Shown: piece by piece, positions 1 to 64,000 of the stretch | Layout of the letters: the number at the start of each line of letters is the position of its first letter | Numbering within the stretch: position 1 is the first letter of the stretch | Assembly: GCA_048938025.1 (NCBI GenBank) | Contig: JBHLMP010000013.1 | Coordinates: 1 to 64,000 of the forward strand | Length of the DNA stretch: 64,000 bases | Reading direction: 5' to 3' | From: Promethearchaeota archaeon | Lineage (GTDB): Archaea > Asgardarchaeota > Lokiarchaeia > Sigyniarchaeales > SOKP01 | Position numbers and translations under genes: made by a program | The notes under the pieces: model-generated | Told to the model about the DNA's origin: nothing | The model's input: the letters and a program-made list of their open reading frames with translations, nothing else | The model's database searches: none

Positions 1-54
1 AAAATAATTGACAATATATAATCTTTAGGCGAGATTTAACAACAATAACAACCC

Positions 55-91
55 AAAAAAAAAAAAAAAAACAACAACAAAAAAAAAAAAT
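55..91 (-). terminator. Long oligo-T tract (minus strand) downstream of the 1032-aa gene; likely archaeal terminator
   Basis: Two long A runs on + separated by CAACAAC, starting about 18 nt after the stop at 109; homopolymer length may be partly sequencing error. Confidence 0.5.
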
Positions 92-108
92 AATAATTTA
101 ATATATTT

Positions 109-3100
109 TTATTTCAACTTTATGCGTCTCAAATAAGTTATCACAGTTATTATCCCTATTGCTCCCATCACAATTAACCCAATGGGTATTAAACCTGGTA
201 GTGGAATAGCAGGGGCTCCACCATCCGTACTTCGAGTTGTAAATGTCCATGTTGCAGATTGTGTTATAAACGTCCCATCATTAGCCCTAACATACCATTG
301 ACAGACCATGTCACTTGTTACCCCCGACCAGGTTACTGAAGCTGTGCCACTCCCACCTGCAACAATGTCTGAGCCTATTAAACTATCATCGGATGCATTA
401 TAAAATGTTACTGTTAATGAATCCCCATCATCATCAGATACATCTACGCTTAGGGTAGGGTCGTCACCAACACCAGTAGCCCCATCACTAGGAGTTGGGT
501 TTGTCGGAGCATTGGGTGGGTGAATTATTTCGAATTCAGAAGTAGTAAATGACCATGTAGCAGATTGAATTACACTTAACCCATCATCGGATTTTGCATA
601 CCATGAATAAACCGTATTAGTTGAGAGTGCCGGCCAGGTCACCGAAGCGGTACCGTTCCCTCCTAAGACAAGCTCAGAATCAATTAAACTATCATCAGAA
701 GCATCATAAAATGATACTGTTAAGAGATCTCCGTCGAAATCAAATACGTCCACGCTTAGGGTAGTGTAGGGGTGGGTTACGTTACCAATATCAGTAGCCC
801 CATCATTAGGAGTTGGATTTATTGGAGCATCGGGCTCGTAATTTGTAATAAATGACCATGTAGCAGATTGTATCATGTTTAACCCATCATAGGATTCTAC
901 ATACCATGAATAATTGGTTCCCGGCAATATTCCTGACCACACTGCAGAGGCGTTACCGATCCCTCCTACAACAGTATCTGATCCTATTAGGCTATCATCA
1001 GAATCATCATAAAATGACACGGTCAGATCATCTCCATCATTATCAAATACATCCACCCATAACGTAGGGCTGTAATCAATACGAGTAGCCCCATCATAAG
1101 GTTTTGGATTTACGGGAACACCGGGCGCGTAATTTGTAGTAAATGTCCAGTTACCAGAGCGAGTTACACTTAACCCATCATCAGATTTTGCATACCATAT
1201 ATAGGTTGTATCATTTGTGAGTCCCGACCAGGATGCTGAAGCTCTACCGCTACCTCCAAAAATATACTCCCATCCTATTAGGCTATCATCAGAAGCATCA
1301 TAAAACGATACGTTCATAATATCTCCGTCGTTATCAAATACGTCCGCGCTTAATGTAGGGTTGAAATTAATATTTGTAGCGTTAGCAAGAGGAGTTGGAT
1401 TTGTGGGAACACCGGGCGCGTAATTTGTAGTAAAGGACCATGTAGGAGATTGATCTACATTTCCTTGTCCATCATCAGTTATTATATACCACGAATAGAC
1501 CGTATCACTTGAGAGTCCCGACCAGATTTCTGAAGCTGTGCCATTCCCACCTATAACAACGTCTGAGCCTATTAGGCTATCATCAGAAGCATCATAAAAT
1601 GACACGGTTAAATCATCTCCTTCTAAGTCAATTACATACACAGATAATGTAGGATTATACACGATATCTGTAGCTCCATTTGCAGGAGTTGGACTAAGGA
1701 AAGCTTGACCCTTTTGCATATAAATGAGCGTAACATATGGGGGAATACTATTTTCATACGAAGTATAACAAGTTCCAGAGCCTGCAGGATTTATGTCATG
1801 ATTATGAGAAGGACTACTTAAGTCTGTAGTCCAAGTATTTCCATCATCACGCCACCAAGCCGATCTCGACCCGCCTCCGGGTGAAGTTTCTATAGCGCCT
1901 TTGCTATATATGCTGTGTCGATGATTCATATTATCATTTGGAATAGTGTGTGTATGTTCGGGAACCTCCGTATAGGCATGACGATGTTCTACATCTCCTC
2001 CAATAAGTCCAGGTTGTTCTCCAGTTGCTACACCTTGTGTAAATCTATTAAGCAGGTTAGGTGTACCAGTTTCTCCATTGCATGGAAACCAACCTGAGGG
2101 TATGTTCGCTATTGAATCTCCCCACATAGTAATAGATCCCAACGGTAAATCATCGGTTGCTGCTGTACTCATTATGAACGCAACCTTGAAGTAGGGTGGA
2201 AGGTTGTCTGTTTCCTCAGTTGTGCAAGTTGTTAACCCAATTGTGGGTACAGAATGTATGTGAGGAACATCTTTATAATTAGTCCAGCCAGTACTAGCAC
2301 GTAAAACATCGTAATTCCATATCAGAGCACCTATTTCTCTGGGGGACGCATCCACTCCTCCATGGCTATGACTCTTACCATTAGTGTCGATAGTATGTCT
2401 ATGTCGAGGAATTTCGGTATATGTATGACTATGGGATATAGTTCCCCCTAACGTTCCAGGATCTTCCCCAGGAGGGGCTCCTCGAATGAATTTATCTCGA
2501 AGATCAGGGGTTCCGTTCGATCCATTGCAAAGTTCCCACCCTGCAGGAATAGAATCTATCTCACCTGCCCACATTACAATCAGGCCGATAGGAATAGGAG
2601 TATCATCTGCTTCCTTCTCGATAAATAACATCGAGTAATAGGGTGGGATGATATCTTCTTCTGCAGACGTATAAAGATCCCCGGCTGTACCCGTATAGCT
2701 GGTATACCCACCATGATTATGATTTGCAGATTCAGCACCAGTAGAGGAAACAGCAAGACCAAGAGCGTTGAATGGCCATAATGACGTACCATACTCGCTC
2801 CAGTAAATATTTGGTTGACGATAGGTGTGTCTGTGTGGAGTGCTTGTTATACCAGATTCACCGTGATCGTGGTAAGGAACCGTAGAGTAACTATGACTAT
2901 GTGTTGTTTGACCACCCGTGGCTCCAGGTGCTGAAGCACCATAAACAAAAAGATTAGTTGTGTCTATTGTGCCATCGGAACCATTACACAGTTTCCACCC
3001 AGCTGGGATTGTATTTAAGGGTCCGGACCACAAAGCAATTAGACCATCTGATTCATATGCTTGACTAGTTCTCACATTTTTGTTTATAAAAATAAATCCA

Positions 3101-3207
3101 GGTTTCATCCAGAAGGTAAGGGAAAAGAAAAGAGTACAAAGTATTAATAGGCTTAGAAATTTCTTATGATCTAGTTTTCTTTTATACATTTGAATAACAC
3201 TATTCAT
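109..3207 (-). CDS. Secreted, C-terminally anchored surface protein: 3 phage tail-collar/HxH repeats + 5 Ig/FN3-like repeats
   Basis: N-terminal basic+hydrophobic signal; 3x GxIxxWxG...IPxGWxxCNG..GT.(D/N) collar motif; 5x ~98-aa PTPxxGAT...DGDxLTVSFYDASDDSLIG...W.FTT; C-terminal PAIP-TM-RRIKLK anchor. Confidence 0.85.
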   Translation of the reverse strand: MNSVIQMYKRKLDHKKFLSLLILCTLFFSLTFWMKPGFIFINKNVRTSQAYESDGLIALWSGPLNTIPAGWKLCNGSDGTIDTTNLFVYGASAPGATGGQTTHSHSYSTVPYHDHGESGITSTPHRHTYRQPNIYWSEYGTSLWPFNALGLAVSSTGAESANHNHGGYTSYTGTAGDLYTSAEEDIIPPYYSMLFIEKEADDTPIPIGLIVMWAGEIDSIPAGWELCNGSNGTPDLRDKFIRGAPPGEDPGTLGGTISHSHTYTEIPRHRHTIDTNGKSHSHGGVDASPREIGALIWNYDVLRASTGWTNYKDVPHIHSVPTIGLTTCTTEETDNLPPYFKVAFIMSTAATDDLPLGSITMWGDSIANIPSGWFPCNGETGTPNLLNRFTQGVATGEQPGLIGGDVEHRHAYTEVPEHTHTIPNDNMNHRHSIYSKGAIETSPGGGSRSAWWRDDGNTWTTDLSSPSHNHDINPAGSGTCYTSYENSIPPYVTLIYMQKGQAFLSPTPANGATDIVYNPTLSVYVIDLEGDDLTVSFYDASDDSLIGSDVVIGGNGTASEIWSGLSSDTVYSWYIITDDGQGNVDQSPTWSFTTNYAPGVPTNPTPLANATNINFNPTLSADVFDNDGDIMNVSFYDASDDSLIGWEYIFGGSGRASASWSGLTNDTTYIWYAKSDDGLSVTRSGNWTFTTNYAPGVPVNPKPYDGATRIDYSPTLWVDVFDNDGDDLTVSFYDDSDDSLIGSDTVVGGIGNASAVWSGILPGTNYSWYVESYDGLNMIQSATWSFITNYEPDAPINPTPNDGATDIGNVTHPYTTLSVDVFDFDGDLLTVSFYDASDDSLIDSELVLGGNGTASVTWPALSTNTVYSWYAKSDDGLSVIQSATWSFTTSEFEIIHPPNAPTNPTPSDGATGVGDDPTLSVDVSDDDGDSLTVTFYNASDDSLIGSDIVAGGSGTASVTWSGVTSDMVCQWYVRANDGTFITQSATWTFTTRSTDGGAPAIPLPGLIPIGLIVMGAIGIITVITYLRRIKLK
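233..1695 (-). repeat. Five tandem ~295-nt Ig-like domain coding repeats
   Basis: Recurrent DNA such as CTATCATCAGAAGCATCATAAAA near 689, 1283 and 1577, with variants near 383 and 992. Confidence 0.9.
1710..3048 (-). repeat. Three tandem ~150-aa tail-collar/HxH repeats
   Basis: Repeat starts at about 3045, 2595 and 2148; each has four HxH doublets and ends in PPY. Confidence 0.85.
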
Positions 3208-3213
3208 TTTTTT

Positions 3214-3455
3214 TTAGATTTCACTGCAATTATTGATTCCAAAGCTTATAAATATTTGCCATGATTTTAATTGTTCAATACTTCTTCGTTGGTGTGAAAT
3301 AACACTGCTTCTTTTTAGATCATCTAAATTGCTTAAAACATGATTTCTTATCTGAACAGCATAGGGAAATTTAGGGTCTATCTCTAATAATTTCTCATAG
3401 TAGTTTAAAGCTTCATGCAATTTTCCCTCTCTCTTAAATTAGACCTATATTGTAT
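3214..3455 (-). pseudogene. Frameshifted TPR-protein remnant
   Basis: YNIGLI / KREGKLHEALNYYEKLLEIDPKF forms one TPR motif only across a frameshift near 3437; in-frame stops upstream. Confidence 0.55.
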
Positions 3456-3476
3456 ACACAATGTTTCTAGTCTGGT

Positions 3477-3713
3477 TTGATTCTAATTGTATTATGGTAT
3501 ATCACAGCAAAGAATTATTTCAACAATAATGCAACTAGAAAGGATTTAAATACTGGACTTCCATTTGTATACAAAGTTGTTAAAAAGTATGAAGAACCTC
3601 CAGAAGAACCAAAGGAACCTGCTATTCCAGATTATTCAATTACGTTAATATTACCAGTCAGGATTGTTGCGATTATAGCGATAACAATAATTCACTATAA
3701 AAAGCGTAGTTAG
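3477..3713 (+). pseudogene. C-terminal remnant of a surface protein with a PAIP-TM-basic sorting tail
   Basis: EEPPEEPKEPAIPDYS-hydrophobic-KKRS, same anchor type as the 109..3207 protein; no sizeable ectodomain. Confidence 0.5.
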
Positions 3714-3761
3714 TTCAAGAAATAAGAGTTTTAAAATTATATTTCCTTTTTTTTTTAATGA

Positions 3762-4343
3762 TTATTGTCTTTTTCTTAAATAATAACCTTTATCAACTAG
3801 ATTTAGTACTACTAAATCATTAGGTTTAAGGTTTTTGTATGTATGATAACTCACATGAGATTTACCTATAGCAATTAATTCATCATTTAAATTTAAAACT
3901 ATTAAGAAATCATTTTTTTCTAATTCATTAGGAACTTTTATGACCATTCTTTTTAAAATTTGATTTCCATATAGAATTGCCTTCTCACCATTCTCGTTAA
4001 CAATTATCTTTTGTCTTTTCGAAAAGCAACCGAGGTTAAGCAAAAATTCTGTTCCTTCTAAGCTTAAGTAAAAATCTCCTTTTTTAATAAAACCAAAATA
4101 TGAACCCGCTATATTAATACTTGTATTTTGCGTTAATCTATCTACACTTTTTGTAAGATTGCTGGGGATCAGAAAAATAGATGGATAATTAATTTTAGAG
4201 ATTTTATTTTCCATAGTGATGTAGATCTTATAATTAATCCTATTAAGAACTGGTAAGATTTTAGTAGATATTTTTAAAAGTGAATTATGAATAATTACTT
4301 TCTCAATTTCATTAATTTCTCTAAACTTTTTTGTATTATTCAT
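3762..4343 (-). CDS. Nip7-like PUA-domain ribosome biogenesis protein
   Basis: GSYFGFIKKGDFYLSLEG, EKAILYGNQI, C-terminal NLVDKGYYLR typical of Nip7/PUA. Confidence 0.8.
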   Translation of the reverse strand: MNNTKKFREINEIEKVIIHNSLLKISTKILPVLNRINYKIYITMENKISKINYPSIFLIPSNLTKSVDRLTQNTSINIAGSYFGFIKKGDFYLSLEGTEFLLNLGCFSKRQKIIVNENGEKAILYGNQILKRMVIKVPNELEKNDFLIVLNLNDELIAIGKSHVSYHTYKNLKPNDLVVLNLVDKGYYLRKRQ

Positions 4344-4429
4344 AAAGATTAAAATAAAATAGAAATAAGATAATTATTTTTTAATAATTATTGAAATAAT
4401 TAAAAAATTAGCTTAGAGTTAAGAAAATT

Positions 4430-5143
4430 ATGGGCATACGGAAAATAGAAGATGAGATTGATTTAAGGGAAGCGATGAAGAAAAAAGCTGCTGAGATAAA
4501 AATGAAGGACATGGAAGCTAAAGCTGCCGTAGAAAAGTTTACAAAAGATAAATTAAGAGAATTAGCTAAAAAGCATGGCGTATTATTAGCTCTAACTCCT
4601 GAATTAAGAGAGGAAGTTAAAAAGCTGCAAAAGCAATATAATATTCCCTCTTCAAAAATCATAACTGAGCAAATAACTGAGCATGATGTTTTAAAAAAGT
4701 TTTCTAAAATTGATTATCAGAAATTAGGGATGTTAGCATACCAGAGAGTTTTAATGGCTAAAGAAGAAACGGGGGGAATAATTCCACTGTCAGAAGTTTT
4801 CGATCTAGTTAATACAGGAATCTTAAAAGGTAACATGGAGATTAAGGATATAGAAAAGTCCATGAAACTTTTAAAGAAAGAAAGAGCAATTGAAGATGTT
4901 TACCAATTGGAATCTGGAGCAGTCATGATTAGATTTTTCCCTATTCAATATACTGATGATGAAGCTAAGGTAATTGAATTAGCAAAACAAAAAGATTATC
5001 TTACAATTGAGGATGTATGTGTAAATTTAGATTGGTCTCAAGATCGTGCTCTAAGAGCATTAGATTCGCTCGAAAAGAGCGGGATGGCAAAATTTAGGGA
5101 ATCTGTGCTTACAGGAAAACAGTGGTTTTTCCCATCGTTATAA
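4430..5143 (+). CDS. ESCRT-II EAP30 (Vps22/Vps36-like) protein
   Basis: MGIRKI N-terminal helix, ETGGIIPLSEV, tandem winged helices ending WSQDRA...L...G...QWFFP; adjacent to Vps4. Confidence 0.8.
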   Translation: MGIRKIEDEIDLREAMKKKAAEIKMKDMEAKAAVEKFTKDKLRELAKKHGVLLALTPELREEVKKLQKQYNIPSSKIITEQITEHDVLKKFSKIDYQKLGMLAYQRVLMAKEETGGIIPLSEVFDLVNTGILKGNMEIKDIEKSMKLLKKERAIEDVYQLESGAVMIRFFPIQYTDDEAKVIELAKQKDYLTIEDVCVNLDWSQDRALRALDSLEKSGMAKFRESVLTGKQWFFPSL

Positions 5144-5156
5144 ATTTCTTATTTTT

Positions 5157-6071
5157 TTACTCTAATGTAATTTTAAAGGCTAATTGCCCATCTTCTAATT
5201 TAAATATCTTAGCTTTACGATTTTTTACTAAGATTCTAAAAATCTCTTCCAAATCTTCAAGAGGAAGATTACTAAAATCTTCAGATTTTGCTTCTCTAAT
5301 TTCATATATCATAATAGGCTCTAATCTTCCTTGTTGATAAGCCCATTCATAAATTTCAACTGAAAATAATTCAAGCGACTTCCAATAAACTCGTAATCTA
5401 TTTTTATTTTTGGATAACCACTTTGCTTGATTTTTATTGACTAACTCTTCTGCAACTTCTCTTATATTCGCTTCTCGATTGGAAAAATTTGAAAATGGCT
5501 TTTCAGAATTAAGATTTCTAATATATATAATATGTAGAACGGCAAATCTAGCATAATCAAAAAGTACTTTTGCCCATTCAGTTTTCCACGAAGTGTAATC
5601 AGTTAGATTTTTTTTCTTGTTTGGCATTGTATACATGAATTTTTTTTTTTCTTCTTCAAGCCAAGGATAAGCTTGTAATAATTTTTCATAAGGTGATAAT
5701 TCCTTTACGATAAGACCCTCTTCCCCTACTATTTCTTCTTCAAGTATTTGAAGTTCTGATTCTATCTGCTTGGCTTGTTGTTTAAATGCTTTATGATCTA
5801 TTTCTCCGAGGTCAGAGCTCAATAAATCTTCGATTTTTTCGAAACTATCTTCTAAATATTTTAAAGCATCAACTTCTACATCATCAGTTTCGAGTTCTTC
5901 CTTTTGTTTTACAACAACTTCTTCTTTCGATTTTCTTTGCTCTAATTGTTCTTTTTCTTTCTTTAACTTTCTTAATCTTGCTAATTCACGCCTTAATTCT
6001 TTTAATTCTTTTTCGGCTTTCTCTTTAAGCTCTTTTGGAACTTCTTCCGGTTTTTCTCTTTGTCTTTCCAT
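5157..6071 (-). CDS. ESCRT-II Vps25-like protein with N-terminal coiled coil
   Basis: FMYTMP...WKTEWAKVLFDY, AKW..KNKNRLRVYWKS..IYEW resemble Vps25 winged helices; about 125-aa E/K-rich N-terminus. Confidence 0.75.
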   Translation of the reverse strand: MERQREKPEEVPKELKEKAEKELKELRRELARLRKLKKEKEQLEQRKSKEEVVVKQKEELETDDVEVDALKYLEDSFEKIEDLLSSDLGEIDHKAFKQQAKQIESELQILEEEIVGEEGLIVKELSPYEKLLQAYPWLEEEKKKFMYTMPNKKKNLTDYTSWKTEWAKVLFDYARFAVLHIIYIRNLNSEKPFSNFSNREANIREVAEELVNKNQAKWLSKNKNRLRVYWKSLELFSVEIYEWAYQQGRLEPIMIYEIREAKSEDFSNLPLEDLEEIFRILVKNRKAKIFKLEDGQLAFKITLE

Positions 6072-6086
6072 TTTTACTCTCTAATT

Positions 6087-7304
6087 TTATATTTCTCCAA
6101 ATTCTTCTGCCCAATCGTTATATTGCTTTAATAATATTTTATTTGTCATTGGTTTAACTTTTTTAAGCGTTTTCTTGAAATCTTTCAACGTTATATCCCG
6201 AACTTTAACTTCTTTCTCAGAATCCTCTAAGAGGCCACTCATATCTAATTCTCTAACTGGTAACATAATTACTTCACGACATATATTGGCAATATCTCTT
6301 CCAGAGTACCCATCAGTTCTTACAGCTAGTTCAATAAAATCTTCATCTAAGAGTGCAGAATTCACACCTTCAGTGTGGATTTCAAAAATTCCAGCTCTAG
6401 CTTTCAAATCTGGAAGAGGTACTTGCACTCTTTTTTCAAATCTGCTCAACATTGCATTATCAATATCCCAAGGACGGTTTGTTGCTCCCAAAACAAGCAA
6501 TGGTTTATCATGAGTGGATTTTAAACCTTGAATTTCACTTAAAAGTTGTGTTTTTACTCTTCTTTCACCTCCGCTTTCAGATCCTTCTCCTCTTTTGGTC
6601 GCAACTGAATCTATTTCATCCATAAATATCAAACTAGGTGCTTTTAACCGGGCTACTTTGAATAAAGAACTAATTAGCTTTTCACTTTCCCCTAACCATT
6701 TACTTAATAAATCAGCAGAAGAAGCACTAAAAAAAGTAGCTTTACATTCAGTAGCAGCTGCTTTAGCTAACAATGTTTTACCACAACCAGGGGGACCAAA
6801 TAATAAAATTCCTGACCATGGTTTTCGGGCTCCAGTAAATAATTCTGGTTTCATTATTGGAAGAACAATCGCTTCTCTTAATGCTTGTTTAACTTGTTCT
6901 AATCCTGCTATGTCTTTCCATTTTACATTAGGAGATTCAGTTACAATTGTACCTGATATTATATCAATAAGTTCTTGTTCTTCTGAAGAAACTGCTCCCA
7001 TATCAACTTTGGATTCATCATCCTTTGATATCCCTGGTCTTTCAGCAGGTCTTACCTTCCTAGGTCGCGTTCCACCAAGTTGTGATTTTAATATCTTAGC
7101 TCTGTCAACATATTCTTCGATGTTCTTTTGACACAACATTCGCATTTGAGGATTTTTATTGTATTTCATGAATTGCATTAATATCTCCGCAGCTCTTTGA
7201 TATTTGTTTATTGCCTGCCGATATTTTCCTTGCCCATCTAAAGTAACAGCTTCTTTTGCTTCTCTAACAGCATATTGATAGAGTTTTGAATCAACTGATG
7301 ACAT
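6087..7304 (-). CDS. vps4: Vps4 AAA+ ATPase with MIT domain
   Basis: MIT (AVTLD..G.Y..AI..Y..AAE.L...YVDRA), GPPGCGKT, SKWLGESEK, DEID, GATNRPW, C-terminal WAEEFG. Confidence 0.95.
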   Translation of the reverse strand: MSSVDSKLYQYAVREAKEAVTLDGQGKYRQAINKYQRAAEILMQFMKYNKNPQMRMLCQKNIEEYVDRAKILKSQLGGTRPRKVRPAERPGISKDDESKVDMGAVSSEEQELIDIISGTIVTESPNVKWKDIAGLEQVKQALREAIVLPIMKPELFTGARKPWSGILLFGPPGCGKTLLAKAAATECKATFFSASSADLLSKWLGESEKLISSLFKVARLKAPSLIFMDEIDSVATKRGEGSESGGERRVKTQLLSEIQGLKSTHDKPLLVLGATNRPWDIDNAMLSRFEKRVQVPLPDLKARAGIFEIHTEGVNSALLDEDFIELAVRTDGYSGRDIANICREVIMLPVRELDMSGLLEDSEKEVKVRDITLKDFKKTLKKVKPMTNKILLKQYNDWAEEFGEI

Positions 7305-7485
7305 TATAACTATATCATAATTTTTTTTCTATTTATAACTAATCTAATTTAGCTATCAGTAAGAATTATAATCCAATAAATATATTTCAAATTTACTCTT
7401 TAAACACCGTAATTAATTGTTGGACTCCAAATAATTATATAATACCGTATTTTTATATATAATATATAATAATTAATTATTTTGG
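7305..7485. promoter_or_regulatory. Divergent promoter region between vps4 and ESCRT-III
   Basis: TATA-like TTATAAAT (minus, about 7331-7338) and TTTTATATAT (plus, about 7451-7460), each roughly 25-35 nt before a start codon. Confidence 0.5.
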
Positions 7486-8127
7486 ATGATTATGGGGTTT
7501 CTAAAAGATATCTCAAAATGGCTCTCCGGAGGTAAGGGAAAGGATAATATCCGTTCCGCTACTGTTAAATTAAAGGTTTTTAATAAACGATTATTGCGTC
7601 AGTCTAAAAAGCTAGAGATGAGTGCTAAGTTAGCAAGGGATAAGGCAGTAAATCTTCGAAAACAAGGCGATATGGATGGGTCTAAATTTCATGCGAGAAA
7701 TTATCTTCAAGTAAAAAAACAGGCTCGAGCAATAGACGCTTTTCGTACAAATATGGAAGGTCTATTATTTAAGCTAGACCAAGCTGAAGCGGTGAAGGAT
7801 GTATCCCAAATTATGACGGGCATTGCACAATCAGTAGCAGCATTGAAAAGACAGTTATCTATTCCACAAATCACAGAAATGATGAAGCAAATTGACCTTG
7901 ACGTAGAAGATTTTGCTGTCACCCAAGAAATTACTGCAGAAGGGATAGATTCCATTACATTAGATACAGCAGTAACAGATTCAGATGTAAACGAAGTATT
8001 AGGGGAAATAGATGCTGAAATCCAAGTGGAAATGGGGGTGGCACTTCCTACGGCTGGATCTGCGACTAGCGATCAAAAGATAGCAGAATTGGAAAAGGAG
8101 CTAAACCGTTTAAAGTCTGACGAGTAA
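7486..8127 (+). CDS. ESCRT-III, Vps2/24/46 (CHMP1-3-like) class
   Basis: Snf7-fold pattern (KQGDMDGSKFHARNY, IPQITEMMKQ), amphipathic N-terminus GFLKDISKWL, MIM1-like C-terminus ELEKELNRLK. Confidence 0.88.
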   Translation: MIMGFLKDISKWLSGGKGKDNIRSATVKLKVFNKRLLRQSKKLEMSAKLARDKAVNLRKQGDMDGSKFHARNYLQVKKQARAIDAFRTNMEGLLFKLDQAEAVKDVSQIMTGIAQSVAALKRQLSIPQITEMMKQIDLDVEDFAVTQEITAEGIDSITLDTAVTDSDVNEVLGEIDAEIQVEMGVALPTAGSATSDQKIAELEKELNRLKSDE

Positions 8128-8236
8128 AATTTTAATAAATAAGTTTTTTTGAATTTTACTTAGCAAAATTATTAAAAGCCTCTCTTCTATTTTAAAATTA
8201 TTCTTTTAATCAAAATTTAATATATATGGGAAAAAG

Positions 8237-9244
8237 ATGGCTTTAGATTTAATCAGCATTGGGAGCTGTACACTTGATTGTATTATTCAAATTAAGGACA
8301 TTTTACGTTTTGAACTTTTTGATAAAGATATAGTGAAAAAATATACTGCAATTGAATATAGTAGAAAATTGAACGTTGATGGTGTACGTTTTGTTCCTGG
8401 AGGGTCTGCTGCAAATATTGCAGCAAATTGCGCAATGCTAGGATTAAAAAGCACTTATATTGGTATAATTGGCAATGATTTTTCAGCAAATATTTGTTTA
8501 GATGATTTAAGTAAACGTGGTGTTGATTTATCTAACATTATTCAAACAGATGAGGATGGTACTGCTTTATCAGTAATTTTGAGAACTGAGTGGGGAAAAG
8601 ATCGAAGTATACTTGCTTATAAAGGCGCTAATAATCTACTCAATCCTTCTGATGTAAAAGAAGAATTATTTGAGAATATAAAAGCGTTTGCTTGGACTTC
8701 TTTAACTTCTGAGAATGGTTGTCGAGCAATTGAGAAAGCGATTGCTTTAACTAAAGATAATAACGGTAAAATTTATGCTGCTCCCTCAATGTCAATTATT
8801 AAAAATAACCCAAATTGGGCAAAGAAATTAATATCTAATTCTAATATAGTATCTTTAAATAAGGAAGAAGCAAAAGAGTTCACTGGTGAACAAGACACAC
8901 TACATATGATCCATCATTTCTTAGACTTAGGGCTTGATTTGATTTCAATTACAGATGGACCCAATGGTTCTATAATTTCTAATGGGAAACAAATCATAAA
9001 CGGTAGTGTCTACCAAGGTGATGTAGAAGATACAACTGGAGCAGGAGATGCATTCTTAACTGGAATTTTGATTTCAAATTTAAACAATTTTGATTTAACA
9101 AAAACTTCAAAAATGGCAACGGCTATGTCCTTTTTAGAGTGTAAAGAAATAGGTGTCCGTGAAGGGTTACCTAACAGTCTTCAAGAATTAGAAAGTTTTA
9201 TCAATAATAATGTTATCAAACAAGTAATATCCAAAATTGTATAA
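8237..9244 (+). CDS. PfkB/ribokinase-family carbohydrate kinase
   Basis: GGSAANIA, NKEE, DTTGAGDAF. Confidence 0.92.
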   Translation: MALDLISIGSCTLDCIIQIKDILRFELFDKDIVKKYTAIEYSRKLNVDGVRFVPGGSAANIAANCAMLGLKSTYIGIIGNDFSANICLDDLSKRGVDLSNIIQTDEDGTALSVILRTEWGKDRSILAYKGANNLLNPSDVKEELFENIKAFAWTSLTSENGCRAIEKAIALTKDNNGKIYAAPSMSIIKNNPNWAKKLISNSNIVSLNKEEAKEFTGEQDTLHMIHHFLDLGLDLISITDGPNGSIISNGKQIINGSVYQGDVEDTTGAGDAFLTGILISNLNNFDLTKTSKMATAMSFLECKEIGVREGLPNSLQELESFINNNVIKQVISKIV

Positions 9245-9312
9245 CTTAGGAGAATTTCGTAGAAATCATTAAATTTTAATTTTTAAAAATATTCTTAATA
9301 TTATCCACATAT

Positions 9313-9431
9313 GCGCTCTTAGTATAGTGGTAACCCTCTTGGGCTATAAAGTATGCCAGGTTGCCAACCTAAATCAAGACTTAACGTCTAGGTTGTTGAT
9401 GGCGACCCGGGTTCAATTCCCGGAGGGCGCA
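9313..9431 (+). tRNA. tRNA-Gly(GCC) with two introns (D-loop about 9333-9349; anticodon stem 41/42, 9371-9400)
   Basis: Acceptor GCGCTCT/AGGGCGC+A, T-arm CCGGG-TTCAATT-CCCGG, anticodon arm CCAGG-TTGCCAA-CCT|GG after intron removal; BHB motifs at the junctions. Confidence 0.9.
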
Positions 9432-9527
9432 TCTTTTTTCTCAATACCTATTATATCCTTCCCCTCATAATTTTTTCCTTATAATTCTAAAAAATAAAAA
9501 AATAGCAATATAAATTTTAATTTTCAG

Positions 9528-9580
9528 TTATAACTACAAATCACCAAAAGTAGTGAATATTTATATATTTGTAGTTATAA
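9528..9580. promoter_or_regulatory. 14-bp perfect inverted repeat bracketing the fic TATA box; putative operator
   Basis: TTATAACTACAAAT (9528-9541) / ATTTGTAGTTATAA (9567-9580); TTTATATA at 9560-9567; ATG at 9590. Confidence 0.65.
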
Positions 9581-9589
9581 TTATTAATT

Positions 9590-10477
9590 ATGGTAAAAGT
9601 AATTTCTAGAATAGTTAAAGGAAAAAAATATCATTATTTATCACATTCATATAGAGAAGGAGGAAAAGTCCTTCATATAGAGAAGTATTTAGGTAACGAA
9701 TTACCTTCACTTGAAGAATTAGCTTTTATTAAAGATGATTTTAATTATGAAATCTTTCAAAAACGATGGGAATCTACTATTGAACAAATAAAAGAAAATT
9801 TCAGAAAAGAATTTGAATCGATGCCTAACCCAATTCAAGTAAAAGATTTGAGAAATTTTGGAGTTCATTTTACACATAATACAAATAGAATTGAAGGATC
9901 AAGTCTAACTCTTAAAGATGTCGCTTTAATTGTAGAAGATAATATTACTCCAAAAAACAAATCCACTAATGATATAATTGAAGCAAAATCTCACATGAGC
10001 GTTTATGAAGTTATGATTAATTCTGAAAGACAAATAGATTGGGAACTATTATTAGATTGGCATGAAAAAATATTTGAATTAACAAAACCAGAAATAGCAG
10101 GAATAATTAGAAGATACCCTGTTCAAATTATTAGGAGTAAATTTGTTCCTCCAATTGCAGGAATAGAAGAACTTTTAGATGATTTACTTAAATGGTATAA
10201 AGAAAATAAAAATAAATTAAATCCCGTATATCTTGCGTGTTTAATGCATTTTCGATTTGTATCAATTCATCCATTTGGAGATGGAAATGGTAGAATGTGC
10301 AGAATACTTATGAATTATATCTTATATAAAAATAAATATCCTATGTTTGATATAGAATATAAAGTCCGACAAAGCTATTATAACGCTTTAGAAAATGCAA
10401 ACTTAAAAGAAGATGAAATGCTTTTTATTCATTGGTTTTTTAGCAGGTACCTTAAAGCCAATAATAAATATTTATGA
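9590..10477 (+). CDS. Fic-family protein (class II, auto-inhibited)
   Basis: HPFGDGNGRMCR catalytic motif; TNRIEG inhibitory helix; basic beta-rich N-terminal domain. Confidence 0.92.
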   Translation: MVKVISRIVKGKKYHYLSHSYREGGKVLHIEKYLGNELPSLEELAFIKDDFNYEIFQKRWESTIEQIKENFRKEFESMPNPIQVKDLRNFGVHFTHNTNRIEGSSLTLKDVALIVEDNITPKNKSTNDIIEAKSHMSVYEVMINSERQIDWELLLDWHEKIFELTKPEIAGIIRRYPVQIIRSKFVPPIAGIEELLDDLLKWYKENKNKLNPVYLACLMHFRFVSIHPFGDGNGRMCRILMNYILYKNKYPMFDIEYKVRQSYYNALENANLKEDEMLFIHWFFSRYLKANNKYL

Positions 10478-10842
10478 GTATTCAAGGGATTAAATAATAT
10501 GTAATGATACATCCTTTTATTGGTGATCATATGTTCTACCTAAAGCTTATTAAAAGAAGTATATTCACCTAAATTCTTTTTTTTTATTTTTTAGTTACTT
10601 AATATCACCAAGATATTATGTAGAAATATAGAAAAAGTCGTGAAAGGTCTGTTTCACGAATATTATTCTGTTAAGTAAAAATAAAGAAAAAAATTTAGAT
10701 TTATATAAAAATTTAGATTTATTTTTTTAAAAATTTCATTTACGTATTTTGGAGTAAGAATGCTTATTTTCAAAATTCTTATTTATTAAAATAAAATCAA
10801 CACTATAAAGGATTAATAGTTTTATGAAAAAAATAAGGTTTT

Positions 10843-11691
10843 TTATAAAAATCCTAGGAGATCAGAGACCCCATCTATAGGAGGAACATCAAATTTAAAG
10901 TAATTTTTAACAATCTGTACTAAGAATTTTAGATAGGGTAATTTGATATTTTCATCATGAACTTTTACTAATTCATCAATGAGAATCTTAGATGAAACTA
11001 CCTTATCCTTATTGTTTTTGATGAGTTCTGTAATAGTTTTAGAATATTCATATGCTTTATGTATTTCATTTCTTAATAAAATTAAACCGGTCATCAAATC
11101 ATATTCAGACAAAAATTTTTCAGCAACAGTTTTTTCTACCTCTAATTTCTTTGGATCAATAACCTTATCTTTATCTTGTATTATATTCCTACCCTCAAGA
11201 ATTAGAAATTCTTTATAACTCTTCTTATTTGTTTTATAATCATCACTTGAAATGATTGTTATATCAATTTCAAATGAATTCTGCATAATATATTTGAAGA
11301 AATTCATGATATGGTTATAAAGAAACCCTAGATCAGAGATTAATATTATTTTTTTACCAAAAAATGTTGCTCTAATAACATGAGCAATTAGCAAAGCAGG
11401 TATATTTATTCTAATTAAATCAAAATCAATTGATTCAGTTTCAGGAACAATTCTGTCTTCAACTACTATTGCTGATGGATTAGCAGGTAATTGAATCTGA
11501 AAATCTGCCATGAAATAATCCCGTATTTGCATATTTCTATCTACATAAGCAATAAATGAATGTTCACAAATAATACCAACAGCTATATTGACTGCTAATA
11601 CTCCTTTTGAAACATTTTTTATTGCATCTTCTGAAATCTCTATTTTTCCTCTTGCTGAACAAGAGGGGCATCGAATTTCAAGTTTTGCCAT
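10843..11691 (-). CDS. Hypothetical protein with N-terminal CxxC...CxH zinc finger
   Basis: CPSC...ICEHSF; long ORF with typical composition. Confidence 0.65.
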   Translation of the reverse strand: MAKLEIRCPSCSARGKIEISEDAIKNVSKGVLAVNIAVGIICEHSFIAYVDRNMQIRDYFMADFQIQLPANPSAIVVEDRIVPETESIDFDLIRINIPALLIAHVIRATFFGKKIILISDLGFLYNHIMNFFKYIMQNSFEIDITIISSDDYKTNKKSYKEFLILEGRNIIQDKDKVIDPKKLEVEKTVAEKFLSEYDLMTGLILLRNEIHKAYEYSKTITELIKNNKDKVVSSKILIDELVKVHDENIKLPYLKFLVQIVKNYFKFDVPPIDGVSDLLGFL

Positions 11692-11839
11692 CTTTTTCCA
11701 AAATTAAAAACTTTTTGATATTTTCTTCTTATTTAGAATTTCTAGTATTAATTAATCTTTTTTATTTATATTAAATTTTGTAATATTAATATTTAAATTT
11801 GCTATCTAAATTTTCCAATAGCTTAATGTAATTAATTAT

Positions 11840-12319
11840 TTAATATTTTTGTACTCTAGCGTACTTCTTTTCTATAAGATTAGCGATAAGTAAACATATT
11901 ACTGCGCTCAAATTTTCAGCTGTTAAGAATGACAGGCTATTATTTAAAAATAGAACACAGATATAGTATGAACTAAAAAATATAGCAAGAAAAATAAAAC
12001 AAGTTATTAATAAAGGTTTAGTTATTGGAAAATCTAAGAAAAGCCTCAATTTTGAACGTTTATTCCTTAATTTCTTAAATTGGCTTTTCAATTTCTCTCT
12101 TCTCTCCACTTGAGCATAACTTTCGAAAATTATTATTGTAGAAAAAAATAACGCAACAGTGATTCCTATAGGAATTAATATTACTACAAAATAATTGCCA
12201 ATACCTAGCAGATATTGAGCTATAAAAATAAAAAATAATTGGAACATTCCGCACATACCTAACAGAAGTAGGGCAATTCCAAAAAATTCCTTTGATAACC
12301 AACGAATTCTAATCGGCAT
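11840..12319 (-). CDS. Hypothetical 4-TM membrane protein
   Basis: Two pairs of hydrophobic helices separated by a basic loop; directly downstream of tRNA-Val. Confidence 0.65.
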   Translation of the reverse strand: MPIRIRWLSKEFFGIALLLLGMCGMFQLFFIFIAQYLLGIGNYFVVILIPIGITVALFFSTIIIFESYAQVERREKLKSQFKKLRNKRSKLRLFLDFPITKPLLITCFIFLAIFFSSYYICVLFLNNSLSFLTAENLSAVICLLIANLIEKKYARVQKY

Positions 12320-12350
12320 TTTTTTTTTTACTTCATTTTTACTTTTTTAG

Positions 12351-12422
12351 TGGGCCAAGGGAGGATTGAACTCCCGACCTTCCGCACGTCAAGCGGACGT
12401 CATACCACTAGACCATTGGCCC
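12351..12422 (-). tRNA. tRNA-Val(GAC), intronless
   Basis: Reverse complement GGGCCAA...TCCGC-TTGACGT-GCGGA...GGGAG-TTCAATC-CTCCC-TTGGCCC-A. Confidence 0.95.
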
Positions 12423-12582
12423 AATTTCGAATTATTGAAATTAATAATAAGTAATTTATATTACTAAAAAATAAATATTTTATTAAAATCATAAAGGTTT
12501 ACTAATATTTCTAAACACTAAGAGTTTCCTTACTTTTTCGTTATACTAATTAGTAATATTAAAAAAAAAATAAAAAATAATT

Positions 12583-13803
12583 TTATGGTTTCTTTTCTCG
12601 CAGGGCTTTAATCATAGGTAAGTCCTTTCCGGAAAGGATCTCTAACATAGCACCCCCAGCAGTAGAAATAAAGGAAACCTCATCTGCTTTACCAGCCATA
12701 GAAGCAGCAGCACCCATTTCTCCTCCTCCTATAATAGTAAGGGCATTATTTTTCTTTGTTGCCTTGACCATTGCATCTATCATTTCATTTGTAGCCTCCC
12801 TGAATACCTCTTTCTCAAAAATTCCAGGAGGACCATTTGCCACAATAGTTTTGCACTGCATTATGTAATCTTTGAATTTTTTTACGGTTTTAGGACCAAT
12901 ATCTCCAGTAGTAGTATTATATTTCCCTGCTTCATCAACCTTAATTACCTTTCTTTTACCATTATCATCGATTATTAAGTCTTCAGGGAGAATAATCTTA
13001 TGTTTATAACTTTCATAAGTTTCTTTAATCATATCTTTATTTTCCTCTAAATCCTTAACAATGATTTTACGGTTTGGTTCTCCCATATCTTTACCTAATG
13101 TTTCAAAGATCAGGATTGCTGTTAGACCGGAGCATAGAGCATAATCTAATTTATCATTGTCAAAATTATATTTCATTGCTTTAAATTTATCTATTGCTTT
13201 TGCGCCTCCAATGAGCATAGCCATCGGTCTGGCTGGTTCATCCATAATCTTCTTTAAGGTAAATAATTCTTGAGCAGTAATAGGGCCTGCTAACATTTTT
13301 GGCCATCCCACTATCGATACATGAGCTCTGTGAGCAGCACCAAAAGCATCAACGATTACATAATCTACTAATGGATACAAAGTTTTGATCATTTCTGTAT
13401 TGGCAGCCTCTTCAAATGATTTATATTTTGCCATTTCTCCCTCCCACTTCCTAACATTATTTAAAACGAGAACTTCTCCAGGTTTAAGATCTTTAATTGC
13501 TTGAACTGCTTTCTCACCAAATATATCTTCCACAAATTTAACAGGACGTCCTAATTGCTTTTCAATTTCCTTAGCATGAATGTCTAAATTAGTAAAATCT
13601 TTTTCTCCTGGACGTGATTGATGTGCCATAATAATAACTGCACAATCTTTTAATTCATCTAAAGCAGGGATTAGAGCTCTAATTCTCGGTGAATCTCGTA
13701 TCTCCATTTTTTCTATATCAATGTTGGAGTTGATATCAACACGCATTAATACTTTTTTACCTTTTAAATCTACATCCTTGTAAGATGTATAGTCAATCTT
13801 CAT
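12583..13803 (-). CDS. pgk: Phosphoglycerate kinase (archaeal type)
   Basis: RVDIN, AHQSRPG, DAFGAAHRAH, NGPPGIFE, STAGGA. Confidence 0.95.
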   Translation of the reverse strand: MKIDYTSYKDVDLKGKKVLMRVDINSNIDIEKMEIRDSPRIRALIPALDELKDCAVIIMAHQSRPGEKDFTNLDIHAKEIEKQLGRPVKFVEDIFGEKAVQAIKDLKPGEVLVLNNVRKWEGEMAKYKSFEEAANTEMIKTLYPLVDYVIVDAFGAAHRAHVSIVGWPKMLAGPITAQELFTLKKIMDEPARPMAMLIGGAKAIDKFKAMKYNFDNDKLDYALCSGLTAILIFETLGKDMGEPNRKIIVKDLEENKDMIKETYESYKHKIILPEDLIIDDNGKRKVIKVDEAGKYNTTTGDIGPKTVKKFKDYIMQCKTIVANGPPGIFEKEVFREATNEMIDAMVKATKKNNALTIIGGGEMGAAASMAGKADEVSFISTAGGAMLEILSGKDLPMIKALREKKP

Positions 13804-13917
13804 TTATCTCTTCACTTTAATCTAGGATTATATATTGATAGAATAGTAAATAATAATTATTTTGAATTGTTATTATCTTTTTTTAAATTTAAAAATTGAA
13901 TCTAAAATAACACAATT

Positions 13918-14667
13918 TCATTCAATATCTTGCATTATGTAGAAAACGTATCCATAATATTCAGAATATTTTCTAAACATATCAATTTCTATTAATTCCT
14001 CATCAAGTTGCTTTTCTACTTCTTCATTCCCTTGATATTTTTCCTTTAATTTATTAATTCTAACCTCAAGAGGGATATAATAATTCTCCCACCAACTAGT
14101 TTCTGGTAAAATAAAACATGAGATTAAACCATATCCATATTTCATAATCCTATCCTTATTTTCTTCAATTGTTTTTATATCAGGGTAAGCATCATTCCAG
14201 AAATCTCTAATTTCAGCTGGGGGATTATTTTTTAACCATGAGGCTTCACTTACCACAATATAACCTTTTTTTTTCAAAAAAATATACCAATCTTTTAATG
14301 CTTTCTCAAATCCATATATATAAACTGCTCCTTCAGACCAGATTACATCAAATTGCTCTTTTTCAAAATTCATTTTAAACATAGACTTATTTATTGTATC
14401 AATTTTATCTCGAACTCCAGCGTTTTGAGCACGCTTGTTTAACTCATCTAAAAATGGTTGATGTGTATCTATAGCGTAAATCTTCCCATCAATTAATTTC
14501 GACAACTGTATTGTCTGCATTCCAGGTCCACATCCAATATCCAAAATAATTGGATTTGAAGGTAAACTTTCTAAAAATTTGAAAGCTTTTCGTGTCGATT
14601 CATTATCCCCGGGAGCTTCTCTAGGTAAATTTTTATGTATTTCAAAAAAAATCTCCAATTTAAACAT
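13918..14667 (-). CDS. Class I SAM-dependent methyltransferase
   Basis: ILDIGCGPG, FDVIWSEGA. Confidence 0.9.
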   Translation of the reverse strand: MFKLEIFFEIHKNLPREAPGDNESTRKAFKFLESLPSNPIILDIGCGPGMQTIQLSKLIDGKIYAIDTHQPFLDELNKRAQNAGVRDKIDTINKSMFKMNFEKEQFDVIWSEGAVYIYGFEKALKDWYIFLKKKGYIVVSEASWLKNNPPAEIRDFWNDAYPDIKTIEENKDRIMKYGYGLISCFILPETSWWENYYIPLEVRINKLKEKYQGNEEVEKQLDEELIEIDMFRKYSEYYGYVFYIMQDIE

Positions 14668-14822
14668 CTACTTTTTATCTATGAGTAATTTTACAAAATT
14701 AAAAAAAAGAATGATTTACAAATTGTTAAAGCACAAAATATAAGTAATTGTTTTGAATTTTATTAAACCATTAATATTTCAATTGGTTTAAATATAGAAT
14801 TATTTGATAATATGAAGAAAAA

Positions 14823-15602
14823 ATGGATAATCGAAGAAATATACTTAAACTTCTAACCGAAAAGAAAATAACTATTGAAGAAGCTGAGAAGTTTTTAAAA
14901 GCTAATGCTATTCTAGAAGTTGGTGATTTAGCTAAATTAGACATTTTTCGCAAAGTAAGAACAGGTGTCCCTGAAGTTATATATGCTCATAAAAAATCTA
15001 ATGAAATGATTATAGGTATTATCAAACCATTTTTAGAGAGTAATCAATTTGCTATTATATCTCGCTATAATGAAAATCAAAAAGAATTTATACTAAAATA
15101 CTTTGAAGATAACGAGGATATTGATATAGATATAAATGAATTGGGTAAAATAATAACTATTAGACAAAAACTTTTTGAGTTTGAGAAAAGAAATGGAATA
15201 ATAGGGATCATAACTGCAGGTAGTTCTGACATTCCGGTAGCAGAGGAAGCAAAAGTAATCGCAGAAGCTATGGGCTGTAAAGTCTTAACTAGTTATGATG
15301 TGGGAATAGCAGGTATACATCGAATATTTTCACCATTAAGTGAAATGATTAAAAAAGAGGTAAATGTATTTATTGTATGCGCAGGTATGGAGGGTACTTT
15401 ACCTGGTGTTGTTGCGGCTCTAACTGATATCCCAGTAATTGGGATTCCTGTTTCTAGTGGATATGGATTAGGAGAAAAGGGAATTGGAGCATTAACAACA
15501 ATGCTACAATCATGTTCACCTGGGTTATTAATTGTAAATATAGATAATGGATTTGGTGCTGGCGCTTCAGCAGCAATTATAGCTAATAAAATAGCTGAAT
15601 GA
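14823..15602 (+). CDS. larB: Nickel-pincer cofactor biosynthesis protein LarB
   Basis: RTGVPEVIY, TAGSSDIPVAEEA, DVGIAGIHR, AGMEGTLP, VNIDNGFGA. Confidence 0.92.
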   Translation: MDNRRNILKLLTEKKITIEEAEKFLKANAILEVGDLAKLDIFRKVRTGVPEVIYAHKKSNEMIIGIIKPFLESNQFAIISRYNENQKEFILKYFEDNEDIDIDINELGKIITIRQKLFEFEKRNGIIGIITAGSSDIPVAEEAKVIAEAMGCKVLTSYDVGIAGIHRIFSPLSEMIKKEVNVFIVCAGMEGTLPGVVAALTDIPVIGIPVSSGYGLGEKGIGALTTMLQSCSPGLLIVNIDNGFGAGASAAIIANKIAE

Positions 15603-15759
15603 TTTTAATTTATATTTAAGATGATAAAATATTCATAAGTCTGACTATACATTAAATAGCGAATATTATCATTTTAGTTTAAGCCAGTTAGAAAAATTAT
15701 TTAAATATTCAAATTTAAATTTCTTTTAATAATTATAAAAAATACAAATTTTATGAAAA

Positions 15760-16434
15760 GTGAAATTTATGAACCCAACAGATGCTTCATTAGAAGCACT
15801 ATCTAGACTTCGCGAATTAAATTCAGAATTAGGATGGTATGTTATTCCACTACTTGCTATAGTGTTATATATTTATGGTGTGGAAATTAAAGCAGCAAGA
15901 GACACAGGAAATTGGAGCACGATATTTGCTGGGTTAACTATATTAGGTCTAGATTTGATTAATGAAATCTGGAATGGACTTATTTTTGCCTTTACTAATT
16001 TCTCCGCTTTTTGGACTACACCTGGAGCGAGTGCATATATTATTTTAATTGGATGGAATATTGAAATTGCTTTTATGTTTTCTATTGCAGGTATAATATT
16101 TGCTAAGTTTTTACCAGATGAGAAAAACAAGAAAATACTTGGACTTCCTAATCGATGGGCTATGGCAATTGGTTTTACCATCTTTTGTGTTATTGTTGAA
16201 ATTTTCCTGAATTGGGGTAATTATTTAGTTTGGGAATATCCTTGGTGGCATTGGTATAATCCAATTTTAATCTTTTTAATTGGATATTTTTATTTCTTTG
16301 TAGGGGCTTTTTATGTATATGATTTACCAGATAGAAAGAAAAAAGCTAGAGTAGTTGGAATAATCTATGCAATAGGTATTGTGCTATTATGCATTTTTTT
16401 ACCACTAGGTATCGCTGGAATAATCAAATTTTAA
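15760..16434 (+). CDS. Hypothetical Trp-rich polytopic membrane protein
   Basis: About 6 TM helices with intramembrane D/E (DLINEIWN, NIEIAFMF, VEIFLN). Confidence 0.7.
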   Translation: MKFMNPTDASLEALSRLRELNSELGWYVIPLLAIVLYIYGVEIKAARDTGNWSTIFAGLTILGLDLINEIWNGLIFAFTNFSAFWTTPGASAYIILIGWNIEIAFMFSIAGIIFAKFLPDEKNKKILGLPNRWAMAIGFTIFCVIVEIFLNWGNYLVWEYPWWHWYNPILIFLIGYFYFFVGAFYVYDLPDRKKKARVVGIIYAIGIVLLCIFLPLGIAGIIKF

Positions 16435-16707
16435 TATATTTATTCCTATTTTTTTTATTTTAGCTTAAATCATTTAATTAAACATATTTTTAATTAAATA
16501 TCTAAATGTTTAATGAATTTTTTTGCTCCAAATAAAGGACTAGATTATTAAAAATTTTCTCTCTTTTTGATATCTTGCCCCTTATAGTTTAAGATAGATA
16601 ACTATATATATATAAATTAATATAATTATAATTGAACTTATTTTTGTAAATTTTAAAATATCAAATCTAACGAAAAACAATTCTAATGATAAGTAGTTGA
16701 GACCCAA

Positions 16708-17250
16708 ATGGTCGCTTCTATAGATAGTAATGAACTTTTTGAAAGATCTAAAAAGTTTTTTGAAAATGGAGACATTGATAATACAATAGAAACCTATGAA
16801 AAAGCCATTCATAACATTGATCGCTCAAAACTAAAAAATAAACAAGATTATCTTCAATTTTTAGAAACTATTTTAAAACATTGTAAAGATAATGGTTTAC
16901 AAGAACAAGAAGCCCTTGTTTTAAGAACTTTAGGTAGAACTCATTCGATTTTTAAACAATATCCTGAAAGTATGAAATACCATTACCAATCACTTAAAAT
17001 TCAAAAAAAATTAGGAAAACAATTAGAAGTAGCTGAAGGATTAGTATTTCTTGCTGAGGACCTTGAGATTTCTGGAAACTTTGATAAAAGCATTGAAACT
17101 TTCCAAGAAGCATCAGAAGTATTTCAAAAATTAGGTAAATTGAGAAAAATAAAGGAAATAAAGAAAGAGATTTCCCGATTAGAAGCTTTTTCAAAAGACA
17201 TGGTTGAAGACGAATATTTATTACATAAATTCAATATTGATAAATATTAG
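16708..17250 (+). CDS. TPR-repeat protein
   Basis: EALVLRTLG...SMKYHYQSLKI, GNFDKSIETFQEA repeats. Confidence 0.75.
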   Translation: MVASIDSNELFERSKKFFENGDIDNTIETYEKAIHNIDRSKLKNKQDYLQFLETILKHCKDNGLQEQEALVLRTLGRTHSIFKQYPESMKYHYQSLKIQKKLGKQLEVAEGLVFLAEDLEISGNFDKSIETFQEASEVFQKLGKLRKIKEIKKEISRLEAFSKDMVEDEYLLHKFNIDKY

Positions 17251-17332
17251 ACACAAAAATAAACCTTAAATTAATTTTTAAACTCTATTTTTTTTACTTT
17301 TTTTTTCCAAATATATATTTTAATTTTTGGAT

Positions 17333-18631
17333 TTACTTATTATTTAAAATCTGTTTTACTTGCGATTTTGCAATAGTTTGTAGCTTTTTAACTGTTAACC
17401 CAGAGAGTTCACTAATCCTTTTTAGGTCTTCATATTCTGGTTTTATATTAACGATTTCTTTTCCCTTTGCTGATTCTATATATGAAATTTTAAAATTTAA
17501 ATCAAAATTTTTTCCATTAATTTCAATCATTTGTTTTTCTATCTTTCTATCAATGCAAACACGTTTTATAGTAGTGAACCTTACACCTAAAGTACCCAAT
17601 TCTTTTATAATTTTTTCAATTATCTCGAATTTATATTTTGGATAACATAAAATTCTGATTATATGACTGGGTCTATTTTTCTTTGTTATACTAGGTGAAA
17701 TTTGCAAATCTAGGATTTTTTCTTTCTGGAAATTATTTATAAAATTACCAAGTACTTCACCAGACACGTCATCAACATCTGTTTCTAATACAGTTATTTG
17801 TTCAATATATTTATCAAATATATGCGATTCAGCTGATGTTCCTAATTCCTTACGTTCACCATAGAATAAACGTAGAATATTTAAGAAATTCTTAAAATTT
17901 TTTTGACCTGTACTATAAATTAACTTTATTAACTTCATTTCGGGGGGAAATCCTAAGAATTTTGGATTTAAATTTACTATTAACGCAGCTCCCGTAGGAG
18001 TCACTAACTCAGAATCAATTGGCCCTCCACGGATTATTAGATTAGATTTTTCTAAAATTTTTGCTGTTGCTGGAGCAGGAATGGGTAATAAACCATGTGC
18101 AGTATTAATTGTACCACTTCCTAAAGGTATTTCACTACAAAATACCTTGAAATTTTCATCAAAGCCATCTATTTTATCTAAGACAATAGCAACTCCTAAA
18201 ATATCAATCAGGGTATCTACAGAACTTAATTCATGTAAATGGATATTTTCATTTACTTCACTATGAACTTCTCCTTCTGCCTGAATCAATGAATTAAGAA
18301 CTTTATTAGCATAATTCTTAGCGGAATCAGTGACTTTTTGACTAGTTAAAAATTCATTCAAAGCATTCTGTAAGGTTTTAGCCGTTCTCCGATCTTTAGT
18401 TTCTTTTATATCAATTTTTAATTGATTTAATTGAATTCCGGAACGTTTGGGAGTTTCTAACCTAAAATCTAATTTTAATACACCAGATAAGTGCTTTTTT
18501 AGTTCTTTTAAATCATTTAATATAACAATTGGGTCTGGAACTAATCCTAAAAGAGAAGCAAGAAGCATATCTCCTGATATTCCGGAGTTAGTCATGTCAA
18601 TATATAAAAATTTCATTTTAACCTTAATCAC
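17333..18631 (-). CDS. larC: Nickel-pincer cofactor Ni insertase LarC
   Basis: SGISGDM, AEGEVH, HLHE, HGLLPIPAPAT, ELVTPTGAA, ETDVDD, TLGVR, KPEYED. Confidence 0.92.
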   Translation of the reverse strand: MIKVKMKFLYIDMTNSGISGDMLLASLLGLVPDPIVILNDLKELKKHLSGVLKLDFRLETPKRSGIQLNQLKIDIKETKDRRTAKTLQNALNEFLTSQKVTDSAKNYANKVLNSLIQAEGEVHSEVNENIHLHELSSVDTLIDILGVAIVLDKIDGFDENFKVFCSEIPLGSGTINTAHGLLPIPAPATAKILEKSNLIIRGGPIDSELVTPTGAALIVNLNPKFLGFPPEMKLIKLIYSTGQKNFKNFLNILRLFYGERKELGTSAESHIFDKYIEQITVLETDVDDVSGEVLGNFINNFQKEKILDLQISPSITKKNRPSHIIRILCYPKYKFEIIEKIIKELGTLGVRFTTIKRVCIDRKIEKQMIEINGKNFDLNFKISYIESAKGKEIVNIKPEYEDLKRISELSGLTVKKLQTIAKSQVKQILNNK

Positions 18632-18749
18632 AATTTATTCTAATAATTGATGAAAAAAGTGATAACAATTTTATTATTAAATTATTTCATTATTAATAAT
18701 ATTAAGAGTAAATAAAATAAATTAACTGTTTTAAATTTAGGGCACAAAC

Positions 18750-19484
18750 ATGAGTGAGCTTCAAACTATAAAATGCTATTTAACTCAATTACCCGCAACT
18801 CTATTAAAATTATTAAATATTGACCCTCCACTTGATACTATTCCAGAACCAATTGAATCTATTCTAAATATGTATCAAGGTATTGAACGAATAAGTATTA
18901 ATTTGATTGATAATTTCGGCTTGTTTGAAATTACATACCTTAAACCTCAATTTATGATAGCAAATTCTGAAGTAATGTTATTATTAAGTACAAAAAATCC
19001 ATACACTTTAGGAGTACTGCATCAATTAGTATATGGTGGTTTTGAAATTGAGCCAAATGGGTTTCATCTATTAAAAGAGATTAATGCAGCTGGGAAAACC
19101 TCATGTCTTATCGGGAGGAAAAAAGATTTAGAAAGATATGATGGTGGCACAAAATCTATTCCAAAAGATACAGACATGAGTACATGGGTGGAATCTGCAA
19201 AAGCTATTAATACACACGATCTTTCTTGGATGCATTATTTAGATTTTGAAAATCTACATAAACAGCAGCAGCAATTGAAGCAAAGAACACCTGAAGATTT
19301 GATTGAAAAATTAATAAACAGAACGGATAAATGGATCCTGAGTAATTATAAACAACTTAGGCCAAATTCATTAATGATTATTATTGGAGATCATGGACGG
19401 GTAAAACTTGATTTGGAGTATAGCGGAAAAATCGCACAATGGAGAGAAGCGAGTGTACCAATTGCTATTTTAATCAAAAAATAA
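18750..19484 (+). CDS. Compact, divergent alkaline-phosphatase-superfamily protein
   Basis: LIDNFG, HYLDFENLH, IIIGDHG mirror the AP/NPP core motifs but several ligands are altered. Confidence 0.55.
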   Translation: MSELQTIKCYLTQLPATLLKLLNIDPPLDTIPEPIESILNMYQGIERISINLIDNFGLFEITYLKPQFMIANSEVMLLLSTKNPYTLGVLHQLVYGGFEIEPNGFHLLKEINAAGKTSCLIGRKKDLERYDGGTKSIPKDTDMSTWVESAKAINTHDLSWMHYLDFENLHKQQQQLKQRTPEDLIEKLINRTDKWILSNYKQLRPNSLMIIIGDHGRVKLDLEYSGKIAQWREASVPIAILIKK

Positions 19485-19520
19485 TTTTTTCTAGTATATT
19501 TTAATAAATATGTAGTATGG

Positions 19521-20027
19521 GTGCTCAATATAGAAGAATATAAACGTTTTACGGTTTCTCTTCCTCAAGAGCTATATGAGAAATTTGAAGAATTTAGAGA
19601 AAAATTGGGAATTTCAAGATCTGATGCTATTCGTAAAGCTATGCATACTTTTATGATAAGTGAAGAAAATATTCCTGTAAGCTCTGGAAATGTTGTTGGA
19701 TGTATAACTTTGATTATGACTCATGAACATTTTGATATAAGACATGAACATAAAAACAACTTTGATCATGATCATCATCATAACCATGAATATAGTTCTA
19801 CCTCAATGTATGCTAATGTTCAACAAACTGATGAAATCCTAAAAACAGATATTCAACATCATTTTCATGATATTATTATCTCTACTATGCATGTCCATTT
19901 AGAATTTGAAAAATGTTTAGAAATTATTGCAGTATCTGGTCCTTATAAACATGTAAAAAGATTAAAGGAGGATCTCCAAAGATTAAAAAGCGTTATTTCA
20001 GTTGGATTTTTTATTGTTGATAAATAA
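19521..20027 (+). CDS. nikR: Nickel-responsive regulator NikR with His-rich insertion
   Basis: RHH domain RFTVSLP...SRSDAIR; QHHFHDIIISTMHVH...CLEII Ni-ligand motif. Confidence 0.85.
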   Translation: MLNIEEYKRFTVSLPQELYEKFEEFREKLGISRSDAIRKAMHTFMISEENIPVSSGNVVGCITLIMTHEHFDIRHEHKNNFDHDHHHNHEYSSTSMYANVQQTDEILKTDIQHHFHDIIISTMHVHLEFEKCLEIIAVSGPYKHVKRLKEDLQRLKSVISVGFFIVDK

Positions 20028-20324
20028 AATAGTCAAAATATCAAATAATAAAACTAAATACTTTTTTGATTTCAAAATCCATTGTTGTTAAAATTATATT
20101 TTTAAAAAATAGTAAAATAAGAATAAAAAATTCCTATTCTCTAAAAAGAGTATGAGGTATAAGGCGATTTGGTAAGGAATTTTTATTCTTTATTTATAAA
20201 TAGTTGTATAGGTTGTGTGTGTTATCTTTTTTAGTGGTGTTTTACAAATTTAATACTTGATACTGTAATAAATTAGTAATTTTTTCCACGTTTAATAATA
20301 AAATAAAAAAAAGTAAAAATAATA

Positions 20325-20353
20325 AATAGATTAAAAAAAAAAATTAATCTATT
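20325..20353 (-). terminator. 10-bp stem / U9-loop hairpin immediately after the histone gene
   Basis: AATAGATTAA-A9-TTAATCTATT, 11 nt after the stop, followed by further T tracts on minus. Confidence 0.5.
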
Positions 20354-20364
20354 AAACCAACAAT

Positions 20365-20562
20365 TTATAAATCTTTTTCTTGGACCGTTTTTCTTCCATT
20401 AGCCTTTGCCCTTCTGATAGCATGATCTAAGACATCAGTGATTGCGTTATTAAGTGCAGGTCCATCAATCAAATCTCCACTGGTATTGCATCCTTTGGCT
20501 TTGATATATTCTCTAACTTTTGATTTAACAAATAGGGCTTCTACGGCTGCTTTTTTAGCCAT
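20365..20562 (-). CDS. Short histone-fold protein (truncated alpha3; face-to-face/Bd0055-like)
   Basis: LFVKSKVREYIK...AIRRAKANGRKTVQEKDL (RKTV..D histone motif at the very end); strong GGAGG RBS. Confidence 0.85.
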   Translation of the reverse strand: MAKKAAVEALFVKSKVREYIKAKGCNTSGDLIDGPALNNAITDVLDHAIRRAKANGRKTVQEKDL

Positions 20563-21010
20563 TTTTTATTCCTCCTATAATATGTTTTAAGAGTAATTTA
20601 AATTTTTTTTAAATTTACATATTGATTTGTCTTCCTTATTTTTAAACTTATTGATGAAAGTATCATAGAATGTTAATAATAATGGTCTAAATGCATTTTT
20701 TGTCTTCTTTTAAAAATTTCAATAGTTAGTTCAGTTTTCGTCTAAATTTCTAAAATATTAAGATAATGGGGAAAATAACAATTAAATGTTTGATATATGA
20801 TTTCATAATTATGAATTTTAATAAAATTTAATTTTAGGGGATTTTGAGAATATTTATAAAATATCATTTTTAGTATTCACTCGCTTGATTGATCTGTTTC
20901 TCAAAAACTTTATATAAAAAACAAATTACTTAACCCATTAGATGATTATCATCACTATAAATCTAAATTATAAATTAGGTTAAATGAAAAAGCCATAATT
21001 ATGATAAATC

Positions 21011-22003
21011 TTGAAGGATATAATTTTTTCCAGAGCACCAGTTCGAATTTGTGATATTGGTGGATGGACTGATACTTGGTTTTATCCAAGAGGGGCTGTT
21101 TTTAATTTTAGTATCGATTTATATAGTTATGTAAGAGTTGTGAGCAACAATTCAAATAAAATAAACATTATTTCAGAAGATCTCGAAGTAAGCACACAAA
21201 TCGTAGATTATCATAAAATAGACTATAACGGAACTTTGGATTTATTAAAAGCTGCTGTTAAAAGAATGGAAATACAAACAGGAGTAGATATTTTTGTTAG
21301 AGCTGATGCACCTCCAGGATGTGGAACTGGAACCAGTGCAAGTATTGCTGTTGCTTTAATAGCTGCTTTAGCAAAACTTACAAACAAATCACTAACACCT
21401 AATGAAATTGCCATTCTTGCTCATAAACTCGAAATAGAAGAATTAAAATTAGAGAGTGGTGTTCAAGATCAATATGCTGCTTCTTTTGGTGGAATAAATT
21501 TTATGGAAATAGATTATCCTTCTGTAAAGCTTTCAAGAGTTCAAATTAACGATGAGAAAATTTGTAAATTAGAAAATCAGCTAATTTTAGTATATTTTGG
21601 TTCTAGAAGTTCTAATTTAATGCATAAAGCTGTTATTGGAGATTATGAAAAAGGTGATAATAACACAATCAACTCATTTAATACTATTAAAGAATGTGCT
21701 TATGAAATGAAGACAGCCATTAAATCAGATAATCTTGAATATATGGGAGAAATTATGAACAGAAATTGGGAAGCCCAAAAAAGTCTACATGATTCAATGA
21801 CTAATCTAACTATAAATAAAGCTGAAAAACTAGCTAAAGAAAATGGAGCAATTGGATTTAAATTAAATGGTGCTGGTGGTGGTGGTTCAGCAACGATTCT
21901 AGCTAGGGTAGGATTTGAATATAGCATTAAGAAGAAATTGATTGAAAATGGTTTTAAATTATTACCAGTTAAATTAAATTTAAAAGGTGTACAAACTTGG
22001 TAA
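21011..22003 (+). CDS. GHMP kinase, heptose-7-phosphate kinase (HddA)-like
   Basis: RAPVRI..GGWTD, PPGCGTGTS, GVQDQYAASFGG, KLNGAGGGG. Confidence 0.85.
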   Translation: MKDIIFSRAPVRICDIGGWTDTWFYPRGAVFNFSIDLYSYVRVVSNNSNKINIISEDLEVSTQIVDYHKIDYNGTLDLLKAAVKRMEIQTGVDIFVRADAPPGCGTGTSASIAVALIAALAKLTNKSLTPNEIAILAHKLEIEELKLESGVQDQYAASFGGINFMEIDYPSVKLSRVQINDEKICKLENQLILVYFGSRSSNLMHKAVIGDYEKGDNNTINSFNTIKECAYEMKTAIKSDNLEYMGEIMNRNWEAQKSLHDSMTNLTINKAEKLAKENGAIGFKLNGAGGGGSATILARVGFEYSIKKKLIENGFKLLPVKLNLKGVQTW

Positions 22004-22065
22004 ATCTAAATTAAATTTAAATTGAAAACTTTGTGCTTTTTATACTTTATTCTTAAAAATCTTAT

Positions 22066-22866
22066 ATGAGTATTCAAGATAAATCAAGGAAACATCCAAA
22101 GATTAAACGATTAAATGGAAATACGACAATTCATAATTTATTTATTTTTAATAAATCTGGTATTTGCTTTTATGGCAAAAGTTTTACAGACTTTTATACT
22201 ATGGAGAAAAATTTAATCTCTCCATTCTTAACAGCATTAATGTCCTTTTCTAAAGAAATGATAGGGAAAAAATTTAAAACAATAGATATGGGAGATATAA
22301 AATTAGCAATCTTTGAAAAAAGGGAAATTTACTATGGTGTTTTATGTGATACAATTGAAAATATAATTCTATTAGATGAGCTTATTTCAAAAATTAATAA
22401 TCATCTTTTAGATTATATAAATAAAAATAAGATTAATATTACAGCTGAAATAGTTTACGACAGCAAATTAAATGATACTATAAATAATATTATTGACGAT
22501 ACCTTTAGTAACGAATTTGATTTAGAAAAGGAAGAGAAGATTATTGAATACTTAAAAGAGTTAACTCAAAATGATGAAATTGATGGGATTATTTTATTAA
22601 CAAACAGAGGAAAGCTCCTTTATTCCTCTTTAAATAAAATAGATTTAAGAACTTTTTTAAAAGAAGTTGATTTTCGTGTGAAAATATGTAATAATTCAAT
22701 ATTAAAAATGTTTTACACTTTCAAAAATAAGAAATTTATTTTTTCAGAGTATGTGAATGATTCCTATTTTGTAATTTTAGTTTTTGATTCAAAAATAAAA
22801 TTTGGAATGGCAGAATTTATCTTAAGAAAAATTGTACAAAATATCAAAGTTCTTTTAATCAAGTAA
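22066..22866 (+). CDS. Longin domain + roadblock/LC7 domain fusion
   Basis: IHNLFIFNKSGICFY...LISPFLTALMSFSKE (longin-like); IDGIILLTNRGKLLYS...KFGMAEFILRK (roadblock-like). Confidence 0.7.
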   Translation: MSIQDKSRKHPKIKRLNGNTTIHNLFIFNKSGICFYGKSFTDFYTMEKNLISPFLTALMSFSKEMIGKKFKTIDMGDIKLAIFEKREIYYGVLCDTIENIILLDELISKINNHLLDYINKNKINITAEIVYDSKLNDTINNIIDDTFSNEFDLEKEEKIIEYLKELTQNDEIDGIILLTNRGKLLYSSLNKIDLRTFLKEVDFRVKICNNSILKMFYTFKNKKFIFSEYVNDSYFVILVFDSKIKFGMAEFILRKIVQNIKVLLIK

Positions 22867-22994
22867 TTTTTGGATCTTGTTTTCATTAGAAATCTTTAGA
22901 TTTTTTACGAAAATTTATGAACTATAAAAACTAACTTAAAATTTGATTTAATCCAACTAAAAATTAATTATTAAAACATGAAATTAGATTAAAA

Positions 22995-23498
22995 ATGTCA
23001 AAATCAGAACAAGATCTTAAAGATGCCTTTGCTGGTGAATCTCAAGCTAATAGAAAATATTTAGCATTTGCAGAGAAGGCAGATAAGGAAGGGTACGCTC
23101 AGGTAGCGAAATTATTCCGCGCAGCAGCAGCTGCAGAAACAGTTCATGCCCACAATCATTTAAGAGCATTGAAGGGGATTAAGTCTACAGCTGAAAACTT
23201 AAAGGAGGCAATTGGAGGAGAATTTTATGAATTCAACCAAATGTATCCTGAATTTATACAAGATGCTAAAGATGAAGGGAATAGTTCTGCAGAAAGAACT
23301 TTTAACTATGCAAATGAAGTAGAAAAAATACATCATAAACTCTATGAAAAGGCTTTAAAGGCCGTTGACAGTGGTAAAGACTTAGAAAAAAAAGAAATCT
23401 ATATATGCCCAGTATGCGGATATACACATGAAGGAAATCCTCCTGAGAAATGTCCTGTTTGTGGAGCTATTAAAAAGGTATTCAAAAAAGTTGAGTAA
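22995..23498 (+). CDS. rbr: Rubrerythrin
   Basis: FAGESQA, AETVHA, EKIH, CPVCGY...CPVCG. Confidence 0.95.
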   Translation: MSKSEQDLKDAFAGESQANRKYLAFAEKADKEGYAQVAKLFRAAAAAETVHAHNHLRALKGIKSTAENLKEAIGGEFYEFNQMYPEFIQDAKDEGNSSAERTFNYANEVEKIHHKLYEKALKAVDSGKDLEKKEIYICPVCGYTHEGNPPEKCPVCGAIKKVFKKVE

Positions 23499-23532
23499 TA
23501 AAATAAATTTTTTTATTTTTTTTATAATTTAT

Positions 23533-25107
23533 CTATATTCGCCAAGGATTATAACACTCTTTAATTTTTTTTAGATAATTATTCATAGAGAAATTCAAAT
23601 CTTTTTGAACTTTTCGTAATGACCCGAAATTAGCACCATTTAAATAATAATTTATAAGAAGCTCTGATATATTTTGATCTCCTAAAGAAAAAAGTGTTTG
23701 CAATCTAGCATTTTTAACAATCTCTTTGAAATTTTTAAATTTAATTTTAATTGATGGTATCTTTTTTAATTCTTGAGTTAAACTGTGATAGTACTTGTTA
23801 AATTTATTATAATTTTCTTCTAAATAGAAATCAACCTCTTTTTCATAAGGTGTATTTAACTTAGGGATAAAAGGATTAATATTCACTCTAAGTGAATTAG
23901 TATCAAAACCAATATTACTTAAATTTTTAATTAAATCAATAATATCATTTATATTTTCATCTTTTTCATTTGGTAAGCCTATTAAGAAATAAAGTTTAAC
24001 GTTCTTAATTTTAGATTCTTTAATTTGAGCCAAAACAGAATAAATCTTATCATTTGAAATCCTTTTTCCTAATTCGAATCTTAAGTCTTCCGTACCTGCT
24101 TCTGGAGCAATAGTTATTGTTTTAACATCTCCCTTTTCTAAAATAGCAATAATATCTGAAGTTATGTGTTCAACACGTATGGATGGTATAGTTAACCTTT
24201 TTTCTTTACTAATTATAAATTTACAGATATCCTCGAATTTGGGATGAGATGACACACAAGAACCTATTAAACTTATTGTATCAAAATTAGAATACTTCAC
24301 TCCCATTTCAATTACTCTTAATATATTTTCATAACTTCTATTTCTAAATGGAAAATTATGAAAAGAAGAGATACAAAATTTACATTGAAAAGGGCAACCG
24401 CGATTAATTTCTATGAAAAAGTTGTTTTCAAAAATGTTAGAAGTCTTTGAAATAAGTTGAAATATAGGAATAGGTGACTTATTCAAATCTTTAAGAATGC
24501 CCCTCTCGACCTTATTATTTAATGACGGAACAAAAATTCCACTTATTTTTGTTGCTTTTTCTAATAATTCTCTAAAATCTATTTTATTTTTCTTAAAATC
24601 ATGGAAAATTTTGAAAAATAAATCGAAATTTGGCTCAGAATCACCTATAAAAAATATATCAAATATTTTACTTAATGGTAATGGATTTGAAGTTACTACA
24701 GGTCCTCCACCGATAATAAGTGGGTAGGGTTCTTTATCATCCTTAGCTAATATTAAACGTTCTCGAGAAGTTAATGGGATATCTGATTTTTCTAAAATCC
24801 ACAGAATATTTTTAAAATCATTTTCGAAATGAAGTGAAAATCCTATTATATCGAATTCTTTTGGCAATATTTTATTTTCTAAAGATCTTATATTATTTAT
24901 AGAGGAATAGTCTTTGGAAGCAGGGAATCGTATATTTTCAGGTAAAAATATACGTTCACATGCAATATTTTCATAGGAGTTTATTAGGAAATAAAGTAAT
25001 CTGATTGTATAAGATGACATGCCCAATTTGTGAATATTGGGATAAATTAACCCAAATGAAAAATCAATTGTTCGCCAATCTTTAATAATTATATTTTCAG
25101 ATATCAT
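23533..25107 (-). CDS. Radical SAM protein with N-terminal B12-binding-like domain
   Basis: EINRGCPFQCKFC, GGGP, TIAPEAG, KLYFLIGLP. Confidence 0.85.
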   Translation of the reverse strand: MISENIIIKDWRTIDFSFGLIYPNIHKLGMSSYTIRLLYFLINSYENIACERIFLPENIRFPASKDYSSINNIRSLENKILPKEFDIIGFSLHFENDFKNILWILEKSDIPLTSRERLILAKDDKEPYPLIIGGGPVVTSNPLPLSKIFDIFFIGDSEPNFDLFFKIFHDFKKNKIDFRELLEKATKISGIFVPSLNNKVERGILKDLNKSPIPIFQLISKTSNIFENNFFIEINRGCPFQCKFCISSFHNFPFRNRSYENILRVIEMGVKYSNFDTISLIGSCVSSHPKFEDICKFIISKEKRLTIPSIRVEHITSDIIAILEKGDVKTITIAPEAGTEDLRFELGKRISNDKIYSVLAQIKESKIKNVKLYFLIGLPNEKDENINDIIDLIKNLSNIGFDTNSLRVNINPFIPKLNTPYEKEVDFYLEENYNKFNKYYHSLTQELKKIPSIKIKFKNFKEIVKNARLQTLFSLGDQNISELLINYYLNGANFGSLRKVQKDLNFSMNNYLKKIKECYNPWRI

Positions 25108-25163
25108 TAATGAATTGTTTATAAATTGATATAATTATAATAAATTTACTTTTAATGTACTTT

Positions 25164-25961
25164 TTATTTAGCAGTTCTAAGTTTTTTAATTTCTTCGACA
25201 ATTAAAGGTAATATCGTGCCAGTTTTATGATGTATAACAACTTCTGCTTTTGAATCTAAATACGTAGGTTCATCGTTTACAATTATTAACTTTCCGCCTT
25301 CTCTCAGAGTATAAATTGGTAGATCACAAACAGGAGCAACCTCAAGAGAAGAACCCGCAATTAACATAAGGTCTGATTTTTTAGCAATATCTTGAGAATA
25401 ATAAATTTCAAATTTAGGTAAACTTTCTCCAAACAGAATAGCTGAAGGTTTTAAAGGAGATGCACAAACATCGCAAATTGGAAAGGATTTTTTATCTTTT
25501 TTCAACTTATTTAAAATTTGTTCTTTTGTATAGCTAGCACGACATCCAAGACAAGTAAATCTATTAATATTGCCATGTACCTCATAAACTAGAACTGCAC
25601 CAGCTTTCTGATGAAGTTCATCAATATTTTGAGTTATAATTGCCTTTACAATATCCATTTTTTCTAATTCAGCAATAGCATAATGACCTGGATTTGGTTT
25701 AGCATTAAATAGTTTAGGTGCTATTTCTTCTGCCATTTTCCAAAATTTTGAGGGATCTTTTAAAAATGATTTAATATCTCCATAAATTTCAGGTTTGTAT
25801 TTTTTCCAGATACCAGAATCACTTCTAAAATCTGGAATTCCTGACTCAGTTGAAATTCCTGCTCCTGTTAATACAATTGCATGTTTAGCATTAATTAGCA
25901 AATTAGCAGCATGATAAATTTTTTTTTTTTCAATTGCTTTTATTATTTTCATCTTGTACAA
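25164..25961 (-). CDS. NAD-dependent deacylase (sirtuin)
   Basis: GAGISTESGIPDFR, TQNIDELH, HG, CxxC x2, GSSL. Confidence 0.95.
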   Translation of the reverse strand: MYKMKIIKAIEKKKIYHAANLLINAKHAIVLTGAGISTESGIPDFRSDSGIWKKYKPEIYGDIKSFLKDPSKFWKMAEEIAPKLFNAKPNPGHYAIAELEKMDIVKAIITQNIDELHQKAGAVLVYEVHGNINRFTCLGCRASYTKEQILNKLKKDKKSFPICDVCASPLKPSAILFGESLPKFEIYYSQDIAKKSDLMLIAGSSLEVAPVCDLPIYTLREGGKLIIVNDEPTYLDSKAEVVIHHKTGTILPLIVEEIKKLRTAK

Positions 25962-26196
25962 GTCATTCTTTTAATCAATTTTTATATCATATGTCAAATG
26001 TCTTGAAAGATTTAACATCGATTAAACTATTAATTTTAATATTTTTTAAAATAATTATTAATTAATAATTTTGAGGATAATATATTAGAAGGAAATATCT
26101 AATAAATACACAAATTAAATTTAAAATCTCTAGTTTTGTAAAAATTAAAAAGAATTAAATTATCTAATTATTTTTACATTCATAACAACAATTTAA

Positions 26197-27123
26197 ATGA
26201 GATTTCAGCCTTACAAAGTTTTCTCTATGATCTCTGGCTTTTCAATTATTTTAGAGGATGTTATTCTTTATTGTTCTAATAAAAAGAAGTATCCTTCTTT
26301 TGAAATAGTACTCTTTGTAGAAAAGCTAATGAGAAGTATAAATCCTAGAAATTCATGGCGTTTAAAGAAAATTTGTTTAACAAGTAAGAAATTAGGGAAA
26401 GAACGGATTATTATTAAACATATAGTCACCAAGAAAAATCAAAATTTATTCTTTTGTATTGTTGGCAATTTTCTTGTAGGATCTAGTCAAGCTTTTAAAA
26501 TGCTACAAGAATTTAGTAAACAAGTTAATAATCATTTTAAGAACTTGGCTGAATTAGAAGAGGCGTCAAAAAAATCTTCATTTAAAGAAATTATTAATCT
26601 TATTACTAATTATCTAAAAGATAAATACGTTGAATACTTAAAGGAGGAAGAAATCGACCAAGATATTACTACTAGTAATAATAATACTATTCTTTATGCA
26701 GGAATTTCTACCCAAGGTTTACCAATCATATCTCAATTATATGATAAAAATTTATTCAATAATTTAGAAAGAGAAACAACCAAAGAAAATATAGAATTAT
26801 TTATTTCAGATCTTTCTGCTAAACTAGCTACTATTGCGATGAATACTCAGATTCGAGCTAAAACAAAAATTAAAGAAATTCATTTAAATGATATTGAAGT
26901 TAATAATAACAACAAGAAAATCATTTTGTTTGGAAGCATTAATGGGTATTCTATCGATTTTATTGCATCTGGTAATTTTTATAAGATTAAAGGTATATTT
27001 AAACAACTCAAATCTAAAATGGTTTTAGATAATATCTTTAAAAACGAATTTTCTGGAGATTTAAAACCTTTTAAACATTTAAAGAAATATCTTAATGAAG
27101 TTGTAAAAGATTTTGACTATTAA
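26197..27123 (+). CDS. Hypothetical protein, probable tandem longin/roadblock-like domains
   Basis: Two beta-beta-alpha-beta-beta-beta-alpha pattern halves; ILYAGISTQGLPIIS...LSAKLATIAM. Confidence 0.45.
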   Translation: MRFQPYKVFSMISGFSIILEDVILYCSNKKKYPSFEIVLFVEKLMRSINPRNSWRLKKICLTSKKLGKERIIIKHIVTKKNQNLFFCIVGNFLVGSSQAFKMLQEFSKQVNNHFKNLAELEEASKKSSFKEIINLITNYLKDKYVEYLKEEEIDQDITTSNNNTILYAGISTQGLPIISQLYDKNLFNNLERETTKENIELFISDLSAKLATIAMNTQIRAKTKIKEIHLNDIEVNNNNKKIILFGSINGYSIDFIASGNFYKIKGIFKQLKSKMVLDNIFKNEFSGDLKPFKHLKKYLNEVVKDFDY

Positions 27124-27151
27124 ATTATAATATATATAATTCATTTCATTC

Positions 27152-28444
27152 ATGAAAGCTGTAATCTTAGCTGCGGGAGAGGGAAAGCGTCTAAGACCGA
27201 TTACTTCAACTCGTCCTAAGACCATGATTCCTCTAGCTGGAAAGCCTTACCTTGCACATACTATTTTAGGATTAAAGGAAGCCGGAATTGAACATGTTTT
27301 AATGGTGGTTGGATATAAGGAAAAATTGATAAAAGAATACTTTGAAACTTGCAAGAAAGTATTCGACATTAAAATTGAATTTATTACTCAGAAAGAATAT
27401 TTAGGCACAGCTCACGCAGCTGGTCATGCTAAAGATTTCATTAATGATGAACCTTTCTTATTAATGTATGGTGATATTCTAGTAGATAGAACCGTTTTTA
27501 AAGAAATAATCCAAAAATTTAAAGAATTTAAAACTGATGGGCTTATTTCATTAATTGAAGTAGATAATCCTGAAAATTTTGGAATAATTTCACTCGATTC
27601 TAATGGTTTTGTTGAGAAAATTACTGAAAAACCAGCTTCAGAATTAAACCTAGGAAACTTAGCAAATGCTGGAATTTTTATTTTTGATTCGATGATATTT
27701 GATGCTATTAGTAAAACAGAAAAATCAATTAGGAACGAATATGAGTTTACGGATTCTATGGAACTCCTTATAAATCAATTACATAAAAAAATCTATGGAT
27801 TAATTATTGAAGATAGATTTTGGAGTGATATAGGATTACCATGGCAAATAATAGAGGCAAATGCTTACCTTTTAGAGGGTATTAAAACAAATATTTTAGG
27901 AAATGTTGAAAAAAATGTGGTTTTGTCGGGTAATGTACATATTGGAAAAAATACAGATGTTAAAGCTGGTACCTATATCCAAGGACCATGTTATATTGGT
28001 GAAAATAGTTTAATTGGTCCTAACGCTTTTATACGACCTTTTACTTCTATTGGTGATAATTGTCATATTGGAATTTCAGAGGTTAAGAATTCCTTAATTT
28101 TTTCTAATACTGATGTTCCACATTTTAATTATGTTGGTGATTCCATTATTTGCGAAAATGTAAACTTGGGCGCGGGAACAAAACTTTCAAACTTGAGATT
28201 TGATAATAAAAGTATAAAAATGAATATTAATGGAAAATTGATTGATTCTGGTCGAAGAAAATTAGGTGCGATTATTGGACCTAATTCACAAACAGGGATT
28301 AATGCAAGTATAATGTGTGGTAAGAAGATAGGTGAAAATTCTATAATTGGAGCACATACATTGGTAAATGAAGATATCCCTGCGAAAACTCTCTATTACC
28401 AGGATTTAAAAGGAAAAATTGTAAAGAAACCTATTCCTTATTAA
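27152..28444 (+). CDS. glmU: Bifunctional sugar-1-phosphate nucleotidyltransferase/acetyltransferase (archaeal GlmU)
   Basis: ILAAGEGKRLRP, LbH repeats, PHFNYVGDS, NLGAGT..SNLRFD. Confidence 0.88.
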   Translation: MKAVILAAGEGKRLRPITSTRPKTMIPLAGKPYLAHTILGLKEAGIEHVLMVVGYKEKLIKEYFETCKKVFDIKIEFITQKEYLGTAHAAGHAKDFINDEPFLLMYGDILVDRTVFKEIIQKFKEFKTDGLISLIEVDNPENFGIISLDSNGFVEKITEKPASELNLGNLANAGIFIFDSMIFDAISKTEKSIRNEYEFTDSMELLINQLHKKIYGLIIEDRFWSDIGLPWQIIEANAYLLEGIKTNILGNVEKNVVLSGNVHIGKNTDVKAGTYIQGPCYIGENSLIGPNAFIRPFTSIGDNCHIGISEVKNSLIFSNTDVPHFNYVGDSIICENVNLGAGTKLSNLRFDNKSIKMNINGKLIDSGRRKLGAIIGPNSQTGINASIMCGKKIGENSIIGAHTLVNEDIPAKTLYYQDLKGKIVKKPIPY

Positions 28445-28469
28445 TTTTTTAAATTTAAAATTAAGAAGT

Positions 28470-30194
28470 TTAGATTTTGTTTAATTCTCTCTTTTTAAAT
28501 AAGCGTAATAATTTTGAGAATTTTAAGGCTTTACCATTATAATCTAGTTCTGCAAGTGCTTGTTCTTGATAAGCAACAAACACTTTTTCTGACAATTCTT
28601 CCCAATCTCTACAAATTTCAAGAGTTTGCTCATCATTTCTAATCAGACTCTCGTAAGACATAATTCGATGAAATTCAAAAGCTAATTGTTTTATAATGTC
28701 TTCATCAGCACCCTTCAATAAATCACGAATAAATTCATCTGAAGAATACCAATCCTTCACTCTTTGAAAGTCCCGATGGATTTGTGTAAGTAGAACTAAT
28801 CTGGGACCTTCCCAGAGTTCCATTATCATCGAATCCCTATGTAGTCGTGGAAAAGATAAGAAATCTTCCATAATTCCATGACCTCCAAAAAAAGAAATAG
28901 CCCTTCGAATCATAGCTGGTGCTTCATCAGCAACCACAATCTTTTGGAGCATTATCAATTCTCTTAATCTAAAACGATGCTTACGTTCTTCTAGATCTTC
29001 TATCTTTTCCAAGTCCCTTATACCACTTATTAATTCTTCTCCAAAGTGTATAAATTCAGAATAAACTTTAAAAGCTCCTGCTGCTGTTCTTTTAGCAAAA
29101 TCATTTAGTTCCTTAATCTGGTTAATTAGCATAGGAAATGAGGCTACAGGGACCCCAAAAGCCGTTCTAAATTGAGTATATAAAGTTGCTTCTCGAGCCA
29201 CGCGTAATGCTCCAGCAGCCATACCAAAAGCAACGTGAAGGCGTGATAGTGATAATACAATTCCAACCACATCAGCAAGTCCTTTTTCAAGTGGACCAAC
29301 TGGATAAGCTACAGCTCCATTATAAGTTATTTCTGCTGTTGCTAATTCTGCAGTTCCCAGTTTTTGCTTAAGACGATCAATTGTATATGAATTTCTGATT
29401 TCATTCTCCTTATTCGTTGGAAGCCAAGATGGAACAACAAATGCAGCAACTCTGGTTGAGGATGATGTTCCCTTGGGTTTAGCAGTCACCAATGCATAAT
29501 CAGTATGAGCTGCAGAACAGAAGAACTTTTGTCCATATAACCTCCAACAATTTGAAATGCCATCGGGACCCTCAGATTCCTCGAAATTAGCTTCAACAAG
29601 ATTAGTCGGAATATCACTTCCACCTTGAATTTCGCTCACAAATTGGGCACCTCTACTATACTCTCCATCCATTCCATCTCTAACATAGCCGAGAATTTCT
29701 CGCGCTTCAGGAGATAATTGCTCTTCATACTTCTGCATTAACCAAACTAACCCATGTGTACATGCAACAGGGCACATTACTCCCGCTTCTCCATTCTCAT
29801 ATAATAAGAAGATTTTAACAAATCTACTCCACGCACTATTTCTTAGAGGATCAAACAGTCCAAGGCTAAAAATTTGACGCTCTAATGTTTCAGTTTCCAT
29901 ACAACGCTCTATGCGATCAATCCGATGATTATGAGCATCATAATGTTTAACTTTCGTGACTTTTATTCTATTTTCAAGCTCATTTGCTTTATCTGAAAGA
30001 TCTCGAAATCTGAATGATACATAATCCGACAGTGCTCGAAGATCACGGTCAATTTTTTCAAATTCATTTCCAGTATATTTTTTAACTAGAGCTTGAAGAA
30101 ATTCATCATCTCGATAATAATTAAAATGCTTTCTCACAAACAAATAATCATCAAAAGAATATGGATTATTTCTATTACCTTCTTGAGTAGACAT
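28470..30194 (-). CDS. Acyl-CoA dehydrogenase (AidB-like)
   Basis: CPVACT, SEIQGGSD, LYGQKFFCS, RLKQKLGT, RTAFG, GGHG, LWEG. Confidence 0.88.
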   Translation of the reverse strand: MSTQEGNRNNPYSFDDYLFVRKHFNYYRDDEFLQALVKKYTGNEFEKIDRDLRALSDYVSFRFRDLSDKANELENRIKVTKVKHYDAHNHRIDRIERCMETETLERQIFSLGLFDPLRNSAWSRFVKIFLLYENGEAGVMCPVACTHGLVWLMQKYEEQLSPEAREILGYVRDGMDGEYSRGAQFVSEIQGGSDIPTNLVEANFEESEGPDGISNCWRLYGQKFFCSAAHTDYALVTAKPKGTSSSTRVAAFVVPSWLPTNKENEIRNSYTIDRLKQKLGTAELATAEITYNGAVAYPVGPLEKGLADVVGIVLSLSRLHVAFGMAAGALRVAREATLYTQFRTAFGVPVASFPMLINQIKELNDFAKRTAAGAFKVYSEFIHFGEELISGIRDLEKIEDLEERKHRFRLRELIMLQKIVVADEAPAMIRRAISFFGGHGIMEDFLSFPRLHRDSMIMELWEGPRLVLLTQIHRDFQRVKDWYSSDEFIRDLLKGADEDIIKQLAFEFHRIMSYESLIRNDEQTLEICRDWEELSEKVFVAYQEQALAELDYNGKALKFSKLLRLFKKRELNKI

Positions 30195-30296
30195 ATAAAA
30201 GTTTTCCTTAAATTTGTAATTTTAAATTAAAATCAATATTTTATATAGAATAAGTAAGTAATTAAAAATTTACTTTTGATCAACTTATTATAGCGT

Positions 30297-31100
30297 TCAT
30301 TCAGTTTTTTCAAACTCGCTTTCCTCAGCTGGAACTGCTTTATTTGTTTCTGTAGGAGGTGAAGGTCTAGTTTTGCTTTGAAGTTTTTTTACGTTAATAC
30401 GTTCTGTTCTTCTTATTTCTGATTTTCGAGACCTTTTTATGGGAACTTCAACAATTTCAAATTCCTCTTCTTTAGGAACATATTCTTTATCTACTCCACC
30501 TTCAGGAATAGATATTAATTTACTTTTAATTATCACAGAATTAGATAATGGATATATGGTTTTTGCTACTCTTTGAATTTGGTTCTGAAATTCTCCATAC
30601 ACCATGCCAACAATGAATTTCTCGTGATTTAGTGATCTAGCAAATTCTTCTAAAATTTCTCTCATAATCTTACGTATTAAAATTTGCTGAGTATTTCTAG
30701 CCCTTTTTATTGCAGTACAAATCATCGTTACACGAAATTTATAATTATCCAATGTTTTTAAATTCAAAATAATCTGGATTTTTGAACTCCCTCTCCCTAT
30801 TAAAGATCTGATGTAATCATTTGTGTAACTATGGCCGACAAAAACAGTATCGCATTTCTTTGAATCTTCATTTACGTTGATGACTTTGAAACTCAATTTT
30901 AAGCTAATATCAGAATAACTATTCGTGAAATCATAAAGAAGAGTCTCAATCACCCTCCCTAAAATATTATTTTCCACTCCAATAATATCACCAATATCTT
31001 TAAAATTGAAACTTTTAGGGGCTGAAATTGTATACCAATTCTTGTCCTTATACAAGACTTTTTTAGTTTTAGGTTTCCTTTTTCTTGCTTTTTGGCTCAT
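30297..31100 (-). CDS. rps3ae: Ribosomal protein eS1 (S3Ae) with C-terminal extension
   Basis: KNWYTISAP, GRVIETLLYD, TNDYIRSLI, IYPL. Confidence 0.9.
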   Translation of the reverse strand: MSQKARKRKPKTKKVLYKDKNWYTISAPKSFNFKDIGDIIGVENNILGRVIETLLYDFTNSYSDISLKLSFKVINVNEDSKKCDTVFVGHSYTNDYIRSLIGRGSSKIQIILNLKTLDNYKFRVTMICTAIKRARNTQQILIRKIMREILEEFARSLNHEKFIVGMVYGEFQNQIQRVAKTIYPLSNSVIIKSKLISIPEGGVDKEYVPKEEEFEIVEVPIKRSRKSEIRRTERINVKKLQSKTRPSPPTETNKAVPAEESEFEKTE

Positions 31101-31113
31101 GTCTTTGGTCCTC

Positions 31114-31572
31114 CTATCTTGCTACCAATGTTCTAATTTTTTCTGGGTCATATTTGAAATCTACCGGTAGCTTTTTCTTTTTCTTATAATATTTAATTAA
31201 TCGGTAGATTTTTGATTCTGTTCTATTAAGACCCTTTTTTGCCTCTAGATCCTTATGGTTTGATTCGAGATGTTTTCTAATAGTTAATGCTTTTTTTACT
31301 AAGTTTGAAAGTTCTTCGGGTAATGGGGCTTCTATTTCATTATCTTTGAGGATTTGACTGATTGGTTTTCCTGTCACTATTTTAACCAATGGTACCCCAT
31401 AACTATCTCGTAATACTACTCCTATCATTGAAGCGGAATAACCCTTTCGAGCAAGTTTAACAACTAGATTTTCAACTTCTTCAGCAGAATATTCTACCCA
31501 TACGGGTTTCTCTAATCTAGCAGGGCGCCTACTTCCTGCTCTACCTTTCTTACGAGAATGCATCCGAGCCAT
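31114..31572 (-). CDS. rps15: Ribosomal protein uS15
   Basis: MARMHSRKKGRAGS, IGVVLRDSYG, ESKIYRLIKYYK. Confidence 0.97.
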   Translation of the reverse strand: MARMHSRKKGRAGSRRPARLEKPVWVEYSAEEVENLVVKLARKGYSASMIGVVLRDSYGVPLVKIVTGKPISQILKDNEIEAPLPEELSNLVKKALTIRKHLESNHKDLEAKKGLNRTESKIYRLIKYYKKKKKLPVDFKYDPEKIRTLVAR

Positions 31573-31720
31573 TTTTTTCTTCCTGGTTCTACTTTTTACA
31601 GAAAATATAAGCTAAATAATAAAATAGATAAAGAATCATATAAAATAAAATTTTGCAATTTAAATTCTAATAGAAGAAGATTAACAAAATAAATTTTGGC
31701 ACTCAATTATTAAAATAATT

Positions 31721-32305
31721 ATGAACAATAAAAATGAAATTCTCTATTTTATTACTGGAAATAATAATAAATTTAATGAAGTTTTGAGTTTTTTCGAGAA
31801 AGAAAGCTTAAATTATTTTTTAAATCAAAAGAAGATTAAAACACTTGAAATTCAAGCAGATTCTATCAATGATGTAGCTTTATTTAAATTAAATAGCATA
31901 ACGGAAAAGATTAATGGCTCTTTTTTCATTGAAGATGCTGGATTTTTTGTAGATATCCCCCTCAATGGTTTTCCAGGTGTTTATTCTTCATATATATTGA
32001 GAACCATTGGTAATGAAGGAATACTTAAATTAATTAATGATTTTGCTCAATCAAGAGCTCATTTTTGTGCAGTTATTGCTTTATATTTTAAACCCAAAGA
32101 TAAGGTATACATTTTTAAGGGAAATATAGAAGGGAGAGTTTCGAGTAAAATTAGAGGTAAGGGTGGATTTGGTTTTGATCCTATTTTTATCCCTGATATT
32201 ATACCTAATAAGACTTTTGCTGAACTCTCAATAGAAGAAAAAAATCGTGTATCTCATAGAGGGATAGCATTAAAAAAATTAGTTAAATTTCTTAAGGAAA
32301 ATTAA
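31721..32305 (+). CDS. rdgB: Non-canonical purine NTP pyrophosphatase (RdgB/HAM1)
   Basis: TGNNNK, EDAG, GFPGVYS, GFGFDPIF, KNRVSHRG. Confidence 0.95.
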   Translation: MNNKNEILYFITGNNNKFNEVLSFFEKESLNYFLNQKKIKTLEIQADSINDVALFKLNSITEKINGSFFIEDAGFFVDIPLNGFPGVYSSYILRTIGNEGILKLINDFAQSRAHFCAVIALYFKPKDKVYIFKGNIEGRVSSKIRGKGGFGFDPIFIPDIIPNKTFAELSIEEKNRVSHRGIALKKLVKFLKEN

Positions 32306-32352
32306 ATTTATAAAAAAGCTTTTCAAAATTTGAAAAAATTAAAAGAAATTTT

Positions 32353-35328
32353 TTAAAATGTTTGGCGAAATATATCCATTATAGTTTGTCGACTTAATTT
32401 CATTAAAATTATAAACATAAATAAGAAACCAAAAGAGATTGATACCACAAAGACAGTAATCAACACGTCCACAGGAATCTTGAAAATAACTGGCATTTCT
32501 GTAAAAAGAGCCATATTAGTTTGCAGTAGATATGCTGTAAATGTGCCTAAAATCGTTCCTAAAATTCCTGAAGATAGCATAATTACCATACTTTCAATTA
32601 AAAACATATTACGAACATTTCGAGTTTTCATTCCCATTGATCGTAAAATACCTATTTCAAATTTTCTCTCTAACATGATAGCATACATAGTACTTACTAA
32701 CCCAAAAATAGAAATGATGATTGTAAATATTAAGATTATTTGCATAAGAAAACTTTGTCTTTCAGTAGTTGCTTCTATAAAATTAATTTTAGAAATCGCA
32801 TCATCTATTATGAAATCTTTATCTTGAAAAAGTGTCTGTATTTCTTCTTTTGTGGTTTCAATATTTTCTTCCGTTCGATCTACTAAATTTATAAAAATCT
32901 TATCAACGATCATATTTGGTTCTCCAGGGTTTTCAATTTTCATTAATCGCATATAATTCTCTAAAGAGACCATTATGCCTCCACCAGATGCCGAAGTTTC
33001 AGCACTTCTGAAATTATAGAACCCTGGAATTCCGCCTGAGATTCCAACTACTCTAAATACTGTTCTATTTCCTATGTCTGAAGGATTTTTAGGGTCATAA
33101 AATATTATTGCTATTTCTTCGCCTACATCATTAATATTAAGCAAACTCGCAATGGATTTAGCAATTATGCATGTATTATTATGTGCAAACAGTTCATTAA
33201 AAGAATATTCATTCCCACTTCCATCGCTCTTCCAAATCAATAAGTCTTTATCTATTAAATTAACAAAATCCTCATCCACACCAATAAAACCAGCATCTAC
33301 AACATCATGTTCAACCAAATCTGCCGCTGCTGTTCTAATTTTTATTTCTTCTTGGGCTAAATAAAATTCAAATAAATCAGTTATCACTTCCTCCGATGAA
33401 CCAGGAGTGTATCCAACTTGTCCTTCGCTAAATTCAAGAACAATTGATAATACTGCTTGAATGTCAACAGTGTTATGAAGAGATATTGCTAACTCTTCTA
33501 TTCCAGGAAGATTTCTTAAATCTTCAACTATTTCTAAAGTAATAGCATTTTCTGCATTTAATCCTTGATTTATAAGGACTAAATCAGATCCATATTGAAA
33601 TTTTAAATTCAATGCCCAATTCTCAGATTCCATTTCAGTAACACTGGTCATAAAAAATATAAAGGAAAATGATATAGCAAACATAACAACAGTACTTGTA
33701 TTGCGACGTCTATATCTTTTTAACGAAATACTTACAATATTACTATATTTTCTTATAGTAGGTGATATAATAGTAAGGAAAAGTTTCTGAATTAATGGAA
33801 TAATTCCAACCGATGCAAATACTAATCCTATTAATATAGCTACTAATAATCCAATAAATAACGATGCAATCAGCATAAATTCACCTGTTACAAAAATATT
33901 TGGTAAAAGTATGAAAACTATCATTCCAATCATAGCAATCGCTATTCCTGTTATAAAACTTTTAACATTCATACTTCCTTCTTTTTTTACTTCCCATCCT
34001 TCTTCTTTTGTTTGAAAGGGCGTAATTGATTTTATCAAATCTAATTTACTTGTTTTAATAGCTGGTATTAATGCGATTAATAAAGCTGTAATTGTACCTA
34101 CAGTAAAAACTAAAATAATTGTATCTGGTTGAATCACAAATTTTACATCAGCAAATTCAAATTGAAAATCGTATAAATTGAATAAAAACCTAGTTATTGG
34201 CTGCAGAAAAATGAGTCCCATAATTATTCCACAGATAGAGCCTATTGTTCCCATTAATAAGCCTTCAAAGAGTACCATTTTTACCGGGAATATTTTCTTA
34301 CCCCCAACAACTCGTACTACTCCAAATTCTCGAACTCTCTCCTCTACAGATGTAGAAAGAACACTGTTTATTAAAATACCAGTTATAAGCATAGAAATCA
34401 TAAGAATAAACCAAAAGATAACAGTTGTCATTAATAACAAAAATTCACCTTCTTCGAGTTCTGATAATTTTGGTAGACTTACAGTATACTCATTAATATC
34501 CAGTCTTTCCTGAATATTCCTGCTAATCTTTCGCAATCTTTTAGTAGTTTTTGCTAAATCACTAGCATCATATACAGATTTAGGATTTTTTATTAGACCA
34601 ACAATAAAATTAATTTGATATGGGTCGTCACGATTTAAAAAAATCTGTGCCTGTCTTAAATTTACGATTATTAAGGCATTTTCAAATTGCATAAATTTAA
34701 GATCTTGAACACAAATTTCAACAACTGTTAAATTTAAGTTGTATGTCTGATATTTTAAAAAAATAGTATCTCCTCTAGAAATATTCAAAGCTTTTGCTAC
34801 ATTCCATAAAATCACACATTCCCCATTATCTGGTTCTTCTTTATATTTTTGTTTAGTTTCCTTACCCTCCTCATCAACAATAATTAAGTCTCCTATGTGA
34901 CCATGTTCCGCTTCTTTATCAAAATCAATTCCATATAACTCAAATGTACCATTTATGTCAGATTTTTCTGAAGCTGCAGTAACTAACATCATTATACGAG
35001 GAAACAATTCTTCTACTCCTTCTATATTTTCTAAATCATCATTAATAATATCTTCATCATAAAAAGGATCAAAAGTTAAATCTGTCTTAATTGTTTTAGT
35101 AATCATGATATCTGCTGAACCAGTAGTGCTTGTAACATAAAGCAGATAATTATAACTAACTGTATCATTTAACATTCCAATAGTCGTCAAGAGAAATAAT
35201 GAGATTGCGATTCCAGAAATCCCAAATGCAGCTTTTGCTTTATCACGTTTGAAGTCAAGCCAAGAATGGCGAATGAATTGCAAATCTAATTTCTTCTTTA
35301 GTATATAAAGGGAATGCCGTAAGTTCAT
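32353..35328 (-). CDS. MacB/FtsX-type ABC permease (two fused FtsX halves)
   Basis: SVEERVREFGVVRVVG and ERKFEIGILRSMG coupling motifs; two large extracellular loops. Confidence 0.9.
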   Translation of the reverse strand: MNLRHSLYILKKKLDLQFIRHSWLDFKRDKAKAAFGISGIAISLFLLTTIGMLNDTVSYNYLLYVTSTTGSADIMITKTIKTDLTFDPFYDEDIINDDLENIEGVEELFPRIMMLVTAASEKSDINGTFELYGIDFDKEAEHGHIGDLIIVDEEGKETKQKYKEEPDNGECVILWNVAKALNISRGDTIFLKYQTYNLNLTVVEICVQDLKFMQFENALIIVNLRQAQIFLNRDDPYQINFIVGLIKNPKSVYDASDLAKTTKRLRKISRNIQERLDINEYTVSLPKLSELEEGEFLLLMTTVIFWFILMISMLITGILINSVLSTSVEERVREFGVVRVVGGKKIFPVKMVLFEGLLMGTIGSICGIIMGLIFLQPITRFLFNLYDFQFEFADVKFVIQPDTIILVFTVGTITALLIALIPAIKTSKLDLIKSITPFQTKEEGWEVKKEGSMNVKSFITGIAIAMIGMIVFILLPNIFVTGEFMLIASLFIGLLVAILIGLVFASVGIIPLIQKLFLTIISPTIRKYSNIVSISLKRYRRRNTSTVVMFAISFSFIFFMTSVTEMESENWALNLKFQYGSDLVLINQGLNAENAITLEIVEDLRNLPGIEELAISLHNTVDIQAVLSIVLEFSEGQVGYTPGSSEEVITDLFEFYLAQEEIKIRTAAADLVEHDVVDAGFIGVDEDFVNLIDKDLLIWKSDGSGNEYSFNELFAHNNTCIIAKSIASLLNINDVGEEIAIIFYDPKNPSDIGNRTVFRVVGISGGIPGFYNFRSAETSASGGGIMVSLENYMRLMKIENPGEPNMIVDKIFINLVDRTEENIETTKEEIQTLFQDKDFIIDDAISKINFIEATTERQSFLMQIILIFTIIISIFGLVSTMYAIMLERKFEIGILRSMGMKTRNVRNMFLIESMVIMLSSGILGTILGTFTAYLLQTNMALFTEMPVIFKIPVDVLITVFVVSISFGFLFMFIILMKLSRQTIMDIFRQTF

Positions 35329-35375
35329 AATACTCTTTCACTTAAATTTTCTAATTTATTTTTTTATCACTTTAC

Positions 35376-38300
35376 CTAAAAATCTAGAATACTAAACTTT
35401 TTCTTCTTTGTATCAAATTTCCTTAAAATCTTTCCTTCTTTAGCTAAAATCTCTTGAACTTCTTCTTTATCTCTTCTAATTAATCTAATACCTTCACATC
35501 TTTTATTTTTACAATAATATTTTTCACTTGGTTCATCCTTAAAATACCATTTTTTACAGTTTTCACATAGATATGCTGCAAAAATTTGATCATGGTCACA
35601 AATCGGGCACATTATATCAAAGGTATTTGATGAAAACCATGATCTGCAAGATTTGCAATACAAGATTAATGGTTTTCTCATTTCTTCTTCTAGCTCTATA
35701 AGTTCAATTCTCTTAATTGCTTGATCCTTATCTATATCTTTTATCCTCACTTTTTCAGCGTGAATATTTCGTACTTTTTCAATCCAAATTTTCCCTTTCT
35801 TTTCAGATATAATATATAGGATAATTCCAGCAATAATAACACCAATTATTAAAAATATATACGGACCCCATGTTCTCCAATCTATAAGCCCATTATCCAC
35901 TTCTACAATTATTGATTGTTCTGCTCGATTGCCTTCTTTATCAAATGCTACAATCCTTATTTCATAATTCCCATCTTTGTATTTTGTTGTATCCCACTTG
36001 AATTCAAGAATGCCAGTTGTGCTATTAAATATTAAATTTTGTCTGTCAACACTTTTATCCTTGAGATAAATATAGATTCTTGATGTGTCTAATTCTACAT
36101 TATCAGTTATATTCGCTTTTATCGAAACTGTTGAGCTAATGACATCATCGTTTTTAGGATTGATAATTTGAATTTCGGGGGCTATAAAATCAGTTGATTT
36201 GTCATAACCTACGTATATATTAGATAATAACCATCCCCATCCTAATCCAACAATATACTCATTGGTATCCAACGCAAATTTAATCATAATGACTTCACCT
36301 GAATATTCTGAAATGTCAAATTTCTCACTTCCATAAAGATCTTCACTATCGTAGGTATATTCTTTTAAAACATGCCAAGTACTTCCAAAATCGTCTGAAA
36401 TTGATACAATACATCTATCAATTTGATCTTCTGGTACGAGAAATTCGTATTCATTTTGTAGGGATATTTCATAATCAAATTCAAGATAAACATCATATTC
36501 CGTACCTAATTGTAGCGGATATGTCATTAATTGGGCGTTCCAGTCCGTTCCATAACCTTGGACATCACTGCCAAAACTTTGACCTATGCCCCCATAGAGA
36601 TAATGTTGTTGAAGACGAGGAATAGAATGCCACGTATTATCACCTCTTAACCAGGCAGTATTCTCTTTTGGCGTAGGTGTTCCAACGACAAAATAATCTT
36701 CTAACGCTGTATTTGAAAATTCATATCCTATTAATTTATTACTATAATTTACATTAAACTGAAGTGGATTTAAATTTATAAATTCAAAGAGTGTGTTATT
36801 TTGATTATACCAAGGGGTTGTATCAATATAACTTCCATCTGAAAAGTGAAATCTAAAAGATTGATTAACAAAATCTCCAAGTATTAAAGACTTTATGAAA
36901 AGGATCCCATGATCGGAACTAAGATTCGAATTAGCATTCCAATCACCAAAAACATTAATCATTGTGTAATTATCATTCTCAATTTCAATATAAATATATT
37001 CAGGATAATTATTATCCAAATCGTAGTAATTACATGAAAATATAAATTTCTGATACTCTGAACCCTCAATTGTTGATATATTATTGGTCAAATTAAAATA
37101 TAGGAGAGGAGGATTATTATTTGTGTAGTTCTCGACTGTAAAATAATCTAAAATAAATCCCTTATAGTTTATTGCATCAAAATCATCGTCTAATGCTGTT
37201 TCAAATCGGAATTGAATAAAATTGCCAATATATTCAGTAAGATTTATTTCTTCTAAAAACCAATCTCTTTCTTCATTAGAGTAGATTCTTAAAGTATTCC
37301 AACCAGTCCAATTTAAATTAATCTGTAAGAAAACATAATCTCCAGAATTAATGCTCACCCTTACTCCAAATTTAGCAAAAGGTTTTGTTGTATTTTCATT
37401 TAAATTTGTCAAATCAAATAATGGACTGTATAATGTACCATTTGGATAAGGATCTTCTGTTAATTTAATCGGTTGGTATGTATAATTGATGGGGGAATTA
37501 TGGTATGTACCAAAATATATGGAATTCCATGAATTTTCAAAAATTCTAGACCGATTATCATTTGAATTAATCTGGTATAGAGTGTCCCACCCTGTTCCAG
37601 TAATTGTCCAATTACCTAAACCTTCATTAAAAGAGTGGTTATAAGGAAATGATTCACTGTCTGTCGGAAACTCAATTTTGATTTCAAGTTGTCCAATCCC
37701 TGGATATTTTGCTTGATATAATCCATCAGTACCGATGAAGAAGTAGTGATATGTCTCAGGTCCAGGAAATTGAATATACGGACTAATATATAAAGCACCA
37801 TCAGTGTAATTATTATCAAATGGATTAAATTGAGTGAGGGTATAATTCTTAGAAATTTCTATAATAGATACGTATACTTCTTGAGGAGGAACATTCGAAG
37901 TATCGTTATCAAAATAGTCAATATAAAATCTAAAACTATCAATACTATAATTCTTATTAGGGTTAGTTCCTAAAAACTCCTGTTGACTCATAATAGTTGT
38001 ATTTTTAGATCCATCAGCATAAATTATTTCTGGAACATTTAATTCCGGTTTAAAATTATTTTCAACAATAGATACATTCAAGGCAAAAGAACTGGAACCT
38101 TCAATTACTTTGATTACTACTATGCATTCTGTCTGATTTTTTTTTGGAGTAAAATAAAATGAATTAAAATCACCATACCATTTTTGAGAAGATTCTAGTA
38201 AAATTGGTTCACCATAATAGTTTGATTCATTAGAGAATAAAAATAAATCAAGATCAGCGTTCTCATTAACACCTGTTAAATTAAATAGATATTGCTCGTT

Positions 38301-40199
38301 TTCAGTTAGAACAATTCTACGGGCAAAAACATGTTTTCCAAGGGGATCTTCTTGAGAACTAGTTAGTGTCCCATTAATTTTTGTATTAATAGCCATAGAT
38401 TTTGTAAATGCATCAATAGCAGCTTGGATATTTAATTTTCCATAACCCTCATGAACATCTTTTAAACCAGCTGTTAATGGAGCTAAAGATATATCTGGTG
38501 AATAATCACTTTCATCTACAGTTGTAGTAGATGGATCGTCCTCTCTTTCAAGATTCGTCTCAGATGCGGTTAACAATAATATAGCTTTAATAATTTTAAC
38601 CCAATTAGTTAAATTGAGATTATTCCATTGGTTCCAATTGTCCCATTTCGCCTCAATCAAAAGATTAATTGCTGCTGACACAATTGCAGTAGCTATTGAT
38701 GTACCATATGCTGCAGTAGGATCACTATTAGATTTACTATCAGCAGCTATTATCGATCTTGAACCAGAGATTTTACTACCGCCAGGAGCAACGAGATCTG
38801 GTCTTATAACCCCATTTCCTACATTTTTTCCCATGCTACTATAACTTGTAACTTGATCATGGTCATTTATTGCTCCAACAACTATAGCATTTTTATTAAG
38901 CGCCAATTTATTTAGAGTATTTGACTCTACACCATTATTTCCAGCAGCTATTACTACTAACACTCCGTTCTCTATAACCTCATTAATTACAGTGTTAATG
39001 AAATCGACATCTTCACCTAAAGTTCCAAGACTTAAGCAAACACTTACTATTTTATAAAGTTCTCTATTTTGAATAACATTAGCTAGCGCTGAGATCAAAT
39101 TTGAAGTATATCCAATTCCTGACTGATTTAAAATCTTATAAGCAGCTATTTTTGTGGCATTTGCTATACCAGTAAAATATGAATAACCTTCTACATAAAA
39201 TTCGGGATAATAAGAAATGCTTGCATTAAAATTAAAAGTTGGATTTAAATTTGAGCTATCTGTCAAGTATTTAATACAAAGATCATAGATCCCTTGCCCT
39301 GTTTGGGAGACTTGATGGTTTAAAACATAGATTTCATTAGTATTTTGATTATATGAAAAATTAACTAAATTGTTATTATGATACAGTTCTAACCAAAAAC
39401 CACTAATTCCCGTATCATTTAGATCCCAAATCGAACTTATTATAATGTTTGAATCTTCTTTAGAAACATTAAAGGAGCAAATCTTAAATGTATAATTATC
39501 AGAGAGAAATCCACTCTCAAATAATTTTAGATGAGAATATTCTCCATGTAAGTTCAAAATTGTTGGATTTATTGAGTTATATGGATCTGTACCTGTTCCA
39601 GCTATAACAGAAGAAATAAAGGTGCCATGACCATTATCATCAGAGATAGGATCTGTATTCACAAAATTCTCCCATCCAATAATACTTCCAGATAAGAAAT
39701 TATGATTCGAATTTACCCCAGTATCTAAAACTGCCACAGAAGCATCTGTATCGCCTTTATACCCATTTATACCCCACGTTGAATTAACAGCTTTAGATTG
39801 TAATGTAGCATAATTCATTTGAGCTTTTATAATTTCATCAGTTTCAATATTAGCTTCAGGAAATTCCTGTTGATATAATTTGATATTTGTTTCATTAGCC
39901 ATGATTCCAGCAAAACCAGATATCGAACTAAATTGATTATTCCATTCTGTTTTAATTATACCCTCATAATATTCAACAAACCTATTTTTTACTGTAGGAT
40001 TATATGATGATTGATTAAAAAAAACAATTATATTATTACTATTACCATTTGAATTTTTGAGGTGAATTTTTTGTATATTTTCAACTAAATAAACTTCTGA
40101 ACTGTCTAAACATAATATATTGAGGATTGAAAGAATCAGAATAAACATCAAAATAATTCCTTTATATTGTCTTTTTGATTTAATCACCTTTCTCCTCAC
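35376..40199 (-). CDS. Membrane-anchored S8 subtilase, multidomain, with cytoplasmic Cys-rich Zn-finger tail
   Basis: Signal; I9-like prodomain; VLDTG, DNGHGT, AAGN, PDLVAPG, GTSIA; beta-rich domains; TM; CKSC/CPIC/CENC/CKNKRC. Confidence 0.9.
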   Translation of the reverse strand: MRRKVIKSKRQYKGIILMFILILSILNILCLDSSEVYLVENIQKIHLKNSNGNSNNIIVFFNQSSYNPTVKNRFVEYYEGIIKTEWNNQFSSISGFAGIMANETNIKLYQQEFPEANIETDEIIKAQMNYATLQSKAVNSTWGINGYKGDTDASVAVLDTGVNSNHNFLSGSIIGWENFVNTDPISDDNGHGTFISSVIAGTGTDPYNSINPTILNLHGEYSHLKLFESGFLSDNYTFKICSFNVSKEDSNIIISSIWDLNDTGISGFWLELYHNNNLVNFSYNQNTNEIYVLNHQVSQTGQGIYDLCIKYLTDSSNLNPTFNFNASISYYPEFYVEGYSYFTGIANATKIAAYKILNQSGIGYTSNLISALANVIQNRELYKIVSVCLSLGTLGEDVDFINTVINEVIENGVLVVIAAGNNGVESNTLNKLALNKNAIVVGAINDHDQVTSYSSMGKNVGNGVIRPDLVAPGGSKISGSRSIIAADSKSNSDPTAAYGTSIATAIVSAAINLLIEAKWDNWNQWNNLNLTNWVKIIKAILLLTASETNLEREDDPSTTTVDESDYSPDISLAPLTAGLKDVHEGYGKLNIQAAIDAFTKSMAINTKINGTLTSSQEDPLGKHVFARRIVLTENEQYLFNLTGVNENADLDLFLFSNESNYYGEPILLESSQKWYGDFNSFYFTPKKNQTECIVVIKVIEGSSSFALNVSIVENNFKPELNVPEIIYADGSKNTTIMSQQEFLGTNPNKNYSIDSFRFYIDYFDNDTSNVPPQEVYVSIIEISKNYTLTQFNPFDNNYTDGALYISPYIQFPGPETYHYFFIGTDGLYQAKYPGIGQLEIKIEFPTDSESFPYNHSFNEGLGNWTITGTGWDTLYQINSNDNRSRIFENSWNSIYFGTYHNSPINYTYQPIKLTEDPYPNGTLYSPLFDLTNLNENTTKPFAKFGVRVSINSGDYVFLQINLNWTGWNTLRIYSNEERDWFLEEINLTEYIGNFIQFRFETALDDDFDAINYKGFILDYFTVENYTNNNPPLLYFNLTNNISTIEGSEYQKFIFSCNYYDLDNNYPEYIYIEIENDNYTMINVFGDWNANSNLSSDHGILFIKSLILGDFVNQSFRFHFSDGSYIDTTPWYNQNNTLFEFINLNPLQFNVNYSNKLIGYEFSNTALEDYFVVGTPTPKENTAWLRGDNTWHSIPRLQQHYLYGGIGQSFGSDVQGYGTDWNAQLMTYPLQLGTEYDVYLEFDYEISLQNEYEFLVPEDQIDRCIVSISDDFGSTWHVLKEYTYDSEDLYGSEKFDISEYSGEVIMIKFALDTNEYIVGLGWGWLLSNIYVGYDKSTDFIAPEIQIINPKNDDVISSTVSIKANITDNVELDTSRIYIYLKDKSVDRQNLIFNSTTGILEFKWDTTKYKDGNYEIRIVAFDKEGNRAEQSIIVEVDNGLIDWRTWGPYIFLIIGVIIAGIILYIISEKKGKIWIEKVRNIHAEKVRIKDIDKDQAIKRIELIELEEEMRKPLILYCKSCRSWFSSNTFDIMCPICDHDQIFAAYLCENCKKWYFKDEPSEKYYCKNKRCEGIRLIRRDKEEVQEILAKEGKILRKFDTKKKKFSILDF

Positions 40200-43100
40200 T
40201 ATAGCGTTTTGATTGATTTAATGTTTCCTTTCTTAAAATAGAATCATTCTGTTTATTGATTATGCTTAAACTTTCTCTTAATGTATGTTCTACTTTAAGA
40301 ATTGAATCTCTTGAACTGAGCTTAAATACTTCTCTTTCACTTCTTCGAAACTCATGGCGTTTTGATTTGTATTTATTGATTTGCCAGATATATATTAAAA
40401 AAATAGCCAAAACAATAATACTTGGTATAATAATATAGGATAGTTGTTCAATCCGAGATGTGTTAATTTTAATTCTGACTTCATTTGAATGTACTTCTTG
40501 TTTGAGTAAATAGTAATATGAAATTGAGGCTGGTTTCAAACTAACAATACCTTGCTTTTTAGCTTTAAGTGTATAGTTGAAGGAGAACTTTTCTCCTGGT
40601 TTTATACATGAAATTATATTAACTAATTTTCCTTCAACTAGTTGAAAATCAGATTGCGAATAACTTATCATATCGTTTATTCTAATATTTTTAATACAAA
40701 TGCTCCCTGTATGCTCAATATTAATATTAATTATTATTTTATCTCCAATATCTATTTCAACTTTATTTACTGATTTATTAAGTGAAAAACTGATAGTACC
40801 AAGAATTATTGACTTTGAACTATAGATTTGTATAGCTCTACTTTCAGAACTCTCAAAATAATTAATAGCTGGGTAGTAATATCCTTTCCAATCTTTCTTT
40901 TTGAAGGTGACATTAAAAGAAATTATCTTGTCATAAGTAGTGTTTTTGAAAGTTAAATCATTATCATCAATCCTAATCAAATCGCCAAATTGATCACCCA
41001 TAGAGATGTTAAGATCAGGAATATTAAATCCAACTGGTCCTATATTTTCAATATAAACCGTCATATTGAAAATATCTCCTATTTCTGGGGCATAATCAGT
41101 TTGATTAGAAATAAAATAATCAATTTCAATGGTTCTTACAAAAGGAATATTTCTATTATAATCCACTGGGGCTGAAATATACAATTCATTCGTTGATGCA
41201 ATTAATTTTGAAGAATTTCCTCCTTCGAGATATTCTGGATTATCATAACTAATCTGAACATCACTAATGGATCTAGTATTTGGGGTGAAGAAAGAGAAGT
41301 TGATTGTAATCTCCTCGTTAGGAAAGAGTTCTGATAAGTTATAGGTCAAATTATTATTTTTAAGCGTAAAGTCCATACTATTATTCATAATTCCTGGAAT
41401 TAAAAGTGAAATACTGATATTTTTGGCAATATTAGAACCTATATTTCTAAAAGTTAAAATGTATGTATTGACATCCCCAACTTTTGAGTTATATTTCGTT
41501 AAATAGGAAAACGCTACTATTGAAGCCATATCATATGTACTAAGAGTAATTGAGTTAGATTTCGCTTCGAAATTTACATTCCCGGATGGAGAACTAAATG
41601 CAACTCGAGATCCTGATACGTCATAATTATTGATATCTCTTATATAAAATTCTATATCAAGATCATTAATTGAAATATTGAAGGCAACAGAATCGATGCC
41701 ATATATTTTAAGAAACAGAATATAATCATTTGGAGCAGAAGGATCGAATAGCCAATCCAAACCCTCACCATAATTTATGAATGAAAATGTCAATGAATTG
41801 TTATTTACTTGAGAGGTTATATATGGAGTAATATCTTGGTATTCGCCAATAGAATAATTGAAAATTTCAAAATTTAAATTATTTGAGGGGTCTGAGAAAT
41901 TTATTAAAATAGATACTCTTTCCAAAGTATTATTTACAAGATCTATTAACGTATCGTTTTTAAATTGAAAATGAATCTCTATTTCATGTTGATCAACATA
42001 TCTTTCCTCGGATTCAATATTCCAACTTTCGTTATCTATTTCTAAAGCCATCTGTGGATTTGTTTCTCCTATTGTGACACCTGAGATTATTGCAGGAAAT
42101 TCTGGAAAAGTCTCTTTAATTGTAAAATTAGAAGTATAAAAGGGTGTAAATGTATCAATTGAATCAATTGAAAAATTTGAATAAATATATGATATTATTC
42201 CTTCTGGTTCTATTTTCCAATTATCATCATTCCAAATACTATTATTATTTGTAAAAATATCTTTAAGTTCATTAGGAGTTAAGCCTAGAGCTCCAAGTGC
42301 AGCAATTAATTGGGGATACCCTGTTATAATAATATCAATTACATTATCCATTTTCTCATTATAAGGCCATAAATTTGAAAAATTCGTAAGATCTGGAAAG
42401 AATTGGTCAAACATACCAACTCCTAGTGAATCAAAATAAAAAATTCGTGGATCTTCGTCAAAGTTAAAAAAATTTTCTAAAGAATCGTATTGATTTGGAT
42501 ACTCAATTCTAACTATTTCCCAAATAGTATTTTTAAACTGATCTGCGAGAGGTTGATTTCCTAAAGTTAATAATAGAAAAATATCATTGAGGTCAAAAGG
42601 TATAGGTGTAGGTACGCCCCAAACAGTGATATTTCCTATGTTACAAGCAGTTATATTAAACTGAAATTCACGATAAGCACCATAAGAAGCATTATCTCCA
42701 ATTAGTTCTTTTGAAATTCTCATATTTTGTTCAGCATAGGAAATATTATAAGTTACTATAAAGTCACCAATTGGATTTAAGATACCCGTAGGAATAAATG
42801 TAAAACCTTTGAATCCTAATTGTCGTAAAAAGTTTACAATGTCATAAGGATCGTTTAAGTTTACTGGTGTGGTATAACTTCTCTTCACACCTTCTTCATT
42901 AAACCAAAATAAGTCAAAAGAGTAATCTTTTAGGGCTTGAATATCGAAATCTACTCCTGCTAAATATAAAATTAAACCAATTTGCTCTAAAAGAAAATCA
43001 TTGAATTGTAAATTTTGAGGATAAAAATCAATTATTTCAGTAGATAGAATATTTATTTCAATATCACTCAAAAACGCACCTGCTAAGGCAATATATATTT

Positions 43101-44202
43101 TTTCACTTGGTCCCAGTGGATCTCCATTATATCCTAATGCATCCCACAAATTGAAGGTATATTGATTTGGACCGACGTTTTTTGTCCCTTCCTCCCTACC
43201 TTCATACTGAACCATTAAACTGGTATAATGAGAATCATTTGATAGTGTAAAAGAACCTATTAAATCAATAAATTGCTCTAATTCTTCCTCTGAAATTGTT
43301 GCATTAAGGATATCACCATAATTTTCTATTATTGTTTCAAATTGGGCTGTTAGATCTTCAGTTTGCAGATTTTCAAGAAAAGTTAAGTCAAGAGAATCAA
43401 TATTAAAATTCACTTGATCTGTTATTATATCAAAATCACCTTCAAAAAAGTCCAGTGTATTTATAAATATAATTGTTGATGACACATGATAATTATTTAA
43501 GTAATCTTCACTAGTTAAGCGATCGATATCTAAAGCTTTCCAATAACCATCCATTGGAAGATTAGTAGTGATCTCTCTAAGATAAATTTCCCAATTGGGA
43601 AAGTGCCCTATGAATGGAAAAAAATAGGGTTCTGATATATTGAGCAGGATAAGATCAATCTGAAATTTTCTTTTTATAATTTCAAGTGCCCGTTCTGCTC
43701 TTAATTGAGCATCATTAGGATCCAATTCGTTATCATAATATAGAAATCCAGTAAAACCATTGAAACTTAATGCATATTCAGCACTAATATCACTATCAGT
43801 TAATACTCTTGGAAATATCTCTGGATTAATTGCATTAGATGCACTAAGAAGAATATTGCATTTGTAAAATGCAGGATCATTTGTATCAAATTGACTGAGA
43901 ATAGAAGTATCATTTGTAAAAAGTGACTGCTTAATTATTGATTTGTCTCCTGCCACATAAGCATTAATCTGCTCAGCATAAAGATCTGTTCCTGCAATAT
44001 CCGAAGGCTCAAGATAGTTCTCTTCGAAGTCATCATTATCGAATTTTTCATTTTCATTTAATAAATAATTTCCAAAGTTGATCTCAAGACTGTAACTTAG
44101 AAATGTAAAGAGGAATAACAAAACAATCAGAAAACCAACCACTTTTTTAATATATTTTATAGTAAAATTCTCCTCCTCACATAGTTTCCCTATATATATC
44201 AA
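40180..44202 (-). CDS. Large acidic secreted/anchored surface protein with DUF11/CARDB-like Ig domains
   Basis: N-terminal hydrophobic segment; repeated (F/I)xNIG..A motifs; many NxS/T sequons; C-terminal TM and basic tail; start codon uncertain (TTG). Confidence 0.75.
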   Translation of the reverse strand: MIYIGKLCEEENFTIKYIKKVVGFLIVLLFLFTFLSYSLEINFGNYLLNENEKFDNDDFEENYLEPSDIAGTDLYAEQINAYVAGDKSIIKQSLFTNDTSILSQFDTNDPAFYKCNILLSASNAINPEIFPRVLTDSDISAEYALSFNGFTGFLYYDNELDPNDAQLRAERALEIIKRKFQIDLILLNISEPYFFPFIGHFPNWEIYLREITTNLPMDGYWKALDIDRLTSEDYLNNYHVSSTIIFINTLDFFEGDFDIITDQVNFNIDSLDLTFLENLQTEDLTAQFETIIENYGDILNATISEEELEQFIDLIGSFTLSNDSHYTSLMVQYEGREEGTKNVGPNQYTFNLWDALGYNGDPLGPSEKIYIALAGAFLSDIEINILSTEIIDFYPQNLQFNDFLLEQIGLILYLAGVDFDIQALKDYSFDLFWFNEEGVKRSYTTPVNLNDPYDIVNFLRQLGFKGFTFIPTGILNPIGDFIVTYNISYAEQNMRISKELIGDNASYGAYREFQFNITACNIGNITVWGVPTPIPFDLNDIFLLLTLGNQPLADQFKNTIWEIVRIEYPNQYDSLENFFNFDEDPRIFYFDSLGVGMFDQFFPDLTNFSNLWPYNEKMDNVIDIIITGYPQLIAALGALGLTPNELKDIFTNNNSIWNDDNWKIEPEGIISYIYSNFSIDSIDTFTPFYTSNFTIKETFPEFPAIISGVTIGETNPQMALEIDNESWNIESEERYVDQHEIEIHFQFKNDTLIDLVNNTLERVSILINFSDPSNNLNFEIFNYSIGEYQDITPYITSQVNNNSLTFSFINYGEGLDWLFDPSAPNDYILFLKIYGIDSVAFNISINDLDIEFYIRDINNYDVSGSRVAFSSPSGNVNFEAKSNSITLSTYDMASIVAFSYLTKYNSKVGDVNTYILTFRNIGSNIAKNISISLLIPGIMNNSMDFTLKNNNLTYNLSELFPNEEITINFSFFTPNTRSISDVQISYDNPEYLEGGNSSKLIASTNELYISAPVDYNRNIPFVRTIEIDYFISNQTDYAPEIGDIFNMTVYIENIGPVGFNIPDLNISMGDQFGDLIRIDDNDLTFKNTTYDKIISFNVTFKKKDWKGYYYPAINYFESSESRAIQIYSSKSIILGTISFSLNKSVNKVEIDIGDKIIININIEHTGSICIKNIRINDMISYSQSDFQLVEGKLVNIISCIKPGEKFSFNYTLKAKKQGIVSLKPASISYYYLLKQEVHSNEVRIKINTSRIEQLSYIIIPSIIVLAIFLIYIWQINKYKSKRHEFRRSEREVFKLSSRDSILKVEHTLRESLSIINKQNDSILRKETLNQSKRYSEEKGD

Positions 44203-47164
44203 CTATTTTCTTTTTCCTTGCTTTTCTTAATAATACTACCATACCAACTAAAATAAGTATTAAAGAAAGGGAGAAGATTACAATGACATTAAACCATGGA
44301 AAAGTTAAAACATCAGGCATTTCAGTGAGCAATGTTAAATTTGAAGTAACAAGCCATGCTGTAAGCCAGCCTACTATTGTTCCTATGATTCCACTACTAA
44401 TCATAATAATTAGTGATTCAATTATGAATAATCGATTTATATCTCTACCTTTCAAACCTAATGTTCTAACAATACCAATTTCTTTTTTTCTCTCAATTAT
44501 CGTTGAATATGAAGAAGAAAGCAATCCAAAAATACAAATAAACACGGTGGTCATCGCAATTAATGTAAAGAGCGTATCCAACACAAAAAATGCTCCCTGT
44601 TGTTGGGCAATCATACTTTGAAGATTGATCAATTCGTAATTATAATCATTTTGATAATTATCATTTATTTGATTCACGACATAATTAGTTAATGATTTTG
44701 TATTCTCTCGAAGCTTAATAAAAACCTTATCTAGATATGGAACTGGAGGAATGTCCATAATTTCTATGTAAGTTTCATGAGAGATTAATACACCCCCCAT
44801 AACTGCTCGTTGTCTTGAACTTGCAAACTCTACTGCAAATCCAGGCATTTTTCTTGCAATACCAACTATTTTAAATACGTAGATTTCCATTTCATCCCCT
44901 CTGTGAACTACAATTCTAACGAGTTCGCCAAAATGTAATGATAGTTCTATAGAGACAGCTTCTGAGATAATGCAAGTGAATAGTTCATCATAATTAAACA
45001 CATCATTAAAAGAATTTTTAATAGTACCTGAAGTCATTTCTATATATTTATTTTTTACAGTAAAAGGATATTCTTCATCTATACCAAGTAAAGTTATTTC
45101 TTGGGTATTTAATCCGGCATAATCACCTAATTCTACTATAAACTCTTCATCATCTTCAGCATATATTTGAGTTAGCTGATAAGGTCGAGCTAAAACTGAG
45201 GATACTTTTTCAATTCCATCAATAGTTAATAATTCTTCTTCAATCTCTAAAGTCATAATTTTATTTAGATTAATAGCGGCTAGACCATTATGTATCTTCA
45301 TCTCGTCTGAATTTATGGTTGAAAAACCACCCACAGTTAAAAATCCTTGTTCTTCCTCTTCTTCAGGTTCTTCCCATCCTAGAGTTTCTATAATTAAATC
45401 AGAACCATAAGTTAAACTTGTCATGGCAGAACTTTGAGCAGATAATGTTTGAATAACAGTGGAAGTGAAAATGACGAAGGAAAAGGATAATGCAAATATG
45501 ATAACAGAGCTAGAATTTCTTCGCTGATATCTAAAAACAAATATTCTAATTACATTATGTAAACGTTTTGAAAGAGGCCTAAAAAGTTCTATTACTAATC
45601 TTAAAATTAGGGGCATTAACCCTAATCCTGCTAAAGTTAATCCAATATTGAAAATTAATAAAATGGCAATTAAAGTTCCTGCAAATAATGTAAGATCACC
45701 TGAAACAAGTATTCGTGGTATAACAAAAAAGACAAAACCACCATTAGCAGCTAATATAATTCCAACTAATATTAGTTTATAATTAACTGCGGCTTTTTTT
45801 TGCAAATGGTATAATGTATCTTCATGGCGATACGGGTGAATTGACTCAATAAGTTGAAGTCGCATCACTTTAAGAGCAGGAGAAATTGTAACTATCATAC
45901 CAACACTTACACCCATTACATATGCTATTAAAATCGACCACCAATTAAAAGAATAAGTTAATGCAGTAAATCCAATCATACCTTGAGCGATAACCCTATT
46001 GGCGAAGGGAATAATAATAAAACGAGTTACAACGTCAGCGGTTATGATACCTAATATTGACCCAAAATTACATAATAGAAATCCTTGGACTAAGACAATA
46101 GCTAAATTATATTTCTTATTGGCACCTAAGGTTCTAAAAATCCCAAATTCTCTAATTCTTTCCTCTACAGACGTTTTTAGTATTCCATTAATTAAAACTC
46201 CAGAAATAAGCATAGCTACTATTGACACGAAAACAAAAATAACCACAATTAGAACACTTAGAAATTCAGAATAACCTAATATCCTAAGTTTAGGTAATTC
46301 GATATAATATTCATTAATACCTAAGGCCAATTGAATTTTACCAGCAATTCTTTTTACTGCTCTTTCGGATTTTTCAAAATTTCTAACGTCGTAAAGCTTA
46401 TTTCCTTCTTTAAAAGTTAAAATTAATTCACTACATCTTCCATCAAACTCATTATATCCAAAATATGTATATAGTGTATCAACATCAACAACAATAAGAT
46501 GATTATCACGGTATTCAGCAGGCCATTTTAAATTGTAATCAAAGATCTTATCTATTGTAAGATTTTGTGTTCTATATAAGGTAATATTCCCATGTGTTAA
46601 TCTCATATTAATTTCAATAAAATCATTCTCAGAATATTTAATTACATCATTAAATCCTTTATAGATAGCACAATGACTTAATGGTAGCTCTGTTAGATCG
46701 AGTAAGTCATTTGAATTTGGCTGAATAAAAGCCCCAAATCTTATATCATTCTCTAATGTAAAATTAATTCCACAGATTGTTGTCCAAGCTTTTTCATCTG
46801 TTAAATTGGAAGTATGAAAACCTTCTGAGATATTCACATCACCACTTACTTCCATTCTTGGTATAAAATTTTTTATATCATTTGATGCATTTTGAACTTT
46901 TTTAATAATCTCATCATATTCAAAATAAGAAGATCTATCCTCTGGTTCTCCATTATAATGTCTAACAGAGATTACCGCATCTTGATTACCGGCTTCAATT
47001 GTTAGATAATTAACATAACTATAAGAAATTGAATCAGATAAAAACAAAACAACTGTAAGCAGACCTATTGATATTAGTACCCCAATTATAGCTAAAATTG
47101 ATCTTATTTTCTGTTTTCTTAAATCTAAGAATGCATATTTAAAAATTAGTTTAAAATGGGTCAT
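44177..47164 (-). CDS. MacB/FtsX-type ABC permease (two fused FtsX halves), paralog of 32353..35328
   Basis: SVEERIREFGIFRTLG, ERKKEIGIVRTLG. Confidence 0.9.
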   Translation of the reverse strand: MTHFKLIFKYAFLDLRKQKIRSILAIIGVLISIGLLTVVLFLSDSISYSYVNYLTIEAGNQDAVISVRHYNGEPEDRSSYFEYDEIIKKVQNASNDIKNFIPRMEVSGDVNISEGFHTSNLTDEKAWTTICGINFTLENDIRFGAFIQPNSNDLLDLTELPLSHCAIYKGFNDVIKYSENDFIEINMRLTHGNITLYRTQNLTIDKIFDYNLKWPAEYRDNHLIVVDVDTLYTYFGYNEFDGRCSELILTFKEGNKLYDVRNFEKSERAVKRIAGKIQLALGINEYYIELPKLRILGYSEFLSVLIVVIFVFVSIVAMLISGVLINGILKTSVEERIREFGIFRTLGANKKYNLAIVLVQGFLLCNFGSILGIITADVVTRFIIIPFANRVIAQGMIGFTALTYSFNWWSILIAYVMGVSVGMIVTISPALKVMRLQLIESIHPYRHEDTLYHLQKKAAVNYKLILVGIILAANGGFVFFVIPRILVSGDLTLFAGTLIAILLIFNIGLTLAGLGLMPLILRLVIELFRPLSKRLHNVIRIFVFRYQRRNSSSVIIFALSFSFVIFTSTVIQTLSAQSSAMTSLTYGSDLIIETLGWEEPEEEEEQGFLTVGGFSTINSDEMKIHNGLAAINLNKIMTLEIEEELLTIDGIEKVSSVLARPYQLTQIYAEDDEEFIVELGDYAGLNTQEITLLGIDEEYPFTVKNKYIEMTSGTIKNSFNDVFNYDELFTCIISEAVSIELSLHFGELVRIVVHRGDEMEIYVFKIVGIARKMPGFAVEFASSRQRAVMGGVLISHETYIEIMDIPPVPYLDKVFIKLRENTKSLTNYVVNQINDNYQNDYNYELINLQSMIAQQQGAFFVLDTLFTLIAMTTVFICIFGLLSSSYSTIIERKKEIGIVRTLGLKGRDINRLFIIESLIIMISSGIIGTIVGWLTAWLVTSNLTLLTEMPDVLTFPWFNVIVIFSLSLILILVGMVVLLRKARKKKIVDIYRETM

Positions 47165-47212
47165 ATAGTTTAGACTTCTATAATATTTTAATTCAAAATA
47201 TATCTTAAAGAT

Positions 47213-48391
47213 TCATTGTAAGATTAATAAATCTCCTTCAATTTTTCCAAAAAGGTTATTTTCTTCTATTAATTCTGTTAAAATATCATTGAAATGCTCC
47301 GGTAAATTCATTATTATTGTAGAAGGGATATTATCTTTAATATCACTTATTCTTATTTCTGTTTTACTTTGATTGGCAAAGAGATATTGAAAGATTTTGC
47401 TTTTGCACTTTTCCTTATTAATTTCTGTTTCTTGTTGTCGTCTAATTTGCATAACCTCAGTTTCTTTTAAACCAGCTACTTTTCCTTCATGAGTTAATTT
47501 TCCATCTCTCATATGAAATACTCTAGATGCAAATTCAGAAACAGCGGCATCATGACTTACTGCAATAAAAGTAGCACCCTTCCTATTTAAATCTCTAAGA
47601 AGATTTAATATCATTACACCGGTTTTTGAATCTAAATCACCAGTTGGCTCATCTAATACACAAATTGCTGGATCGTTTGCAAATGCTCTAGCAATCGCTA
47701 CTCTTTGTTGTTCTCCACCACTCAATTCTGAAGGAGTATGGTGTGCTCTCTCATCTAACCCAACTAACCTTAGAAGATCCATTGCCCTCTTTCTTTTTCC
47801 TCTGCGACTTAATTTTCCTGAAAAATGTAAAGGAACCATAACATTTTCCATTGCAGTCATTTGAGGAAGGAGATTATAGAATTGAAACACAAATCCTATT
47901 CTTTCTCTTCTAATTTCCGCTAAGTCATTATCTGAAAGCATGCTAATGTTGCGCCCTTCTAAAAAGATTTTTCCTCTCGTTGGAGTATCAAGTCCTCCAA
48001 CTAAATTGAGTAAAGTTGTTTTTCCAGAACCAGAAGGACCCATAATATCAATAAAGTCTCCATTATCTATTGTTAAATCCACTCCTCTCAATGCTGCTAC
48101 AGCCGTCGTACCAAGCAGGTATGTTTTATGTAAATTTTCAACCACAATTAAATGTTCATAATCTTTTCCTGCCATTCTATCTTGTTTAATCTCTTTTTTC
48201 ATCTTTTTTTTCTCTATTCGAGATTCAGACAATATCTCAGTTTTCTGGCGCTTAATTTCATCTTTCTTTTTCTTTTCTTTCCATTTTTCAAAATCTTTTG
48301 AAATAGTACCTCTCCAAACTGCCAGTTTTCCAGTTTCTTCTTCATATTGCTCCATTAATGAGGTTTTTTTTACTGTGAGTGGTTTAGTCAT
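47213..48391 (-). CDS. LolD/MacB-type ABC ATPase with N- and C-terminal extra domains
   Basis: GPSGSGKT, GFVFQFYNL, LSGGEQQR, DEPTGDLD, SHD. Confidence 0.93.
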   Translation of the reverse strand: MTKPLTVKKTSLMEQYEEETGKLAVWRGTISKDFEKWKEKKKKDEIKRQKTEILSESRIEKKKMKKEIKQDRMAGKDYEHLIVVENLHKTYLLGTTAVAALRGVDLTIDNGDFIDIMGPSGSGKTTLLNLVGGLDTPTRGKIFLEGRNISMLSDNDLAEIRRERIGFVFQFYNLLPQMTAMENVMVPLHFSGKLSRRGKRKRAMDLLRLVGLDERAHHTPSELSGGEQQRVAIARAFANDPAICVLDEPTGDLDSKTGVMILNLLRDLNRKGATFIAVSHDAAVSEFASRVFHMRDGKLTHEGKVAGLKETEVMQIRRQQETEINKEKCKSKIFQYLFANQSKTEIRISDIKDNIPSTIIMNLPEHFNDILTELIEENNLFGKIEGDLLILQ

Positions 48392-48665
48392 TAAAAATCC
48401 CTTTTAGTTTAAATTTTTATAATATAATTTGCTTTAAAATTAAATTTCAAATTATCCAATTATATTTTATCATTATAATATTGTAATGCTGTATTAAATT
48501 TTTTTTCCAGATTTTCCTTCTTCCATGGTTACGTGAATATTAAAAATCATATAAAACTTAAGATTCTATTTTGGTAGAATGTTTGAGAAATTATCTTTTA
48601 CTTATTAATAAGTGAAATAGGAAAGAGAAATTTTAGTTTAAGTCAATAGATCTTTAGAAATAACA

Positions 48666-49400
48666 TTATTCAAACTGATTATTCTTTATATGATTTAAAA
48701 TTTTGAGATAAATATCTTTTTCAGCATCTTTTTTTTTCCTAAACTCATTTGATTGAAGTGTAATTGGTAATTCTATTAATTTATTTTTATTATTATTATC
48801 CAGAATTTGTGGATTTTTTGCTATCCAGAGAGGATTATGTTCAAGACCTCTCTTTTCGAAATCGAGTTTGATAAAAATACTTGTTTTGAATTTCTCTTGC
48901 AAAAATTCTAATAGAATATTTTTATTCAAAATTGTGGAATTTTCGATAATAGCTTCAAAATCTTTATAAAATCTGTTTATAATCTTTTCCTCCACTACCG
49001 TAAGATTATAGTTTGAATCAAGGAAAATCGCACCACATACTGCTTCAAAAACATCTGCGAGAATTCTAGTATCTTTAATTTTTTGCTTTTCTGATTTGAA
49101 AATATATCGCTCTAAATCAAATTCTATTGCTATTTTCTTAAAAGTTTCATCACTTTCCAATGACGCTTTAATTTTTGTAATTTCTCCGGGATCATCGATT
49201 CCCATTTGATACATCTTTAAAATTAAGATGATTTTTACTATACTATCTCCAAGAATCTCTAAAAATTGATAAGTTGGTAGATTATACTCATTCCCAAATT
49301 GTGGTGTTGTTAATGCTTGAATTAAAAATTCCTCATTATTGAATTTATAATCTATTAATTCTTGGAACTGTTCTATTTTTTCTCTTATCCTAACCATCAT
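48666..49400 (-). CDS. Ribonuclease III-family protein with degenerate dsRBD
   Basis: QALT...YQFLEILGDS signature, LADVFEAVCGAIFLDS, NKNILLEFLQ...KKKDAEK. Confidence 0.88.
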   Translation of the reverse strand: MMVRIREKIEQFQELIDYKFNNEEFLIQALTTPQFGNEYNLPTYQFLEILGDSIVKIILILKMYQMGIDDPGEITKIKASLESDETFKKIAIEFDLERYIFKSEKQKIKDTRILADVFEAVCGAIFLDSNYNLTVVEEKIINRFYKDFEAIIENSTILNKNILLEFLQEKFKTSIFIKLDFEKRGLEHNPLWIAKNPQILDNNNKNKLIELPITLQSNEFRKKKDAEKDIYLKILNHIKNNQFE

Positions 49401-49461
49401 TTTCCTAATTAACTATTATTATCAGATAAATTTAAAAATTTAATCTATTCTTAATAAATAT

Positions 49462-49887
49462 ATGGAAAGAGAAAAAATTCTTTCTTTAATAAAAGGAATT
49501 GAGGAGAAGAATTTAGAATTAGAAAACCACCTTTCAAATTTAAATATTTTATCTAGAAATGATATTATTAAAGAAATCTCACAAGACATTATTCAAAATA
49601 ACGAACTATTACAAGAAATAGTAAATAGTGAGAAGCAACTTTTTTCAAGTGGAATTAAAAGACCTAGCAGCCCAATCCAACATATAATCGAAGGTTTTCT
49701 CTCTAAAATTAAAAATACTCCCTCTAAAAAGGTTATATATTTAAGAGAGTTTCTTGAGATATTCAAACAAGAAATATCCGAGAAAGATAAAGATGTAATT
49801 CTACAATCCTTGAAAGACGAAATAAATGAAGTAGAATTAAAAGAAAAGATGATAACTTTAGCTAATACATTTAGATTGAAATTCTAA
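49462..49887 (+). CDS. Hypothetical all-helical protein
   Basis: 141-aa ORF filling the gap between flanking genes; no motif recognised. Confidence 0.55.
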   Translation: MEREKILSLIKGIEEKNLELENHLSNLNILSRNDIIKEISQDIIQNNELLQEIVNSEKQLFSSGIKRPSSPIQHIIEGFLSKIKNTPSKKVIYLREFLEIFKQEISEKDKDVILQSLKDEINEVELKEKMITLANTFRLKF

Positions 49888-49936
49888 GATTAAACCGTTT
49901 TAATTATAATTCGAAAGATTGTATATATTAATTAAT

Positions 49937-50341
49937 TCAAAGATCAAACAACTGGAGCAAAATTAATACTTTTTTAATACCACGTATCTTTATTTTTCCA
50001 ATAAGTACTTTCCTTATTATTTTCCCCATTGAAACTTCATCACCTCCTAAAATTTCTAAAAATAAGGGAGTAGAAGTTTGAAACAACCCATCCCAACCAA
50101 CAACTTTCTTTTTTAAGTTCTTTTTTGGTTTATTTTCTATACCTTCAACATGTATTGTGGCTTTATCAATAATAAGCAATGCGGCATATTTTCCATCTTT
50201 CGCATTTAAGAGAATCTTAACTTTAGTATCCTTAAATCTTTCTTTAAATTTTTCATTTTCATTTAAAGGGTCAACTAACTTCGCTACAGTACTAGCAAAA
50301 CCGCGTAGTTTTTTCTTTTTTTCTTCAGTCATACTAATCAA
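49937..50341 (-). CDS. SCP2 sterol/lipid-carrier-like protein
   Basis: C-terminal VLIGKIKIRG motif and SCP2-like strand pattern. Confidence 0.6.
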   Translation of the reverse strand: MISMTEEKKKKLRGFASTVAKLVDPLNENEKFKERFKDTKVKILLNAKDGKYAALLIIDKATIHVEGIENKPKKNLKKKVVGWDGLFQTSTPLFLEILGGDEVSMGKIIRKVLIGKIKIRGIKKVLILLQLFDL

Positions 50342-50502
50342 TTACTAAAAATATTAGCAATTTTAATACTTTTTTCAATTATAGTTAAATTACTTCTTAA
50401 GTAACATAAAGATTTAATCTTTAAAGTTAAAAATAAGGATTCATAACTATATAAAATATTGAAGAATAAGTGACCTAATTAGAAACACTGCGAGCAATAA
50501 AG

Positions 50503-50754
50503 TTAGTATCCATCCGCTTCAGAGCTCCCAAAATAGTCTTCCCAAGCTTTTCTGTCTTCACCTGAAATTCTTTCTCCCGAAATTCTATTTTTAACTACAA
50601 TTGGAGCTGATTCTTTTTCGTCATGTCTAATTGTTTTAATTATCTTAAAATCCTCTTTGTCTTTTCCTAAATCAAACTCTTTATCGCATGCTTTACAATA
50701 TAATTTTTTGCTTTTTGGGATCAGTATATTATCGCATTCAGGGCAGAATCGCAT
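50503..50754 (-). CDS. TFS/RpoM paralog with only the N-terminal Zn ribbon
   Basis: MRFCPECDNILIP...LYCKAC; AGGTGA RBS before ATG at 50754; no C-terminal CxxC or RSADE hairpin. Confidence 0.75.
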   Translation of the reverse strand: MRFCPECDNILIPKSKKLYCKACDKEFDLGKDKEDFKIIKTIRHDEKESAPIVVKNRISGERISGEDRKAWEDYFGSSEADGY

Positions 50755-51053
50755 ACTTTCAAAGATCACCTTTTTCAATGCTTATACTTATTAAATTTTA
50801 CGGTTTAGTTCATTTTTATTTTTCAGAGATATTAAAACTATTTAACCCTTATAAATTTAATGAAAATTTAACTTAATGTGCGTCAATAGTATATATAAAT
50901 TTTTGCATTTATTGAATTAATAAGTCCAAAAAATCAGTTAATTAAATCGTGTCAAAATATCATATATTCTAATTAGATTTAACTAAAATTGGTATTTAAT
51001 TAATTAATTAAAAATCTATTTAAATTATTGCAAATCTTTTTACTTAAAGACTT

Positions 51054-51818
51054 ATGAAATTGGGGATATTTGAAATGGATTCTTCAGAAAAGAATGTTTT
51101 AGTAATAGCTCATAGAGGAGCAAGTAATTTAGCACCAGAGAATACACTTAAGGCTTTTCAGAAAGCAATTGAATTAGGAGCAGATTACATAGAATTTGAT
51201 GTTCATCAATCGAAAGATGGTGAAATTATTATAATGCATGATGCTAATACATTTAGAATGACAGGTAAAAGTGGTATTTTAAAGAAAATGACTTTTGAAG
51301 AGCTAAAAAAACTTGAAACTAGAGACGGTGAAAAGATTCCTACCTTGCATGAACTAATTAAATTAGCAAAGGGAAAGATTGCTTTAAACTGTGAAGTAAA
51401 AGCTAGAGGATTAGAAGAAAATTTAGTAAAAATACTCCAAAAAGCTGATATTATTGAATCTACAGTAATTAGTTCTTTTAAAAATGATATTTTGTTAAAA
51501 ATCCAAGATATAGAACCAAGAGTTAGGCTAGCAGCGTTAAGACCTAGTCGAATGCAATGGGTGACGAGCCTGATAACACCCCAGAAGTTAATAAAAACTG
51601 CTTTTAAAAGTCAATTTTATGCTGTTAATCCAAGGTATTTTTTTGTAAATCGGAAGTTTATTGAAAGAGCCCATAATCATGACCTCAAAGTTTTTCCATG
51701 GACGGTTGATTCTGAAAAAAAAATTAAGAAATTAGTCAAAATGGGTGTTGATGGGATTATTACTAATAAAATTTCACAAACTAAAGCTATTCTTAGGCAA
51801 TTGAAGGATATTTCTTAG
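51054..51818 (+). CDS. Glycerophosphodiester phosphodiesterase
   Basis: AHRGAS..APENT, IEFDV, HD, WTVD, DGIITN. Confidence 0.95.
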   Translation: MKLGIFEMDSSEKNVLVIAHRGASNLAPENTLKAFQKAIELGADYIEFDVHQSKDGEIIIMHDANTFRMTGKSGILKKMTFEELKKLETRDGEKIPTLHELIKLAKGKIALNCEVKARGLEENLVKILQKADIIESTVISSFKNDILLKIQDIEPRVRLAALRPSRMQWVTSLITPQKLIKTAFKSQFYAVNPRYFFVNRKFIERAHNHDLKVFPWTVDSEKKIKKLVKMGVDGIITNKISQTKAILRQLKDIS

Positions 51819-51940
51819 TATACCTTCTATAAACACATTTAGACTAAATCCATTTCCTAATTTAATAAAATATTTTAGTCAAATTATCATACCTTAATTA
51901 TCATATTTTAGAATTTTTTTTATAATCTCCTTAATAAATT

Positions 51941-53437
51941 ATGTCTGACTCAGATACAACTGAAATGGTTGATTTTAGTAAGTTATTTTACCCAAGAGCT
52001 ATTGGTATTATTGGAGCTAGTTACAAACCTGCTGGAGGGGGATATTTTGTCGAAATCATGAAGGATAGATTTCGAAATCCTATCTATCTTTTTAATCCCC
52101 GTTTAGCTGATTCTGAATTATTTGGTTTAAAGGTTTATCGCTCAATCTTAGAAATCCCTAAAGAAAATCCAATTGATTATGTAATAATTGGTGTTCCCGC
52201 TAAAGTAGTCCCCAGAGTTTTAGAAGAAGTTGGCCAGAAAGGGGTACCATTTGCTACAGTTTTTACTTCTGGGTTTAGTGAAGTTGGAAATGAAGATTTA
52301 GAGAGCCAAGTACTTAGCTTAGCTAAAAAATATCATATTCGTATCATAGGACCAAATTGCTTGGGTGTTTATAATCCAGAAGCAGGATTATATATTGGAA
52401 GAGATCAATCAAAAAAAGCGGGAAATTTTGGATCTGTGTTACAATCTGGTGGATTAGCAGTAAATGTAGCTCAATTAGCCTGTACTTATGGAGTAGAAGT
52501 CTCAAAGATGATATCAATTGGTAATGCTATTGATTTGACACATCCTGATTTTCTAGAATATTTTCTCATTGATAATCGCACAGCAATTATAGGATTGTAT
52601 CTTGAAAATCTTAAAACACAAAAGAACGGTCGCCGATTCATGAAAGCAGCCAAGCAATGTAATCTAAATAGAAAACCTGTCATATTATGGAGAGCTGGTT
52701 ATGGAGAAGCAACTAAGAAAGCAATAATGTCCCATACGGGAGGTTTAGCAGGAAACAATAAAATTTGGCAAGCAGTTGCTAAACAAACAGGTTGCAGTTT
52801 AGTTAATAACTCGGTTGAGCTTGCGACATTAGCTTCTGCTTTTAAATTAATTCGTTTACCCACTACACGCAATATTGGATTAATAGGAATTGGTGGGGGT
52901 TCAACAATAGAAGCAGGAGATACTTTAGAAAAATATGATTTGAAAATTCCTCAACTAACTGAAAAAACAATTATCAAAATGAGTCGCTTTTTACCTGACG
53001 TAAATACGAATTTTACAAATCCTATTGATCTTGGAGCTCAGGGAGCTCTTCCTCATATTTATTACCGGACAATTTTAACTCTTGATAAAGACCCTAATAT
53101 ATCTTGTATAGTGTTTGTTAAAGATCCTGAGCGATTCCGCAAGTTAGAAGACTCACTACTAGGTAAATTAGGATTTGATAAAGGTGTAGATTTAAATCGA
53201 GAATTTATTAGGTACATTAGTAAAGCAAAAAGAATTTGTACAAAACCTATGCTTTGTGTAATGTTAAAAATTTCGGAAGGATTTGAGGAATACAAGAGCC
53301 GGTATAAATTTAAGCTAAAGTTATTGAATCGTAATGTACCTGTTTTTGAGAATTTCGACCTTGCTGGAAAAGTTCTTGATAAAATGAATACTTATAGGGA
53401 ATTTCTACAAATTCATGGAAAGTATCCAAAAAGTTAA
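51941..53437 (+). CDS. NDP-forming acyl-CoA synthetase, alpha subunit
   Basis: IGAS, SGFSE, IGPNCLG, QSGG, SHTGGLAG phospho-His, NPIDL. Confidence 0.88.
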   Translation: MSDSDTTEMVDFSKLFYPRAIGIIGASYKPAGGGYFVEIMKDRFRNPIYLFNPRLADSELFGLKVYRSILEIPKENPIDYVIIGVPAKVVPRVLEEVGQKGVPFATVFTSGFSEVGNEDLESQVLSLAKKYHIRIIGPNCLGVYNPEAGLYIGRDQSKKAGNFGSVLQSGGLAVNVAQLACTYGVEVSKMISIGNAIDLTHPDFLEYFLIDNRTAIIGLYLENLKTQKNGRRFMKAAKQCNLNRKPVILWRAGYGEATKKAIMSHTGGLAGNNKIWQAVAKQTGCSLVNNSVELATLASAFKLIRLPTTRNIGLIGIGGGSTIEAGDTLEKYDLKIPQLTEKTIIKMSRFLPDVNTNFTNPIDLGAQGALPHIYYRTILTLDKDPNISCIVFVKDPERFRKLEDSLLGKLGFDKGVDLNREFIRYISKAKRICTKPMLCVMLKISEGFEEYKSRYKFKLKLLNRNVPVFENFDLAGKVLDKMNTYREFLQIHGKYPKS

Positions 53438-54252
53438 CCCATTTTCTGTGAATTATGTAAATGCCTAACTTCTATAGGGCGTCCAGGGCTACCTTGATAA
53501 TATGTTTTACCACTTTTTCCCCGCCAATTCTTGTGTAATACGGTATTAGGGAATATAATATTATCGTCTGTCGTCAACGCATTTGGACCTGCTATTGTCC
53601 CTGGATAAAATGTATTGTTTTTTCCTATTTTAATCTCCATCATAGTGATTTTACCGAAAATGGTATTAACTGCATGACTTGATAAAGCACTTGAAGGATA
53701 AAAAAATGTATTATCTCCTATATCAGTAAATTCTAAACCTACATACCCATCACAATAAATAACATTATGTCCAATTTTGTTATGCGAAATTTTTCGAAGT
53801 GTTCGATTTACGAGCCACGGAAATGGAGACTTTGAAGTTATCCACATAGGATATTTAATAATAAAACCTCTTTTATGATAGTATTTCATCATCTTGCCTT
53901 CTGGACTATTTATATCGTCAAGAACACGAGTAAAAACACCCTCTTGAGGTGGTGATTTTTTATGCCAATACCTAGTCCATAAAGCTACAAATTCGATTAA
54001 CACAATCAAATAGATATAATAGAGTAATAAAAGAAATCCCGGTAATATAAGTAAATGAAAGAATCGTGGAATTGAAAATAATCTAATAAAACCATATTCG
54101 AACAAGAGGAAAAGCCCTAAACAAACATAAAGGGGAACTAAAAAACTAATAAAATTGATTTTAAAGAAATCTAACGCAGGAAGCTCCACTGTTTTTTCTT
54201 GTTTCTCTTCAAAACTTAACTCATCCTCTTTTTCCGTTTTATCGGCTTCCAT
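53434..54252 (-). CDS. Membrane protein with left-handed beta-helix (acyltransferase-like)
   Basis: 2 TM helices, then KIGHNV, DIGDNT, KIGKNN hexapeptides and GSPGR end motif. Confidence 0.7.
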   Translation of the reverse strand: MEADKTEKEDELSFEEKQEKTVELPALDFFKINFISFLVPLYVCLGLFLLFEYGFIRLFSIPRFFHLLILPGFLLLLYYIYLIVLIEFVALWTRYWHKKSPPQEGVFTRVLDDINSPEGKMMKYYHKRGFIIKYPMWITSKSPFPWLVNRTLRKISHNKIGHNVIYCDGYVGLEFTDIGDNTFFYPSSALSSHAVNTIFGKITMMEIKIGKNNTFYPGTIAGPNALTTDDNIIFPNTVLHKNWRGKSGKTYYQGSPGRPIEVRHLHNSQKMG

Positions 54253-54313
54253 AATTTAACTAATATTAGCAGATTATAAAAAATTATTTGTTAATTATTA
54301 CCTATTTTTCTTA

Positions 54314-55588
54314 TTATTTTACAATTTCTTCTAGTTTCTTAAATTGATCCTTTTGCATTAATGGTATAATCTTTTTAAAGGCCATAATGAATGCTATAAA
54401 TGCGATTAAACCCATTACAAGTCCATATAAATAAGTATCAAACTCTTGTAATAAGAATGTTCCTAATAATGGACCTATAATTTGAGCAATACTATCTAAT
54501 GTTGATGTATATCCATTTATTTTTCCGATTTCCTTTGGAGTAACAGTTTCAGTCACTTTACTCATTAACAAACCTCTTGCGCATGAAACTCCATAACTTA
54601 TAATTACCATTAAAACTATGAAGATCCAAGTTGTTGGATAAAAACTTCCAAAAAGTCCAAAAAGGACAAAAGTGATAACTAAAATGAGCAATCCAAGTAT
54701 CGTCATATTCTTTTGACCAAATTTTCGCATACTAGGTTTAAACAATGTAAAACGTACAATTGCTCGTGATACCCCTGAAATTGTCAATAAAATACTCACT
54801 CCTATGGTATCAAGTTTTAATATTATACCAATAAAGATTGATAAAGTTGTAACATACATAGTAAATGAGAATGTATGAAAAGCAAACTGGGTTAACAGAT
54901 ATAAAGCTTCATTATTTTCCCTTAACTTGATTTTTATCTTAATCTCCTTCTCCGCAATTTTTCGTTTAGATTTTGACCATGATTCTTTTATAAAGAAAAA
55001 TGTAATTATAATTGTTAAAAAAGAAAGACCTGCAGCAATTAAACTAGGAAGAGCAATAGGATAATTTGGACCAAATATAAAAAATACTGATAAAAAGCCT
55101 GCTAATCCAGGAGCAACTAGGCCTGCTAGAGTATGAGCTACCCCAATATTTGTCATTTGCATACCCCGATCTTTAGGTGGAACGTTATCTGTAATAATTG
55201 CTTTAGTTATTGGATAATTGCCCCCAAAAATACCATCAACAATTCTGGCAACGAAAAGCAGAGTAAGAGAATTTGAGAAGGCTAAAATTAAAAAGGCTGA
55301 ACAGGTTCCTGCTTCAGCAATTAAAAGCATAGGTTTTCTACCAAATTTATCGCTTAGTCTCCCCCACATTGGTGCAGAAAAAAGTGAAAAAATAGCATTT
55401 GTTGCTAGAAGTAATCCAATAATGACTGGTGTAGTGTTATATGTTATTATAAGAGAAGGTAAATATGGAATTATTATATAAAATCCTAAAATATCAACAA
55501 AAAGTCCTATCCATAAAGCGCTTAATTCGGGATATTTGATTTTAATTGAATTCTTTTTATCTTGACGATTTGGCAATTGTTGTTCCAT
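54314..55588 (-). CDS. MFS transporter (TetA/DHA1-like)
   Basis: GRLSDKFGRKP motif A; ARIVDGIFGG; 12 TM. Confidence 0.92.
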   Translation of the reverse strand: MEQQLPNRQDKKNSIKIKYPELSALWIGLFVDILGFYIIIPYLPSLIITYNTTPVIIGLLLATNAIFSLFSAPMWGRLSDKFGRKPMLLIAEAGTCSAFLILAFSNSLTLLFVARIVDGIFGGNYPITKAIITDNVPPKDRGMQMTNIGVAHTLAGLVAPGLAGFLSVFFIFGPNYPIALPSLIAAGLSFLTIIITFFFIKESWSKSKRKIAEKEIKIKIKLRENNEALYLLTQFAFHTFSFTMYVTTLSIFIGIILKLDTIGVSILLTISGVSRAIVRFTLFKPSMRKFGQKNMTILGLLILVITFVLFGLFGSFYPTTWIFIVLMVIISYGVSCARGLLMSKVTETVTPKEIGKINGYTSTLDSIAQIIGPLLGTFLLQEFDTYLYGLVMGLIAFIAFIMAFKKIIPLMQKDQFKKLEEIVK

Positions 55589-55768
55589 TTCAGTATAAAT
55601 AATTAGGGTTATTGCAAGTTAGATCGGAAAATTTAGAATACTTTTTAAAATTTCTATCTAGAAAAAATTACTTCTTTTTCTTGTCTATAGAGAAAGAGTA
55701 ATTGAAAGGTAATTATTGATTAAATCAATAAAATAAACTTCTAAGAAAATAATCAATAAATTTAATAT

Positions 55769-56605
55769 TTAATTTCTCAAAAAATCAATTATAATCTTAT
55801 TGACTTCTGAAGCTCTTGTTTTTGGCGATTCATGACCCGCTTTTTCTATAACCTTAAAAACACTATTAGAAATGCTTTTATGCATTTCCTCCATAACGTT
55901 TTTTGGGCTTACTTTATCATGTGAAGCTGCTAATAGTAAAGAAGGACTTTTTATCTCGTGTAATCTTTCCAATGTATTAAATCCTTTCATTGCCTTTATT
56001 TGGAGTTCTATATCACGAGGAGTTGGCATAAGTATCGTACTTTCTCGGATTTCATCTTCAGCTGACCATATTCCAAAGAATTTTTTCTTAGGATTCGCTT
56101 TAATTTCTTTTCGATATTTATGATAAAACCAAATATGAGCATTATCCCAGTATGCCTTCTCAGGGTCCACTTTAATAAGTTCTAATTGTTCTAGTCGATT
56201 TTTTTTCAAAATTTCTAAACCTACATTATCAGGACTGCCCGTGACAGTATTTATTAATACCAAATTATAAACATATTCAGGATATTGCAGAACAAACTGC
56301 TGAGCAATTAAACCTCCCATAGATACACCTAATACATGTGTCTTTTCTATTTTAAGGTAATCTAGTAGACTTCGAATATCGTCAGCTAAAGTTTCCATTG
56401 TATAGGGTTCATTAACTCTTTCAGATTTTCCAGCCCCGCGATTGTCAAATATTATTACTTTAAACTTCTGTGATAAAGCAGGGATTTGACATTTAAAACC
56501 CTCTTTTCGCGATCCAAAACCATGAATTAAAATGATTGGGTCTCCTTTTCCAAAAATCTCATAACAGATTTTTACTCCATTGAGTTTCACAAAATATTCT
56601 GTCAT
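55769..56605 (-). CDS. Alpha/beta hydrolase (paralog 3)
   Basis: HGFG, DNRGAG, GVSMGG, SHD, AGH. Confidence 0.92.
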   Translation of the reverse strand: MTEYFVKLNGVKICYEIFGKGDPIILIHGFGSRKEGFKCQIPALSQKFKVIIFDNRGAGKSERVNEPYTMETLADDIRSLLDYLKIEKTHVLGVSMGGLIAQQFVLQYPEYVYNLVLINTVTGSPDNVGLEILKKNRLEQLELIKVDPEKAYWDNAHIWFYHKYRKEIKANPKKKFFGIWSAEDEIRESTILMPTPRDIELQIKAMKGFNTLERLHEIKSPSLLLAASHDKVSPKNVMEEMHKSISNSVFKVIEKAGHESPKTRASEVNKIIIDFLRN

Positions 56606-56667
56606 GTTAATTCATATTTAAATCATCTTTTTTAAAAACTAAAATAATTATTACATTAATTTAATCT

Positions 56668-57522
56668 CTAACTTTTAAGAAAATCTATGATATACTTATT
56701 AACTTCTGGTGCTCTTTCTTTGTAAGAACTATGTCCTGCTTTCTCAATTACAATAAATTTACTATTAGGTATTCTTTCATGAATTTGCAGATTTACAGAC
56801 TTAGGCATTTGGCGATCATTTGAAGCACACATTATTAATGTTTCACTTTTAATTTCATGCAATCGATCTATAATATTATGAGTCCCTAGCGCATGTGCTT
56901 GATTTTCTATATCTTGTGGAGTTGCAGGGTTAATACTATCTTCTCTAATCAAATCTTCCGCTGAAAACAGACCATGAAATTTCTTTTTTGGATTTTCCTT
57001 CATCTCTTTTCGAAATTTAAGTGTATAACTCATAGGAGTTGAATCGAAAAATGCTTTAACAGGATCTTTCAATCTTTTTTTGTAGGAAGTTATTTTTCCC
57101 TGCTTGTAGAGTTCTAAGCCAGATTTTTCTTCAGGCCATTTAGGAGTTGTATTTATTAAAACTAATTTAATTACGCAATTAGGATATTTAACAGCAAAGT
57201 GTTGAGCAATCATACCTCCAACGGAGACTCCAACAATGTGAGCTTTATCGATTTTGAGATATTCCATCAAACCATTTATATCATCAGCAAATAATTCCAT
57301 AGTATATAGCTGATTTGGACGATCAGATTTACCAGATCCTCGATTATCGAATTTTATTACCTTGAAATGTTCAGATAAGGGACCAAATTGTGCTATCCAA
57401 CTTTCTTTTTTTGCTCCGAATCCATGAATTAAGAAAACTGGTACTCCTTCACCTTTTATTTCATAACATATTTTTATTCTATTAACTTCTGCAAATAATT
57501 CAGACATGTAAGAATCATCCAT
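56668..57522 (-). CDS. Alpha/beta hydrolase (paralog 2)
   Basis: HGFG, DNRGSG, GVSVGG, SND, AGH. Confidence 0.92.
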   Translation of the reverse strand: MDDSYMSELFAEVNRIKICYEIKGEGVPVFLIHGFGAKKESWIAQFGPLSEHFKVIKFDNRGSGKSDRPNQLYTMELFADDINGLMEYLKIDKAHIVGVSVGGMIAQHFAVKYPNCVIKLVLINTTPKWPEEKSGLELYKQGKITSYKKRLKDPVKAFFDSTPMSYTLKFRKEMKENPKKKFHGLFSAEDLIREDSINPATPQDIENQAHALGTHNIIDRLHEIKSETLIMCASNDRQMPKSVNLQIHERIPNSKFIVIEKAGHSSYKERAPEVNKYIIDFLKS

Positions 57523-57614
57523 GTAATTATTTCAAGTTAGATAATCAAATCTTCATCAATATTAAAGATTTTTTCCTAAATTCTATAAATAAGAAGATTG
57601 AAGGATTTCACATT

Positions 57615-58478
57615 CTAATCTTTTAAAAAACCAATAATAATTTTATTGACTTCAGGAGCTTTAGATTTTAGATATTCATGTCCTGCTTTATCAATTATTC
57701 TGAATAAACTATTGGGTATTCTTTCATGAATTTCTAACATTACTGATTTGGGTACTAACCTATCATGAGAAGCAGCTAATATCAGTGTTTTATGCTTGAT
57801 TTCATGCAATCTATCGAATGTATTTTGTGTCTTAAGAGCATGTGCTAAATTTTTAATGTCTTGAGGAGTAGGTGGATTAGTTCTAAAGTATTCCATAAGA
57901 TCCTCAGGTGACCAGAGTCCATAAAACTTCCTTTTCGGTTCATTTATCATTTTTTTTCTAAATTTAAAGTCAAATCCTAGTAGAGTACTGTTCCAAAACG
58001 CAGCTTCTGGATCTTTTTTTAAAAGCTCTAATCCATCTAATCGAGATTTAATATATGCTTCTGGACCTCCGCCTTCTGAAATTTTTGCTATCGAACTAAT
58101 CAATATTAGTTTGTCTACTTTTTCAGGATACTTTAAAACGAAATTTTGAAGTATTGTACCACCAAGAGAAAAACCTATAAAATGAGCCATCTTAATTTTT
58201 AGGAGATCCATTAATCCTTTTAGATCATCTACAAATAAATCCATAGTATATGGCTGATCTGGTCGTTCAGATTTGCCAGTTCCCCGACAATCATACCTTA
58301 TTACCTCAAAATGTTCAGATAAAGACTCAAACTGAGCCATCCAGCTTTCTTTTTTTGAACCAAAACCATGAACTAAAAATACCGGTTTTCCTTCTCCTTT
58401 CACTTCATAACAAAGTTTTATTCCATTGATATCAGCAAAAAATTCTGTCATAATAACCATTATTTTATTTCTTTTCAA
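57615..58478 (-). CDS. Alpha/beta hydrolase (paralog 1)
   Basis: HGFG, DCRGTG, GFSLGG, SHD, AGH. Confidence 0.92.
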   Translation of the reverse strand: MKRNKIMVIMTEFFADINGIKLCYEVKGEGKPVFLVHGFGSKKESWMAQFESLSEHFEVIRYDCRGTGKSERPDQPYTMDLFVDDLKGLMDLLKIKMAHFIGFSLGGTILQNFVLKYPEKVDKLILISSIAKISEGGGPEAYIKSRLDGLELLKKDPEAAFWNSTLLGFDFKFRKKMINEPKRKFYGLWSPEDLMEYFRTNPPTPQDIKNLAHALKTQNTFDRLHEIKHKTLILAASHDRLVPKSVMLEIHERIPNSLFRIIDKAGHEYLKSKAPEVNKIIIGFLKD

Positions 58479-58487
58479 TATTCTTTT

Positions 58488-59552
58488 TTACATCTTACAT
58501 ATCGAGAATCCACAAAATTTACAATTTCCTTTATTATCTAAATTCAATTCACTGATACCAAAGATGACTCTTTTAATAACTATCTTAGAGCAGTTTGGAC
58601 ATATAGTATGTTCATATTCTGTATTTGGCAAGTTTCCAAGGTAAACATATTTTAAGCCAATATTTTTAGCAATTTCATATGCATTATATAATGTTTTTAA
58701 TGGTGTTGGGTTTTCATAACCATAATCAAAAGATTTGTAATGTGGAAAAAATCGACTTATATGAAAGGGGGTAAATTCTCCTAACTCTTCCAATATTCTC
58801 TCAGCAATATTTCTAATAATCTTCTCATCAGAATTTAAACCTTCAATCACTAAGGTAGTAATCTCTAAATGTATCCCTAATTCAATTGCTTTTTTAGCAT
58901 TTCGCCATACTTTTTCTATATCTATTCCACAATATTTCTGAACCATATCTGCCCCTCCTTTTATATCAATATTAATAGCATCAAGTCCATGTTTAGCTAA
59001 CTCTTTAAGAACTTCTTCGGTCATGTACCCATTGGATACATAGGTATTATATAATCCTTCCTTTTTAGCTAATTTAAACACATCTAATGAATATTCAAAT
59101 AGAAGTGTTGGCTCATTAAAAGATATTGAAGTTCCCCGACAATTATTTTTTAATGCTATTTCTATAAATTTTTCAGGGGAGATAAAATCGCTCGAATTTC
59201 TTACAAGCTCTATAATTTCTTTTGAGGGATGTGAGAGATGATGATTCTGACACCACCAACAATTAAAATTACATCCATATGTACCTACAGTAAGAGCTGT
59301 GCTTCCAGGATAAAAGTGATATAATGGTTTTTTTTCAATAGGATTAAATGATAAAGCGGGTATTAAACCATAAACAATACTGTATATTTTGCTATTTTGA
59401 TTGATTCTCGTTTGACAAAATCCAGTTTTACCCTCACTAATTTTACATTTTCTCTCACAAGTTAAGCATTGAGAAATATAATTGTCAAGTTTTTGTTGGA
59501 ACTTCCCAATTTTTAAAAATTTTGAATTCAATCCTTTGATATTACTGTTCAT
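58488..59552 (-). CDS. amrS: AmmeMemoRadiSam system radical SAM enzyme
   Basis: CxxCxxxC..G..GFC..R, PIEKKPLYHFYPG, GCNFNCWWCQN, SRFFP, YVYLGN, C-terminal CxxC pairs. Confidence 0.88.
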   Translation of the reverse strand: MNSNIKGLNSKFLKIGKFQQKLDNYISQCLTCERKCKISEGKTGFCQTRINQNSKIYSIVYGLIPALSFNPIEKKPLYHFYPGSTALTVGTYGCNFNCWWCQNHHLSHPSKEIIELVRNSSDFISPEKFIEIALKNNCRGTSISFNEPTLLFEYSLDVFKLAKKEGLYNTYVSNGYMTEEVLKELAKHGLDAINIDIKGGADMVQKYCGIDIEKVWRNAKKAIELGIHLEITTLVIEGLNSDEKIIRNIAERILEELGEFTPFHISRFFPHYKSFDYGYENPTPLKTLYNAYEIAKNIGLKYVYLGNLPNTEYEHTICPNCSKIVIKRVIFGISELNLDNKGNCKFCGFSICKM

Positions 59553-59594
59553 TACTATATGATCAAATATTATTCCTACAATTATAAGATTGGA

Positions 59595-59882
59595 TTATAT
59601 TACATTTAAATGAAATACATCTGGTTCTTTCAATTCCCAATCTTCAAACGGATCATCCTTAACAGCTTCAACCATAGCAGGCCTTGCGGCAAGCCAATCC
59701 TCTTTAGATTCCCAAATTGCTAAACCAATAAGTCTGTCAGTATCTTCATCTTTAGTAGTATATGCCATTATCAAACCTTCTTTTTCTTTCATAGCATCGC
59801 CAAATCTATGCATCGAATCAATTAGATATTTCTCTTTTCCTTCTTTAGGGAAATGTATAGACATATGAATAAATATTTTCAA
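59595..59882 (-). CDS. ABM/dimeric alpha-beta barrel domain protein
   Basis: PKEGKE...GL...LAIWESKEDW; GGAGG RBS before TTG. Confidence 0.75.
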   Translation of the reverse strand: MKIFIHMSIHFPKEGKEKYLIDSMHRFGDAMKEKEGLIMAYTTKDEDTDRLIGLAIWESKEDWLAARPAMVEAVKDDPFEDWELKEPDVFHLNVI

Positions 59883-59905
59883 ACACCTCCAAGAATTTTT
59901 ATAAA

Positions 59906-61276
59906 TTACCTTGTTTTCATTAAAGGCATTATTAAACGAAATAATTTTGAATAAATTTTTCTTATAATTGAACTCTCAAATAAATATCTTAGTAATTTTA
60001 ATAATCTATACTTTTTTGGCTTAAAAGTACTTAATTCTCTATCATAAGTGATTCCACTGATAAAGAAGTTCTTCTTAAATAATGATATAAGTAGAGAATA
60101 TGTAATTATGGTTATTATATCCCAAGCTCGTTTAATATGAACTTTAGGATAATTAAGAGATTCTCCCATAGCCATCCGAACGATCTCAATAAGATGATAA
60201 ATATCAATTTTACTACCAATTAATTCTCTTGTAGCCCACAATAGATAGATACATCCTCCACAATAGGAAACAAGGGCTCTTGCTCCTGTTTCTTCAGCCT
60301 CCTTAAATTTTTTGATTCCTTCAGAAATCATATCAAACGGGATAGATATATTTTTGACCCAAGATGCTCCTGCTCCGAACCCACAGCATAAAGAATCTTT
60401 TCTAATATGTTCCATCTCAATTATTTCACATCCACATTTCTTTAATATTTCACGGGGAAAATCCCAATAAGATCCTCCTAGAACCTTAGAATAGCAATTA
60501 TCATGCACAGTTATAGCAAAGTCAAGTTTATTTGGTAATTTTATATCTCCTGAATCTAATTTATCTAATAACCAGTGATTAAAATTAACAAACTTTTGAT
60601 TATGTTCTATTCCCATCTCTTTTGGATGTACTTCATTGAATATATACTCAACAGCATCTAATATTGCTACTATCGGGTTTACCCCCCACCCATCAAAATC
60701 CTCTTTTGTACGTTGGGCAATTTTCTGAACAACGTCTAAATATCCTCCTTGATATAAATATGCCCCTCCTTCCCATTGATCTATTCTATCAATCGGGTTG
60801 AAAAAATTTAATAACCTGCTTCCACCGATGATAAATGGAAATAAATGTGTATAATTTCCAATTAGTAAAATTTTATCACCTGGTTTAGGAATATAATGAA
60901 CCCATTTATAAATCCATCTTCTCTCCTGATTTGAAAGAAATAAATTAAGAAGCTGCCAAATATTATGTTCTTCAGTTGGACATACAAAGTGATAAAGTGG
61001 TGGAGCACCTCTTTTTTTATAAAGATCATTCCATCTTTCAAGAATTAATTGGTATGGATTAGCTTGTTTTGGACAATATAGATTACATGAAAAACATGTG
61101 TTACATTTATAAAGAGTATATTTAGATTCCTCACCTTTAATTAATCTTTGAAATTCTTTTTTTGCTTCTTCTAAAGGTAATTTTAGAACGGGACATAAAT
61201 GAAGACATTGACCACAGAGGTCACATAAATCTTCCCGAAAAGCAGGTATTCTTTTACTCTCTTGCATAATTACCAC
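59906..61276 (-). CDS. HdrD/GlpC-like Fe-S protein (2x[4Fe-4S] + CCG), first CCG domain degenerate
   Basis: CDLCGQCLHLCP, CNTCFSCNLYCP, HDNC, CCGFG, CGGC. Confidence 0.85.
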   Translation of the reverse strand: MVIMQESKRIPAFREDLCDLCGQCLHLCPVLKLPLEEAKKEFQRLIKGEESKYTLYKCNTCFSCNLYCPKQANPYQLILERWNDLYKKRGAPPLYHFVCPTEEHNIWQLLNLFLSNQERRWIYKWVHYIPKPGDKILLIGNYTHLFPFIIGGSRLLNFFNPIDRIDQWEGGAYLYQGGYLDVVQKIAQRTKEDFDGWGVNPIVAILDAVEYIFNEVHPKEMGIEHNQKFVNFNHWLLDKLDSGDIKLPNKLDFAITVHDNCYSKVLGGSYWDFPREILKKCGCEIIEMEHIRKDSLCCGFGAGASWVKNISIPFDMISEGIKKFKEAEETGARALVSYCGGCIYLLWATRELIGSKIDIYHLIEIVRMAMGESLNYPKVHIKRAWDIITIITYSLLISLFKKNFFISGITYDRELSTFKPKKYRLLKLLRYLFESSIIRKIYSKLFRLIMPLMKTR

Positions 61277-62559
61277 GCCTCACCGTATTCAGGGGGATTT
61301 TCGGGTATCTCAGCCAGTTTAAAAGTCTTTTTAGAAAGGATCTTAGGGACTTGTTTTTTCATAATTCCCCAAAAAATATGTTTACCTCTTTTCTTTTTAG
61401 CTTTCTTAGTCAAAGATGGTTTTTCTTCCAATGCCATCTGTATTAATTCTATGATATGATACACCTTGACCTTTCTGAAATATAGTGGCTTGTTTGTGTA
61501 AAAAACAGCTAAACAACCAGCACAATATACACAAACTATATCAGCCTTGGTCTTCCTAAAATCTTTAAAGTTCCTAACCGATGATTTTCTCATTTTAAAA
61601 GGTTGATATGCAGAATCAACAGAAAATCCAGCTCCTATCCCACAACATCGCATACTTTCTCTGCATGCTTTGGTCTCTAAAACTGTAATACCTAGTTTTT
61701 CTAAGATTTTTCGAGGGAGGTCCATATACTCATCTCCGAACATCTTTGAGTAACATGAATCTTGAATTGTAGCAGTTAAATTCAATTTCCTTTTTACTTG
61801 AATTTCTCCATTTTCAAATTTTTCCCATAAATATTGGAGATATGATTTAATGGATTCAAATTTATAAGTTAAACCATAATGAGGAAGTATATTTTTAAAA
61901 ATATTTGTTCCAGCTGTGCATAATACTAATAGATTTTTTGGTTTCAAAATATTAAACCAATTATCTAATCTTTTTGCAATTTGAAATAATTCATCTTTAT
62001 ATCCTGTCCGGAATAATGTTTCTCCACAACAATATTCAAGTCTGCCTCTTATATCTAAATCTTTAAAAAAGCTAGTTTGTGTAAGTTCAGCATATGTTAT
62101 TATATTACATCCAGGGTATGTTAGTGTATCCCCTTTCAAGGGTCTTAATTCAGCCCAACTTCTTACTAGTTCTTTTGTTTCTTTCGGTAAATGTTCCATA
62201 ACATAGGATCGAAAATTAGGATAATGAGGATACAAGGTCATGAAATATTCCGCTCTTTTTCTTAATCCTTTTCCTTTATATAGTTCATTCCATCTTCGCA
62301 GTATTAATTCAGTAGGATGAGCATTTTCAGTACAATAAAAATTACATGAGAAACAGCTTTGGCAATCATTTAATACTTTTTTAGTTTTCTCTCCCGCAAT
62401 TAATCGCTTCATTTCATCGATAGATTCTTCTACAGAGAGTCCCATTATGGGGCATTTATTAAAGCATTCACCACAAAGAGTGCAAGCATCCTCATTAAAT
62501 GGAGAGAAGAACTCTATATCGACAGGTTCTATATTAGTCATATTTTCAATCAATTGCAA
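61270..62559 (-). CDS. HdrD/GlpC-like Fe-S protein (2x[4Fe-4S] + 2 CCG)
   Basis: CTLCGECFNKCP, CQSCFSCNFYC, YPGC, CCGE, QDSC, CCGIG, CAGC. Confidence 0.85.
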   Translation of the reverse strand: MQLIENMTNIEPVDIEFFSPFNEDACTLCGECFNKCPIMGLSVEESIDEMKRLIAGEKTKKVLNDCQSCFSCNFYCTENAHPTELILRRWNELYKGKGLRKRAEYFMTLYPHYPNFRSYVMEHLPKETKELVRSWAELRPLKGDTLTYPGCNIITYAELTQTSFFKDLDIRGRLEYCCGETLFRTGYKDELFQIAKRLDNWFNILKPKNLLVLCTAGTNIFKNILPHYGLTYKFESIKSYLQYLWEKFENGEIQVKRKLNLTATIQDSCYSKMFGDEYMDLPRKILEKLGITVLETKACRESMRCCGIGAGFSVDSAYQPFKMRKSSVRNFKDFRKTKADIVCVYCAGCLAVFYTNKPLYFRKVKVYHIIELIQMALEEKPSLTKKAKKKRGKHIFWGIMKKQVPKILSKKTFKLAEIPENPPEYGEAW

Positions 62560-62661
62560 TAATTTTTTAAAACATCTAAAGTTTAAAGTTTAATTATTGA
62601 TATATGAGCTTAAAAAAATATAAATCTTAATAAAATAATTTAGACTGTAGAATTTGAGTTA

Positions 62662-63471
62662 TTAGATAACGCCAGCCATTTGAATAGTAATTAAACAAAT
62701 AAAATATAACATTAAAAAATTTCCTATTAAGATTCCCACATCTTTTACTCCTTTAGAGGATTTGGTGGGTCTCCTGAAAGTGAACATAGTACCAATTGGC
62801 ATGAAAATAAATGGAAAAAAATAATATTGCTCTAAAATAACAAATGCCCAAAGGGCTAAAATTAATGTAAATATTGCAGAGGTCCAAATTATAATCTGAC
62901 ATTGTCGCAAACTAAAAAACCTCGTTAAGGCATCTGAATCTATAACTTCATGAACAAATTGACCTGTAACCGCAAATCCCAAAATTGTAAACATTAAGAT
63001 CCATTCAGATGTAGACATTAATGATAATTCAGCATCAATCTTTATCATAAAATAAGGAAAAATTACATGAGAAGCGCCCAATAATATGTGATTTAAAATT
63101 GGGATAGGTTTAAGCCATTTAACATATAAAAGAACCATGACTATTATTATACCTAAAAATAAACCATTAATCGGATATGTAAAACATGTGCGCAATAATA
63201 ATGAAAAACCAAAAATAAAACTAGCGAGCCCTATTGTAAATATTTCACGTGGATGATATCCTTCCACTCGTTCAAGAGTTTCTTTTTCATTAGGATCTTT
63301 CATATCGACAACATCATTCCAAGTATTCCCAGTAATAGCTAAAAAGATAAAACCAACGATTATATCAAAATGCTCAAACGGATTTAAATTATTTAAATAA
63401 ATCGCAATTAGTATAGGTATAATAACACTAAAAGTATAATCAAGCCTTAGAAGTTCAATCCTTTTTGACAT
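62662..63471 (-). CDS. UbiA-family prenyltransferase
   Basis: NDVVD and HEVID acidic motifs; multi-TM; KDVG. Confidence 0.75.
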   Translation of the reverse strand: MSKRIELLRLDYTFSVIIPILIAIYLNNLNPFEHFDIIVGFIFLAITGNTWNDVVDMKDPNEKETLERVEGYHPREIFTIGLASFIFGFSLLLRTCFTYPINGLFLGIIIVMVLLYVKWLKPIPILNHILLGASHVIFPYFMIKIDAELSLMSTSEWILMFTILGFAVTGQFVHEVIDSDALTRFFSLRQCQIIIWTSAIFTLILALWAFVILEQYYFFPFIFMPIGTMFTFRRPTKSSKGVKDVGILIGNFLMLYFICLITIQMAGVI

Positions 63472-63529
63472 ATAAAATGAAATGCTTCATATTATTTATT
63501 GTTTAAATTTCTTTGAGTATAATTTTTTT

Positions 63530-64000
63530 TTATCGCGTGCTTTGTATAAATTGCATATCTTTTTTTTGCTCTTTTTCCCATCTCTTACGCTCCGATCGCA
63601 ATTTGAATATATCAACATCTTTATAAATCAAACCCTCTTCTTTAGCAGGAATCATTCGTTCAGTACGATCTTTTTCAGGAGTGTATATAAGAGATTCTCC
63701 AAATTCTGCAACATTGACAAAGAAGCAGTAGGCATATATAGATCTACGAGCATCAAAATGAGCCGCTTTAAAATCAGCTGTGACAGGAGTGAATGCAGGA
63801 TTAATTACAATATCAACAGGAGGTTCAAAATTTTTTAATTCCACTCTCAAATCCATATCAAGGAAATCCCGGCAAATAATTATAGCAATTCTTCCAAACT
63901 CAGTATTACATATGGTTGTATTTCTTGGATAGGAACTTGTTTCAATTGCTTCTTTAACTTTTTTTCCTTCAATGTGCATCGTTGCAGGGATATGTTTTTC
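63530..64000 (-). CDS. Carbon-nitrogen hydrolase (nitrilase fold), 5' part outside the window
   Basis: TEFGRIAIIICRDF nucleophile motif, INPA, FVN; KH just upstream; ORF open to the window edge. Confidence 0.8.
   Translation of the reverse strand, partial: EKHIPATMHIEGKKVKEAIETSSYPRNTTICNTEFGRIAIIICRDFLDMDLRVELKNFEPPVDIVINPAFTPVTADFKAAHFDARRSIYAYCFFVNVAEFGESLIYTPEKDRTERMIPAKEEGLIYKDVDIFKLRSERKRWEKEQKKDMQFIQSTR

Follow-up and report, generated by a model that had tools for sequence, protein, structure and literature searches.

The gene described here lies at positions 109..3207 on the minus strand of the window, by which we mean the whole stretch of 64,000 nucleotides that was analysed, and consists of a single ORF for a protein of 1032 amino acids. 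Its N-terminal leader (residues 1-34; 3106..3207, minus strand) has a basic stretch followed by a hydrophobic one, FLSLLILCTLFFSLTFW; the hydrophobic part spans approximately residues 16-34, with a Kyte-Doolittle peak at 16-21, and relatives of the protein have the same layout. The leader is predicted to be either a signal peptide or a signal anchor, and if it stayed uncleaved the head behind it would be membrane-tethered at both ends. This head is made up of three tandem repeats of ∼150 aa with a pairwise identity of 34-39%, joined by short linkers: repeat 1 (residues 53-203; 2599..3051), repeat 2 (residues 201-352; 2152..2607) and repeat 3 (residues 352-508; 1684..2154), all on the minus strand. 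Each starts with a collar motif and closes with PPY (at residues 188, 337, and 489), and in each a variable loop separates the third from the fourth HxH motif. The motifs are HSH/HDH/HRH, loop 132-155, and HNH in repeat 1; HSH/HRH/HSH, loop 285-304, and HIH in repeat 2; and HRH/HTH/HRH, loop 435-461, and HNH in repeat 3. The protein has 12 HxH motifs, four per head repeat, and 24 of its 27 histidines fall within them. The Pfam Collar model (PF07484) matched three stretches (38.1 bits against a cut-off of 24; E 1.5e-9), as did PHROG 5795, a 'tail protein' family (E 4.7e-44), and an NCBIfam search returned no family for the whole protein.

The head is followed by a stalk (residues ∼509-990; 238..1683, minus strand) of five FN3/Ig-like beta-sandwich repeats of ∼97 aa that are 55-65% identical, as indicated by repeat alignment, AlphaFold2, and Foldseek. 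The C-terminal anchor (residues 991-1032; 112..237, minus strand) is composed of APAIPLPGL, a hydrophobic helix, for which the hydrophobic stretch covers approximately residues 996-1020 (peak 996-1011), and RRIKLK. The stop codon and the tract downstream of it (1..111, minus strand) run to the contig end; this tract is A-rich on the plus strand, T-rich on the gene strand, and likely a terminator region. A preliminary description of this DNA had listed three collar repeats of this size with four HxH motifs and a PPY each, five Ig-like repeats behind them, and a C-terminal end of the PAIP-TM-basic type. All of these were found again in the protein, and the HxH list per repeat agreed exactly.

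Judged by its sequence, the C-terminal end resembles the Loki-CTERM/PGF-CTERM sorting signal. Archaeal surface proteins of this class share with the present protein a leader, extracellular domains, a proline/glycine motif, a hydrophobic helix, and a basic tail. They differ in that the IPLPGL... end is unmatched by the Loki-CTERM model NF033507, which gave no match to the last 50 residues at E ≤ 10. The same model had 27 matches in the genome, with 13 ORFs over the cut-off and the end of the collar gene not among the 27, and three of the seven relatives scanned fell just under it (18.6, 18.4, and 15.0 bits against 19.9). Exosortase PF09721 had no match in the genome (96.7% complete), and archaeosortase TIGR04125 had two weak ones (30.2 and 29.1 bits against a cut-off of 75).

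Family, distribution and genomic setting

Approximately 38 archaeal relatives were found, mostly labelled Promethearchaeota or Lokiarchaeota, and all of them have exactly three head repeats. Among the 40 closest relatives, 38 have three head repeats, the remaining two being 5'-truncated ORFs, and 33 have exactly 12 HxH motifs, while the number of stalk repeats ranges from 0 to 9 across the same 40. When 37 relatives were aligned, 23 of the 24 motif histidines proved invariant, and the remaining one was kept by at least 90% of them; because of this near-invariance, the HxH pattern is more than chance. We also counted collar starts in 141 further top-scoring proteins: 87 have three, 42 have two, nine have one, and one protein each has five, six, and nine. 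The two-repeat proteins (42/141), which include a complete family of ∼275 aa, do not fit a simple rule of three. When relatives of one of them, P0190, were scanned in viral contigs, only distant matches were found, and looking up the clusters of ten proteins with one, two, or three repeats gave no names. The question raised in the preliminary description, whether the repeat number is always three, therefore has a divided answer: it is so in the orthologous family and not so in the wider superfamily, where 1, 2, 3, 6, and 9 repeats occur. A tree built from 122 single repeats shows several separate origins of triplication.

The gene is accessory and patchily distributed, being present in 6 of 301 sampled genomes of the phylum and in 1 of 21 other genomes of the genus. 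The source genome has one copy only, a second not being found there. Upstream, the adjoining genes are an ESCRT-II/Vps4/Snf7 cluster and housekeeping genes. The window begins at base 1 of the contig, and since the contig ends 108 bases past the stop codon, the downstream side of the gene is unseen. The sole candidate for an adjoining contig, to the left of the window, ends in cellular genes (RsmB, CYTH, and sugar-nucleotide genes). Relatives at 57-58% identity in two other genomes have metabolic genes on both sides. A conserved neighbourhood was not found: the genes that flank the relatives in genomes G156, G065, and G165 have no counterparts within the first 30 kb of the window.

The setting of the gene is cellular and not that of a provirus, and the cellular flanking genes in three genomes are in line with the preliminary description, which had seen no capsid, terminase, or baseplate genes in the window. 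That the protein is nevertheless a virion or tailocin part, encoded by the tail-fibre gene of a provirus or contractile injection locus beyond the contig end, is an idea that draws on the unseen downstream side and on the best family matches, which are phage tail proteins. We regard it as very unlikely, given the neighbours in the source genome and on the candidate adjoining contig, the metabolic genes around the relatives, and the single copy found in the source genome, and given a leader and a C-terminal membrane anchor that misfit a virion fibre.

Predicted architecture of the head and its viral counterparts

AlphaFold2 predicted the head as one compact body (pLDDT 89.9, pTM 0.76) and the five-domain stalk as all-beta (pLDDT 90.0, pTM 0.54), and the difference in pTM suggests that the head would be one rigid body and the stalk beads on a string. 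For the stalk, Foldseek returned at least 500 PDB matches at E ≤ 0.001, with mastigoneme and ciliary central-apparatus proteins and titin I65-I70 at the top and the FN3 arrays of PTP-delta, RPTP-mu, and LAR also high among them. For the head, we used ESMFold2 to dock repeats 1 and 2 against repeat 3, supplied as separate chains with four Zn added. The ipSAE was 0.77 (0.78, 0.77, and 0.76 in the individual runs), and the best of three controls gave 0.01. Among solved complexes, 58 of 80 attain this ipSAE mark, and among mismatched pairs 2 of 110 do; these counts are rough for the head docking because of its custom alignment and the small molecule that it included. The runs had a contact agreement of at least 90%, a partner pLDDT of at least 81, and 627-695 contact pairs, with an interface that involves repeats 1 and 2 and almost the whole of repeat 3, every HxH motif included. 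In the docking model, the post-PPY strand of repeat 3 (residues 446-449) pairs with the F-strand of repeat 1 (42-45), and that of repeat 2 (295-298) with the F-strand of repeat 3 (345-347). The tightest inter-repeat contacts are cyclic and symmetry-equivalent, and neighbouring repeats meet at their N- and C-terminal strands.

The preliminary description had proposed that the three repeats replace the three chains of a fibre tip, and had named independent folding of the repeats as an outcome that would speak against this. In the models the repeats interdock instead of folding independently, and the compact head fold together with the cyclic docking of repeat 3 on repeats 1 and 2 favours the proposal, as does the constant number of head repeats in the orthologous family beside a stalk that varies. 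Both AlphaFold2 and ESMFold2 were trained on homotrimeric fibre tips and may pack homologous repeats together for that reason, so that a good score shows likeness rather than the true oligomeric state. The modelling supports, and does not prove, that the head is a single-chain pseudo-trimer.

Tips of the T4 gp37/gp12 type have in common with the head a collar (PF07484) followed by HxH motifs, a closing PPY strand, and a chain that returns to the collar. Sequence matches of the head to solved tips had E values of 1e-6 to 2e-4 and comprised a prophage tail fibre of Bizionia argentinensis (6OV6), the Pseudomonas phage Pa223 tail fiber (9NXK), and a 'Tail fiber protein' cited in a Photorhabdus PVC preprint (9QGO). 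Structural comparison was less clear, as Foldseek found no match for the head among solved structures at E ≤ 0.001. The best match, 6ov6_A, was weak (prob 0.92, E 0.026, TMt 0.26, rmsd 19.6 Å), and superposition of solved tip chains on the model was generally poor (TMt 0.26-0.29). The single chains of an intertwined trimer are extended and compare poorly with a one-chain model; the Foldseek search, of the kind that had been suggested as a check, leaves the fold neither confirmed nor refuted. The textbook example of an obligate, intertwined homotrimer is the phage fibre tip, which forms the C-terminal end of the fibres of virions or injection systems. In the archaeal case a single chain carries three diverged copies, placed N-terminally in a cellular protein that is anchored in the membrane, and the gene has ESCRT and housekeeping neighbours rather than a tail-gene setting. 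Instead of a homotrimer of identical chains, the models show one chain that supplies three units.

Closer counterparts were found in viruses. In a Foldseek search of BFVD, Pas29 of Actinoplanes phage phiAsp2 matched the whole head (E 1.2e-17, TMq 0.53, 494 columns), and so did Pas28 of the same phage (E 5e-16, TMq 0.48). Both share with the head three tandem collar repeats and 12 HxH motifs in one chain, at a sequence identity of 17-19%; unlike the archaeal protein they are encoded by a virus, beside tail genes, and are without leader, FN3 stalk, and membrane anchor. In the repeat tree, their repeats form position-wise clades apart from the Asgard repeats. The nearest Atlas clusters were viral 'bare triple' proteins of 424-427 aa (score 0.86), which we treat as a lead only. 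In Methanosarcinales virus vir515, three tandem single-repeat genes adjoin the tape-measure gene, and such a three-gene collar layout was present in 4 of 80 IMG/VR loci. Seven of the 80 viral loci had two adjacent collar genes only, beside which a third was not found even at relaxed thresholds; these loci, too, depart from a rule of three. For the three-gene tail set of virophage DSLV2, a passage of PMC12724248 reports experimental evidence for a 1:1:1 heterotrimer. The DSLV2 proteins share with ours three diverged collar/needle units that make one tip with an asymmetric variable head; they come from three separate viral genes, at ∼200-250 aa each, whereas the archaeal units are fused in one ORF with a stalk and an anchor. 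The fused triple collar design is therefore not an archaeal invention, since tailed viruses encode both fused triples and three-gene sets. In the literature that we searched, mostly non-subscription journals, no published single-chain or pseudo-trimeric collar tip was found, nor was 'phage tail collar' found together with Asgard terms.

These counterparts bear on a different arrangement, in which three whole proteins would run in parallel and repeats 1, 2, and 3 would each form a trimer, stacked along a trimeric stalk. All solved relatives (6ov6, 9qgo, and 9nxk) are three-chain entries, tandem domains along trimeric fibres are common, and fold programs could take inter-chain contacts for intra-chain ones. 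Such a homotrimer gives no reason, however, for the predominance of the repeat numbers 3, 6, and 9, for the independent triplications, or for a head repeat number that is fixed while that of the stalk varies. FN3/Ig stalks with a single C-terminal anchor are, moreover, typical of monomeric surface proteins. With linkers between the repeats of only about 10 residues, modelled contacts that are cyclic, repeat 3 closing back on repeat 1, and three-gene heterotrimers in existence (DSLV2; PMC12724248), we hold the homotrimer to be improbable.

A candidate surface adhesin

We consider it probable that the gene encodes an Asgard (Loki-type) host-encoded, membrane-anchored surface protein with a distal one-chain pseudo-trimer head, for which adhesion would be the most likely job. 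The C-terminal hydrophobic helix and basic tail would hold the exported protein in the membrane, and an archaeosortase-type enzyme may process the C-terminal end. FN3/Ig-like domains are usually ∼4 nm long, and we accordingly estimate that the five of them would form a flexible stalk of roughly 20 nm. The N-terminal 460 residues would constitute the distal head, in which the three collar/HxH repeats would be arranged around a pseudo-threefold axis and one chain would do the work of the three chains in T4 gp37/gp12-type tips. Each repeat begins and ends in the collar, so that the stalk would leave on the collar side and the needle would point away from the cell. One hypervariable loop per repeat would contribute to an asymmetric binding tip, by which the head may attach to other cells or to a surface through a glycan or a protein there; partner or prey cells, named in the preliminary description, would be candidate targets. 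What the computations show is the layout of the protein, its conservation, the compact fold, the docking between repeats, and the cellular neighbours of the gene; that the head binds metal and is monomeric, how its tip is shaped, and what it binds and does are inferred.

In trimeric fibres, HxH motifs form hexa-His Fe/Zn sites on the axis, which a passage of PMC6116203 describes as buried and structural. Equivalent HxH motifs of the three archaeal repeats would likewise come together in layers, giving at most four hexa-histidine sites (Fe or Zn) by which the needle is stapled, and the histidine clustering and 'four metals' of the preliminary description would follow from such stacking. Alternatively, the main role of the 24 conserved histidines might be metal capture, with iron or zinc bound or scavenged on the outside of the cell, as HxH sites do bind Fe or Zn in fibres (PMC6116203) and phage HxH fibres have been proposed as iron ligands (in a passage of PMC11705849). 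We give this hardly any credence: the metals of the solved fibres are buried and structural, four ions per protein of 1032 aa would be a poor yield, and variable tip loops on a stalk point to recognition.

An anti-viral role is another alternative, in which the knob would bind the virus receptor of its own cell, or incoming virions, and thereby block infection as a decoy or receptor mask. A head of viral type and the patchiness of the gene within genus and phylum would suit this role, defence and surface-variation genes often being patchy, and the hypervariable tip loops suggest an arms race. Defence genes were, however, not seen adjoining in three genomes, and a variable-length stalk that projects the knob fits outward reach better than masking in cis; we therefore judge a decoy to be unlikely. 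For the adhesin, the cell surface itself provides a fitting background, as Lokiarchaea are described in a passage of PMC9834061 as being without an S-layer and having many protruding surface proteins. The present protein would put a name to one concrete and conserved component of these 'numerous surface proteins'.

It is conceivable, and at this stage rather doubtful, that a one-chain, metal-stapled, receptor-binding knob passed from archaeal tailed viruses to Loki-type Asgard archaea, which display it on stalks of adjustable length for the specific recognition of syntrophic partner cells. Under such a partner-recognition reading, a tip of three different loops could read asymmetric ligands beyond the reach of a symmetric phage trimer, and the cell-cell contacts on which models of eukaryogenesis draw would involve adhesins of viral origin. 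A natural single-chain tip would fix the stoichiometry, three chains need not find each other, and each third of the binding tip could evolve separately. This is of interest for fold evolution, with a possible path from homotrimer to three paralogous genes to one fused chain, and for the engineering of receptor-binding modules. The protein can be expressed and tested as a candidate recognition factor between cells or between cell and virus, with its accessory status (6/301 sampled genomes) limiting the general interest.

The composition of the gene differs from its surroundings, with a GC content of 0.42 as compared with 0.30 for the window. A recent foreign origin on these grounds was considered and rejected, because the GC excess comes from codon positions 1 and 2, and the GC3 of 0.287 lies in the range of the neighbours (0.14-0.31). 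Two contigs from RNA libraries give a weak hint on expression, short of proof that the gene is transcribed: one of 261 nt is identical to positions 2757-3017, and another of 1119 nt is ∼92% alike at 1125-2213.

Architecture of the protein and its archaeal family

The single ORF at window positions 109..3207 (minus strand) encodes 1032 aa, and tandem repeat comparison placed three head repeats at residues 53-203, 201-352 and 352-508, with a pairwise identity of 34-39%. Every head repeat starts with the tail-collar motif G-x-I-x-x-W...IP-x-GW-x-x-CNG-x-x-GTP, continues with four HxH doublets and ends with PPY; the whole protein holds 12 HxH and 3 PPY, with 24 of its 27 histidines inside motifs. 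Both Pfam Collar (E 1.5e-9, over the gathering score) and PHROG 5795 'tail protein' (E 4.7e-44) matched the ORF three times. Three solved relatives were found by sequence (6ov6, 9qgo and 9nxk), each a fibre protein with three chains in its entry. A figure legend describes 6OV6 as a tail fibre from a Bizionia argentinensis prophage (PMC10097599), Foldseek names 9nxk as Pseudomonas phage Pa223 tail fiber, and 9QGO is cited by a Photorhabdus PVC preprint.

Behind the head, the stalk consists of five ~97-aa repeats with 55-65% mutual identity, modelled by AlphaFold2 as all-beta domains whose Foldseek matches include the Ig/FN3 arrays of titin (I65-I70), RPTP and LAR. The N-terminal leader has a basic stretch followed by a hydrophobic one, and the C-terminus runs from APAIPLPGL through a hydrophobic helix to RRIKLK. 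The preliminary description, which had listed three collar repeats with four HxH and a closing PPY each, five Ig-like repeats and a PAIP-TM-basic end, is thus right in every item that could be checked. The C-terminus did not match the NCBIfam model Loki-CTERM, to which 3 of 7 scanned relatives scored slightly below cut-off and 13 ORFs of the own genome above it. Exosortase-family matches in this genome were weak only (contigs C63 and C13), and the C-terminal end may be either processed or a plain membrane span. Two of the 13 Loki-CTERM ORFs are adjacent and encode ~243 aa each; examples of the motif lie at C10:38257-38337 and C10:39206-39286.

A word-indexed search with the head as query returned 148 proteins at E <= 1e-5; among the 120 of these that were listed, source labels, where given, were Promethearchaeota, Lokiarchaeota and Hodarchaeota, plus one Thermoplasmata. 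Three head repeats were present in 38 of the 40 best relatives, the other two being ORFs that start inside a repeat, and exactly 12 HxH were present in 33. Aligning 37 sequences showed full conservation of 23 of the 24 motif histidines and at least 90% conservation of the 24th. By contrast, the 40 best relatives carry between 0 and 9 stalk repeats of the kind present in this protein (five in 13, none in 8, two in 7, one in 4, three, six and seven in 2 each, four and nine in 1 each). Most members share a C-terminus of proline/glycine motif, hydrophobic helix and basic tail. Since 38 of 40 have three head repeats and stalks span 0-9, the head number is fixed at three with the stalk free to vary, and the constancy which the preliminary description had proposed to look for holds in these relatives. 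A single hypervariable stretch occurs per head repeat and in each case separates the third HxH from the fourth (residues 132-155, 285-304 and 435-461).

Predicted packing of the head

AlphaFold2 with the family alignment gave head residues 45-520 a mean pLDDT of 89.9 and a pTM of 0.76; the five-domain stalk had a pLDDT of 90.0 yet a pTM of just 0.54, a contrast that would be expected for a single rigid head on a beads-on-a-string stalk. When repeats 1+2 and repeat 3 were given to ESMFold2 as separate chains with 4 Zn added, repeat 3 docked with an ipSAE of 0.77 (runs 0.78, 0.77 and 0.76), against 0.01 for the best of three controls; 0.77 was reached in 58 of 80 solved complexes and in 2 of 110 mismatched pairs, counts that are only rough for this docking because a custom alignment served as input and a small molecule rode along. 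Across runs, contact agreement was at least 90%, partner pLDDT at least 81 and contact pairs 627-695. The interface took in nearly the whole of repeat 3 and long parts of repeats 1 and 2, including all HxH motifs, and its tightest pairs were cyclic and symmetry-equivalent: in construct numbering (full-length minus 44), the post-PPY strand of repeat 3 (446-449) lay on the conserved F-strand of repeat 1 (42-45, 52-53), and that of repeat 2 (295-298) on the F-strand of repeat 3 (345-347).

A closed pseudo-threefold ring would predict such contacts; the programs were trained on homotrimeric tips, however, and their packing of homologous repeats may reflect that training. Because both ends of each repeat lie in the collar in the models, the stalk would exit there, with the needle directed away from it. 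Within the head we infer histidine clustering and four metal sites; HxH metals in fibres are described as buried and structural (PMC6116203). Foldseek of the head against solved single chains gave no match at E <= 0.001 (6ov6_A weakly, TMt 0.26). Searches of the accessible literature (main texts) returned no account of a single-chain collar/HxH pseudo-trimer.

Viral counterparts and repeat number

Among predicted viral structures, the whole head matched Pas29 (E 1.2e-17, TMq 0.53) and Pas28 (E 5e-16, TMq 0.48) of Actinoplanes phage phiAsp2, each with three repeats and 12 HxH and encoded next to tail genes; the phiAsp2 record mentions 'HXHY motifs' and, for Pas29, a possible part in receptor recognition. 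The nearest Atlas clusters, taken as a lead only, were viral proteins of 424-427 aa (score 0.86). In Methanosarcinales virus vir515 (BK063672.1, locus L007 5785-7888), a run of three 'tail protein' genes of ~235 aa, each encoding an ~80-aa N-terminal part and a single collar repeat, begins a short way downstream of the tape-measure gene, from which one 611-aa hypothetical ORF separates it; this set is a candidate heterotrimeric fibre of an archaeal virus. The three-gene form of virophage DSLV2 was found experimentally to be a 1:1:1 heterotrimer resembling the gp37 tip (PMC12724248), but there the units are separate genes, whereas in the archaeal protein they are fused in one ORF.

Among 80 IMG/VR loci picked by collar motif, 65 had one collar gene, 7 two and 4 three in tandem, while 2 had a fused triple, 1 a pair of Pas28/29-like triples and 1 was unclear. 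A plausible series, from homotrimer through three paralogous genes to one fused chain, thus exists within the viruses. Fusion was not invented by archaea. Six of the seven two-gene loci (L020, L022, L044, L051, L082 and L085) pair a gene of ~208-268 aa (5-6 HxH) with one of ~185 aa (3 HxH); in the seventh, L089, the two genes encode 338 and 319 aa and have 2 HxH apiece. A third collar gene did not turn up at these seven loci even with relaxed thresholds, and they could encode a 2:1 heterotrimer or two separate homotrimers.

A one-repeat profile run against 1.84 billion representatives had 17,463 protein matches at E <= 0.001, of which 169 reached E <= 1e-30. The best 150 matches, a set biased to multi-repeat proteins, contained 141 new members, with three collar starts in 87, two in 42, one in 9, and five, six and nine in one each. 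In an unrooted, quick-search tree of 122 single repeats with many weak forks, Asgard repeats clustered by position (SH-aLRT 91-97 for the first, 94 for the second and 84 for the third), which puts one triplication before that family. An actinophage/bacterial group was likewise sorted by position, apart from the Asgard repeats; in several other proteins and three-gene sets repeats grouped by protein, the mark of independent triplications. Being unrooted, the tree does not fix the direction of virus-cell transfer. A rule of three fails to explain the seven two-gene viral loci or a family of complete ~275-aa proteins with exactly two collar repeats, ~10 HxH and no further domain (alignment A3, including P0190, P0209, P0216, P0220, P0230, P0238, P0239, P0248, P0256 and others). 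Four large proteins (P0123, P0132, P0152 and P0041) hold two or three triple modules in a chain (6 or 9 collar repeats).

Genomic setting and putative function

The window's first base is also that of its contig, and 108 bases lie between the contig start and the ORF's stop codon, which leaves the gene's downstream side outside the sequence. This A-rich 108-base stretch recurs with 97% identity at the very end of contig C38 (126,087 bases; loci L002/L003), where genes for RsmB, CYTH and a nucleotidyl-transferase are located; the two may be adjacent contigs, probably separated in assembly by the low-complexity tract. On the gene's upstream side come a PUA-domain gene and an ESCRT cluster (4430-8127) of EAP30/Vps22-36-like (4430-5143, plus strand), ESCRT-II Vps25-like (5157-6071, minus), Vps4 with MIT and AAA domains (6087-7304, minus) and Snf7/ESCRT-III (7486-8127, plus) genes. 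Together with the Loki-type labels of the relatives, these neighbours mark the host as an Asgard archaeon. Further along are a Fic/DOC family gene (9590-10477) and two ORFs (10843-11691 and 11840-12319) with no Pfam match.

The collar-triple gene is single-copy in its genome. In two other genomes, relatives with 57-58% identity are flanked by metabolic genes and have no neighbours in common with the window. Matches at E <= 1e-10 occurred in 6 of 301 sampled genomes of the phylum (own genome counted) and in 1 of 21 other genomes of the genus; the same query had no match in the remaining ones. The gene's high GC (0.42 versus 0.30 for the window) is an effect of amino-acid content, GC3 being ordinary. 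As far as can be seen, and as the preliminary description had supposed, the gene is not the edge of a provirus, given the cellular genes upstream and the metabolic flanks of its relatives; it is thus an accessory gene of the cell that encodes a surface protein.

Three features suggest a role in recognising some external ligand: the variable loops, the adjustable stalk and the needle that is directed outward in the models. Because of these features, and since Lokiarchaea are described as having no S-layer and many protruding surface proteins thought to mediate cell-cell contacts (PMC9834061), we favour a putative adhesin, the main functional rival being a virus decoy or receptor mask. A 261-nt metatranscriptome contig identical to window 2757-3017, and a 1119-nt contig of another RNA library ~92% alike to 1125-2213, give a weak hint of expression.
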